Positions 1 through 64,000 of a stretch of 64,000 bases of DNA are shown here, piece by piece. Position numbers and translations under genes: made by a program. Origin of the DNA: Mobula birostris (lineage: Eukaryota); the NCBI RefSeq assembly GCF_030028105.1, contig NC_092379.1, forward strand, positions 45,804,150 through 45,868,149. The letters are read 5' to 3'. The notes under the pieces were generated by a model. The model searched no databases. It saw only the letters and a program-made list of their open reading frames with translations, and was not told the DNA's origin. Position 1 is the first letter of the stretch. Every line of letters begins with the position of its first letter.

Positions 1-250
1 CTGGTGCAGATGTGGTTATCCGACAGGCTGAAGTTCTCCCATAATTACCACATCTAACACACAGAACAAAATTTGGTCCCTGGATCCATTGTCACTGCAC
101 TAACTGTGCCCGAACAGGCAGGGGATGAAGCACTAAGAAGAAATAGAGGAACTTGCCAGATACTTGCCTCACCCAAGCTTGATGAGCCAAAGCCACCCCA
201 AACACTGGCCCACTCACAGAAGTGACCAGGAATGGCCACTCTGCTTAAGC
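1..250 (-). mobile_element. CR1 LINE 5' region fragment (5'UTR/ORF1 start)
   Basis: Clearly homologous by eye to 25420-25620, which lies directly upstream of a CR1 ORF1 esterase fragment. Confidence 0.55.
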
Positions 251-785
251 CTGCATTATTTATATTCACCCTTACAGAGTGATTGACCACAGTCCAATTA
301 ATTACAACAGCTTTATTTTAAATGCTTTTGAATATAAATGAATTACATTTCATTTTTTTTTTACCAGTTCATATTATTTCCTTTCTTCCTCCCTCATTCT
401 GCAGCATAATGCCACCAAGTGTTGAATGACTGTCTGGTACCAACAGGAAGAGAGCAGAACCCAGAGGACAAACAGCGAGTGAGCTTTATAATGCATTGTA
501 CTGCTGGAGGCTGAGTTGTCTGACCAGGTTTGTGAAGGAGAATCTGAAATGGGCAACTTGTTCATTCTTTTTATTCACAAGATGTATGAACCAATGGTTT
601 GATCACCCATTAGCATCAAGGATATGAAGGATATGGTGAGTCAAATTCTTCAAGTGGAGCTCAACTTCATTGTTGCTGTTGATGGGAAGGAGGTTTTGTT
701 CAGATGCATGGAGCAGGCAATCACTCTATTCACAAGTGTACTGATTGCCACTTTGAACTGCAGTTCTCTATGTGGAGAACGTATC

Positions 786-1510
786 TTAAATGTCCATAAG
801 ACATAGGAGCAGAATTAGGCCATCTGCCCCATCGAGTCTCCTCCACCATTCAATCATGGCTGACCCCTTTTTTTACTCCTCCTCAACCCCAGTTCCCGGC
901 CTTCTCCCCGTGATCTTTGATGCCATGTCCAATCAAAAACCTGTCAACCTCTGTCTTAAATACACCCAAAGACCTGGCCTCCACAACTGCATGTGGCAAC
1001 AAATTCCAAAAATTCACCACCTTTTGGCTAAAGAAATCTCTCCACATCTCTGTTTTGAAAGGGCGCCCCTATATTCTGAGGCTGTGCCCTCTTGTCCTGG
1101 ACTCTCCCATCATGGGAAACATCCTTTCCACATCTACTCTGTCTAGACCTTTGAATATTTAAATGGGTTCAATGAGATCACTCCCCCCGCATCCTTCTGA
1201 ATTCCAGTGTGTACAGACCCAGAGCCACCAAAAGTTCCTCGTATGATAACCCTTTCATCCCTGGAATCATCCTTGTGACCCTCCTCTGGGCCCTCTCCAA
1301 TGCCAGCTCATCTTTTCTAAGAGGAAGGGCCCAAAACTGTTCACAATACTCAAGGTGAGGCCTCTCCAGTGCCTTATGAATCCTCAGCATCACATCCTTG
1401 CTCTTGTATTCTAGACCTCTTGAAATGAATGTTGACATGGCATTTGCCTTCCTTAGCACAGACTCAACCTGCAAGTTAATTAGGATGTCCTGCACAAGTC
1501 CCTGTGCATT
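786..1510 (-). mobile_element. CR1 LINE 3' end (RT C-terminus and 3'UTR)
   Basis: Minus ORF 1178-1540 reads FISRGLEYKSKDVMLRIHKALERPHLEYCEQFW...TRMIPGMKGLSYEE, typical of the CR1 ORF2 C-terminus. Same family as 30605-31150. Confidence 0.9.
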
Positions 1511-1858
1511 GCCGCTGAGTAAGCAGTTACAGCAGTTCACTCTAGCAGCATGTCAGCATTTTGCTGCACCTTCCGCCATTTTCCAGATACTGGAGACTGC
1601 AAGTTATATAACTTTGTGTAAAGACATTGTTGAATTCACTAAGTCATTGACCTCCACCCCTTTCATTCTTCTCTCTGTGACCCTTACATAGCTCCAGACC
1701 AGGTTTGGGTTTATTTCCTGAATCACAAAGTTCAAGTAGTGTTTCAGGGTTTTTTTTTCCCCCTAGGAACCTCTAGATCACCTAGATTCACTGAAGTTGA
1801 TTGCTTTTGTTCTTTTGTCCTCTCTCATGTACTTTATCATTTTGAATTTATTTCACAG

Positions 1859-3269
1859 GTTATTAGGGGAGGATTTGCTGATGGGAAGATTAATCCAAAC
1901 ATCAGGTCAAGATCTGAATGAGTTGGTCAGTTCATTCACCACTGAACACCGGTCATTAAACACAGAAGCAAAAAACACCATTCAGACTGGGAAGAAACAG
2001 TACGGATGTTCCTTGTGTGGGAAGGGTTTTACCCGATCTTACACGCTGCTGAGGCACCACCGAGTTCACACTGGGGAGAGGCCATACACCCGTTCGATAT
2101 GTGGGAAAGGCTTCATTTCTTCATCCAACCTACAGACGCACCAACTTGTTCACACTGACGCAAGACCTTTCAAATGCTCCGAATGTAAGAAGAGCTTTAA
2201 AAGCAGGGCTCATTTGTTGAAACACCGACAGACTCATACTGGAGAGAGACCATTTACCTGCTCTGTGTCTGAGAAGGGATTTAGTTCTTCATCTAACCTA
2301 CAAACACACTAACTTATTCACACCAATTTGAGACCTTTTAAATGTTCTCTATGTAAAAAGGGTTTTAAAAACAGCAGTGATCTGCTGAAACACCAGCACA
2401 CTCACAGTGGAGAGAGACCCTTCACATGTTCTGAGTTTGGTAAGGGATTCACTTCTTCATCCAAACTCACTGCACAACAAATTGTTCACACTGATGAGAG
2501 ACCATTTCAATGCTTTGACTGTGTGAAGAGCTTTAAAAGCAAACAAGAACTGCTGAAACATCAACGCACTCATACCCTAGAAAGGCCATTTACCTGCTCT
2601 CGATGTGGGAGGGGATTCACTCGACCATCCAGCCAACTGGCACACCAATGTACCAGGGCAGGTGAGAAGCTTTTTACTTGCTCTCTGTGTGAGAAAGGTT
2701 TCAAAAGTTCCCTTCAGCTCACCACTCACCAGTTTGTTCATAGCAATCAGGATCCGTTTCAGTTTACTGACCACAACAGGAACGATTTGCTGGTATGGCA
2801 TCATGCCTATGCTGGAGAGAGGTCATTCACCTGCCCAGTGTGTGGAAAAGGATTCACCCTGTCGTTCACACTGCTAAGACAACAACTCATTCACAGTGGA
2901 GAGAGGCCATTCGTTTGCTCTGTGTGTGGAAAGGGATTCACTTTGTCAGCCGACCTGTTGAAGCACCAGCGAATCCACACTGGAGAGAAACCTTTCAAAT
3001 GCACACTGTGTGGGAAGAAATTCAGATGTTCAACCAACCTTAATGTCCATCAACGTGTGCACACTGGGGAGAGGCCGTTTACATGCTCTGTCTGTGGGAA
3101 GGGATACATCCTGTCTTCTCACCTGCTGAGACATCAGCTTGTTCACACTGATCAGAGACCTTTTAAATGCTTTGACTGTGAGAAAAGCTTTAAACACAGA
3201 AATGATTTGCTGAGACACCAACGTACTCACATTTTGGAAAGGCCATTCGCCTGCTCTGTGTGTGGAAAG
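1859..3269 (+). pseudogene. C2H2 zinc-finger array exon, 5' part (fingers 1-16a); probable pseudogene
   Basis: Splice-acceptor-like tttcacag ends at 1858, with an in-frame ATG at 1881. Tandem CxxC...HxxxH fingers have TGERP-type linkers. There is an in-frame TAA at 2310-2312 (likely CAA>TAA) after which the same frame continues, several fingers have lost Cys/His ligands, and the exon is cut by an LTR at 3270. Confidence 0.9.
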
Positions 3270-3970
3270 TGTCATGTGTGACGCCAAGCAGAGCTGCAGG
3301 ATGGATGATGCTAATGAGAGAGATAACGGAAGACAATGGAGAAACATTCAAAATGCTAATAAGAGAGAAGAGAGAAATTAACTAGAAAGAAACACAATTC
3401 CGATGTTGGCATCTGCGACAGGCCGTTTGCTTTGAACCTGAACTGTTTGAAGTTTCATGGACAGCTGATACCCCAGCAGGGGGATAAAAAAGCAGGTTTG
3501 CTAAGGCATGGCACATACATGCTATGAGACCCTGGAAAGAGCATTGTGCCCCAGAAGGTGGTGGGAGTTTGGAGGACTGGTTCGCGGGAATTGCTCAGAG
3601 GCTCACAGGGTGAAAAGGTACTATCGGTGGGAACCTGGTGTGTGTCCGCCCTTGCCTCGGTGCCGGGTTCACCACGAAAGAACGATCGCATCCGGAACGG
3701 AGGGGTCACAGTCGGTGACCACAGCTGGATCAGAAGGCATCGAAAAGGTTTACCTGAAATCAACTTCATCTCTCTCTCTCTCTCTCTCTCTCTCTGTCCA
3801 ACGGTACAACAACAGAGATTACTTCGAACTGCACTAGACAGAACTGAACTCTGCTTCACTTAAGACTGATCATTTTACCCCTAGACTGCAATAGAGCTTG
3901 GTTGATTCCTATTACCCTATTTCTGTGTATATATGTATACTATCATTGCTAACCTGTTACATTTATATCC
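3270..3970 (+). repeat. 5' LTR (3'-truncated)
   Basis: Aligns to 8436-9161. It lacks the last ~123 nt and the PBS and runs directly into gag. Contains a (TC)n tract at ~3769-3794. Confidence 0.93.
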
Positions 3971-5028
3971 AAGGGGAGCTGGAGGTGGTGTCTATTAACA
4001 AACCTGGTGGGGAGGCAGTGCAGCTGCAGATGGAAAAATTAAGGCGTGAACATGAGTTCCGATTGAAGCAGTTAGAAAGGGAAGAGAGAGTAAAGCAGTT
4101 AGAACGAGGAGAGAGAGAGAAGGAAAGGGAGTTTGAGCTGGTGAAGTTAAGGATGGTGCTAGAGAGGGGCCAAATGCCGGACCAAGGTGGAGGGTTCAGG
4201 GCGACCCAGGAGGTTGGGTTGGTTCCCCCATTTGAGGAGGCCGATGTTGATCGGCACTTTCTACCTTTTGAAAATGTCGCTGCAAGTCAGGACTGGCCGA
4301 GGGATAAGTGGGCTGTTTTGCTTTAGAGCGTGCTTAAGGGGAAGGTTCAGCAAGCTTACTCAGCATTGTCAGCAGAAGATGCCCAGAGGTATGATGTGGT
4401 GAAATAGGCTATACTCAGGATTTATGAGTTGGTCCCAGAGGCATACCGGTAAAGGTTCCGGAATGTGAGGAAGCAGTGGGTCCGCGCGTATTTAGAGTTT
4501 GCCCGTGAGATGCAGATGTATTGTGAGTGTTGGTGCGCCTCGAAAGGAGTCACTGGGAATTATGACAAACTGCTACAGCTAATACCGATTGAGCAGTTTA
4601 AAGGTTGTGTCCCTAAAGGTATGAGGCCCTATGTGGATGAGAAAGAGGCAGAAATCTTAGCCGCAACTGCTAAGTTAGTGGATGAGTACGCGTTAAGACA
4701 CAAAGCAAAGTTTATCCCCAGCAAGAGCTACCAGAAGGGTAGTAGAGAGGGTGGAGAAAGTCCGCCGGCAAAGCCAGAAAGTAAGCCGGGGACTAGTGAG
4801 AAGGTTAAGGAAGACGGGAAGCAGTTTGGTAGGAAGTCTCCTGGGGTCGTATGCTATAATTGTGGGAAAGCCAGTCACATTGCGTCCAGATGTTTTGCCC
4901 CAAAGAAGGAGACGGGGAAAGGAAAAACGATGACTCCGACTGGCTGTATTGAGCCAGCAAACAAACCGCTAAGGGAGAAGAGGTCTGATAGAGTTCAGGA
5001 AGGGCACGAGAAGTTTATTTCGGCCTGA
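3971..5028 (+). pseudogene. Gmr1-like gag remnant with SCAN-like capsid CTD and CCHC zinc knuckle
   Basis: Reads PPFEEADVDRHF...W..LL; VPEAYR*RFRN...EQFKGCVPKGMRPYVDEK (SCAN-like, ~4432-4700); CYNCGKASHIASRC at 4852-4893. Has in-frame stops. Confidence 0.85.
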
Positions 5029-5400
5029 TTGGTGTCAGTGAAGGAAGGGTCTACCCCAGTTCCAGTACGGATCTGGAGAGACACTGGGGCTTGTCAGTCA
5101 TTGATCTTAAGGCGGGTGTTAGACTTTAGTGCAGAGACCGAGACTGGGGAGGTCAGTGTGATAAAAGACATTGGGAAAGGGACTGAAGCAGTACCTTTGC
5201 ACCAGATACATCTAAAAAGCAACTTGGTCTCTGGACCGGTCACGATAGGGGTGAGGCCCGAATTACTGATGGAAGACGTGGAGGTCTTACTCGGTAACGA
5301 CTTTGCAGGTGGAGATGTGTACCCAGCAGTAAAGCTGACGAGCCTGCCAGGACTGAGGACCCGCCGATGGACTCACAGGTTTATCCCGTTTGCGCAGTAA
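5029..5400 (+). pseudogene. Retrotransposon aspartic protease
   Basis: IWRDTGACQSLI active-site motif and downstream VLLGND motif. Confidence 0.85.
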
Positions 5401-5721
5401 CTTGACACATGTCGAGAAAGGCTGCCGAAGCGAAGGTAGATTTAGCTGAGACGTTTTTACCAGCCTTGTACCAGGAGGGGTTAGAAAGTGAGAAGAAGGA
5501 GCATTTTGGAGCAGAAGGAAGTGAGGGAGTTGAGGTAGATTTATCATTACTGAGAAGGAATTTATACAGGCACAGGAACGTGATGAGGGGCTGATAGTTT
5601 TGACAGAGACAGCTCTCTCCAAAGCAGAAATAAAAAGGGAACCAGTGGGCAATTATGTGAAGGAAGGAGTACTGATGAGGAAATGGGGACCAAGTACCGC
5701 GCCTGCAGATGAGGAGTTGGG

Positions 5722-6889
5722 GTGGTACACCAGGTGGTAGTGCCGAAAATTTATAGGGATGAGATTTTTAACCTGGCCCACAAGATACCCCTCGGTGGAC
5801 ATTTTGGGGTGAGGAAAACAGTCGATAGAATTATGAAGGAGTTTTACTGGCCGAACATGAGGAAGGATATTATTGAATATTGTAGACAGTGTCATTCCTG
5901 TCAGGTGGTAGGAAAGCCGAACCAGGTCCTGCCAAAAGCACCCCTTGGACCGATACCCGCTTTCGGAGAACCTTTTTCCTGAATAATTGTGGATTTTGTC
6001 AGTCCCCTGCCCAGAACTGCGAGTGGGCAAGAGTATGTGAAGACTATGATGTGCGCCACCACCAGGTTTTCGGAGGCGGTGCCCCTGGCAAGCGTCAAGG
6101 CTCCTGCAGTGGTAAAGGTGCTTGTGAAATTTTTCACTACGGTGGGGCTGCCAAGGGAAGTTCAGTCAGATCAGGGGAGTGTCTTCACATCTCACACATT
6201 CCTACAGATCTTGGATGAGATGGGAAAAGCAGCTTTTGGCCTCTGCGTACCACCCGGAGTCCCAAGGGGCATTGGAAAGATTCCATGCAACATTAAAGAC
6301 CATGATTAAAACTTATTGTCAAGAGGACGCTAGAGACTGGGATGATGCCTTGCCTCTCTTGTTATTTGCTGTAAGGGACATGGTTCAGGAGTCATTGGGG
6401 TTCAGCCCATTCGAGCTCATCTTCGGTCATTGGCCCAGAGGACCTCTGACCTTACTGAAAGAGCAATGGTCCAGTCCGACAGTACAAGTCAATGTGATTG
6501 ATTATGTTTTAAAATTTCGTGAGAGGCTTAAAAGGATCTGTGACCTTGCCAAAGAAAATCTACCAAACTCCCAAACAAAAATGAAACAGTGGTATGATAG
6601 ACGTGCCCGCGAACAAGTGTTTCAAGTGGGCAATAGGGTCTTAGATCTGTTTCCAGTGGTAACCAACCCCCTCCAGGGGAGATTCCACGGTCCGTACAAA
6701 GTGATTAAAAAGACAGACTTTTTGAATTATGTTATTGAAACACTGGACAGATGTAAGCCAACCCAATTAGTGCATATTAATATGTTAAAAGCTTACCACG
6801 ATAACAAAGCAGGTCTAGTCAGTGTTATCACAAAAATAAATGAGGCTGGGGTGCCAACTGATAAGGGAAAACCCATCTTGAAAAAATAA
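5722..6889 (+). pseudogene. Retrotransposon integrase (frameshifted)
   Basis: HHCC zinc motif AH..PLGGHFG...CRQCHSC, then DFVSPLP, QSDQGS, AYHPESQGALERFH and FHGPYKV across three frames. Confidence 0.92.
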
Positions 6890-7010
6890 ATATGGTACCG
6901 ACCAGATTGGAGAACTCTATTGTTTTGGCCAACTTTGCTGATAAGGTCTCTCACGTAACCCCTGAACAGAGCGAGCCGCTGATAAAGCTAATTAATCGGC
7001 GTGCAGGTGT

Positions 7011-8344
7011 ATGTCCAGATGCAAGGGGATGGTACATGATGTTGTTGTTACATCAGATCAGCCTATTAAGCAACACCCCTATAGGATGAACTTGGAGAAG
7101 GGCAAGCTAGTGGAGAGAGAAATTAAATGTATGCTAGCCACAGATATTATTAGGCCATCCAAATCGGAATGGGCTTCTCCCTGTGTGGTTGTCCCGAAAC
7201 CCAATGGGAGCATACGATTCTGTACAGATTACAGAAAGGTGAACACCATCACAAAAACTGATGCTTACCTCATCCCAAGGGTAGACAATTGCATTGATAA
7301 AGTGGGGAGAGATAAGTACATCACAAAGATCGATTTGCTAAAAGGGTACTGTTGTGTTCCTTTAACTGACCGGGTTAGAGAAATCTCAGCATTTGTCACT
7401 CCATCTGTGCTATACAAGTATAATGTTTTACTTTTTGGCATGAAGGACGCCCCAGGGACCTTCCAAAGGATGATTAATTCAGTGATAAAAGGGTTAAAGA
7501 ACGCAGAAGCATATATTGACGATTTAGTGGTCTGGAGTGACACGTGGGAGGAGCACATTGTGGCGGTAGAGGAACTGTTTAAACGGCTGTCTGAAGCCAA
7601 CCTGACAGTGAACCTTGCAAAAAGTGAGTTCGGCCACACTAATGTCAATTACCTGGGGTATGTGGTAGGACAGGGGCAGCTGGCACCGATGCAGGCTGAG
7701 GTGCAGGCTATCTCTGAAGTTTCCATCCCAACAGACAAGAGGGCCCTGAGAAGGTTCCTGGGGATGGTGGGGAACTATCGGAAGTTTTGCAAAAACTTTG
7801 CGGATATTACCCTCTCTCTTACTAAGCTCTTGCCAAAGAATGAGCAATTTGTGTGGTATGACCTTTGTCAACAAGCCCTCGAGAGTCTGAAGGTGATTCT
7901 GTGTCACCACCCTGTATTGAGTGCGCCTGACTTTTCAAAACCCTTCTCCCTAGCAACAGATGCTAGCGAAGAAGCAGCAGGGCGGTGCTGTTGCAGACAG
8001 ACAAAGAGGAAATTGAACACCCGGTGGCTTATTTTTCTAAGAAGTTTAATGTCCATCAGAGAAGTTATTCCACTGTGGAGAAGGAATTACTGGCAATCAT
8101 TCTGGCATTACAACATTTTGAAGTTTATATTTGTCCGGCACAGAAACCACTGCTAATTTACACTGATCACAATCCATTAGTGTTTTTGGCCACAACGAAG
8201 GATAAAAACAAACGCTTGTTAAGTTGGAGCCTGGTATTACAGGAATTTGATATTAAGATAAAACATATAAAAGGAACTGACAATGTGATTGCTGATTGTC
8301 TGTCCAGGTGTTATAACTTAACGTTTTCTGTATTAGCCGAATAG
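7011..8344 (+). pseudogene. Reverse transcriptase and RNase H
   Basis: SEWASPCVVVPKPNGSIRFCTDYRKVN, YIDD at 7512-7523, LATDAS, YSTVEKELLAI, YTDHNPL and NVIADCLSR motifs. Confidence 0.95.
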
Positions 8345-8435
8345 CTGATGACTACCTGTATATTAGCGTGTATCTTATAATGTGCATTCATGCCCATAAT
8401 TTTTACCCCGGTAAAAATCCTTTTAAGGGTGGAGG

Positions 8436-8935
8436 TGTCATGTGTGATGTGAAGCAGAGCTGCAGGACGGATAATGCTAATGAGAGAGATAACGGAAGAC
8501 AATGGAGAAACATTCAAAATGCTAATAAGAGAGAAGAGAGAGGTTAACGAGAAAGAAACACAATTCTGATGTTGGCGTCTGCGACAGGCCGTTTGCTTTG
8601 AACCTGAACTGTTTGAAGTTTGATGGACAGGTGATACCCCAGCAGGGGGATAAAAATAGCAGGTTTGCTAAGGCACGAGACACGCCACAAGACCCTGGAA
8701 AGAGCAGTGTGCCCCAGAAGGTGGTGGGAGTTTGGAGGACTGGTTTGCGGGAATTGCTCAGAGGCTCACAAGGTGAAAAGGTACAATGGGTGGGAATCTG
8801 GTGCGTGTCCGCCCTTGCCTGGGTGCCGGGTTCACCATGGAAGAACGATCGCATCCGGAATGGAGGGGTCACAGTCGGTGACCACAGCTGGATCAGAAGG
8901 CATCGAAAAGGTTTGCCTGAAACCAACTGCATCTC

Positions 8936-8993
<58 letters not shown>

Positions 8994-9284
8994 GGTAAAA
9001 CAACAGCGATTACTTCGAACTGCACTAGACTGAACTGAACTCTGCTTCACTTATGACTGATCATTTTATCCCTAGACTGCAATAGAGCTTGGTTGATTCT
9101 TATTACCCTATTTCTGTGTATATGTGTATACTTCCATTACTAACCTGTTATATTTATATCCTTGCGATTAGTGTACTGTATTACTTATTTCTTTTATAAA
9201 ACTTTATTATTTCCCAGTAATCACAGACTCCAAGACGTGTTCCATTTCTGCTGGTTTGGCAACCCAGTTACGGATTATGTAACA
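8436..9284 (+). repeat. 3' LTR (849 nt, complete)
   Basis: tgtcatgtgtga...tatgtaaca termini, preceded by a PPT; (TC)n tract at 8932-8989. Confidence 0.95.
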
Positions 9285-9288
9285 AAAG

Positions 9289-9564
9289 AAATTCACCCTT
9301 TCATCATATCTGCAAAGACACCAGCTCAATCACACTGGACAGAGGTCATTTACTTGCTCAGTGTGTGGGAAGGGATTCACACAGTCATCAACCCTGCTGA
9401 GACACCAACTCACACATACAGGAGAGTGGCCATTCACCTGCTCAGACTGTGGAAACGGATTCACTTGCAGTTCTCATCTCACTGAACATAAACATCTTCA
9501 CAGTGGTGAGAGATGGTTTCCTCTTTGTGTAAGGAAGGATTCAGTAGATGATCCAAGGATATGA
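9289..9564 (+). pseudogene. C2H2 zinc-finger array, 3' part (rest of finger 16, fingers 17-18, stop)
   Basis: Joining 3269 to 9289 gives in-frame FACSVCGK|[43 protein letters not shown]...; TGA ends at 9564. Confidence 0.92.
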
Positions 9565-9889
9565 GGTACCAGTTCCTTCACACTGAAGAGAACTGATACA
9601 CCTAATCCATGTGTCGACAGGGATTTACTTCATTTCACTAAACACTAGCTTATTCAATCTGATATGGTAGCTTTATAGTGTTTGGGCTGTGAAATTTGTT
9701 GTAAAAGCAAATGATTTGGAAAACACCAATGTACTTGCCCTTGGAAGAGGCCATTAAAAATTCCACAGTTGGTAGAGAATTCTGTCAATATTTGAATTGT
9801 AGAGCTACTAAGAAACTCACAGGTGACTGCAGTAAAATTATGATAATCTTGTATCCAATGTTTCGACATCTTGGTTGGCATTGATGAGT

Positions 9890-10240
9890 TGGGCCAGGAG
9901 TCAGAAATTACTGTACATTAGAGAACTCAATGTTCATGCCATCAGGTTGGAGGCTAGCCAAAGAGTCATCGTTCTTCCAACTTTAGAGTGGCCTCATCAT
10001 GGCAGTAGAGGAGGCAATGGACCAACATGTTCAAATGAGAATGGAGAGTGCAATTAAAATGTTTGGCAACCAGGAAACCCTGCCTGTTGCAGATAGAGTA
10101 AAGAAGTTTGATATGGCCATCCTGCAATCTATGTCAATGTCACCAATGTAGAGGAGCCTGCACTGAGAGCACCAGATACAGTAGATGACTCCAACAGTCA
10201 TTCACGTGAGGTGTTGCCCTACCTGGAAAGGATGACCCTG
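9890..10240 (-). mobile_element. Penelope-like element GIY-YIG endonuclease fragment
   Basis: Nucleotide homology by eye to 31770-32100, which encodes the GIY-YIG domain. Confidence 0.7.
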
Positions 10241-10329
10241 AAAGACTTGCAGTCTGTCAGGTTTGTGTGGTTTGATTTATGTTAGTCAGTAGGGTGTAAG
10301 TATCAGGGATAGAGAGAAGTCACTATGAA

Positions 10330-12480
10330 GTTTATTTATATGAGCGAGGAAGAGATTGTTGTCATCATCTGTGAGGTTCAGTTTATGAAATTTGTGCCGA
10401 TAACTGGGAATTACAGAATCCTGAGAGATGGGCTGGCCAAAATTAATTGGAAGGAAACAGTAGCAGGGATGGTGGCACAGCAGCAATGGCTGGAGTTTCT
10501 GGGAGCAAATTGGAAGATGCAGGACAGATACATCGCAAGTGAGAGGAAGTGTTCTAAATGCAGGATGGCGCAACTGAGGCTGACAAGAGGTCAAAGCCAA
10601 CATAAAAGCCAAAGAGAGGGCCTGTAATCGAACAAAGATTAGTGGATAGTTAGAGGATTGTGAAGCTTTTGAAAACCAACAGAAAACAGCTAGAAGTGTC
10701 ATAAAGGAGGAAAAGATGGAATATGAAGTTAAGCTATCCAATAACATCAAGAAGAATACCAAATGTTTCTTTGGATATACAAAGTGTAAAAGAGAAGCAA
10801 GAGTAGATATGGGACTGCAGGAAAATGACACTGGAGAGATAGTAATGGGGGGACAAGGAAATGGCAGAAGAACTGAATAAGTACTTTGCAACAGTTTTCA
10901 CTGTGGAAGTTACTGACAGCATGCTGAAAGTTCAAACGTAGCAGGGGCAGATGTGAGTAAAGTTGCCATTACTTGGGAGAAACTGCTTGGAAAAATGAAA
11001 GGTCTGAGGATAGATAAATCACATGAACTAGATGGTCACAAGCACCAGGGTTCTGAAAGAGGTCATGAAGAGATTGTGAAGGCATTTCAAAAATCAATGG
11101 ATCCTGCATTTTTCCAGAGGACTGCAAACTTGCAAATGTCATTCCACTCTTCAAGAAGGGAGAGAGACAGAAGAAAGTAAATTATAGGCTAGTTAGTGTG
11201 ACATCAGTGGTTGGGAGACGTTAGAGTCTGTTATTAAGGATGAAGTTTCGCAGCACTTAGAGACACATGATAAAATAGTCCAAAGTCAGCATGGTTTCTG
11301 AAGAGGAAATTTTGCCTGACATATCTATTGGAATTGTTTTTGTGAAAAAAAAGGTAGACTAGACAAAGGAAAGAAAGTGGATGTTGTTTAATTGGATTTT
11401 CAGAAGGTCTTTGACAAAGTGCTGCATGAGGCAGCTGAAAAAAGGTAACAGCCTATGGTATTACAGGAAGGATACTAGTATGGATAGAAGATTGGCTGGC
11501 TGACTGACAGGAGGCAGAAAATGAGAATACAGTGTTTTTTTTTCTACTTGGCTGCTGATAATACTGGTGTTGCGTTGTGGTTGGTGTGGGACCGCTTCTT
11601 TCACATTGTATGCCAGTAACTTGGATGACAGAATTGATAACTTTGCGGCCTAGTTTGACTCTAAATATAGGTAGAGGGGCAAGTAGTGTTGAGGAAGCAG
11701 GGAATCTGCAGACCAACTTAAAATAGATTAGGAGAATGGGAAAATTAGTGGAAGATGTAATTGCATGGTCATGCACTTTGGTAGAAAGAATAAAGGCATA
11801 GGCTATTTTTTAAATGGTGAAAAAAGATTCAGCAATCAAATGCGCAAAGGGACTCCTGAGTCTCATTGCAGATTTCCCTAAAAGCTAACTCGGTGGTAAT
11901 GAAGGCAAATGCATTGTTAGCGTTCATTTGAAGAGCACTTCAAGGATGTAATGCTGAGGCTTTACAAAAACAAGGATGTAATGCTGAGGCTTTATAAGAT
12001 GTTGGTTAGATGACACTAGGAGTATTGTAAGCAGTTTGGGCCTCTTATCTAACAAAGGATATGCTGGTATTGGAGAAAGTCCAGAGGAATTTCACGAGAA
12101 TGATTCCGGGGATGAAGGAACTAACATATGGGGAGCATTCGATGACTCTGGGCCTGTACTCACTGGAGTTTAGAACAATAAGTGGGTAGGATCTCATTGA
12201 AAAATATAGAATACTAAAAGGCCTGAGTAATATGGATGCTGAAAGGATGTTTGCTATCAGTAATACAGCTTTAATTGGACTGCCAACTGCCATTAAAAGA
12301 CAGAAGATGTTTGCTATAGTGGGCAAGTCTACCACCAGAGGGCACAGCCTCAGAATTGAAGGTTGGTCCTTGACAGCAGAGATGACGAGGAATTTCTTTA
12401 GCCAGAGAGTAGTAAATCTGTGGAGTTCATTACTGCAGATGACTGTAGAGGCAAGTTATTGGGTATATTTAAGCAGAGAT
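10330..12480 (+). mobile_element. Degenerate CR1 LINE ORF2 and 3' end
   Basis: CR1-like motifs across frames (INWKET, EELNKYFA, KSQHGF, DFQK.FDKV, RGHSLRI, RNFFSQRVVNLW); many stops. Confidence 0.85.
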
Positions 12481-12489
12481 TGAGGTTCT

Positions 12490-13745
12490 TGACAGGAGTG
12501 AAGGTAGGACCGATTAGAGATAAAGGTGGGAAGATGTGCCTGGAGGCTGTGGAAGTGAGCGAGGTCCTCATTGAATACTTTTCTTCGATATGCACCAATA
12601 ACAGGGAACTTGATACTGGTGAGGGCAATATGACTGAGGTTGCTATTATGGTTGATGTAGATATTAAGGGAGAGGAGGTGTTGGAGTTATTAAAATACAT
12701 TAGGATGGACAAGTCCCCGGGGCCTGACAGAATATTCCCCAGGCTGCTCCATGAGGTGAGGGAAGAGATTGCTGAGCCTCTGGCTGGGTTCTTTATGTCC
12801 TTGTTTTCCATGGGAATGGTACCGGACAATTGGAGGGAGGCGAATGTTGTTCCCTTGTTCAAAAAAGGTAGTAGGGATAGTCCGGGTAATTATAGACCAG
12901 TGAGCCTTACATCTGTGGTGGGAAATCTATGGAAAAGATTCTTAAAGATAGGATCTATGGGTATTTAGAGAATCATGGTCTGATCAGGGACAGTCAGCAT
13001 GGCTTTGTGAAGGGCAGATCATGTCTAACAAGCCTGATAGAGTTCTTTGAGGAGGTGACCAGGCATATAGATGAGGGTAGTGCAGTGGATGTGATCTACA
13101 TAGATTTTAGTAAAGCATTTGACAAGGTTCCACACGGTTGGCTTATTCAGAAAGTCAGAAGGCAAGGGATCCAGGGAAGTTTGGCCAGGTGGATTCAGAA
13201 TTGGCTTGCTTGCAGAAGGCAGAGGGTCGTGCTGGAGGGAATACATTCAGATTGGAGGTTTGTGACTAGTGGTGTCCCACAAGGATCTGTTCTGGGAGCT
13301 CTACTCTTCGTGATTTTTATTAATGACCTGGATGTGGGGGTAGAAGGGTGGGTTGGCAAGTTTGCAGACGACACAAAGGTTGGTGGTGTTGTAGATAGTG
13401 TAGAGGATTGTTGCAGATTGCAGAGAGACACTGAGAGGATGCAGAAGTGGGCTGAGAAGTGGCACTTGGAGTTCAACCCGGAGAAGTGTGAGGTGGTACA
13501 CTTTGGAAGGACAAATTCAAGGCAGAGTACAAAGTAAATGGCAGGATACTTGGTAGTGTGGAGGAGCAGAGGGATCTGGGGGTACATGTCCACAGATCAC
13601 TGAAAGTTACCTCACAGGTAGATAGGGTAGTTAAGAAAGCCTATGGGGTGTTAGATTTCATAAGTCGAGGGATAGAGTTTAAGAGTCGCGATGTAATGAT
13701 GCAGTTAATTAAGTTAAGTTTTAATCTGAGAAATAAGGTTAAGTG
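12490..13745 (+). mobile_element. CR1 LINE RT fragment (younger, frameshifted)
   Basis: KSPGPDRIFPRLL, NYRPVSLTSVVG, QHGFVKGRSCLT, IDFSKAFDKVPH, GVPQGSVLG, KFADDTKVGG. Confidence 0.95.
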
Positions 13746-13769
13746 GTACTATGACCAGAGGCCATGTCT

Positions 13770-14345
13770 TAATGGTGAAAGGTGAAAAGTTCAAGGGGAG
13801 CATGAGGGGAAATTTCTTCACTCAGAGGGTTGGAAGAGTGTGGAACGAGCTGTCAGCACAAGTGGTCCATGTGACCTCAATTATTGTTTAAGAGAAGTTT
13901 GGATATGTATATTGATAGTAGGGAACTGGAGGGCTATCATCAAGGTGCAGGTCATAGGAAGTAGGCAGTTTAAATGCAATAGACTAGATGGGCTGAAGGA
14001 CCTATTTTTATGCTGTACTTCTCAAAAAAAAGTGATAAACTGATGGAAGCAGATTACATGGAATTATAAGGAAATAGTCGGAATCTTCCTCCACCCCGCA
14101 CCCCCACCCCAAGGTAAAACTGTCAAATATCATAGGGCATAACTTTAAGGTGGGACTGGGAATGTTTAAAGATTAGAGGGGCAAGTTTTTTTTGGAGTGA
14201 GTGGTGAATTCCTGGAACACATTGCCCGGAGGGGTGGTGGAAACAGTTACAATAGTGGTGCTTAAGAGGTTTTTAGACAGACACATGAATATACATGGTT
14301 ACAGGGATATGGGTACAGGCAGAAGAGATTAGTTTAATTTTGCAT
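13770..14345 (+). mobile_element. CR1 LINE 3'-end fragments
   Basis: Repeated CR1 3'UTR-like segments (aatttcttcactcagagggt, ggcataactttaagg). Confidence 0.6.
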
Positions 14346-14399
14346 CATGTCCAGCTCATTCATCCTATGCCAAACAGCCTGTTCCTGGATGTACTTGTT

Positions 14400-15688
14400 T
14401 GTCACAAACAAGGGCTCTTGGCACCAGCTTGGAAAGGCAGGAAGACACAGACATAAATTATTACCAGTTGCCATCTTCAGGCCATGTTGGGGGACCATCC
14501 CCTCATGGAGCCTTGCTGTCAGTAGTCGGAGCTGTCTTTGCGGTATGGATTTGGCTGTTTCCTGGGCCAGCTGAGTGGCTGCCTGCCACTCCAAGCTAGG
14601 TAGGGATCTGGCTGTTTCTGTAGCCAGCTGAGGTTGCTGGCCGAACTGAGACTTGGAGCTACCCCGGAACAGAGATGGAACTGTCTGTTGTTCTTTGGTG
14701 TTTGTCTCTTCTTGTCCTTGCCTCCGTGGGGTAAGTTGGGCCGTCTTGCCGCTGCCCTGCGTGGGGTCATGTCTTGTCTTGTCTAGTCCTTGTCTCCGTG
14801 GGGTAAGTCAGGCCGTCTTGCCATTGCCCCGCGGGTGGTCATGTCTTGTCTTGTCTTGTCCTCGCCTCTGTGGGGTAAGTCAGGCCATCTGGCCGTTGCC
14901 CTGCGGGGGGACATGTCTTGTCTTTGCCTCTGCTGAGTAAGTCTGGCCGTCCTGCCGTTACCCAACAGGTGGACCTGTCCCACCGTGGTGTGGAAAAGTT
15001 GAGTCCCAGCTTGTCTTAGGCTAAGTCTTGGCTCTATGTTGATGTTCAGTTCCCAGTCTGTTTCTCAGCTCCAGCCTCCGAGTTATCGGCCTCCGCATTT
15101 CAAGACGAAGGTTCCACAGCCAAGCTCCAAGAACCCGAGCCTTGAGGATCCCTAACCAAGTTCAAGACACAAGACCCCAATCCTCGAGGATCCCAAGCCA
15201 AGCTCAAGACGCAGGACACCAAGCCTCGAGGATCCCAAGCCAAGCTCAAGACCCAAGACCCCAGCCTCAAGCCATCTCATGTCCTTGCCTGGTTCCGGGT
15301 TCCGAACCCGAGGCAAAACCCAGGTTCTGGGTCCTTATTCAGTCTCGAGCTTGGAGTCCAAGCCTTGTCTTGTCTCCAAGCTCAGGCCTCTAGACCCCAG
15401 CCATGTCCTGTACTGAAACCATGTCATGCCCTTGCCTGGTTCTCGGGTCCGAGCCCGAGGCAAGACCTAGATTCTGGGTCCTCGTCCAGTCTCGGGATCA
15501 GAGTCGAAGCCTTGTCTCCTAGTCCATGGTTCCTAGTCCTGGTCCCGCTTTTCCTAGCCCTGGTCTGCACTCTTGTCCCTGCTCCTTGCCTGAATCCTGT
15601 CACGTTCTTACTCTAGTCAAGTCCTGTTCCTTGTACTTCAGTGTTTGTGTCTTGCATTTGGGTCCGTTCCCAGCACCCCATTGTGACA
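14400..15688. mobile_element. Solo LTR or non-autonomous LTR-type element with internal tandem repeats
   Basis: TGTCACA...TGTGACA inverted termini and near-TSD tgtt/tgtc. Contains ~70-nt repeats (14700-14965) and duplicated blocks at 15130-15520. Confidence 0.65.
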
Positions 15689-15777
15689 TGTCTGTAATTA
15701 TATTAATGATTTTGATTCGAATATACAAGGCATGGTCTTGTTTGCCGTATGCACAAGTATGTGTATATATATGTACT

Positions 15778-15780
<3 letters not shown>

Positions 15781-15808
<28 letters not shown>
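15781..15808 (+). repeat. (CA)n microsatellite
   Basis: Direct reading. Confidence 0.98.
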
Positions 15809-15811
<3 letters not shown>

Positions 15812-17204
15812 GCACAAGCAATGGAAAACATACTTGCAGCAGCACAGACAGAAAGCACCAGTATTCACAAGAAAAACAAATTCAACATAAATTATACACA
15901 ATTTTTACAAGTGAGAACACAGTTAGAACCAAGTTAAATCCAGAGAGCAGTATGGACAAGACAGTTTGAGTAGCCCCCTTCTGTGCTGTACCAGTCTGTG
16001 ATTGAGTAATAATCATGGACTTTCTAACAGCTCAGTTGCTTGGGATTGGGCCAGGGAGCTGTTTCATGATCAGGAGAAAGGGGGAAATACAACTGTTGTG
16101 CATGATGTATGTTTAGGGAACCCAAGAAAACCACATTGAGGTGTAGGTACTTAATTTAAGATTTGGAAGCTACTATGTCATGTCCACTTTAGGTATCAGG
16201 AGCTGTTATTTCAGATCTGTTGTAGGTGTCAGTGAAGGAAACGCTCAGAAGGAAAATGATGAACACAGTACAGAATTTTTTTCTGAAAGGAAACCATCTG
16301 TAGGACAGTGAGGTGTGGGATTGGCAGGTTTTCTTTTCGGAGGAGCTGGTATGGACCCAACAAGCTGAGTAACCTCCTTCTGTACAGTATCATTCTATGA
16401 CTATGTAATAGATCTTCCTGATTATTTTCCCCACAGAATGTATTTGGTGTTGTGTGTCACATTAACAAATGTCATCATGTTTCTCAGCCCTCTCATCAAT
16501 AATTTACTAAAATCCAATAAAGAGGTCACTAGAGACTCTGCTTAGCCTTTTGAGATATGGAAAACACTGTCTGGAATGGTGGAGGAAGCAGATTCAAACC
16601 AGACTGGGGCTGTGACACAGGGAAGAAAGGGACTCAAGGAAGGGCTGTATAGCTTCATCTGTAACGTCAGTGGGATTCAGATCTAGACTGTGTAGCCCAC
16701 TACCATTCCCAGTTGAACTGGAGTGTGATGTAACGGTCCTTTATTTTCTGGAGCAACAGGGTCTTTCTCTGACATTATGGATTCAGTGACCCAGTGAGAG
16801 GGAGTGGTGGTGATTGTCTCACTGATTTGATAATGGGTATCTGACCACACAGCAGAGCAGTATTGATCCTTTAGGTTCAGAAACACTTCAGCCAATTTGG
16901 TACCCACCCTCTATTAGAAACTGACTTTGCAGGGATCATTTCTCTGCAAGAGCAATACAGTTTCATTGGAAAGTGAATCACACTCCAATGGCCAATCCTA
17001 TACTGAAGTGTGATGTCTGTTCTATGCTGTAAGCCTCATCTCTCTTAGCTCTTCCACTGTACAAAGTAATCATGGTTGATAGTAACCAGATTTCTATAGC
17101 TTCCAGTGTGCCTGTGCAAATCTCTCAGTATAAACCACAAAAGTGAGGCTGATAATCATTTTCACCAATTGCATTTTGCATCCTTTCTGAAAATTGGCTT
17201 GAAA

Positions 17205-17990
17205 GGTACATTTAATGTTAGAGAAATGTATACAGTATACATTCTGAAATGCTTTTTCTTCACAACCATCCACAAAAACAGAGGAGTGCCCCCAAAGAAT
17301 GAATGACAGTTAAATGTAAGAAAAACTCTGAAGTCCGCACCACCTCCCCTTCCTTCTGCACTTAAACAGTAGCAAAGCAACAGTACACCCTCCCCCCACC
17401 AGCAAAAAGGAACCCGGCACGCACCACCGGGCACTCAAGCGTGCAGCAAAGCAACAGCAAAGACTCAGAATTGCAGTACCCCAAAGGTTACTTTTTCACC
17501 CGGTATTCAACAAACCACAGGCTGTCTCTGACTCTCTGACCCCTTCTCTCCCCCTCCCTCCACCTCCTTCCACCTCCTTCCACCTCCCCGTTTCATAGCG
17601 AGAGGTGAGACATAACAAACAATTCGCTGGTTTACGGTGTTAAAAGCCCATTGTGTCGCTTTTTCCAAGCTCTGTTCCCACAGCTGTAGATCTTCCAACT
17701 CCCACGACACACCGATCTCCTGTCGGGACACTGACTTGCGATTCACCCGTCTCCAGAGCCACGATATCCCAGGCCTCCTAAGGCGAGTCCGCATCCATGG
17801 CATGTCGGATAACAGCCAGTCGTATAACCCTGAAAGCAGGTCCCATTCCCGCAAAGAACTGAAGTCGGCATGTAACTCCAGGTCAGGGTCTTCAAAAGAA
17901 TCCTGAAAGGGAAAATTAGCGATATTAAAGATGAAAATAAAGCTATTTCCAAAGATGCAAGCAAAGGAGTCGTTACTGAGCGCCATCATA
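17205..17990 (-). mobile_element. Interspersed repeat, probable LINE 3'UTR (copy 1)
   Basis: Collinear homology with 19205-20040 (aaaggtacatttaatg...ccccaaagaatgaatgacagtt...gatgcaagcaaaggag). No coding signal; family assignment is inference. Confidence 0.6.
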
Positions 17991-18699
17991 ACTAAGCTTT
18001 CAAATGTAAATCTGAAACCACTGAGCAAAATCTATTTACAATGAAAATATCCTTCACATCAAATCAAATCAAGTCAAATTCAATCAAGTTTAATCGTCAT
18101 TCAAACATACATAGATACAGCTGAACGAGACAGTGTTCCTCTGGGACCAAGTTGCAAAACATACACAGCATATTGAAAATAGCAAAAAATAAGTCATGAA
18201 AATAAAAACACATATATCGCCCAAGGTCCTGAGCAACATGCCCCACAAATGGACGGTATAAGTCCCGGCAATGCAGCCTGTCATTCCACAGACCAAACAC
18301 TCGGGGGCAGCACAGACAGTAGAAATGCTGAAGGGGAGCGGTGAAGTCAGACCTTCATTTGAGAACTTGTTGGTGTCTGTCGTCAGTGATTGCAAATACT
18401 GATTTATAAAAGCAATTTGGGTAACTGTTGAGTTAGAATACATTGCAGTAACACGTATAAGAATATCAAAGTGGAATTAAGTTGAAAAGCTGTTCAAACA
18501 TGTCACTGACACAATGCGGCCACTGGCAGCCCTGTGCATGACATATTTACTTGACTTTCCCCAATTCTGGCTGATTGTGCAGACCTCATTTTCAGTATAT
18601 CATATGGACGGCATGTTTTGCCTTGGAATAAAGCTTCTGATTACTCTTTCGGTGCTTTCAATCAGTGTTATCTTCTGACTATCTTTAGCCCTGAATTTA

Positions 18700-20493
18700 G
18701 AATAGTTGGAGAGTAGTAATTGCTGGCAATTGGACCACACAGTGTTCACAGACCTTTGGTGTCCTGATATGCGGGCATTGCCGAAAATGCAAAGCAGTGA
18801 GCACCTCTTAGCATTACTACTAAAGCAAGTATGGTGAAAGCATAGGTCCAGCATCGTCTGTTTCGCAGCGCGCTGGTGTACTCATGTTGCGGGCCTTGCT
18901 GACTGCTGTTATTAAGGAAGAGAAAAGATGAGGAATGATGCCCCGCTGCCTAGCTGAGTGTAAACTATCAATCATTTTAGCAAGTTCCCTATAGCCCATC
19001 CTGGGTGCATCAGCGAGGGCTACGCGAACTGGATCAGACATTTGCGCATGAAGTGTTCTTTAAAATTAAAACAAGGATGGTGATTTCCCAGGAGGAACAC
19101 CATGTAGTCGATTATCTTCACAGACTTACCATCACAGAGAACGGGTAAGGAAAGTTTGGCACGCTCAGATGCCGATACTCCAAAAGTCTGTAAAAAGTGA
19201 TTCATAGGTTTCAAAAGGTGCATTTAATGTCAGAGAAATATATACAACATCCTGAAGTTCTTTTTCTTTGCAAACGTCCACTAAACCGGAAGTGCCCCAA
19301 AGAATGAATGACAGTTCAAATGTTAGAACCCCAATCATCTCCCAGCTCACCCCTCCAATGTACAAGCAGCAACAAGGCAACGATAGCCTAACCCCCACTA
19401 GCAAAAAGCATCAGCGCCCTCCACCGAACACTGAAATGTGTAGCAAGCATCAATAAAGACACAGACTTGCAGTACCCCAAAAACTACTTGTTCACCCAAT
19501 AATTTGACATACCACAGGCTCTCTCTCTAAGAAGGGAAAAGAGTCTCTCCCTTATAAGGGAAAAAGAGGTGCCCCATTTCACAGCCAGAGGAGAGACGTA
19601 ACAGACAACTCGCCAATTTACTATATTAATAGTCTGTTGCGTCATTATTTCCGATCTCTGCGCCCAGACAGCCGGCACCAGAAGGGCGCAGCTCTCCGGA
19701 CGCACAACCCCCAGCATTTAACCCGCTGCTCCCAATGTTCTCTGTTCTTCCACGACACTTCAATCAGGGGCACCAGCCTAGAGTCAGCATGTCTCCAGAG
19801 CCACGAAATTCCGGAACCCAGAAGGCGTGCTTCGCCTTGGAATATCAAAAAGCGGCCGGTCGTGAGGCCCTGAGAGCGGGTCCCGTTGCCGCAAAGAACC
19901 AAAGTCAGAGTGTAACTCCAAGTCAGGGTCTGCAAAAGAACCTTGAAAAGAAAAAAAAAAAGAGATATCAAAGAAAGAGATTTAGCTGCTTCCAAAGATG
20001 CAAGCAAAGGAATCACAAGTATTTTTACCGCTGCACCTCCAGAAGATTTTTCAGATCAGTATTTATCATGTTCGAGCAGATTCACCATTTTAGCAGTCAC
20101 GGAACTGCCGAGCGACGCTACCACATAGAAATATCTGGTATTGTCTGCAGAGATTTCTCAAAGAGCAAAATGGGTATCCACTTGTATATACCAAGTGATG
20201 GCATTTTGCTCCTGAAACTCCGGCAATTTCAAAGTGACTGTGTCTCCAACAGATTCAATAACTCCCGAATCATCCTAGAGCAATGAGGTCACCAATGAAG
20301 ATTTTGTACAAATAAAATGAGGTGATTTATGTTTAATGAAAACCATAACACATTTTATTAAACTCCGAAATCTACACAACGAAAGAGCGCTAACAGACTT
20401 TTACATAATATCGTCATTGCGTCAGTCAGCCTCTTAAACTCAATGTTGATGGTTGTGAATTGCATACGTTTATCCCAATTATTTTACGTTACA
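18700..20493 (-). mobile_element. CsRn1-clade Gypsy element 5' part: short LTR, tRNA-Trp PBS and gag, interrupted by a repeat
   Basis: LTR 20296-20493 (TGTAAC...TTCA on minus) and PBS ttggtgacctc (20285-20295). Gag reads TLKLPEFQEQNAITW (~20040-20270), resumes FLQTFGVSASERAK...LGNHHPCF...ALADAP (18880-19200), and ends with a CHCC-type CFHHTCFSSNAKRCSLLC motif. Confidence 0.8.
19205..20040 (-). mobile_element. Interspersed repeat, probable LINE 3'UTR (copy 2), inserted in Gypsy gag
   Basis: Homologous to 17205-17990; separates two halves of one gag frame. Confidence 0.65.
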
Positions 20494-20929
20494 TGATAAA
20501 GGACCCACTCATACATCCAGCATCCTCTTTGACTTTCCACCGTCAGCAGGAGGCTCCAATGCATAAAAAACAAGAATGATCGGTTTCTTTCCTCAAGCCA
20601 TTAGGCTTCTGAACTCCTTATCGCATTGCATTCGAGGTGTTACCGGTTAATCAATTCGTTACCTGACAATGTTTAATTTATGCACTTCACTTTATGTATG
20701 CATAATTCATCTAGATGTTATCATTACTTTCATAAGATATAGTGTGTTATATGTACTACTGTCTGGAAACCCTACTCTGGAGAAATGTGTTTCATTTGAC
20801 GGCATATATCTATATAATTAAACAACTTGATTTGTATTTCCTGGTTGTCAGGGAGCAGCATGGAGTGGATGTGGAAAGGATGTTTCCAACATTGGGAGAG
20901 CCTAGGATCAATGGGAACATCTTCAGAAT

Positions 20930-21545
20930 AGGACACTGCTTAATCCATGCTAGCATCTTCCCTGCAATATGTCTATCATAATCTTACAAACCTCTGTCAG
21001 GTCACCTCTCAGACTCTTATTTTCCAGTGTGTACAAACCCAGTCTATACAATTTCTCATTGTAACTGAAGCCCTTCTTTCCAGGCAACATTCTGATGTAT
21101 CGCCTCTGCAGACTCTCAAATACGACCACATCTCGTGTTTCAATCAGAACTGTACATAATACTCTGTGCAGCCTAACCATAATGCACACAGTGTCCTGAT
21201 TCTTATGTCTTGACCCTTGAAGGTATACATGCCAAATGTCTTCTTCAGTATCCTGTTCACTTGTGCCACTGTTTTCAGGAAATAATGCACTTGCATCTTT
21301 AGGTCTCTCGGAATGCCAAGACTCATAAGGTTCATTATTCACTGTGTATGTTGTTACCAGCATTTGTCCTTCTAAAATGCATTCTTCAACAATTTTCTCG
21401 ATTAAATTTTATCTGCTACTGCTCCGCTTCACTTTCCAGCTGATCTGAGTACCTCATTATAAAACCTTCTTCACTATCTTCAAGTCTACCAAGTTTTCTG
21501 TCATCAGCAAATTTACTATTCAGTTCCCATACACTGTGATGGACT
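20930..21545 (-). mobile_element. CR1 LINE 3' fragment
   Basis: Minus ORF 20950-21363 includes LQRRYIRMLPG...YNEKLYRLGLYTLE...LRGDLTEVCKIM. Confidence 0.8.
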
Positions 21546-22142
21546 ACTGCCATTTTAGGTAATTTGAAAAAACAAATTCATCAGTTTTTTTGATGGGTCT
21601 TGACAGGCGTGGCGGAGTAATACAGCTGATAGAGCTGCTGCCTCCCTGCTCCAGTAACACAGGTTCAATTCCATGTCGTCTGTATGAGTTTTCCATGTTA
21701 TTTATGTTATTCCATAGGTTTTTTTCCAGGTGTTCCAGTTCCACACACTCACCACCACATCCCAGAAATAGGGGGATTGTCAGGTTAATTACCAACTATA
21801 AATGGTCCATAGTGTATAGTTAAGTGAGACATGAGACAGTTGATGGCAGTGTGCAAATAATGGGATTGATGGCTAGCACTGCCTCATTGAGGTGAACCAT
21901 CCATGTCCTTGTCACTGAGAAAAAATCAGTCTTTGTGTGGTCATTTAGTTCTTCAACATTAATCTTCTAACGCCACCATTTCTGCTGTTATAATCGACTT
22001 GGATCCAGAATGACTGTAATCTCAGATCAGATTAGATGGTGGTCAATCCTGCAGTTGTAAGCAAATGTCACAGCACAGGCAATTAAGCCTTCCCCCAGTA
22101 GGCCCAACCATGAGCTCCACTAAAAAGGCATCATATAGGTGT

Positions 22143-23460
22143 TCAGAATCAGAATCAGGTTTATTATCACCAGCATGTGATGTGAAATTTGTTACCTTAG
22201 CAGCAGCAATTCAATGCAATACATAATCTAGCAGAGAGAGAGAGAGAAAAAAAATAATAAAATAAAACATAATAATAAATAAACAAGTAAATCAATTATG
22301 TATTTTGAATAGATTACTAAAAGAAGTGCAAAAACAGAAATACTGCATATTAAAATAAGTGAGGTAGTGTCCAACGCTTCAAAGTCCATTTAGGAATCGG
22401 ATGGTAGCGGGGACAAAGCTGTTCCTGAATCACTGAGTGTGTGCCTTCAGGCTTCTGTATCTCCTACCTGATGGTAATAGTGAGAAAAGGGCATGCCCTG
22501 GGTGCTGGAGGTCTTTCATAATCGACGCTACCTTTCTGAGACACCACTCCCTAAAGACGTTTTGGGTACTTTGTGGGCTGGTGCCGAAGATGGAGCTGGC
22601 TAGATTTACAACCTTCTGCAGCTTCCTTTGGTCCTGTGCAGTAGCCCCTCCACACCAGACAGTGATGCAGCCTGTCTGAATGTTCTCCATGGTACAACTA
22701 CAGAAGGTTTTGAGTGGATTTGTTGACATGCCAAATCGCTTCAAACTCCTAATAAAGTATAGCCCCTGTCTTGCCTTCTTTATGACTACATCAACGTGTT
22801 GGGACCAGGTTAGATCCTCAGAGATCTTGACACCCAGGAACTTGAAGCTGCTCACTCTCTCCACTTCTGATCCCTCTATGAGGATTGATAAGTGTTCCCT
22901 CGTCTTACCCTTCCTGAAGTCTACAACCAGCTCTTTCGTCTTACTGATGTTGAATGCTAGGTTTATCCTGCAGCACCACTCCACTAGTTGGCATATCTCA
23001 CTCCTGTATGCCCTCTCGTCACCACCTGAGATTCTACCAACAATGGTTATATAGTCAGCAAATTTGTATGTGGCATTTGAGCTATGTCTAGCCGCACAAT
23101 CATGTGTATACAGAGAGTAGAGCAGTGGGCTAAGCACACACCCCTGAGGCGTGCTGGTGTTGATCATCAGTGAGGAGGATATGTTATCATCAATCTACAC
23201 AGATTGTTGTCTTCTCGTTAGGAAGTCAAGGAACCATTGACAGAGGGAGGTACATAGGCCTAGGTTGTGCAAATTCTCAATTAGGATTGTGGGAATGATG
23301 GTATTAAATGCTGAGCTCTCGTCGATAAACAGCATCCTGATATAGGGGTTTGTGTTGTCTAGGTGGTCTAAAGCTGTGTGAAGAGCCATGGAGATTGCAT
23401 CTGCTATTGACCTATTGTGACAATAGGCAAGTTGCAATGGGTCCAGGTCCTTTTGGTATG
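22143..23460 (-). mobile_element. Rex1/Babar-like LINE RT and 3' end
   Basis: [62 protein letters not shown]; (CAGAAT)n-type tail at ~22145. Confidence 0.92.
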
Positions 23461-25640
23461 CATTTTCTATCTCCATTTGTAATTTAGAGACCACATCTTT
23501 CCTACTGTTTGGGGACCTGAATATAACACTCACCGGGTATTTTATTGTTATCTTTGCAGTTCTTTAGTTCTACCCACAATGATTTAATACCTTCTGACCT
23601 GATGTAACCTCTTTCTAAAGATTTGATTTCAATTTTTACCAACCCACTCTGCCTACCTGCCTGTTCTTAAGATAGAATGCGTATCCTTGCAGTTTAAGCT
23701 CCCAGTTATAATCTTCTTTCAACCATGATTCAGTAACACCCACAACATTATATTTGCTAATCTGTAACTGTGCTACAAATTTATCTGCCTTATTCTGTTT
23801 ACAGCACACTTTCAAATATTACATCTTCAGCCCTGTATTCATGTTTTTTGATTTACTCCATCTTTTACATTTCAATTCATCTAGTCAACTCATATTTGCC
23901 AAATCATCAGCTTTCCCTTGCTAGTAGTCTCACAGCACACTGCCTACCGACTACCTCATCTTCAATACTATCACTCTATTTCCTATGGCCCTGCCAAATT
24001 AATTTAAACCCTCCTGAATGGGTCTAGAAAACCATCCCACAAGGATATAGATACCCCTTGGGTCCAGGTGAAACCCATCCCTTTTCTACAGGCTGTACGT
24101 TCCCCAGAAAATATCCCAATGATCCAAAAATCTGGATCCCTGCCCCCTGCACCAGTTCTTCAGCCATGCATTCATCTGCCAATTCATCCTAATCTTACCC
24201 TCACTGGTACATGGCATAGGCAGCAACCCAGATATTTCATGTGGCCCCCTGGTAAGCCTAAGGCTCGCTCAGCTCACTTTCGTCAAATAACAGACAGTGC
24301 AACATATGCGATTAAATGATTACACTTTATAAGTATTTCTTGCTGATGGGTTAGTAGAAACAAATACAATAAAGATGCCAGGTCAGTAACTCTATCTGTT
24401 CTGTGCACAAATAATTCGTTGGAGCTCTTACAGAACCAGGTCTCCCTTTCCTCCAGTTGATGTCCTCCGAACTCCGCCGACCCTCGAATGGGACCACCCT
24501 CGGTGGTCGACCAAACGCTCCACACGAGCCTGTCCTCATCTTCTCTCCTCGCCGAAGACCATGGGCCTCGGACTCCCGCTAGGGGTCCGTTCCATCACCC
24601 AGCTTACAGCATCGCATCTCCTCTCTCTGTCCCCATCGAGCCCTCTGCCCAAAAACTATGAAAACAATAGCTTACAGATACACAAGAAAGAATAACATCT
24701 CTCCTAATTGGTTAGCAAATGAATACAATTCTTGTCATCAGTAACTACAACCCAAACAAGCTGCTGCCGTTAACTCAGCAGTTAACATTACAAAGAAGAC
24801 ATTTTATTAACCTTAGCAGTAACATAAACAAAGAAACCCTTTACATACAAACTGAAGATCTTTATTTTCCCCTTTCTACCTACCTTCCTAAAATCTTTCT
24901 TCAGGACCTCATCACCATTCCTACCTTTGTCATTGGTGTCAATGTGTATCCAAGTCTTCTGGCTACCCACAATTTGAGACATCTCGGAACCTGGCACCTG
25001 AGGGACAACTTACCATCCAGGTGTCTATCACGTCCACAGAATCTCATCTCTGTTCGCCTAAGAGTGGTATCTACTATCAACACAGAAGTCCTCTTCACCT
25101 CTCTTCTGAACCACAGCACCCAGAGACATGAACACTGCAGCTCCCCCCGGCAGGTCATCACCCTCAAGAGTTTCTAAAGTGAATTCATTATTGAGGGGTA
25201 TGGCCAATGGTGTACTCTGTACTGGTTGCCCATTTCCATTTCTTCTCCTAATAGTCACCCACTTATCAGACCTGCCCCCTGCATCCTAGGGGTAACTAAC
25301 TCCCTGTAGCTCTTATCTATCACCTCCTCATTTTCTGTATGAGCCAAAGGTCACCAAGCTGCAGCTCCAGTTCCTTAATATGTTCCCTGAGGAGCTGTAG
25401 CTCAGTGCACCAGCTGCAATGTGGTTATTCTGGAGGCTGGAGGTCTCCTAAAATACCCACATTTCACATACAGAACAAAAGATGATTCCCAGAGGCATTC
25501 TCACTGCACTAACTGTGCCCTAACAGGCAAGGAATGAAGAACTAAGAAGAAATGGAGAAACTTACCTCACCCAAGCCTGATGAGCCAAAGGCATTCCAAA
25601 CACTGGCCCACTCACAACAAAGATACCTCCACTTGTGTCT
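23461..25640 (-). mobile_element. CR1 LINE 5' part (ORF1 esterase and endonuclease start), with an unrelated ~600-nt insertion at ~24240-24845
   Basis: Degenerate ORF1 SGNH-esterase motifs VDTTLRRTEMRFCGRDR, HIDTNDKGRNGDEVLK; endonuclease-like sequence at 23461-23800. Confidence 0.75.
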
Positions 25641-25805
25641 GCATTTCTTTTATTTGCCCTTTCTAAAGAGTCCTGTTCAGTGACTGGTCCTATCCAACTC
25701 CAAAAAACTGCCACAAAGTTCTGACTTTTTAATTCTCAGTGTAAATCGTAGTGAAAAGGTAATTCTCTTCTCATGCTCCCATGCGGTGATCAGTCACTGT
25801 CTAAT

Positions 25806-26095
25806 TCATTGAATGTTGAAAGGCCTTGATAGATTGGAAATGGAGAGGATGTTTCCTATGGAGTTGAGGAAGAATTTCCTCAGCCAGAGAGTGGCAAATC
25901 TGTGGAATTTGTTGCTACAGGCAGCTATAGAGGCCAAGTTGTTGGTTATATTTAAGGCAGAGGTTGATATATTCTTGATTGGTGAGGGCATAAAGGGATA
26001 CTGGGGAAAGGCAGGAGATTGGGGCTAAGAGCTGGAGCAGACTTGATGGGCCAAATGGACTAATTCTGCTCCTATACCTTATGGTCTTATGCTCA
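25806..26095 (+). mobile_element. CR1 LINE 3' end
   Basis: MLKGLDRLEMERMFP...RKNFLSQRVANLWN. Confidence 0.85.
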
Positions 26096-26499
26096 TATCT
26101 TCATGTTTACTCGTGTCACTGAATCAGCATCCACAGTAACTGTCTAATAGAGGCCATTGCCTGGACTGGTAATGTTGCCATATGATCTTACACTTAACTC
26201 ACTGTTGGTTGTTGATTTTTCTCCAATATAGTTAGGAAGAAAACTCCAAAAAAGTTACATCACCTACACCTTTCCTGTTTATTGCCTTTATCCAGAGGCA
26301 GAATAACAGATTGCCATACACCAGATGGGCCAAAGTGCCTGTTTCTGTGCTGTAGTGTTCTATAATTCTATCATCCTATTTTACTGTCATAATGGAATTA
26401 ACTAACAGCCATATCAAAGATTACCAGCCAGGGTTATACAGACTTTAGTAAAACAGCTCTAGGTGAGACTGTTCCCATGAAATTGTTCAGAGTCTTCTC

Positions 26500-27490
26500 C
26501 ATTTAGATGCCCTGGATGAACCAAGAAATCCAACATTTGCTGAGGGCCAGATCAGAGGCATTCAAGTCAGGAAATCAGGAATACTACACTAAGTGCAGAT
26601 ATGATCTCTGGAAAGCCATCGTAGGGGCGAAGAGGGGATTCTGGACCAACCTGGAAACAATGAAGGATGCTCGACAGATGTGGCAGGCTTTGAATGTAGT
26701 AATCTTCCACAAAGTTAAATCAAGCGACGTGGGGGACAGCAGGGTTCTGCTTCCAGATGAGCTCAATCCCTTCTATGCTCATTTTGGCCATCAGGACATG
26801 GAGGAACCATCGTAACCCCCCACATTTCCTGATGATCATTTGGTCACAGTTTCTGAAACTAGTGTGGGCTGTCTTCAGGAGGGTGAATTCACTGAAAGCT
26901 TTCAAGTACTATGACCTGTGCTGACTAACTGGCTGGTGTGTTCAGTGATATCTTTGACCTCTCACTTTGGTAGTGTGTAGTACCCAACTCCTTCAAGCAG
27001 GCTTCAATCATACCGGTGCCCAGGAAGAGCATGGTGTCCCTCCTCAATGAGTATTGTCCGGTTGCACTTACATCCATGGTGCATCCAGCTCCTACCTCAT
27101 TGGCGACGAATCCACTCTAATTTGTGTACCTGACCAATTGGTCCACAGCAGATGTGATCTCATTGGCTCTTCACATAATCCTAGAACATCTGGACAACAA
27201 AGATGCATACAGCAGAAAGTTGCTTATTGATTATAGATCAGCTTTTATTACCATCATCCCTCAAAACTAATGAATAAACTCAAAGACCTAGACCACAATT
27301 CCTACTTGTGCAATTGGATCCTGGATTCCCTCACTTGCAGACCCCAGTCAGATGACAAAAACATCTCCTCCATGATCTCTGTCAGCATAGGTGCACCACA
27401 TGGCTGTGTGCTTAGCCCCCTACTCTACTCGCTTTACACCTGACTATTTGGCTAAGCACAGCTCCAAAACCATATTCAAATTTTCCATCG
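26500..27490 (+). mobile_element. Rex1/Babar-like LINE fragment
   Basis: PWMNQEIQHLLRARSEAFKSG...LPDELNPFYAHF followed by degenerate RT (GAPHGCVLSPLLYSLYT). Confidence 0.85.
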
Positions 27491-28015
27491 ACAGCACTGG
27501 GTTTCAGTTACCTGTTGATGTGAAGATTTAAGAGTTTGTGTTAGAATGATATCACAGTTCACTCATAGTATGGATGCCCATCGGTTTAAATAAAATAAAG
27601 ATGAATGACTGGCAAGCACATGGTACGTCCCAAAACTATTTCATGTGGAGATAAGCCTGTTATGTAATTTGAACTGCAGCGCATTGACATAAAGGCTACT
27701 GGAAGCACACCTGACCGCTTTAGCTGAGTCTCATCAGACAATTTAGTAAACCTGCATTTCATGACCCATTCAGTCTTTTAGCTTCCCCGTAAGTTCTAAG
27801 GGTGGTAGGGGCTGGTGAAATTATTTTTACACTACAACGCTTTCAGCATCTCAGATAAGTTTACACATAAAGTGAGGACAATTGTCACTTAATTTTTCTT
27901 GGGGATACAAAACCAAGGAATAAATTCTCATAACAAAAATTATCAACAGTTATGCCATAATTTCTCTGAGTTGGAAATGCTTTTAACCATGGAAATAACC
28001 AAGCATAATAACAAG

Positions 28016-29035
28016 TGTATTGCAGGTTTCCACAAATAAAAACACAGAGTTACTTTATGTTTAAGAAAAGCCATAGCAACTCTTTCATTGTACTCCAAAC
28101 ACGGAACACATTGCAGCAAAAACTTAATGTAATTACATCATATCTTAAAGTGAAACCCCAAATCAATGCAAGTCATTCTGAATTATGTATACTTCCACAA
28201 TTATGTTACCCTACCGAGGTGCCCCTGCCCGCCCCCCCGCCCCCAGAATTCACTGAAACCAGCATTGTGTGTCAGTCTGGTGCTCGGACAAGCTGCCTGG
28301 CTTGAGTTCTGTGTTCCATGGGTGAAGTAACAGAAGCTGCCTCTGGCTTGTCCAGAGGTGCATTGACATGCTCATCATCATGTAGTGACACCAGGGGCAT
28401 GGTAGCAGAATCCTCCAAATTTTGTTGGGGCAGTTTAAGAAAATCTACCAAAATACTTTCATGTTTACTCATCTTATCTATTCTCCCTGTTTCAAAATAC
28501 AGACCAGGCCATCGTAAGGGGTCCTAAGGGGTTGTTGACATGCATTATGCCAGACAAAAGCAAACAAGGTGGAATGTAGGTCAACAGGAACCCAAGAGTG
28601 CTGTACGCCGTGATGGGAGATAGGAATATGTGAAAAGGAATTGAATTTACTGAGCTGGGTAGAATGCTGTTGAGATGCCAACAAGATAGTCATGGCATTA
28701 GGAATGAAATCACCTGGCACTTGGAATGGCTGCCCAAATACTAACTCAACCACCAATGACTGGAGGTTCTCTTTTGGAACTGTTCTGAGCCCCAGCAGGA
28801 CCCACAGGAGACAATTATGCTGACACTCATCAGTCAGGGAAGCCCTCCGAGCAGCCTTTAAGGAGTCGTGAAACCACTTGCATAGGCCATTGGACTGTGG
28901 GTGATGTGCTGTAATGTGTTGTAGCCTAATACCAAGGTTCTAGGCCATGGCAACCTGGAGGGAAAGAGTGCCTGACACCTCCACAGCTGCAGCCATAATT
29001 GTATTAGTTCGTGAAAAGAACTTTTAAAGTATTGG
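28016..29035 (-). mobile_element. CsRn1-like Gypsy 3' part: integrase C-terminus, PPT and probable short LTR
   Basis: Minus strand reads TAHHPQSNGLC..FHDSLKAA...WVLLGLRTVPKENLQ...ELVFGQPFQVPGDFIP. G-rich PPT at ~28225-28245; LTR boundary (~28016-28215) is approximate. Confidence 0.75.
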
Positions 29036-29559
29036 CAACCTGATCACACTAGAATGTGACATGGGCTTAAAGTTCTGCTGTTGCCTTAGCAAAGAAGTTA
29101 TCTCTTTCATTCCCTTTAGTTATTTAGTATGAGCCGCATAGTTGAAAATATCAATTGCAATAAGTGGTTGGAAAAGAGCAAGAAGTTCATACTTCATTGA
29201 CCATATTTAATTGGAGCTCTGGAGGTGGGAAACAAATGTAGATTCCATAATTACCCATAGTCATGAACTACTCCAAAGGCATACTGAAATTTAGCGCACC
29301 GGCTGCAAAGATGCAGGCTTTTTTAAGGCAAAAAGGTTTTATCTGCTTGAGCAAACAGGAGTGAAGGTAGCTGTGCTGCTTAAGATATTGTATGATGTAC
29401 ACACACTAGATATAGACTAGAAGATTTCATTGTATCATATCGGGAGGAAAAAAAAACATGACAGAAAAATTACAGGCCGGCTTCCGTCAGATGGCATTTC
29501 ACAATGGTCAGAATTAAAATCATATAAAATCTTAAGTACAGTTCGGGAACGGATATTTA

Positions 29560-30292
29560 ATGTAAATACAGAAACGCTACAACTCCCCATTTACCTCCTC
29601 CCTTATCTCCATTCATGACCCCAAACAGTCCTTCCAGGTCAGGCAACATTTCAACTACGTATTTGTTGTGGCTTACACTGATGAGGCCTAATGTAAATTG
29701 GTGGACCATATTTTTGAGCACCACCACTCCATCAGCCAAAAGCAGAATTTACCAGTGGACAATCATTTTAATTCTTATCCTCATTTCCGTACAGACATAT
29801 CTCTTCTTTTTCCATGAGAAGACCACTCTCTGAGTGGAGGGGCAACACCTCATATTTCATCTAGGTGGCCTCTAACCTGATGTCCTTTAGATCAATTTCT
29901 CCTAATTGTGTTTTTCCCACCCCCTATCCTTCCATTCCTTCTAAGAGACTTCTTACCTCTTCTCCCCTCCCCCCCCCCCGTGCTCCTCCTCCTCCTCTTT
30001 CTTCCTTGGTTCCCTCTCCTCTCCTATCAGATTTCTTCTCCACTGCTTTACTTTTCCCATCCACCTTGCTTCACATACCACCTCACAGCTAGTCCACCTT
30101 TCCCTCACCCTCCACACTTTTTTATTATTCTGGTGTCTTCCCCCTTTGTTTACAGTCCTGAAGAGGGTTTCGGCTGAAAAAGTCAACTGTTTATTCATTC
30201 GCATAAATGCTGCCTGACCTGCTGAGATCTTTCCAGCATTTTCTGCATGTTCCTTTGGGTTTCCAGCATCTGTAGAATCTCTTGTGTTTTTA
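29560..30292 (+). mobile_element. Penelope-like element GIY-YIG remnant and 3'UTR
   Basis: Homologous to the 31755-32210 endonuclease and the pyrimidine-rich UTR; degenerate hammerhead motif at ~30154-30189. Confidence 0.75.
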
Positions 30293-31362
30293 TTTACAGT
30301 AAACTGCATTGTCCATGGTGCTGGTGGCGGTGGAGGCGGGAACTGTTACCAAAGTTGCCTTGGCCAGACGGCATCTTCAATACCAGTGGGCAGGCTCTTC
30401 GCAAGTAAACACATACACTTGACGGACATCCCCATGTATACTCCTGCTGTGTCCACCATCCTATTTTCATACCTGTTGAATCAAAGACCTGCAAACCCCA
30501 TATATTGAGAATGGTATTATTTAAACAGCTATGCTGCCCAAAACAAAAAAAAAATACAAGTTTCTGGTGTGTCACATGAGCCATACTTTAGGTGGATTGG
30601 ACCTTAAAACATTGGAGCAGACTTGGGCCATTTGGCCCATCGAGTCTGCTCCGCCATGCAATGATGATTGATCCTTTTTTTGACAGCATCCTCAATTCCA
30701 GTTCCTGGCCTTCTCCCCGTAACCTTTGATGCCATGTACAATCAAGAACCTATCAATCTCTACCTCAAATACACCAAACAACCTGACCTCCATAGCTGTA
30801 TATGGCAACAAATTCCACAAGTTCACCACCTTTTGGCTAAAGAAATTTCCCCACATTTCTGTTTTGAAAGGGTTCCCCTCTATCCTGAGGCTGTGCCCTC
30901 TTGTCCTGGACTCTCTGACTATGGGAAACATTGTTTCTGCATCTACTCTGTCTAGGCCTTTCAACATTTGAAAGGTTTCAATGAGATTCCCCCTCAGTAT
31001 TCTGAATTCCAGCAAGTACAGACCCAGAGCCATCAAATGTTCCTTGTAAGATAACCCTTTCATTCCTGGAATCATCCTTGTGAACCTCCTCTGGACCCTC
31101 TCCAAGGGCAGCCCATCTTTTCTAAGCTGAGGGGACAAAAACTGTTCACAATACTCAAGATTCCTGGATTTTCTCCCTGTTTAGAAAATAGTCCGCACAT
31201 TGATTTCTACTACCAGAGTACATGACCATGGATTTTCCGGCATTGTATTTCATTTGCCACTTTCTTGCCCATTCTCCTAATCTGTAAAAATCTGTCTGCA
31301 TCCTACCTGTTTCCTCATCTGCAAACTTGGCAACAAAAAAAAACATTTATTCCATCATCTAA

Positions 31363-33612
31363 CAACACACATCAAAGTTGCTGGTGAACGCAACAGGCCA
31401 GGCAGCATCTCTAGGAAGAGATACAGTGGACGTTTCAGGCAGAGACCATTCGTCAGGACTAACTGAAGGAAGAGTTAGTAAGAGATTTGTAAGTGGGAGG
31501 GGGAGGGGGAGATCCAAAATGATAGGAGAAGACAGGAGGGGGAGAGATGGAGCCAAGAGCTGGACAGGTGATTGGCAAAGGGGATATGAGAGGATCATGG
31601 GACAGGACATCCGGGGAAAAAGATAAGGGGGGGTGGAACACAGAGGATGGGCAAGGGGTATAGTCGGAGGGACAGAGGCAGAAAAAAGAGAGAAAGAGAA
31701 AGAATGTGTGTATAAAAATAAATAATGGATTGGGTACGAGGGGGAGGTGGGGCATTAGCGGAAGTTAGAGAAGTCAATGTTCATGCCATCAGGTTGGAGG
31801 GTACCCAGACGGAATATAAGGTGTTGTTCCTCCAACCTGAGTGTGGCTTCATCTTTACAGTAGAGGAGGCCGTGGATAGACATGTCAGAATGGGAATGGG
31901 ATGTGGAATTAAAATATGAGGCCACTGGGGGATCCTGCTTTCTCTGGCGGACAGAGCGTAGGTGTTCAGCAAAGCGGTCTCCCAGTCTGCATCGGGTCTC
32001 GCCAATATATAGAAGGCCACATTGGGAGCACCGGACACAGTATTTCACCCCAGCCAACTCACAGGTGAAGTGACGCCTCACCTGGAAGGACTGTTTGGGG
32101 CCCTGAATGGTGGGAAGGGAGGAAGTGTAAGGGTATGTGTAGCACTTGTTCCGCTCAATAAGTGCCAGGAGGGAGATCAGTGGGGAGGGATGAGGGGGAC
32201 AAATGGACAAGGGAGTCGCGTAGGGAGTGATCCCTGCAGAAAGCAGAGAAGTAGGGGAGGGAAAGATGTGCTTAGTGGTGGGATCCCGTTGGAGGTGGCA
32301 GAAGTTACGGAGAATAATATGTTGGACCCGGAGGCTGGTGGGGTGGTAGGTGAGGACCAGAGGAGCCCTATTCCTAGTGGGGTGGCGGGAGGATGGAGTA
32401 GAGCAGATGTGCGAGAAATGGGGGAGATGTGTTTGAGAGCAGAGTTGATGGTGGAGGAAGGGAAGCCCCTTTCTTTAAAAAAGGAAGACATCTCCCTCGT
32501 CCTGGAATGAAAAGCCTCATCCTGAGAGCAGATGCGGCGCAGATGGAGGAATTGCGAGAAGGGGATGGCATTTTTGCAAGAGACAGGGTGAGAAGAGGAA
32601 TAGTCCAGATAGCTGTGAGAGTCAGTAGGCTTATAGTAGACATCAGTGAATAAGCTGTCTCCAGAGATAGAGAGAGAAAGATCTAGAAAGGGGAGGGAGG
32701 TGTCGGAAATGGACCAAGTAAACTTGAGGGCAGGGTGAAAGTTGGAGGCAAAGTTAATAAAGTCGACGAGCTCAGCATGCGTGCAGGAAGCAGCACCACT
32801 GCAGTCGTCGATGTAGCAAAGGAAAAGTGGGGGACAGATACCAGAATAGGCACGGAACATAGATTGTTCCACAAAGCCAACAAAAAGGCAGGCATAGCTA
32901 GGACCCATACGGGTGCCCATACCAACACCTTTAGTTTGGAAGAAGTGGGAGGAGCCAAAGGAGAAATTATTAAGAGTAAGGACTAATTCCGCTAGGCGGA
33001 GCAGGATCTCCCAGTGGCCATACATTTTAATTCCACATCCCATTCCCATTCTGACATGTCTTTCCATGGCCTCCTCTACTGTAAAGATGAAGCCACACTC
33101 AGGTTGGAGGAACACCTTATATCCCATCTGGGTAGCCTCCAACTTGATGGCATGAACATCGACTTCTCTAACTTCCGCTAATGCCCCACCTCCCCCTCGT
33201 ACCCCATCCATTATTTATTTATATACACACATTCTTTCTCTCACTCTGCTTTTTCTCCCTCTGTCCCTCTCACTATACCCCTTGCCAATCCTCTGGGTTC
33301 CCCCTCCCCCGCTTGTCTTTTTCTCCAGAACTCCTGTCCCATGATCCTCTCATATCTCCTTTGCCAATCACCTGTCCAGCTCTTGGCTCCATCTCTCCCC
33401 CTCCTGTCTTCTCCTATCATTTTGGATCTCCCCCTCCCCCTCCCACTTTCAAATCTCTTACTAACTCTTCCAGCAGTTAGTCCTGATGAAGGGTCTCAGC
33501 CTGAAACGTCGACTGTACCTCTTCCTAGAGATGCTGCCTGGGCTGCTGCGTTCACCAGCAACTTTGATGTGTGTTGCTTGAATTTCCAGCATCTGCTGAA
33601 TTCCTGTCGTTT
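31363..33612 (-). mobile_element. Penelope-like element (RT C-half and GIY-YIG) with inverted pseudo-LTR
   Basis: RT LAELVLTLNNF..QTKGVGMGTRMGPSYACLF..YIDD..FLDLSL..YYKPTD; endonuclease CSQCGLLYIGETR.RLGDRFAEH..EEQHLIFRL. 576-nt inverted arms at 31363-31938 and 33001-33576; 17-nt TSD. Confidence 0.93.
33479..33514 (+). ncRNA. Minimal type I hammerhead ribozyme motif (PLE-associated)
   Basis: agtc-CTGATGA-AGG gtctcag CCT-GAAAC-GTC-gact: intact core, stem I agtc/gact, stem II AGG/CCT, palindromic ACGT stem III. Confidence 0.85.
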
Positions 33613-34974
33613 TTTATTCTATCATCTAAAACATTTATATACTGCACAGCATAAAAAGAAGTGGTCCCCACATAGACCCCTGCAGAACACCACTAGTCAC
33701 TGGCAGCCATCCAGAAAAGGGATACAACATCTAGTTCATTCTGAGATTCTGTTCTAAATATTTCTTTTGAAACACTGAGGTGGACACTGTTATCTTTTGT
33801 CTGTTCTTTCTCTGCCTTTCTCTTCTTTAACTTTTGCTCACTTTACTTTTTTACATGATTCATCTAATGTCTTTAGCGTTTCACATCTACATTAAGCAAT
33901 CACAGGCCACCTGATAGTCTCAAATTTCCCATTCTCTAACAGCGCCTGTAGGTTCACTTAGTCCACTCCACCCTCATAATACACTTCGGAACATACCTAA
34001 TGGCTTCTGGTGCAAACATGCACCGAGTCGTTTAGAGGTCCGGAAGAAGGGGAATTTTCATGCTACCATTCACGCATCACGCACACACAATCAAGACGCA
34101 CACGTTTCTGAATTTAACCACATACTAACCGAGTTTGCCTCTGCTTCGTGCAGGGTACAACCCGGACCACGGCAACTTAATGTGGGACAATATCCTGACC
34201 ATGGAAATCGTTTTTTTAATGCTGCAGTCTGTGTATGTTGGCGGCTAAAGTGTTGGCTTGACTTGACTATTTCACACTGGAGGAAAACGTGCGTTTCACC
34301 AGTAGACTCAGCCCTCTGCTGAAATACAAGCAGCCTAGGATTTAAGACTGTTCGGCTACCGGGGTTGACTTACTTTTTCCGTAGAATTAGCCGCCTCAGT
34401 AGAACCTCCAAGTAACTGTCATCGCTGGTAATAAAATAACGAACATCACTGGGCCTAGGCAGAACACACGCAACCTTATGACTCAAATTATTTAGTTTAC
34501 TTATACACGAATAGAACAGCATGACCCCTGTCCCCACAGTGTCTGAACAGAAAAATGCTATTACGTTACAGATGGGCTTGTCAGTTAACGACATTGACCA
34601 TTTGGTAAATTATATACTTCTGAGTTCCTTACAATCACCAGGTGTGAAAAGCAAATCGCAACTTGAAAATGACAGCCGATGAAGTTAGTAAAGCAATTGT
34701 CTTTAGCTGTTGGGTGTATTTTACATCCTTTTATTATCTCTATCTCGTCTGTCTCCGGCACTCCTTACTCTGTAAAGGGACGCTATGTTCTTCTGATGAA
34801 ACACTATCACAATCATTCTCACCGATCTGTCCACAATGGCTAATTTGGTCCCCAGCGGTCTCCCTTCTCTCATCTGACAACACACGCCGCAGTCATCCTT
34901 TCCGGCTTGTGGTCTTCCATCCTTATCTCACCGCAATCTCTACAGTATGCCCAGGCTACAATGCGTAATGTGAT

Positions 34975-35312
34975 CCCGCACAGATTCTCCATCTTCCTCT
35001 GGTGCTCCCCTCCCCCTTTCTTTCTTCCAAGGCCCTCGGTCCTATGATACTCCTCCTTCTCCAGCCTTATCTCTTTTGCCAATCAACTTCCCAGCTCTTG
35101 GCTTCATCCCTCCCCTTCCTGTCTTCTCCTATCATTTCGGGTCTCCCCCTCCCCCGCCCACTTTCAAATCTTTTACCATCTCTTTTCTCCGTTAGTCCTG
35201 ACGAAGGGTCTCGACCCAAAACATCGACTGTATTTCTTCCTTTAGATGCTGCGTTCCACCAGAATATTGTGTGTTGCTTGAATTTTCAGCATCTGCAGAT
35301 TTTCTCGTGCTC
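34975..35312 (+). mobile_element. Penelope-like 3'UTR fragment with mutated hammerhead
   Basis: Homologous to 33250-33610; ctgacgaagggtctcgacccaaaacatcgact at ~35198-35229. Confidence 0.75.
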
Positions 35313-35650
35313 CCGCATAGACAGTTGGGTCTATAATCTTGCTATCATTGAGAACGGTAAAAGAACGAGTCTATTATGTTTCTCGACTGTAAACGAAGTC
35401 TCCAACCTTCTCTATTGACCTTTCATCACAGTCGGTACTTATGGAGTGGCCAGATGATATTGCACTTGCAGTCGGCAGAAAAATGTATTACCATAACCCG
35501 AAAGCTGCCTGTCTGCTCACATTGGAAGAACAATGTAGCTGTAAATGTATACACTTCTTGGTTATTTATTTACTTTAGTAGTCCAATTTTATGTGAAAAG
35601 TTTTCGCATTTCTCATGGAAATGTGCTGGCCTTCAGCTTGATAAAATACC

Positions 35651-36556
35651 TGTGAAAGGAGACCCCGTGGAGCACATCGGTCCGTTAAAATAAGAACACC
35701 CAACGAAACGCAGAGCCTTGGTCACAGGAGACAGGAACACAGAGCCCTGGTCGAGGGAGACAGGAACGCAGAGCCTTGGTCATGAGACAACAGGAAACCA
35801 GAGCCTCGGTCGAGAGACAACAGGAATGCAGAGCATTGGTCGAGAGGCAACAGGAACGTAGAGCCTCGGTCGTGAGACAACAGGAAAGCGGAGCCTCGGT
35901 CTTGTGACAACAGGAACGCAGAGTCTTGGTCGAGGGAGAACAGGAACGCAGAGCGTTGGTCGTCAGACAACAGGAACGCAGAGCCTTGGTCGTGAGACAA
36001 CAGGAACGCAGAGCATTGGCCGTGAGAGAACAGGAACGCAAAGTCTTGGTCGTTGGAATCAGGAACATGGAACACAGAGCCGGGAGCCGTCTTTGGGAAC
36101 AGGTCTTGGGGCCGGGGCTCTACACAGCGTCAGGACCCCTGCTAGGGAGCAGGACGTAGGACCGGGACACATACACAGAACACTGAGAGACAGATCTCCA
36201 CTCAAGGTAGAGGCAAACGGCTGGACCTACCTAGCGAAGGCATGGGCACAGAGATATTTCCCAACTCAAGGTAGCGGCAAACAGCCAGGCCTACCTAACG
36301 GAGGCGTGGACACAAGTGAGGTAGCAGTCGAGGCTTCAGGCGAAGGTAGCAGGCAAGGGATACAGAACGAAGGGAAGGGAACAGTCCAGCAAATAAAGCT
36401 GAACCCAGGAGCTGTATATGTAGCCAGCCCAAAATCAGAATCATGTGCCTCAATTAAGGCACACAACACGACAAGGGAAAACCGGAAAACCTGGAATACT
36501 GATTAATGGACTGCACCATGAACCGGAATGCGGATGTCATGGACCGGACCATGACA
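35651..36556. mobile_element. LTR-like element containing a 30-nt minisatellite
   Basis: TG...CA ends and a terminal hairpin tgtcatgg-accgga-ccatgaca (36535-36556). No TSD found. Confidence 0.4.
35706..36066 (+). repeat. 30-nt tandem minisatellite (~12 units, consensus caggaacgcagagccttggtcgtgagacaa)
   Basis: Direct reading; exact 30-nt period from 35761. Confidence 0.95.
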
Positions 36557-36729
36557 TCATCACGGTAACGGGAGTACTATTCTATTTTTTTTATGTTAGG
36601 ATCGAAACCTTTCATCCTAGTAGAAACGCAGGAGAAGCAAACATATAATACTGTGGACGGTCAAGGGAAAACTTGCCCTAAATCAAGAGAAAAATGAATT
36701 ATCTCGGCAATAGATTATACGCTTATCGT

Positions 36730-36920
36730 TGCAACACACATAAAATGCTGGAGTGACCCCAGCAGGGCAGGCAGCATCTATAGAAAAGAGTATGGTCGAC
36801 GTTTTGGCCTGAAACTCTTCGGCAGGACTGGGAAAAAAAACGCTGAGGAGTAGATTCTAAAGGTGGGGGAGGGGAGAGAGAAACACAAGGAGACAGGTGA
36901 ACCCTGAAGGGGGAGGGATG
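36730..36920 (-). mobile_element. Penelope-like 3'UTR fragment
   Basis: Starts caacacacataaaatgctgg; degenerate hammerhead at ~36794-36830. Confidence 0.65.
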
Positions 36921-36923
36921 AAG

Positions 36924-38430
36924 TCATCATCATAACTTGTCATACCAAAACAGCCAGCCACTCCAGTGTTGTTTGGTTGATGTTGAGTAGGTCAGTGTCA
37001 GCTAAATCAGGTGAGAGTGGGCAGTTGCGCAGAACGTGTTCAATGTTCTGCACCCTTTTGCCACACTCACAGGATTCACTGGTCTTTAAACTCCACTTCA
37101 CCATATTGTCTCCTGTCCTACAAACTCCTGCTCTTGCTCTGTTGAGAGTGCATCACTTCCGTCTGTCAAGCAGTTCCCCGTCCAGCAACATTTCTGTGCG
37201 GTCTTGCACTATATTGTTTGGTTTTGGTTCTGGCTTCTGTTTGTTGCCAGGGGTCAATCCTGTATGTTAGGGGGGATGTTCCGTGCAGCAGTTCCTCCAC
37301 TGTAGCAAAGCTTTTCCTCAATTTTAGGTGGTTGGAAAATCACACATGATGATGTAGTGGATGCTGTGGATCCAAGTTCTGTTTCCTTTTTTCAATTTTT
37401 GTTGTAGAGTGTCTTCAGATCTCTGGGGGCAGGGGGGGCTGGGATTGGTGGCAATGCCTGCAAGTCTGTAAATGATGTTATTGGGTTTGTGGCGCAATGT
37501 GTCCATGATTATTCGGCAGGCTTCGTTAAGCAACGGGTCTATTTTCTTCACATGGGCTGCTCTGCCCCATACGGTTGCACAGTATTCTGCAGGTGCATAG
37601 CAGAGTGCTAGGGCAGTTGATCTTAGTGTGTGAGCATTAGCTCCCCATTTCGTGCCTGCTATTTTTTTTCTGGAGAGAATTACGTGAGCCAACAATCCCT
37701 CAGAGTTTTTGGATGTGGGTGGCAAATGAGAGCGTCCTATCCAGTGTTAAGCGCCCAGGTAAATTGGAATCAAATGGTGTTCGAGCTCCTTCCCAAATCA
37801 GGAGATCTTGAATTTCCGAGCTGCTTCTCGATTCCTCAGGTGGAATGCACACACTTGAGTTTTTGATGGATTTGGGTTCAGAGACCATTTTGCATAATAC
37901 TGCTTTCATTGCTTCAAGGACTGCAGTTAAGTTGTATTTCAACTTCTTGGAAGGATTTATCTTGTGTTGCTATGCATAGGTCGTCTAAATACATAAACCT
38001 GCGTGTGTTAGGAAAGGTTGGTTGGTCATTTGTGTAAACATTAAATAGTAGAGGTGCCTGGACTGATCCCTGTTCTAGTCCATTCTTTTGTGGACGCCAC
38101 CTACTCTTAATTCCATTCATTTCTACATAAAACCTGTGATTTTCTAGGAGGCTTCTTATTACTTTGACTGTAGTTTCGTTCTTTTAGATAGTTTTAGCAG
38201 AAGGCCTCCGTGATTTACAGTGTCGTATGCTGCTATTAAGTCAACGAATACTTTCCCTGTAATTTGTCGCATTTCAAAGCCATCCTCATTATAGTGGGTT
38301 AAGTTCAGGACTTGACCGCAGCAAGAGTGGCCTGACCTGAACCCGGCTTGGTCAGAGTTAGAAGATCTTGGTTGTTGAAGATTCCTGAAGGAACATATGC
38401 GTTGTTTGTGTTTCAACAATGCCACCAAAA
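36924..38430 (-). mobile_element. RTE-clade LINE RT and 3' end
   Basis: QAGFRSGHSCCGQVLNLT, VFVDLIAAYDTVNH, KNGLEQGSVQAPLLFNVYTNDQP, MYLDDL, GTKWGANAHTLRSTALALCY. Confidence 0.85.
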
Positions 38431-38719
38431 GGAAAAATAAACATAGGTCATCCTTTCGATGGTTGTGCCGACACGGAAAATCGTGCTTGTTAACAAAGTG
38501 TGAATTAATGTCATAGATTCATACGGTTTAGAAATAGGGTATTCAACTCAGTATGCCCACTCTGAGCAGTGAGCAACCATCAGTATTAACTCAACCTTCC
38601 AGTACCCGGCACAAAGCCACAAACTTGATTCCTGTGCTCCCACGATTCATTTCAAATGCTGTCAATCACTCTGTTTCACTCTTCATTTTCAGCACTCTAT
38701 GATTTTAGAGGCATTAATG

Positions 38720-39560
38720 GCGATCTACAAAGAATCGCTTGATTATGCAATGGTTTCAGAGGATTGCAAAATTACAAAGGCCACTCCACTCTTTCAAAAG
38801 GAAGGGAGGCAAAAGGCAGAACATTGCAGGCCAGGTACACTAACTTCAGTGCTGTAGTGCATTACTAAGGATGAAGTTTTGGGGTACTTGGAGGCACAGG
38901 ATAAAATAAAATGGTCTCCTGAAGATGAAGTCTTGCCTGACAAATCTGTTGCAATGTTTTAGAGAAATAAATACAGGACAGACCAAGAAGAGCCAGTAGA
39001 TGTTGTCTACATGGATCTTTAGAAGGCCCGTTGATGGTAGGAAGCCAATGATGGAAGTGTTGATGAAGTAGCAAGTCCACAGAAAGAGTTAGATGGATTA
39101 GAAGAATGGCCAAATAAATGGCAGATAGAATAAAGTGCAGGGAAGTGCATGGTAATGCGCTTTGGTCAGAGGAATAAAGGCGTGGACTATTTTCCACACG
39201 GAGAGAATTATCCCTCTCCAGCCCATTCTCCTGCCTTCTCTCGGTAATCATTGACTCTCTTACTAAATCAAGAACACATCAACCTCCACTGGAATACTGT
39301 GAGCAATTGTGTCACGTTATCTAAGAAAGAATATGCTGTCATTTGAGATGATCCGGAAGTGGTTCATGAGAATGATCCCGAAATTAAATGGTTTTCGTAG
39401 GAGTTGCATTTGATGGCCCTGGGTCTGAACTCGCTGGAGTTCAAAATAATGAGGGGGATCTCATTGAAGCATATTGAGTATTGAATGACCTAGATAGAGC
39501 GGAGGTGGGGAAGGAGCTTCCTATAGTGGATAAATCTGATCAGAGGGCAAAGCCTCAGAA
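38720..39560. mobile_element. Jumbled CR1 fragments in both orientations
   Basis: CR1 RT-like plus segment at 38720-39200 and 3'-end minus segment at 39200-39480. Confidence 0.6.
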
Positions 39561-39919
39561 CACAAAGAACCCACAACCTCATATCTGCAAACCCCGTCTC
39601 TATTTTGTCCCGCTTAGTTCATTCCTATCCCTAACAACAACTCTACCTTCCTACATTCGTGACACATCACATGTTCTCCATCACTTCAACAACTTTCGGT
39701 TTCATAATTGCCTTATTTTCACTATGGACATCCTGTTCCTATCCACATCTATCCCTCATTGTGAAGACCTTATGAAGCTGCAGTTGACGGCCTGCTACCC
39801 TGGCATTCTTGATACAAATGTGAATTCATTGATCCCTCAACGATTGCAAGCTATCCAGGCCGCAAGAACGCAAAACAGCCCAAAATCATGGTTCACAATT
39901 GGGGTGAGGTTTTGGTGTT

Positions 39920-40600
39920 AGTGTGCAGTGCCTTTTTACCTCCAAACACAGCAATATGCATTTCTGCCAAAAAGATCAACTTTTGTCTCAGCTGTCCAAA
40001 GGGCGTTGTCCCAGAAGTGTTGTAGAACATCCAGGTGGGCGTTTTCAAACGTCAGACATACAGCAATGTGTGTTGTTGTTGTTGTTTTTTTTTTGGGCAG
40101 CAACTCTTTCAGTCGTGGTGTCCTTCCAAGAAAACCTTTCTTGTTCAGTTTTTTCTTATAGTGGACACATGTACAGAGATTTTAACAAGTTCTAGAGATT
40201 TCTGCAGGTCTTGTACTGTTTTCATTGGGTTCTTTTTCACCTCCCTCAGCACTGCACGATGTGCTTTTGTTGTGATTTTTGCAGGATGCGCACTCCTAGG
40301 GAATGTAGCAACAGTATTTAGTTTCCTCCAATATCTCTTTCTGTGGAATGATGAACACTCTTGTCTTTAGAAAGGCTTTAGTAACCTTTTCCAGTTTCAA
40401 ACATCTCCACAATTCTTCTTCAAAGGTCCTCTGAAAGTTGTTCTGATTGAGGCTTGGTGCCTCTTTCTTGAGACAGCAGACTCTGTCAGTAACCGGAATC
40501 TGTGTGTTGTTTTTTTTTTATAGGGTAGGACACCTCTGTAACCCACACCTCAAATCTCATCTCATTGATTGGAACACCTGACTCCAAATAACCTTTTATG
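39920..40600 (-). mobile_element. Tc1/mariner transposase N-terminal fragment
   Basis: Minus strand reads PQSEQLSEDLRRRIVEMFETGKGY...FWDNALWTAETKVDLFGRN..VWR, Tc1-like; degenerate. Confidence 0.8.
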
Positions 40601-41344
40601 TGCGACCCCACACAACCTCGTCTATGACTATCTGTGGAAGCCTGGGAAAATCATGGCATTTCCGTTCAGATGCTCTGAAGACTGCTTGAATTCGGCACAG
40701 TCCACTGACTCAAAGCAATCTTGTAGCCGTTCTTCTACCTCCCAGGATCAGCTCATTGTTGGCCGTACCTCTGAAGCCTTGCACTTTGGCCCATGCTTGT
40801 ATGCATATTGGAGGAGAACAGCCAGATACTCAGATTTCGCAAAATGCTGGGTAGAGATCGAATGATAGGCATTCCTAATCGTAGTATGACCGTGGCCAAG
40901 TGTGTTGAGACCTCTTGTACTCCAAGTGATATGGTGATGATAACTTGCCAGAGATTTTTACAAATAAGCCTAAATGAAGTACCCTACAATGATTTCCATG
41001 ATGTTGTGGTACGCAGTTTCTTGTTTCTTCATCGTGGCACTCAATCCCTCAAGTGCTTGCTTTTGTCAGCTTGTGAACTGCAGCCAGGCCCACTAAGGAT
41101 AACTCTCTCAGCACGTAGAACATATGGCACATAATCATAGATGTTACAGGTCAGGTGAACAAGATGTTCCAGGTACGTCTGAACACCACAAGTAGCTTCT
41201 TCAGGAAACACAGTGCTCCAGCTCTTGCCCTTCCTGACTCAGAATTTTGGTCCATCTTGTTTCGAAAAGCCCTCGGGCTAATCCACTGTAATCAGCTTCT
41301 CTGGAGTGAGCCATGTCCACTGCAGCGGACAATGCAACAATTCC

Positions 41345-41590
41345 CTAGCGATGTACCTTCATGGGGCAGGAGCAGGCACAAACAATAGGCCTACCCGGAG
41401 AGTCAGCTTTGTGGATCTTAGGTAGGTAGTAGTAACGTGAAGTGCGGGGTAAATAAACAATGAGTTTGTTGACAGTGTATTGGAAACCTTCAGAGTTGAT
41501 GAGGTTGATGATAGTATTGGAGATAATGTCCTGATGGTCCTGACTGCGGTCCTTTTCAAGGGGCAAGTAAAAGGAGGTGCTGAGAGTTGT
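41345..41590 (-). mobile_element. Penelope-like RT N-terminal fragment
   Basis: YYLPKIHKADSPGRPIV motif. Confidence 0.75.
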
Positions 41591-41929
41591 CACCAGGCCT
41601 CACCAAGGTAGATCGCAGTCCGCCACACCACAACAGCACCCCTTTATTTGCGGGTTTGATGGTAAGGTTTGGATTGCTGGGGAAAGAGTGGATGGCAGTG
41701 CGTTCAGACGGTCTGAAGTTCGAAGAGGAGAATGGAGTGCTGAATCTGAGCCGAATGATGTCTCGTCAATAATGAAAACATTCAGGATAGAAAACCAGAA
41801 GAGGGTGTCAAAGAAGAGGAGGAAGGCTAGAGACTTTTGAAGTGGTAATTATTGCGGGGTCGGGGTTCTTTGCCTTTGAAATGGGGAGCCCACACTGTTG
41901 AGTCTCTCTGCTTCATTTGCAATCCGGAA

Positions 41930-42403
41930 TTTCCCAGTGAGCATCCATATTCATTTTTTATCCACATTCCCTTTCTGACTTGTCAGTCCATGGCCACCTC
42001 TTCTTCATTGATGAGGACACTCTCAAATTGAAGGAGTAACAGCTCATATTCCATCTAGGTAGCTTCCAACCTGATGGCATGAACATCGATTTCTCCAAAT
42101 TCTGATACTTCTGCTCCCCATTCCCTCTTCTTCAATTCACCTCTCTGGCTTCTTAAGCCTGTCACCTCTCACTGGTGCCCCTCCTCCTCACGTTCTCCTT
42201 TGATACACCTTCATATCCTACTAGATTAAGCTTCTAACCTCATTGCCCCTCCTCTACCCACCTATCACCTTCTAGCTTGTTTGCTTTCTTATTCTGGCAT
42301 CTTCCTCTTCCTTTCCAGTCCTGATGAAGGATCTCGGGCCGAAACGTTTCCATAGATGCTGCCTGGTCTGCTGAGTTCCTCCAGCATTTTGTGTGTGTGT
42401 TGC
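41930..42403 (+). mobile_element. Penelope-like GIY-YIG C-terminus and 3'UTR
   Basis: Homologous to 33001-33576; hammerhead core ctgatga...gaaacgt at 42321-42347. Confidence 0.75.
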
Positions 42404-42409
42404 TCGGGA

Positions 42410-42890
42410 GTGATGGCAGAAGTTAATTAGTTGCTATGGGAATCCCCAAAAATACAAACGGGTATCGGGTTTCATTTTGCCGGACAACCAGTAAAGTACT
42501 GGGCTTCCAGGAAAAGCATTTATTTGGCATATCAGGGACCATATTACCCCTAAGCATCAGGCTGAGTGAGAGGATGAATGAACTTTAGAAACAGCAGATT
42601 AATTTATGGATATCAAACCACACCTTACAGTGGTGGCTGACTGCACTACTCCAAGCCCTGTACAACTTGAATGAGAGACCCTTTTCCAAAGGTCATCGAT
42701 TACAAGAATGTACTTTGGAACCGGAGGAAGAGGCGTGCACTGTAGAAGGATTTCCCAGGGGAAGGCAAGTATGGGTGTACATTCCAAATGATTTCTATTA
42801 CAATGGGGAGGCTGTTTCAAAGGGAGATGGTAACTTTTGTCTGTACTGGGCAGAACATCTCGTATTTAAACAGGAAGAAATCGAATGAGA
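42410..42890 (+). mobile_element. Retroviral-type (ERV-like) integrase fragment
   Basis: Across two frameshifts: LISCYGNPQKIQT..GFHFAGQPVKYWASRKSI...PYYP*ASGLSERMNEL*KQQI...WLTALLQALYNLNERP...GRQVWVY. Confidence 0.72.
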
Positions 42891-45120
42891 GTGATTTAAG
42901 ACAAATAATAAACAAATGTTTTGCTTATTTTAGGTGAAATTAGGATGCTGGATGTAATCCGATCATCAACATGGACCATGCTCCAGGGAGAATGCGATCT
43001 GAATGCGCGAGAAAGAGTCACGAAAGTTGTACCTCCACGGAACTTTTTTCCTCACTTCAATGGGTTTAACCTCGACTGACTAACCACACAATGGAATACA
43101 ACCGCATGTTGTCAAAGCAAATGAGATATTGTGTGATCCCGATTTTAGGAATAGGTTTTGGAATTGGGAGATCATTGTCCAGATACACCCTTAACTTAGA
43201 ATCCTTTCAAATCGTTCGATAACTGTGATACTAGTACTGCTTGTAGTGCAGTTTCTCTTAGCTTCCTGCCTGAAGGGAGATATTAGCCGATTGTAGCATC
43301 AGCTCCCAACTATAAAGTATGATTTATTACCCATATGGAACTTTAATTATAATATTCCTGTTGATATTAAGTTTGTACTTACTGTAGTTTAGTTTTTGCA
43401 AAGTAGTATTTTGCTTTTTGGTATAATAGATCATGAAGTGAAGTGTAAGAAAAGAATAAAATGTGACCCGTCTTTGATAAATGCCAAGATTCCACAACAA
43501 AATGGTGTCAGATTTGAATGTGGTGACAGTCGGGAGAGAGAGAGATTATTCTTTACATAATTCGAATCAAGTAAATACTACAACCTTTAAAATGCTTTTT
43601 TTTGTGTGTCATGCATCTTGCTGTTGAATAAGAAAGAGAAAGGAGCGAACTTTAAATTATTTTTGGTAGAAGAGGCTCTAAGAATATCCCTATCTTCAAT
43701 GATGGTGGGACATAATATGACTGTACACGATTGTGACATCAGTGAGCATGTTCAACCCTAAGTGCTGGACAATTGATTAATCTCCACTTCCTCCTGGTAT
43801 CTCCACCTCCAGGAAAGACACTCTACAACCTACTAGATTCAGTCCACACCATATCAGGAAAAGTCTGAAAGGACTGGGTACAGCAAATGTTTTTGCATTC
43901 ATCTAAGTCCCAGCAATAGCTCAACTGAGCTTGCAGATTACCGAGAAGGCAATGCGTATCAGCACACAGACCTAATGTGGGATAATATGATTTAATTCGT
44001 ATGGACAAAGAGTCAGATTGGATGTGGTAGACAAAAGACCATCATCTATGTTGTATGATTCTATGCCTCTCTGACCTGAAGTAGCTGCGCCTCCAGCCAG
44101 GCTCGTCTGGTACACGTGCATCTGAATGGCAATTTGAAACAAATGTCCAAAGAAAGTCCCGTGTCTGAAAAACAGAACAACTGCAATTCAACAAATTATA
44201 AACCGCACAGCTCACTCTTAATCATTATTAAAATAACAGGTGTAATCAATAAGAGTTGTGAAATGACACCTGATTATCAGTGTCCAGCTTGAGAGTTGCC
44301 AGGTTTTATAGTTTCCAGTCATCATCAAAACTGTGTTCTAAACCTTATCCAATTGATTTATAAATAAAAAATCATAAATATCTCTGGATGAATTTTGTGG
44401 CGGGGTGGTTATAAGTACCAGATTGTTCAACATCCACATATTTGCGGGTGCTGTTTTCCTTTCGAATAAAAATTAATAACTCTTGAACCAAGTGCAAGCA
44501 AAGCATAGATATCGTTCATGTACATCATTCTGGACTCTATTTTTACATGTTGCGATTTATTGAATTCATAGAAATCTGGAATGAATCAACATACTGTATG
44601 GCCAATCTGTCCTATTGGAAATCTAGAGTGCCGTTTCAACCAGCAGCCTTCCCCCTTGTCTGTACTGGTGATCATTTAGTTTCAAACTGTCTATTAATTG
44701 AAAATAGTTGTTGAATTTCTTTTCACTTGCCAGAATATAAGAACTCGCGGAGTAAATACAATACTCCCATTGGTTTATTGTCAAATATTTAACATTATTG
44801 CCCGCTGGTCTTCAGCTCTTCAGAATTTCAAATATGATTCTTCAGTTTTTTTTCAATCAAATGACCAAATAACATCGAATACGTCCATGAAATATCTCGT
44901 TAATCTCCATTATCCTTGGAGGAAAAGTTCAGGCATCTCCTGGTTCCACTCCTGACTATGAAAGATTCTGGTGATCAAGCAACAAAATGCAAAGTCAAGT
45001 GCAGATCACCCAGTATCTCAGGAATGACTGAGCAGTCTTGAAGAGAACCATATTTCCACGACGTATGCTTATGTTCTCATTTAGCACTCAGTATCACCAA
45101 AGGAATTAATATCCTTTCAA

Positions 45121-45320
45121 CGCAAACAACAGGAATTCTGCAGATGCTGGAAATTCAAGCAACACACATAAAAGTTGCTGGTGAACGCAGCAGGCCAGGC
45201 AGCATCGCTAGGAAGAGGTACAGTCGACGTTTCAGGCTGAGATCCTTCGTCAGGATTAACTGAAGGAAGAGTGAGATGCTGCCTGGCCTGCTGCGTTCAC
45301 TAGCAACTTTTATGTGTGTT
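45121..45320 (-). mobile_element. 200-nt Penelope-derived insertion with hammerhead motif and short inverted arm
   Basis: TSD aatatcctttcaa at 45108-45120 and 45321-45333; inverted arms at ~45161-45206 and ~45275-45320. Confidence 0.9.
45221..45257 (-). ncRNA. Hammerhead ribozyme motif
   Basis: Minus strand reads aatc-CTGACGA-AGG atctcag CCT-GAAACGTC-gactg; core intact, one stem I mismatch. Confidence 0.75.
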
Positions 45321-45399
45321 AATATCCTTTCAAATCTGTTCTAGTTTGATTTCTAAGCTGAGGCCTAATCACTATACATTAAAACTCTGATCAAAATTC

Positions 45400-45960
45400 A
45401 GGATTCAAGATTCAAGATTGCTTAATGTAATTCCCTGTACACAAATGTATAGGAAACAAAATAATTGTTATTCTGAATCCAATGCAGTAAAAAACGCAAC
45501 AAGGTGAAATCGTAATAACAATACTAATGAGCGTGCATGGTTATGCCCATAACTCAGGTTTTACCAACTTGAGCTTAGAAAATATAAATAGTGATAACAT
45601 ATTAAATGTAAGTATGGAAGATAGATTGTATACGTGAATTGATCTTATCCATGAAGTGACGCAAAGCACAGGATTGTCTGAGTGTAAGGTGACTGACAGG
45701 AAATTTTAAAGTAGTTGTGGTTGGGGGTGTGGAGGGGTGGCTTGTGAGTGCTGGTGTTGATCGACATTACTACTTCTGGAAACTAACTGTTTTTGGGTCT
45801 GGTGGTCCTCGTGTAAATGCTACATATCGTCCTCCCTAATGGGAGAGGGACAGACACTCCCTCAACAGGGTGGGGAGGATCTTTTATGATTTTACTGGCC
45901 TTTTTCTGACACCTCCCTGCATATATCCCTTTGATGGCGAGTAGGGTGGAAACTGCACTC
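45400..45960 (-). mobile_element. Rex1/Babar-like LINE 3' fragment
   Basis: (GATTCAA)n-type tail at ~45400 and similarity to 22143-22600. Confidence 0.55.
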
Positions 45961-47629
45961 TGATGAAGAGGTCAGCTCTATAATGGGTATTCGAGACTGC
46001 CCAGAGCATCACGGGCAAACCTGCATAATTTAAATTCGATGCATAAATTAAGAAAGTCTATTTATCTCTACTTTACAGGAATAAATCCTGACTGATTAAT
46101 GCATTCTTGTGTTCCGCACTTCTAAAATCTGTCCACTAGGTTGCTGACTTGTGTCATTACATCTGCAGAACTACAGCCTAATCACACAAGCTGGTGTTGA
46201 AATCATTTGTTTATTTTGCCATTCTTACTCACAAGGAAGTTAATGGTGATCTTACCCTTGTTATCACTGTCTAGCACCTCTTGTTGTTTCCTGCTCGTAT
46301 TCCGGTTTGCATAGCTCAGTCATATTCCGAATAGCTATGTTGGTTTCATTGCGGATATGGAAATGTGTGCATGCTGTGGGTTCGCCACTGATTAACATAT
46401 TAATGTTTTGCACGTGAAGAGACTTAGTATCTAGAATTTAGTCATACCTAGTTCCCCGGTTAGTAAACATACTGAAGGGATTTAGTACAATAATTAATTT
46501 ACTTACACAATGTTCAGTCTGTAAATAGAAAGCAAGCATTGTTGGTATGTAATGCACGTAGGTCCCTATGATTTGAAATAAAGTTTGCAAAAATGTTCAT
46601 CTTAGATAATATGCTGATATATTGCAGGAAGATAGTGTGCAGCTGGCCGAGTGGTAACTGAGCACCGGAGCCACGCAGCCACCTGTCCTGTCATATTAAT
46701 ATCTGGAGTCTAATACTAAAAGCACACTAGCTCTCTGGAGGTTATGATGAATGCCTTATTTCAAAGTCTATCTGTTAATCATCTGTGACTGTGATTGCCG
46801 AGTTTTATCCATGGAAAGGATTCATCCACTCTTAAAACATTAGCCAATTTGTCATCAAAGTCTATCGTACCCATTTGCCAGGAAGACATTTTAGATCTGG
46901 TTTGTTTGGTAAAGGTACATTCTAACTTCCCTCCAAGTTTACCTGACATGAAAGTCAGATAAATTATCAGGAGAAAGGTTTCTGACTAAAGGGCTTTTGG
47001 AAGGGTTGGAACACCCAAAATTTAGGCTGTGTTCCTATGCTCTCAATTGTACCAAAGATCTACAAGTTCACTAACTTCAAACAAACACATATTGGAATAT
47101 AGAATAACTGTCAGAATCATGTTATTCTCTGTCGAGGGCAAGATAACACATCTTGTTCTGAACAGATTGTTGAGGTTTTCTGAAATGGATGCCATAAAAA
47201 CTTCCTGCGAAAATGCCAGTTCCTTCTTTTAGTTCCTTTACAATTTGGAAGCTTTATGCTATATATGGCCTCGGGGCAGACCCTAGGATTTATTTTTAAA
47301 CGAAAATAATCAGAATCAAAATGGCTGCACACCTGTCAATATTTAGGTGCTTGAAATTATACAGGGAGGACCGAAATTGAGGCTCTGAAAACATCTACAG
47401 TATTAATTTTGTAATTTGATGTAAATTCTGATTACTTGTTTTATACGTTTTGTATTTCAGAATTAAACTATGATTAGTTCTATTAAAAATGGGTTATGTT
47501 CCTTTACAGAAAATAGTGAAAAGCGCAGATGAGCGGGGACATTGGAAATCGGAAGTATAATATCTTAGATAATACTTAACAGTAAAAAAATGACACCTCT
47601 GGAAGCATTGCGTTCCTGCTTATGGAGCT

Positions 47630-48990
47630 TTCAAGAAAGGTGAAAAGGACAGTTAAGAAGAAAATGCAACACAAGTTACGGAAGGAACTCAGCAGTTCAG
47701 GTGGCATCTACGGCGGCAAGTGAACAGCAGACATTTCCTCCACCATTGATGCTGCTCTCACCCACATGTACTCCATTTCCTAGACGTCCGCACTCACCCG
47801 ATCTTACCGCCACCTTGAGAGTAATTCTTCTTTTCCTTTCTGCCACCGCTGAGTTTTCGTATTCAGCACATCATCCTCTGCAACTTTAGCCATCTTCCAC
47901 GGGATGCTACCACTAAACACAACTGGACTTTCTCCAACCCTGTCCCATTTTCCACAGGGATCACTCCCTCTGTGATTTCCTTGTGCATTCATTCCTCCCC
48001 CCTAATCTCCACTCTGGTACTTATGCTGCCAACAGCAGAAGTGAACTGCTGCGCATTGACCTCCTCCATCATCTCCATTCAGGGCCATAAACGCCCTTCC
48101 AGCTGAGGCAACACCTCACTTGCATATCGGTGTTTAACGTGTCCGATACTCCGGGCGTGGTCTCTTCTACGTTGCTGAGATCTGATGTACAATATATTGA
48201 GGGGCCGCTTTGTGAGCCCTTCAATTGCATCGCTAAAAGAGAAATTTCTGGGTGGCCAATAATTTCAATTCTGATCTCCATTTCTGTTCCAACATGTTGA
48301 TCCATGGTCTGCTCTTCTATCATGACGAGACCATTCTCATGTTGCAAGAGAAACACGTACTCTCTCTAGGTTGCCCTTAGCTGAATGGCATAAATTTCGA
48401 TGTTTGGAATTTCTGGTAATCCTTTCCTTCTCTCTTCTTTCTTCTTCAATTCCCCACTCTGGCCTCGTCCCTCTTTTCCTCAGCAACTTATTACTTTCCA
48501 TGGTGACCATCCTCCTTCCATTTCTCCCGTAATTCATTCTTCTCTCCCAAAAAAATTCTTCTTCTCCAGCTCGTTCCCTTTTGCACGTATCACCTCCCAT
48601 CTTCTCAGTTCAATCCCCCATCCCCACCCAGCTGCCTTCACCTTTTATTGTCCTCCTCCCCTCCCTCCAGCTTCATGTTCAGTACCTTCCCTCTTCCTTT
48701 CCAGTCCTGGTGAATGATCTCAGCCTGAGATGTCAACTGTTCATTAATTTCCCTAGATGCTGCCTGACTTGCTGAGTTCCTCCAGTATTTTTTGTGTGTT
48801 GCAGTCGAAATTTCAGACCGAGACCCTTTATCAAGACTGAAAAGGAGGAGGGCAGAAGCCGCATGAAACAGTGTGGGGACGGTAGAAGTACAAACAGGCG
48901 TGCGGCTGGTAAACCCAGGTGGGAGACGGAAAGGAAGTAACAGCGGGGAGGATGGAAGAGTGACAATGATGTGTTAAGATTGGACACGAT
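47630..48990. mobile_element. Penelope-like fragments in mixed orientation
   Basis: GIY-YIG and UTR homology at 48060-48800 (+), an inverted UTR piece at ~48803-48990, and degenerate hammerhead motifs at ~48703-48739 and ~48802-48840. Confidence 0.65.
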
Positions 48991-49475
48991 AGGTGGAGAA
49001 GAGCCATAGGACTAATGGTGAAAGTATATGGTAGCAAAGAACAATTCCTATTCAGTGTTGCACATACCTTTCGGCTATCGAGACAGCTTCAGATTTCTAC
49101 ATTCTGTATTTATTTGCCCTTCTTTTGATCAATCTGCCAATTTGCAGAACTAGCAACACGGCTTTGTACGTGAAAAGTTGTGGCTCACGAATTTGACTGA
49201 GCTTTTTGAGGACGTGTCCAAGATGATTGAGAGTAAATGTTTTCTCCACGGAATTTAGCAATGCTTTGAAAAGGTTCGGTCTGTCAGACTGCTCCAGAAG
49301 TTTGGCTGCATCATATGGGATCCAGTATGATCTGGACAAATGGCTGTAGAATTGATTTAGTGGGTTGAAGGCATGAAAACATACTGTAAGGTTGTTATTC
49401 AGATTGGAGGTCTTTGACTAGGGTGCCATGGAAATTGGTTATGGCTTCCCTGATGTTTCTGATATATTTTAAAAA

Positions 49476-51056
49476 CACAGGACATTTTTTTTAAGGAGCG
49501 TGTTGTTACCTCAGAGTTTCATTTTTGGTTCTGATAGACACATTGAGGATTAATACAAACATAATTGCATCACGCAGGAATTTGGAGAAAGAAGAAATTA
49601 ACTTTTATTGAATATAATGCATTTAATTGCAGTGTGCTGCTGACGCTTTGCAATTGTTCAACAGCGACACTCTTCCAGTGATGATTTTCGTTTGTACTCA
49701 GCGTCTGAGGCTTCTCGCTTAAGTGCCCAACAGTAATCGGCCAGCATTGACTGATCCCAGTAGCCCTGATACTGTTTCTCTGGGCCCGCAATGTTCCAGA
49801 AAAAAACTTTCACCATGGTTGCCACTAACAGCGCAAAAAATTGCAGAGAAGAATAAATGGGCATGTAGAAAAGGAATCTTTAGTGACATGTTGCAATTCA
49901 CGGTTTCGTATGCCTTTAAGCATGTCAATCAGCACTGGTGCACTGCAGTTGCCAACAACATTTTCAATAACTCCCTTGAATGCCTTCCATGCGATTCTCT
50001 CTCGTCCAACTAGAAGTTTTTTTTTTTCAAATTGCCTGTCATTGATGGCCTTTTTCATTTATAGTCCAACTAAACAACTTCATTAATCTTCGCTTTAGCT
50101 ATTCTGGGAATCACCTGTCTCAAATATCGAAATCCTTCAGGAAATATTTGTGTCTGGTGACAGCAGATTTCATCCTTGCAGTTTTAAGCTCGGTAATTCT
50201 GCTTTGCATTTGACAAATCCAAGTTTCTGACCAGGTCATTTAACTCAGATTGAGTTATCAGATGAGGCTCACTCAACAGAAAAGTTTCAAAACCTGTATC
50301 AGTATCTGTGTCCTTTTCCATACCTGGCGTGTGCATCGGGGCAGCTGCGTTAGCTTTCTCTAGACTTCGTATCTCTGGTGGCTTCGCTACTGGAAGACAT
50401 TTGTCATGCGGCACATGGCTGAAGGGAGAATGAGGTATTCAATGGATTTCTTATTTTTAGCAGAGACACACTGGTTAGACAGAAGTAGTAGGTTGTCACA
50501 TGAACTTTTTGCTCTCGCCATATGATCGCGACAGCAAACGCCATTGACTTTCGAGCGCCTCTGAGCCAAGCTCTAAAAAGTACAGCGCGTGTTGCGCAAC
50601 AAATGTGAGGAGCCAAGGCTCTGTCTTGATCACGAATTTTGCCCCCAAAGTATAGCTTATATGTCTTAGTAACAAGCGGAGTCCTGCTCCGTCTTGGACA
50701 TTTAAGCGTAAACTTACCACAAATACAACAGAAAATATCACGGCTGTTGCAACATTGGCGAGACATCTTGCTGTCAGAAATACCACTGAAAATACAATTA
50801 CTTTATCATAATGAGTACATACAAGATGCCACGCGCACAGAGCATGCGTGTCAACGTGATCGCAAACCGATATGCAAGTAAATGCAATGCATAGAATAGT
50901 GTGTGCGTGATGCTTTTATCGCTTTTCCAAAAACAAGTCCTGCCGAGCTTATGGTGCGCGATGGGGATATTTCCTGGTTAGTTGCATGATCAGCAGCGCA
51001 ACATCCATGAGATACGCTTAAAGGTATTCACGAAGCAATATCTTTGTTGTCCAATG
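49476..51056 (-). mobile_element. Chapaev3-like (CMC) DNA transposon, internally deleted
   Basis: N-terminal zinc motif FCCICG...DQD..APH.C...WREQK.H...YFC (ATG at 50766), QSELNDLVR, AWKAFK, CNMSLK..FLHAHL, S..HGE, YQG.W...MLADYCW. Imperfect TIR cacaggaca / tgtccaatg. The superfamily call rests on motif recall. Confidence 0.65.
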
Positions 51057-51764
51057 TAACTTGGATGAGAATATCGGTGCCATGATTTGTAAACTTGTGG
51101 TTAACAGGAAAATTAGCATATAATGGAAAATGAAGACATTTACCCAAGTTCGTTCTCCAGATTTCCTGGGAAACTGATCATATCTCAAAATTGAATAGGT
51201 TGAATATATCTCAGACACGTGCGAAGTAATGCATTTTGAGTGCATAGTTGCCTGAAGGTTGCGACAGGTAGCCAGATTCTTGACGAAAGTGGAGGACATG
51301 AAAGCTTTCCTCGTCAGAAGACTAAGCACAGGCTCTGGGTGCCATGTCACAACTGCACAAGAGGTTTCATTATTTTATATCATTTTTGTGTTATCCAATT
51401 GTATCCTTAATAAATCATTATTTTTTTTTTCTTAAATGCTTTTTTTTTTGCAAGATTCATCATTTGGCAATAACCAGAATCTGTTTATCATGTTCCAACT
51501 TCCCACAACGTGTGATCTATAAATCGGAGCTCTTCATTTTATCTTACTCAGTACATACATGCCCTGACTTCTCACTAGTCCTTTGTTGAATTCTTCCAAA
51601 CTTCAGGACCACATCTTCAGAGCACTCCCATAAATTACAACTGTGCCTTGTAAAACTATCATATCTGTCTAAGACAGCAACAGACAACATATCTTCTGCA
51701 CACTAGCATGTAACTTAAGGCTCCGTTCGATGGGTTTCAACTCCTCTCTGTTTGAAATTGGAAT

Positions 51765-52770
51765 CAGAATATAAATCAGTTTTATTATCACTGACATATA
51801 GTACGTCGTTGAATGTGTTTCTTCACAACAAAGTTACAGCACAAGATATAACATTAACATAAGTTGCAATAAATAAGCACATAGAATTGGAATCGCAAGG
51901 TCGTATTTATAGGTTCAAGGACCGTTCAGAAATATGATAGCTGAGGGTGGATGTTCAGGCTCTTATACTTTCTCCTCGGTGGCAATAATAAGAGGGGACA
52001 TCTCGGCTGGTGAGAGTGCTTAATGCTGGATGCCTCGTTCTTGAGATACAGTCTTTTGTAATGTTCATGATGGTGATATGGTTACGTCTGTGAAGCAGAT
52101 GACTAAGTCTTCCTTCAACCCTTTGCAACCTCTTTTGATACTACACTTTGGAACCTCTGCACAAGGCGGTGAAACAACCAGTCTGAATACTCTCCACCGT
52201 ACACCCGAGCAATTTTGCTAGTGCATTTAGTGATATCTCAAATCTTATCAAACTCCTAATTCATGATTCCATCAATGTGTTGGCCAATGTTTCCCGTAAG
52301 GTATGCGTGTGTGCGCGCACATGTATCTTTTGCTATGAGTGTACAAAGGAATTTAAACTGCGCACAAAAGGTTGTTCCTATTTACCTCGTTGGCATTTTA
52401 AGTATATTTCACGAACGTTTCCTTTTCCGGTTTCTGAATCAATGGTGTCGATAGGGTTGTGTCCGTGATGATTTGTCTACAGATTTTGGAACAGATTTTA
52501 GAACTGGGTTATTTATATTGTTTTTACTGAAGAAATCATTCAGTGCGCACATGTGGTCACTGGGCAAACAATTGCACAGCACAAGAATTTTGAGAATAGT
52601 GGTCATGACAAATGAGAGGAAACATTGGTATTCGGCCAAAGATAGTTCCTCTGAGATGACGACACCCAAGAACTTGAATCTGCTTAACTGTTTCTCCACT
52701 GACCCATCAATTACCGTAGGACCAGGGACTCATTTCAAAGACTTGAAGATACAGCAGAGAGGTTGATGAG
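51765..52770 (-). mobile_element. Rex1/Babar-like LINE 3' fragments
   Basis: ggaatcagaat tail and FKFLGVVISEELS motif; similar to 22143-23000. Confidence 0.6.
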
Positions 52771-54569
52771 CTTGGGACAAAATTTATAGTCGTTTTGCCA
52801 GATAGAAATCAGAAAGGCTGAACAAATGCGAAGACCTCCTTCCACATATGTAATACATTGAATTGCAATCCATTATTGAACTTCAGGTCCGTCCACTAAA
52901 ATCACAGCGACAATACAATGTTGTTTGGAAAGTCAAAAGCCATCATAGCAGCCACCACTTTTCAGACTCTTGGATAAATCTATCAAACACGGAGAGTTGC
53001 CACTCGTGCTCCAACAATTGGATCTGTACAACTAACCTGCCGATTGTAATAGAACTGAATTCCCTCCTTTGCAATTTTTGACCTGACTCGTTCTGGAATG
53101 TAACCTCTGACGAAATAGGACACAAAATATATTTTAAAATATCATCTGCTGTCTTGGTGTTTCAGATTATTAATTCAAAATCATTTAGAGAAACAAAGTT
53201 TTAATGTTTTGATCAGCGTGTGCTTGAAGCGCACACAAAATATTGAGAATCTGTATATATTAATCGTACTGCTGATCGGTTATCAAATCATATCTGACGA
53301 GTTTCTGAGGCCACTGTACAAAACACGTGTATTGGAAAGTCATAGGTTAAAGACTCAATTGAATCAGATGTTCACTTTCGTCCAACAATACCAATGAATA
53401 TGCTTGTGGCTTTGATTTTTCCGCGCAGTGCAGGTGGCAGCTCCGCTCACTGAAACAGCTGTACAAAACTACTGCCACCTGCACCCACCTATTATATCTG
53501 TCAATAATTGTATTCAGTGTCTCATCCCACAGTTTTACTTCTTGAAATTAAGCGAACGCCTCCTTCTAAAAGCAGCACGGGACAAACCTGACCCCAGATG
53601 CTGCGGTTTTCAATCAACAACAGATGGGCAATAACGGATGGCGACTTAAGATAAGGGAGCAACGGTCACTTACTGGTCGTTCAGCACGTTACATTCTTTT
53701 GTTGGGCTATTTTTTTCACAACAGAATGGGGCAGCGAAGAGAGGAATTGTTTTTCAGAGCTCCATCAGCTATTTTTAAGCACCAAGCACCTTACACCCAG
53801 ACAATGATAACATGGTACCGGGAATCAAGAATCACCCTAAGCTGTCAGTATGAATGCACATGCATAAAGTCACGGCAATACTATCATATGTTCTCTTGCT
53901 AGACTGACAAAATTATGAATATCGATATCAATTTGCTTTCAATTTTTTTTCTGCGCCTTGGTTATTGCTCTGACATGGGTAGCACATTAATTTCAACAGA
54001 TAGTTAAGTATTTTCGGCCGCCTCAAATGGTGTCACTGAACAGGAATGGCTCTATCATAGAAACATGGTCATTGAACTTCGTTCTCTTGGCTATGCAATT
54101 TATTCATTCGATTACTATTAACAGGAAATAACATTTCATAGTGAAATAAAGACTGAGGATGCGAGTGACGAGTCCAAACCACATCAGTCTCTATGTAAAA
54201 TACATGGCCCGCACCTCTCTTTTCAAATTTCCCTCTCACCATCAATGAATGCCCTCTAGTATTACACATTTCAATCCTGTTGAAATATTTCGGCTTCCTG
54301 CAATTTATATGCTTCCCATAATTTTCTAACGTGCTCTCAGGTCTCGCCTTCGTAGGCCACTCAAGCATAAACAACCCTAGTTTCCCTAAGCTCTCCTTAT
54401 ACTACATAACCTCTAATCCAGACAGAATCCTTATAAACCGCTTCTGCATATATCAAATTGCAACATTACTTCCTGAGGCTTGAACACATATCTCTGACTG
54501 ATAAAGGCAAACATGGCATTCGCTTTCTTTACCACACTATCAAATTGTGCTGCCACTCTGAGAGAGCTG

Positions 54570-57470
54570 TGGACATGAAACCCCAAGATCGCTCTGTACC
54601 TGAAAGGCGCACAGACACATCATATGACCTCTTGGGGTCTCCCACTGTCTCGGAAGACGCGCCCCATTCCCTCGTTTGTCGAGCTGATCAGAGAATTAAG
54701 AGAGGAAGAGAACGCGACGGAGGCGCGTCAGATCTCCGTCAGCAGAGAACAGTCCACGGTAGTAGCCTCGGTTGCTAGTGATACCTGATAGCCCCCTCTT
54801 GGGGGTGAGAGGGGAACTCGTACCAGAGTTTAAAACTGAGATGTCCATGTTGTTGTCTGCGGGTGCGACCACTCTGCATGACAAAGCTGACTGGGAATCG
54901 AACCCCCTGAGGGGACAGACCAAGCAGTGGGCTGCTAGTGAATGGGGTCCCGCGGAAGGGGAGCGACCGGTATTGTCTGCGATAACTGTGGGGAAGACAA
55001 ACACTTCAGGCGGGAGTGTGAAGGCCGGGAAATCTTCGGAGAGTCAGCCCCAGCTACCTAAGCGGAGAAAGACGAAAGGAAACTTAGAACCCAGTGAGGG
55101 AACGTCCTGACTTCTCGGGGGGAATGCGTTCCAATCAATGTATCAACGAACACCCTGAAGCAAAAAAATCCTATTCCTGAAGGCTTAGTGGGACCAAGCT
55201 CCAGTGTATCATTACGGATCGAGGGTATTTATGCCAGAGCCACATTTGACACAGGCTCTCAGGTTACTCTGCTGTACCTTTTGTTTTACAACCGGTATTT
55301 GACGCACTTACCATTGACACAATTCAGTGCGCTAGAGGTCTGGAGTCTTAGTAAGGATGACTACCCGTATTATGGTCACTTGTCCTTGAATCTGGAGTTT
55401 TCGGAGACAGACGTGGGAGCAGCTGAGGTCCTTAATACATTTGTGTTAGTTTGTCCGGACCCGGTCGAAAAGGGCGAAGCTTCAATTCTTTTGGGGACGA
55501 ATACCCCTACTGTGAAAAGGCTAATGGAAGCCTGCGAGGAGAAAGTTGGAGAGAGTTTTCAGAGAACATTGTCTATTTACCTCATGTTCCGATCTGCTTC
55601 TGAGGAAGTTTGTGGCCGCACTGGGCTGGATGATGAGCATAAACGGGGGACTGTGCGGTAAACCCAATCCAAACCAGTCGTGTTACGGCCTGAGGAAGTA
55701 GCCAAAGTGACGCGAAACCCCAAATTTCCCGGAATGCCTGATGTCAAGGACCACTTGGTGGATGCTCCGGAAGACCACGAAGAGAAGTCATCCTTACTTG
55801 CTGGGGTATTGATGGGACTCGACCTGCAGAAACCCTCGGTTGCACAAGTGAACGGGATTACAGTGATTGTCCGGACCACTTCGGAGAGGGAGGGCACCCT
55901 TAGCCGGCGTATGCCAGTGGCACACCTCTTTCCGGTGACGGTAAAATGTAGTGTCTCTGTGAGACAAGTCGGGAAGAAACTCTCTCCAAAAAAGGGAAAT
56001 TTGACTGCCGAGTCATTCAACTTTGGGGACACCCCGGTATCTGGAATTTGGAAGGGAAGTTTGATAGAGAAGATGTTGAAGCTGGAAGATATCTTTACCA
56101 CTGACGAGTTTGATGTGGGTTGTTCCAAGAGCACTCGTCACACCATTCGGGAGACAGAGAACGCCCCGTTCAGAGACAGGTCGCGGCGACTGGCGCTTGC
56201 AGAGGTGTGGACGTTCGGCAGCATCTGCGGAAGCTGTAGGAAGCTGGGATCATCACTGAGTCCAGAAGCCCTTATGCGTCTCTAATAATGGTGGCCAGGA
56301 AGAAGAATGGGAAGGTACAGACGTGTGTGGACTATCGGGCTCTGAACAGGCGTACAGTCGCCGACCAGTATACTGTTCCGAGAATGGTGGATGCGTTGGC
56401 CTGCCTGAGTGGTGCGAAGTGGTTCAGTGGGATGGACGTCAGGAGTGGATATTACCAGATACCCATGAGTGAGGCTGACAAAGAGAAGACGGCTACTGGG
56501 ATTCCTCCACTTTGAAAGGATAACCCAGGGCATATCAGGAGCCCCTGGCGACTTTCCAGCGTCTCATGGAGAAAGCCGTGGGCGATATGAACTTCCTTAA
56601 GGTGTTGCTGTACCTCGATGATCTCACAGTATTCCCGTACACCTTGAAGGGATATGAGGCTAGGCTACTGAAAGGTGCAGGGCTGCCTGAAAGATTCAGG
56701 GTAAAAGTTTCTCTGGACAAGTACGGGACGTCTGTCAACTATGTGGGGCACATAGTCTCAGGAAATGGAGTAGCTAATGATCCGTCTGAGATAGAGGCGG
56801 TGACCACATGGCTAAGGCCCCAGTCTGTGAGCGGCCTGCCCTCGTTCCTTGGATTTTGTGAGAAATATCGGAGGTTCGTGCAGGAAAACTCTAAAGTGAG
56901 TTACCACTTAAATCAGCTTTCGTGCTGTAACACTCTCTTGGGGAAGAAAGGGAGTAGGACGAAAAGAGAAGCTGGTAAAGATTATTTTAGCCACGCGGAG
57001 CTTTTTGGAGCGAGATGTGATCCGTAATGTGAAGCGGGCTTTCCGCTACGAAAGGAACAGCTGAGGATAAAAGCTGTGCTGGCTTTTGCAAACCCCCGAT
57101 TGCCGCATGTACTGCATACGGATGAGAGCAGACAGGGCTTCGGGGAATTATGTATCGTGACCAGGGTACAGCGTTGACACCTGTCGCTTTTATCAGCTGG
57201 AGTCACTCACCCTCTGAGCGAAACTACCCCGCACACAATTTGGAGTTCCTGGCTTTGAAATGGGCTGTAGTGGATAAGCTAAGTGACTCTAAGTATGGTG
57301 CCTAGTTCGAGGTGGGGACGGACAACAATCCATTTACTTATATCCTGACCTCGGCGAAATTGGTGCCACAGGCCATCGGAGGTTTCTGCGTTGTCTACTA
57401 ATGAGTTCTGCCTGAAATACCGGCCGGGGAGTCGGTACATTGAATGCAATGCGCAGACACGGCTTGCGCA
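54570..57470 (+). mobile_element. Ty3/Gypsy internal fragment (gag C-terminus, PR, RT, RNase H), degenerate
   Basis: ATFDTGSQVTLL protease, [32 protein letters not shown], and RNase H WAVVDKLSD / TDNNPFTY motifs. Confidence 0.9.
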
Positions 57471-57559
57471 TCAAGCCCTTGGCAGGGACGGAGAGTGGGG
57501 AACGTTCCTGCCCCTGGAGTTAAAGCAATGTGCCAGTTTTCCATCACGGAGAAGGCAGG

Positions 57560-58415
57560 GGAAAGGCTGAGCGTACCTGAAGAACTTTAAGAGCGGCTTC
57601 GAGATGCGCAACGAAATCAGGGCTGCAGCGATTAGCTGGGCAGCGTGCTCATGTCCGAGGACCTTCCAAGTCAACGGTACCTGGGTCCCAGTGCGAAGTA
57701 GAATTAAAACGCCGACCCATATTGGAGGCGAGAGCCGGTTTCACTCGCTCTCCGCTATGTTCAGTCCTCTCTCCAGGGTGCCAGAGCCTTTCGCTGTTCC
57801 GTGGTTGGGTCAATTTAAACCTTGGCTCAGATAGACTGACAAGATAGGGTATCGGTCGGGACGAGAGCCGATTTCGCTCGGTCTCAACGATGGTCATCTC
57901 AATAGCGCTGAGACTATAAAGACTGCTCCGGCTGCTGTGCTCCGTGCCCGCTAATAAGATGAACGGATCAGCGAAGCTTCGGGTCTACTCCGGGGTGCTC
58001 CGGGTATTGGATCTGAGGACTCATTTTTGGTTTGGAATGCTGTTGCTCGCTTCAATTGTTTGCATGCCTTGTACTTTTGTCATTCTCTTGTGCATCGAGT
58101 CTTTCGTTAATAAGAGAAAACCTGCAGATGCTGGAATTCCAAGCAATAGACAAAAAAAAAATAAACAGTGTTAATAAAGGTTTCGTGCCCGAAGCATCGA
58201 CTGTTTACATTTTTTCCATTGATGCAACCTGGCCTGCTGAGTTCGCCAAAATTTTGTCTGCGTTGCTTGGTCTCCTACTTTTTTTTATTGATATTCTTTT
58301 TACTTTAAATTGTGTTCTTTCAGATTTCTTGCTTTGTGGCTACCGGGAAGCAAGTACATCTGAAGGACGTGTAATTTCTACATACTTTGATAACAAATGT
58401 ACTTGAATATGAATA
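57560..58415 (+). mobile_element. Probable LINE 3'UTR with a nested Penelope-derived fragment (~58112-58265)
   Basis: Ends in the catactttgataacaaatgtacttgaa tail; the nested piece carries the PLE tail and a degenerate hammerhead. Confidence 0.5.
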
Positions 58416-58420
58416 TATAT

Positions 58421-61084
58421 TGTAGGGCTCCGGGGGGTGGGGGGGGCGGTGCGCGGAGTGGGTCTAGTCGACAACCCGCCCCAGCATTCCTAGTGGCCAG
58501 CGCTATTTATTGTTCTTGTTTCGTGGTATTATGGTGGGAGGTTCAAGTTCATTTATTGTTACATTTTAACTTGGGATATATGGTTATCCTTATGTCTGTT
58601 TGTGGGTCACATTGACTGTAACTAGGGTACATAATGATGACCTCCACCATCAGTATGTGGCTGAGTGGTTCTCTCCTCGGGTCATACAGGCCAGTCTGTT
58701 TTTGTGCTTGTTGCAATAAAGACGGCTGATGAGTTAAAGGAGCTGTTCTCGTCTGTCACTGAATGCTCGCCACATTGGGATCAGGAGTGGGATTAGAAAT
58801 TCACGGCGAGATTGAAGAGCTACGACATCGGATAGAATGCCTTAAAACCCGGGGAATAGGCCAAGGGGCTGAGCAGTATGTCTACCCCGCTACTCCGGGC
58901 CGGGCTTCCGAAGATGGGACGCCGACCCGGAGGACCTAGGAACTGAGTATTATGCCTTCCCCAGGAACCCGGTGGGGCGAGCCTACCCAGGCTCCCGAAC
59001 CCGGGGGCATAGCGGAGCACATCCTCCACCTCCCTCTTGGACCGCACCGGGGGGGGCCCAAGAGGTCGGGCAATAAGGCAGGTACCACCGACACCGCTGG
59101 AGGAAGAGGAAGACCAACAGGCCTCAGTTTTCACGGTGCATGGTCCTCCCTAAAGCTCCTGAAATAGAATGCTACCAGCCGCCTGGAGCCTTACCTGATG
59201 CGTCAAACTTGCCGCATGGCACAATGTGGAGCCCCACCAGAACGGCGGTGGCCCTTGTCCTGGCACCGGAGGGGGACGCCCCGCGGGCTCTGCTCGACCT
59301 AACGCCGGCTGAGCAGCATGACTATAGGGCTATCAAGCGGCGCAGGAGCTGCGTTTCAGGTAGAGGCCACTGGGTGAAACAATGAGAGAATAACTGGGCA
59401 GCGGGTGGCGCAGTGTAGGAGAAAGCCTGGAGGGCATTCGCAGCAGGTCTCCGCCACTATGCTCGTCATGGCCAACCCCAGTTCCTTTCTGCGGCCCAAG
59501 AAGAGCTTGCCCTCCACGCCTTTGAAACAGCGCTCAAGCCAGAGCGTCTTCGGCAGCATGTCACCCTGACATCACCATCATCGCTGGCAGAGGCAGAAGG
59601 GCGAAGCAACTTCACTCCCCCAAAGCATTCTAGTGTCACCCGGCACGCCGCGAGGCTGGGCTTATGTCACCGAGGTGGAAGAGGAAACTGACGAAGAGGA
59701 GATAGTGACACAATTCCGACCAGCACCGCTCAGGCCCCATGGCGTGCCACGGAGTGGTCTCTGCTATCTGTATGGCGAGGCAACCCATATGGCCTGGGAT
59801 TGCTCCGCAGCAGCGCCACGCCATAGCCCAGCGCAGCCAGCCAGCGTCGCTCGACACCTCCAGCAGAATCCTGCGGTTGACGCCTCTCCGGGTGGGACGT
59901 TTGGGTGAAGAATAAGGCTTTTGCGTGGACTGCGTGGGAGAGGGCATCAGAGGTCTTGCGTTGGTGGACACGGTGTCAATCCTCACCATTACCTATCCGG
60001 CTTTCCTCGCAACACGGCCCATCCACCCTGCCTGGGTCGACAACCACACCGGTCCAGCGGCTACGGTTACTGGCAACTGTGCGGCGCTGAGAGGGAAGAG
60101 GTGGCTGCGCATCGCAGTGGGGAAAACACAGTAGAATACGAGCTGCGTATGGCTGACATCCGGGAGTCCTGCCTCATTGACCTGGGCCTGCTGTCACGCT
60201 GGGGGCGCGGGAGCGCGTGGATGTACTGGGGGCAATGCTCTACTTCGGCGCCGAAGCCGTGGTCCTCTGGCAGGACACCTTCAGAAAGCGGACCCGGCGG
60301 GGTCAGTACAAAGCACCACGGTCTCACCGCGAACCTCCACAGCGAGCAGGTGAGCGATCCTCTGCTGGTCCGAGTAAAGGGATTGTTGAGCGTGGGACAA
60401 TGGCCGGACTGGACAGAGGTCTCCGCCCTAGATCCCGAGATTAAAGCCCTATTCTCTCAGTGGGCACGCCGGGTTGTTGTTCTGGCGGTGGCCACGGTGT
60501 TACGGTCCGTGCACGGGCTGGTGCGACAGGCCGTTTCGGGGTCGCCAAGACGTTGGGCAAGTTGCGCGAACGCTTCTATTGGCCAGTGGACAGGCAGGAC
60601 GTGGAGCTGTTCGTTCACAACAAAGATGCTTGCACGTTCCAGACGGAGCCGGAGTCAGTCTAGGGCGCCAATGCCGGAGTACTAGGTGGAGGCCCCGGTA
60701 TGGGTCTACTACCGCAGCCGGAAGAAGATACTATCCCCCTAGTTTGTAATCCATTAGAAGGGGCCGGGAGAGCTGCTCGACTGCATCTCCGATGTGGTAT
60801 ACCGAGTGCGGTTGCCTGAGTGGCAGAAGCCAGTCGTCCCGAACCGGCTCCGGCTGGCACTAGCTTGGGTCTTACAGTTATTTGCATGTGTGTTTGTGGG
60901 TCACAGTGACTGCAACCAGAGTATGCAATAATCACCTCCCCGTGTGCATGTGACTGAGTGGGTTTCTCTCCGGGTCATAGCGCCCGATCAGCTTTTGTGC
61001 TTGTCCCAATAAAATCGGCTGTTGAATTAAACGAGCTTAACAAGCTTGTTTTCGTCTGTCATCATGGACCAAATGCTCGCCACT
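58421..61084 (+). mobile_element. Internally deleted Gypsy LTR element (gag, PR, integrase zinc-finger remnants)
   Basis: 5' LTR 58421-58774, PBS-like ttgggatcaggagtgggat (58775-58793), degenerate zinc knuckle CYLYGEATHMAWDC, protease ALVDTVS, integrase G.FGVAKTLGKLRERFYWP. 3' LTR homology at 60862-61084; near-TSD atat/atgt. Confidence 0.8.
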
Positions 61085-61139
61085 ATGTATATCATCACTA
61101 ACGTCGGAGGTTCTCGTACGGAACAACATTAGTGACGTA

Positions 61140-61560
61140 CTTGCAAGCAGAACCATCAATCAACTACTACACTCTGTCTTCGGTAGGCAGCACAATCATG
61201 AATCCAAACGGCCAAGCCACCATGGATAGCATGCTTCTTAATCTTCTGTACGAGTATCCCATGAGTGGCCTTCTCGCATATCTCCCTAAAGCCCACGTAG
61301 ACATATTCTAATTCTCTACCTTTATCAATCATCTCCATCACCTTCTTGAAACCTTCAATACTGATACTAAGAGATAACCTACCTCGCACAAAGCTATACT
61401 GATAATTTCTAATTAAGCTATGCTTTGCCAAATGCTCATAAATTCTATTTCTAAGAATCCTCTACATCACTTTTCCTGCCACTGACAATAAGATTCACCA
61501 ATCTACTATTTCCAGATTAACGCCATTTCCATTCCTGAATAAAGGAACAACATCCCCTCC
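61140..61560 (-). mobile_element. CR1 LINE RT fragment
   Basis: HSLIRNYQYSFVRGR...HGILVQKIKKHAIHG.LAVWI. Confidence 0.75.
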
Positions 61561-62178
61561 CCCCAAAAAAAAGCTTCTTCCCTCAGGGTGTGAGAATAAT
61601 GAATACCCAACCAACACCTATGTATCGTCTCTAGGACAGCGGATTGCTTACTGTACTGTTTACTACTTATCTGCGCTCCGCATTACTACATACATTTTTA
61701 ATTATATTTTACGAACTTATTTAGAGTATACTTTGGTGTTCAGTATGTGTGTGATATATGTTGTGTGGATGCACCGTCGTCCGGAGGAACGTTGTTTCGT
61801 TTCGTTGTATATATGTACACTCAAATGACAATAAACTAACTTCAAATTGAACTTGTACAAATATGTTGGTCATGGCGCCAGCCATCACCATTCTTGCCTT
61901 TCTCTAGAATACTTCAATAGGCCCTGCAAACACTTCAAAACGAATGATTTTAAAGGGATTCCTAATCTCAAAATGTCCTGCCAAATTAGCATGCTCGAAC
62001 TCTGGTCTCACTACCCTCTAATTCTCTCCCCTTGGTAAAAACATATGCAAAGTATACTTTAGGACTGAACGCTCATAATCGCTCTCCAAAAGCATGCTTC
62101 CGCTTTCTACTTTATCCGTGAATGGTTCTGTCCTCTGCCGAGTTATCTTTGTATCTTTGTTTCTTGTGGTATGTATCC

Positions 62179-62328
62179 NNNNNNNNNNNNNNNNNNNNNN
62201 NNNNNNNNNNNNNNNNNNNNNNNNNNNNNNNNNNNNNNNNNNNNNNNNNNNNNNNNNNNNNNNNNNNNNNNNNNNNNNNNNNNNNNNNNNNNNNNNNNNN
62301 NNNNNNNNNNNNNNNNNNNNNNNNNNNN
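62179..62328. other. Assembly gap (150 N)
   Basis: Run of n. Confidence 1.
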
Positions 62329-63233
62329 TGAGAGTTTTCTCGCTTATTCATATTTTTTCAGTATCACCGTTCGATTTTATCTCCCTGAACCTTAAGCATG
62401 CTTTCTTTATCTTCTTGACTAAATTTGCCACATCTGCCGCCATCCACTCTTCCCAAGAAGTTATAGATTCCATTACAATTATGTGTTTTATGCGTATCGG
62501 CTAGCCTCGGAAGTTGATCATTTATCATATTCATTGCCCATCTTCTTCTCCCTTTGACATCATTATGGAAAATGGTTTGCAGTTTGCCATGTTGTTCGAA
62601 TTTGACAAATTCCTTCACAATGAACAATCTGATAGGATCTTCGTCCTTAAGTCCATTTCCTTTCTGTCTTCTGATCAGAAATGACTCCGATTACTACACT
62701 AAGTTAGGCAGATCTGAGTTTTTTCATCTCAATGCTTTCTGTCTGGTCGAGTTCCTCCAGTATCTTGTGTGTTGCTTCGTCACTATCCACGCACATTGCC
62801 TGCGAATTCTCGAAACCACAACTGAAAATAAACTTCGGCTCAGATTTTGTTACTACGGCTGGCATCAGATTCATGCTGACAACCAGTGGTGAATAGAGGA
62901 AGCAAGATAGGGAGACAGGGATGTGTTCAGTTTGTCTACATCAATAGGAATAATCTTTAGTTATTCGTGGTGATGAACTGAATTGGTTTCAGAGTATTTT
63001 CTGTGTCATAATGACCATTAGACTTTTAACATGTTTTTGCGAAGCTCTCTCCATATAACACAGCAAAGAGAAATACGTTCAGTACGACGGAAGGAAGCAA
63101 TGAAGATTTTTCTTTAAATTTCTATCCGTACATTCACGTTAATGCGTCAATTATTTTACCGATGTAATTATGGGATATAATGCATATCATTATCCAAGCT
63201 ATAATCGTAGTGAATGCGCCTTCATTCTGCATT

Positions 63234-63267
63234 ATGCAAATGAGGCCAGACTCTCGAGGCTTATAAA
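63234..63267 (+). promoter_or_regulatory. Ig-type promoter: octamer ATGCAAAT (63234-63241) and TATAAA (63262-63267)
   Basis: Perfect octamer and TATA box ~90-125 nt upstream of the leader ATG. Confidence 0.8.
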
Positions 63268-63357
63268 GTCTTTGCTCCTCCACAAGGTTGCACAGACAGC
63301 CTGCGCTGATGTCTGGAACCTTCTCTGTATAGCAGGCTTTCAGGCCGTGAAGGAGCG

Positions 63358-63400
63358 ATGAATATTTTATATGTTTCGATATTTTTAACCTGGTTGCCAA
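63358..63400 (+). CDS. IgNAR: Leader exon of NAR-type V gene (MNILYVSIFLTWLP)
   Basis: ATG at 63358 and phase-1 donor gtaagc at 63401. The spliced leader MNILYVSIFLTWLPNAFS resembles the shark IgNAR leader MNIFLLSVLLAWLPNVFT. Confidence 0.9.
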
Positions 63401-63529
63401 GTAAGCACAGTTCAGTTTTACAGAGAATAATGGTTACTATATTGCTGTTGCTTCCACAAATTTCATTTTATGTTAAATCCTGTGCTGCTTCAGATATGCG
63501 ATGATTAAATATGTTTTTTTTTCCTTCAG

Positions 63530-63801
63530 ATGCCTTCAGTGTATCGGTTGAACAGACACCAAAAGAAGCAATAAAACAACCAGGCGAAACTCTGACCATC
63601 AACTGTGTTTTAAAAGATGGTAACTGTAACCTGAATGTCACATCATGGTTCATCCAAAGACCGAGTCAATCGGGTTGGGATAGGCTGTCTATTGGAGGAC
63701 GATATGCGGAATCAGTCAACAACACAAACAAGTCATTTTCCCTACAGATCAGCAACTTAATTGTTGAAGACACGGCCATGTATTTTTGCAGTGGTCAAGA
63801 C
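63530..63801 (+). CDS. IgNAR: Germline NAR-type immunoglobulin variable (VNAR) exon, type II-like; IgNAR V or NAR-TCR V
   Basis: Acceptor ttccttcag ends at 63529. Reads VSVEQTP...GETLTINC22VLKDGNC29NLNVTSW36...GGRYAESVN..NKSFSLQISNLIVEDTAMYFC83. C22-C83 spacing indicates no CDR2; open frame. Confidence 0.93.

Positions 63802-64000: not shown

Follow-up and report, generated by a model that had tools for sequence, protein, structure and literature searches.

Gmr1-like elements are LTR retrotransposons of the Ty3/Gypsy type (Goodwin and Poulter 2002, cited in PMC8321522) that have been surveyed in 68 vertebrate genomes and are abundant in fish (10.1101/2025.03.03.638093). They are built from a SCAN-type gag, followed by the protease (PR), the integrase (IN), and the reverse transcriptase with RNase H (RT-RH) (10.1101/2025.03.03.638093). 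The SCAN domain of host genes originates from the gag of these elements (10.1101/2025.03.03.638093; PMC4592553; PMC8321522). It has a single origin in amniotes, where all host SCAN domains belong to one clade, and the SCAN zinc-finger (SCAN-ZNF) genes go back to the capture of an upstream element, resulting in the order SCAN-KRAB-ZF (10.1101/2025.03.03.638093). An initial annotation of the DNA analysed here had called the descent of this domain from Gmr1-like gag established, and it has indeed been published in the three studies on the host SCAN domain cited above.

Insertion of the element into a zinc-finger exon

The window, by which we mean the whole 64-kb stretch of DNA from the ray Mobula birostris that was analysed, contains a single copy of an LTR retrotransposon and a single zinc-finger (ZNF) array, and the former is inserted into the latter (Table 1). 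The element comprises 6,015 bp (3270-9284), lies in sense orientation relative to the C2H2 array, and is placed within finger 16. It has LTRs with TG...CA ends and is flanked on both sides by a short target-site duplication. If the local translation of 3240-3269 (RPFACSVCGK) is joined to that of 9289 onward, a perfect C-X2-C-X12-H-X3-H finger is restored, which is followed by two further fingers and the stop at which the host exon terminates (9562-9564). The start-to-start spacing of the 84-bp finger repeat across the element is 6187, which is 6019 + 2 x 84 with 6019 representing the element plus one duplication, and therefore the 84-bp period is exactly preserved. An independent count of the fingers likewise identifies the split finger as number 16. 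Thus, the sense-strand insertion into a C2H2 coding exon (3266-9288), the splitting of finger 16 by the duplicated AAAG, and the restored frame with fingers 17 and 18 upon excision, all of which the initial annotation had put forward, are borne out. We also considered an assembly artefact and rejected it because a misjoin would not yield a target-site duplication, a restored finger, and a preserved period. With the element in place, the reading frame of the host ends three codons into the 5' LTR (stop 3279-3281).

Table 1. Features of the zinc-finger exon and of the inserted retrotransposon in the window
Feature	Position	Strand	Remarks
5' part of the host C2H2 zinc-finger exon	1859-3269	+	Fingers 1-15 and first 8 residues of finger 16; zf-C2H2 profile matches
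Target-site duplication, left copy	3266-3269	.	AAAG, 4 bp
5' LTR, truncated	3270-3970	+	Begins TGTCATG; matches positions 1-726 of the 3' LTR
gag remnant	3971-5025	+	Coiled-coil N-part, CA C-terminal domain, CCHC zinc knuckle
CCHC zinc knuckle of gag	4849-4893		
Aspartic protease remnant	5029-5397	+	DTGA motif at 5080-5091; motif and alignment to relatives
Integrase, 5' of RT	5740-6847	+	Pfam and alignment to relatives
Integrase_H2C2	5740-5910		
rve core	5992-6225		Continues in another frame
Integrase_p58_C / SH3	6689-6790		
Reverse transcriptase and Ty3/Gypsy-type RNase H	7014-8308	+	Pfam
RVT_1	7191-7664		YIDD present
RNase H (RT_RNaseH)	7854-8308		
Polypurine tract (PPT)	8425-8435	+	AAGGGTGGAGG; directly abuts the 3' LTR; read from the sequence
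3' LTR, complete	8436-9284	+	849 bp, TGT...ACA, expanded (CT)n run
Target-site duplication, right copy	9285-9288	.	AAAG, 4 bp
3' part of the host exon	9289-9564	+	Rest of finger 16, fingers 17-18, 16-residue tail

The host exon encodes 18 tandem C2H2 units of 28 residues (84 bp) each, which are connected by H/C links and match the zf-C2H2 and zf-H2C2_2 profiles. In a profile search with the ZNF pieces on either side of 2962-3003, zf-C2H2 was matched with E-values of 1e-15 to 1e-23. Finger 1 is preceded by a spacer, and an AG at 1857-1858 together with a pyrimidine tract forms the putative splice acceptor. The features of a functional tandem C2H2 gene, an uninterrupted frame and complete zinc ligands, are no longer present. 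A stop falls in-frame into finger 4 (2310-2312), one or more zinc ligands are missing in fingers 2, 4, 6, 8, 10, and 11, and at least seven ligands have been lost across the exon, to which the 6-kb insertion in finger 16 adds. Fingers 12-18, which surround the insertion, are all intact. The host zinc-finger gene is dead and decayed.

Organisation, decay, and affiliation of the retrotransposon

The element has the order gag-PR-IN-RT-RNase H, and only the PPT and the 3' LTR, but no integrase, follow the RNase H. As had been recognised before, the integrase domains (5740-6790) precede the RT. The RT, RNase H, and integrase are of the Ty3/Gypsy type and not of the Copia type: Pfam scores are 102 bits for RVT_1, 95 bits for RT_RNaseH, 81 bits for Integrase_H2C2, and 38 bits for rve, and Pfam gave no RVT_2 (Copia-type) match in the element. 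The protease remnant is without a Pfam match. In a tblastn search the closest intact relative (P0005) was covered colinearly from amino acid 123 to 1550.

On the 5' side of the element the last 123 bp of the 5' LTR, the primer-binding site (PBS), and the start of gag have been deleted. Five in-frame stops are found, of which three interrupt gag (4324, 4405, and 4450), one terminates it (5026), and one lies in the integrase (5980). In addition, there are about seven frame changes, which affect, among others, the integrase and, at about 7982-8009, the RT/RNase H region. The two LTRs are 93.7% identical over 697 aligned columns (K2P 0.066). This copy of the retrotransposon is dead, probably for a long time. 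It has decayed, as had been stated, through stops, frame changes, and the loss of the 5' LTR end together with the PBS, and is not itself a SCAN-ZNF gene. The deletion in the 5' LTR and the damage to the zinc-finger exon had not been mentioned in the initial annotation.

The SCAN-like segment that had been suspected in gag at about 4432-4700 is matched by the Pfam SCAN profile at 4453-4704 (E 6.8e-10, 39 bits with a gathering threshold of 27, covering positions 7-88 of the 90 in the profile). The homology begins at about 4432, and the three stops interrupting gag are located within or just ahead of the segment. Its predicted fold is that of a capsid C-terminal domain (CA-CTD; pLDDT 89-96). With VIA-align the model aligns to the CA-CTDs of RSV, MLV, PEG10, and PNMA2 with Z-scores of 8-9 and an rmsd of 2.4-3.1 over 73-78 residues, and to SCAN domains, whose sequence identities exceed all others listed, with Z-scores of 5-6. 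The fold assignment is based on the Z-scores of 8-9, which are middling for helical domains, and on the uniform list of CA-CTDs. A Foldseek search with the model of the segment gave no match at E 0.001 or better. In single-sequence phmmer searches against the PDB, the top three matches of an 86-residue gag piece are SCAN domains, at E-values of only 0.06-0.7, and a 191-residue gag piece matched retroviral nucleocapsid knuckles only, and no SCAN domain, at E 0.01. We regard the homology of the gag CA-CTD to SCAN, and of the segment to both, as supported.

In a quick LG+G4 tree the RT of the window falls into a clade of 53 rows with an SH-aLRT support of 99. Apart from the window itself, this clade consists of 44 elements with the integrase first and 8 fragments, and none of its rows has the RT first. 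Thus, the integrase precedes the RT in 44 of 44 relatives with readable order, and two cases outside the clade that seem to deviate are gene models fused in tandem. All six intact relatives that were scanned with Pfam have the order SCAN - H2C2 - rve - p58_C - RVT_1 - RNaseH. Because of the integrase-first order, the SCAN-type gag, and an RT within an integrase-first clade, the element is Gmr1-like, as proposed before, an assignment that is supported by organisation and RT kinship in a tree whose rows do not include a named Gmr1 reference (the type element is from Atlantic cod).

Origin of the locus

The locus is best explained by a single, ordinary insertion of a Gmr1-like element into a ZNF exon, after which both decayed to a relic without present function. 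We assign a probability of roughly 0.88 to this reading, according to which the nearness of gag and zinc fingers would be coincidental. A Gmr1-like Ty3/Gypsy element would have integrated once, and the usual staggered cut of its integrase would have led to the 4-bp duplication. The target would have been a gene from the C2H2 zinc-finger family of the ray, hit in the same orientation in its last exon, which encodes the fingers. As the reading frame reaches a stop after three LTR codons, the insertion should have ended the protein after finger 15. Element and exon may then both have decayed without selection, and the SCAN-like gag beside the fingers would be a coincidence of this one event.

It is unlikely, although still worth considering, that the exon was already a pseudogene at the time of insertion, in which case nothing would have been disrupted. 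Large ZNF families contain many pseudogenes, and this exon contains a stop and lacks many ligands. However, if a neutral change of 3.3% per lineage since the insertion is estimated, about 6 ligand losses on the 216 ligand-codon bases and 2-3 stops would be expected. The predicted damage is close to what is observed and therefore the ZNF gene could still have been alive when the element inserted. The intact state of the seven fingers around the insertion also speaks against a pseudogene as target.

The initial annotation went further and saw in the locus a snapshot of the event behind the SCAN-ZNF genes and in ZNF clusters a recurrent landing site. It is very improbable that Gmr1-like elements favour ZNF genes or clusters, that gag and ZNF neighbours recur, and that the present locus is an instance of the process from which SCAN-ZNF genes emerged. 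The element does sit in a ZNF exon, which occupies only about 3% of the window once the element is left aside, and according to the published work the host SCAN domain arose when a ZNF gene captured a Gmr1-like gag. However, a window with a single ZNF array and a single copy of the element is one case without a denominator. Neither the integrase of the window nor the six intact relatives contain a chromodomain or another recognisable targeting module, and fusions to C2H2 fingers were found in none of the 150 nearest RT relatives. Furthermore, the host SCAN domain has a single amniote origin from an upstream element despite the abundance of Gmr1-like elements in fish (10.1101/2025.03.03.638093). 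The claim of a snapshot or recurrent landing site depends on one co-occurrence, in which the topology is reversed and gag and ZNF are riddled with stops, and it is not upheld. It is slightly less probable still that integration favours the 3' exons in which ZNF genes encode their fingers, for instance through the special chromatin there, and that gag-ZNF juxtapositions recur in fishes with the amniote SCAN-ZNF genes being one fixed outcome. If the family did land in ZNF genes above chance, this would provide a mechanism by which a transposon capsid domain could become the partner of zinc-finger arrays. The locus itself shows nothing on how SCAN zinc-finger genes arose and adds no weight to the landing-site idea.

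It is hard to believe that the locus still works, either through a truncated 15-finger protein with termination and polyadenylation in the 5' LTR, or through an LTR-driven or chimeric transcript (exaptation in progress). In favour of this are the sense orientation, the closure of the frame shortly into the LTR, a 3' LTR from which transcription could in principle extend into fingers 17-18, and the presence of part of 1700-3700 in possible RNA runs. Against it, the stop and six fingers with lost ligands lie upstream of the insertion, the SCAN-like segment is itself broken, and the damage is compatible with neutral decay after the insertion. Of the words sampled from 1700-3700, 15-20% occur in some runs of the same species that are probably RNA, and they may come from any part of this region. 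With 0.09-0.20, the word shares are small both in runs that may be RNA and in those of other species, and DNA runs of the source species were found as well.

The locus is a tidy and fully resolved case of a retrotransposon group that is already known, here in the genome of a ray, and it matters little as it stands. Caution is needed in annotation, where a gene caller could mistake the element for an intron or predict a SCAN-plus-ZNF gene that does not exist.

The locus among known systems

The element shares with the Gmr1-like elements the LTRs and the short target-site duplication, the gypsy-type RT, RNase H, and integrase, the integrase in front of the RT, and a gag matching SCAN. It differs in that the copy is dead and lacks the end of the 5' LTR, the PBS, and the start of gag, and in its host, which is a cartilaginous fish. 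A literature search for Gmr1 in cartilaginous fishes returned nothing relevant, which is weak evidence of anything.

To the amniote SCAN zinc-finger genes (SZFP/SKZFP, with SCAN structures of ZNF24, MZF1, and PEG3) the locus is similar in that the segment of gag at 4453-4704 is a SCAN homologue and adjoins C2H2 fingers on the same strand. However, in the amniote SZFPs the SCAN domain is N-terminal to the fingers in one open frame, whereas in the window the segment is found 3' of fingers 1-16, the reverse arrangement, in agreement with the earlier remark that gag lies downstream of most fingers. It is part of a transposon gag behind a frame-stopping LTR, and the stops at 3279-3281, 4324, 4405, and 4450 separate or break what would have to be one frame. 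The locus is not a member of the amniote SCAN zinc-finger family, and the complete gag-pol around the segment argues against membership in the amniote host SCAN clade.

The locus also resembles transposable elements inserted into exons of expendable multi-copy families, which they disrupt. As in those cases, a coding exon of a large family with fast turnover carries a clean insertion flanked by a target-site duplication, and both parts have decayed jointly. The only difference is a coincidence, namely that the gag of the inserted element gave rise in evolution to a domain found together with ZNFs in amniotes.

Insertion of the element into a zinc-finger array

Two direct repeats spaced by about 5.17 kb in the window form the long terminal repeats (LTRs) of a Gmr1-like retrotransposon, which splits a C2H2 zinc-finger exon. 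If bases 3240-3269 are joined to 9289 onward, the translation continues from RPFACSVCGK into a perfect C-X2-C-X12-H-X3-H finger, followed by two further fingers and the stop codon at 9562-9564. The split finger is number 16 also by a separate count of the array. The 84-bp finger repeat keeps its period across the element, because the spacing of 6187 exceeds the 6019 of the element and one duplication by exactly two periods. The 4-bp match of the target-site duplication has by itself a chance of 1 in 256; combined with the recovered finger and the kept period, it excludes both chance and misassembly. The host sequence independently confirms the insertion, and the initial annotation, which had an exact AAAG splitting finger 16 and a frame restored on excision with fingers 17-18 added, agrees with translation and period alike.

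Features of the element and its insertion site. Domains are from Pfam scans of plus-strand stop-to-stop pieces.
Feature	Position	Strand	Remarks
Target-site duplication AAAG	3266-3269 and 9285-9288		flanks both TGT...ACA termini
5' LTR start	TGTCATG at 3270	+	directly 3' of ...TGTGGAAAG (base-level reading)
SCAN	4453-4704	+	E 6.8e-10, 39 bits, curated cut-off 27; profile 7-88 of 90
zf-CCHC	4849-4893	+	weak match, 17.9 bits, under its 20.8-bit cut-off
DTGA protease motif	5080-5091	+	motif reading, without Pfam match
Integrase_H2C2	5740-5910	+	81 bits
rve	from 5992	+	38 bits
Integrase_p58_C	6689-6790	+	33 bits
RVT_1	7191-7664	+	102 bits; YIDD present
RT_RNaseH	to about 8308	+	95 bits
Polypurine run (PPT) AAGGGTGGAGG	8425-8435	+	abuts 3' LTR
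3' LTR	8436-9284	+	ends ...TGTAACA, then AAAGAAATTC (base-level reading)
In-frame stops of the element	4324, 4405, 4450, 5026, 5980	+	

A pyrimidine tract and an AG at 1857-1858 suggest a putative splice acceptor, and the host exon is thus probably the usual last exon with a spacer and 18 fingers. Pfam returned zf-C2H2 on all searched zinc-finger pieces (pieces beside 2962-3003). The array is damaged by an in-frame stop at 2310-2312 within finger 4 and by the loss of zinc ligands from six fingers: finger 2 lacks its first Cys, finger 4 its second Cys, finger 6 its second Cys and its first His, finger 8 its histidines (where there is also an indel), and finger 11 its first His; finger 10 is shortened and has no cysteines. 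The host frame closes three codons into the 5' LTR. At 3.3% change per lineage, which is half the LTR divergence, about six ligand losses are predicted over the 216 ligand-codon bases, and two or three stops over 1.7 kb. Predicted and seen losses are similar, and the damage therefore matches what neutral decay after the insertion would produce. The element may have hit a live exon, but the target could also have been dead already. In the stretch 1700-3700, 9-17% of the sampled 31-mers are present in sequencing runs of seven other organisms, which could reflect the LTR family or conserved finger DNA among related rays.

Domain order and kinship of the reverse transcriptase

The integrase (IN) domains precede the reverse transcriptase (RT), as had been read from the bases, and RNase H (RH) is directly followed by the polypurine run and the 3' LTR. 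The resulting order gag-PR-IN-RT-RH, with enzymes of the Gypsy and not the Copia type, is the hallmark of Gmr1-like elements (10.1101/2025.03.03.638093). The RT piece was searched against 1.84 billion representatives, the best 150 matches were kept, and the SCAN, IN, RT, and RNase H pieces of the element were mapped onto them by local phmmer. Every readable match among these 150 with a single RT match of at least about 286 bits (41-58% identity) has the order H2C2-IN core-RT-RH, RT-RH being C-terminal, and the SCAN piece matches the majority of the long ones as well. In contrast, RT matches of at most about 245 bits (about 30-39% identity) all show the usual RT-RH-IN order; these owe their place in the list to fused gene models carrying several RTs. 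Many of the top matches are gene models of 2000-3500 residues in which two to five copies of Gypsy pol are fused in series. Such models are annotation artefacts; their summed scores place them above genuine close relatives, and domain orders read from them can be misleading.

A quick maximum-likelihood tree (LG+G4, 146 RT domains) places the RT of the window in a clade (SH-aLRT 99) with 44 IN-first rows, eight fragments of unreadable order, and no RT-first row. Two seemingly IN-first rows outside this clade (P0002 and P0122) come from gene models fused in tandem, where the integrase lying upstream belongs to the preceding element. The six intact relatives scanned with Pfam (1493-1608 residues) all read SCAN - Integrase_H2C2 - rve - Integrase_p58_C - RVT_1 - RT_RNaseH, two of them with a zf-CCHC match. 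The nearest, P0005, is 58% identical in RT, and its residues 123-1550 are colinear with 4216-8308. RT kinship had been set beforehand as a refuting test; because the tree holds no named Gmr1 sequence, the element is assigned by its defining organisation together with its kinship to IN-first elements, and on both counts it is confirmed as Gmr1-like.

Two further RT remnants in the window, at 12929-13537 (plus strand, RVT_1, 99 bits) and 22430-23167 (minus strand, RVT_1, 32 bits, adjoined by an ALKBH8_N-type match), are probably LINE copies unrelated to the Gmr1-like element. A 344-residue ORF at 32177-33211 (minus strand) has no Pfam match at E 0.01, and 62179-62328 is a run of 150 N, an assembly gap or masked stretch.

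The SCAN-like segment of gag

The Pfam SCAN match lies where a SCAN-like segment had been suspected (about 4432-4700) and scores above its cut-off. Against PDB sequences, an 86-residue piece retrieved as its top three the SCAN domains of ZNF24, PEG3, and MZF1 in the correct register but only at E 0.06-0.7, while a longer gag piece retrieved nucleocapsid knuckles only, at E 0.01. The AlphaFold model computed with 20 relatives has four helices and a pLDDT of 89-96 across residues 1-80. Foldseek gave no significant match for this model. VIA-align matched the model uniformly to capsid C-terminal domains (RSV, MLV, PEG10, PNMA2, HTLV-1, MOAP1, and Arc; Z 7.7-9.0, rmsd 2.4-3.4, 73-85 residues), followed by SCAN domains at Z 5.1-6.0, whose identities of 18-24% are the highest in the list. 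For helical domains such Z values are only intermediate, but the list is consistent and agrees with the Pfam SCAN score, and together profile and predicted fold identify the segment as the C-terminal (dimerisation) domain of the gag capsid (CA) and a SCAN homologue. Work cited in PMC11011659, PMC8321522, and PMC4592553 (Ivanov 2005; Emerson and Thomas 2011) agrees with this identification. The published origin of SCAN from Gmr1-like gag is as stated in the initial annotation.

Decay of the element and relation to SCAN-ZNF genes

The element is dead, and the copy is decayed as described earlier: in addition to five in-frame stops, about seven frame changes interrupt the coding sequence from 5360 to 8010, and the 5' LTR is truncated. 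It matches only positions 1-726 of the 849-bp 3' LTR; the last 123 bp are absent together with the primer-binding site, and gag appears to have lost roughly its first 40 codons, judging from the alignment to P0005. Of the 697 sites aligned between the two LTRs, 44 differ, 28 of them by transitions, of which 10 are in CpG context; this corresponds to K2P 0.066. An assumed rate of 1 to 2.5 x 10^-9 changes per site and year would date the insertion to about 13-33 million years ago, and slower ray rates would make it older. The (CT)n microsatellite of the LTR (3774-3797 and 8926-8990) is 28 bp longer in the 3' copy and has therefore changed after insertion.

The insertion itself is confirmed as first observed, and it is an ordinary relic. 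The evolutionary reading attached to it, a snapshot of gag arriving next to a zinc-finger (ZNF) gene with ZNF clusters as a recurrent landing site, is unsupported. Within the window there is one ZNF array with one element copy, and nothing beyond this single case. Pfam found no chromodomain or other recognisable targeting module in the integrase of the element or of the six relatives, and C2H2 fingers occur in none of the best 150 RT relatives. In addition, a preprint infers that a KRAB-ZNF gene captured an upstream element, resulting in the order SCAN-KRAB-ZF, and that all host SCANs have a single amniote origin, with Gmr1-like elements being abundant in fish (10.1101/2025.03.03.638093). Upstream capture and a single amniote origin weaken the analogy with this locus. 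In SCAN-KRAB-ZF genes SCAN comes first, whereas in the ray 16 fingers and an LTR precede the SCAN-like segment, and gag and ZNF are both broken.
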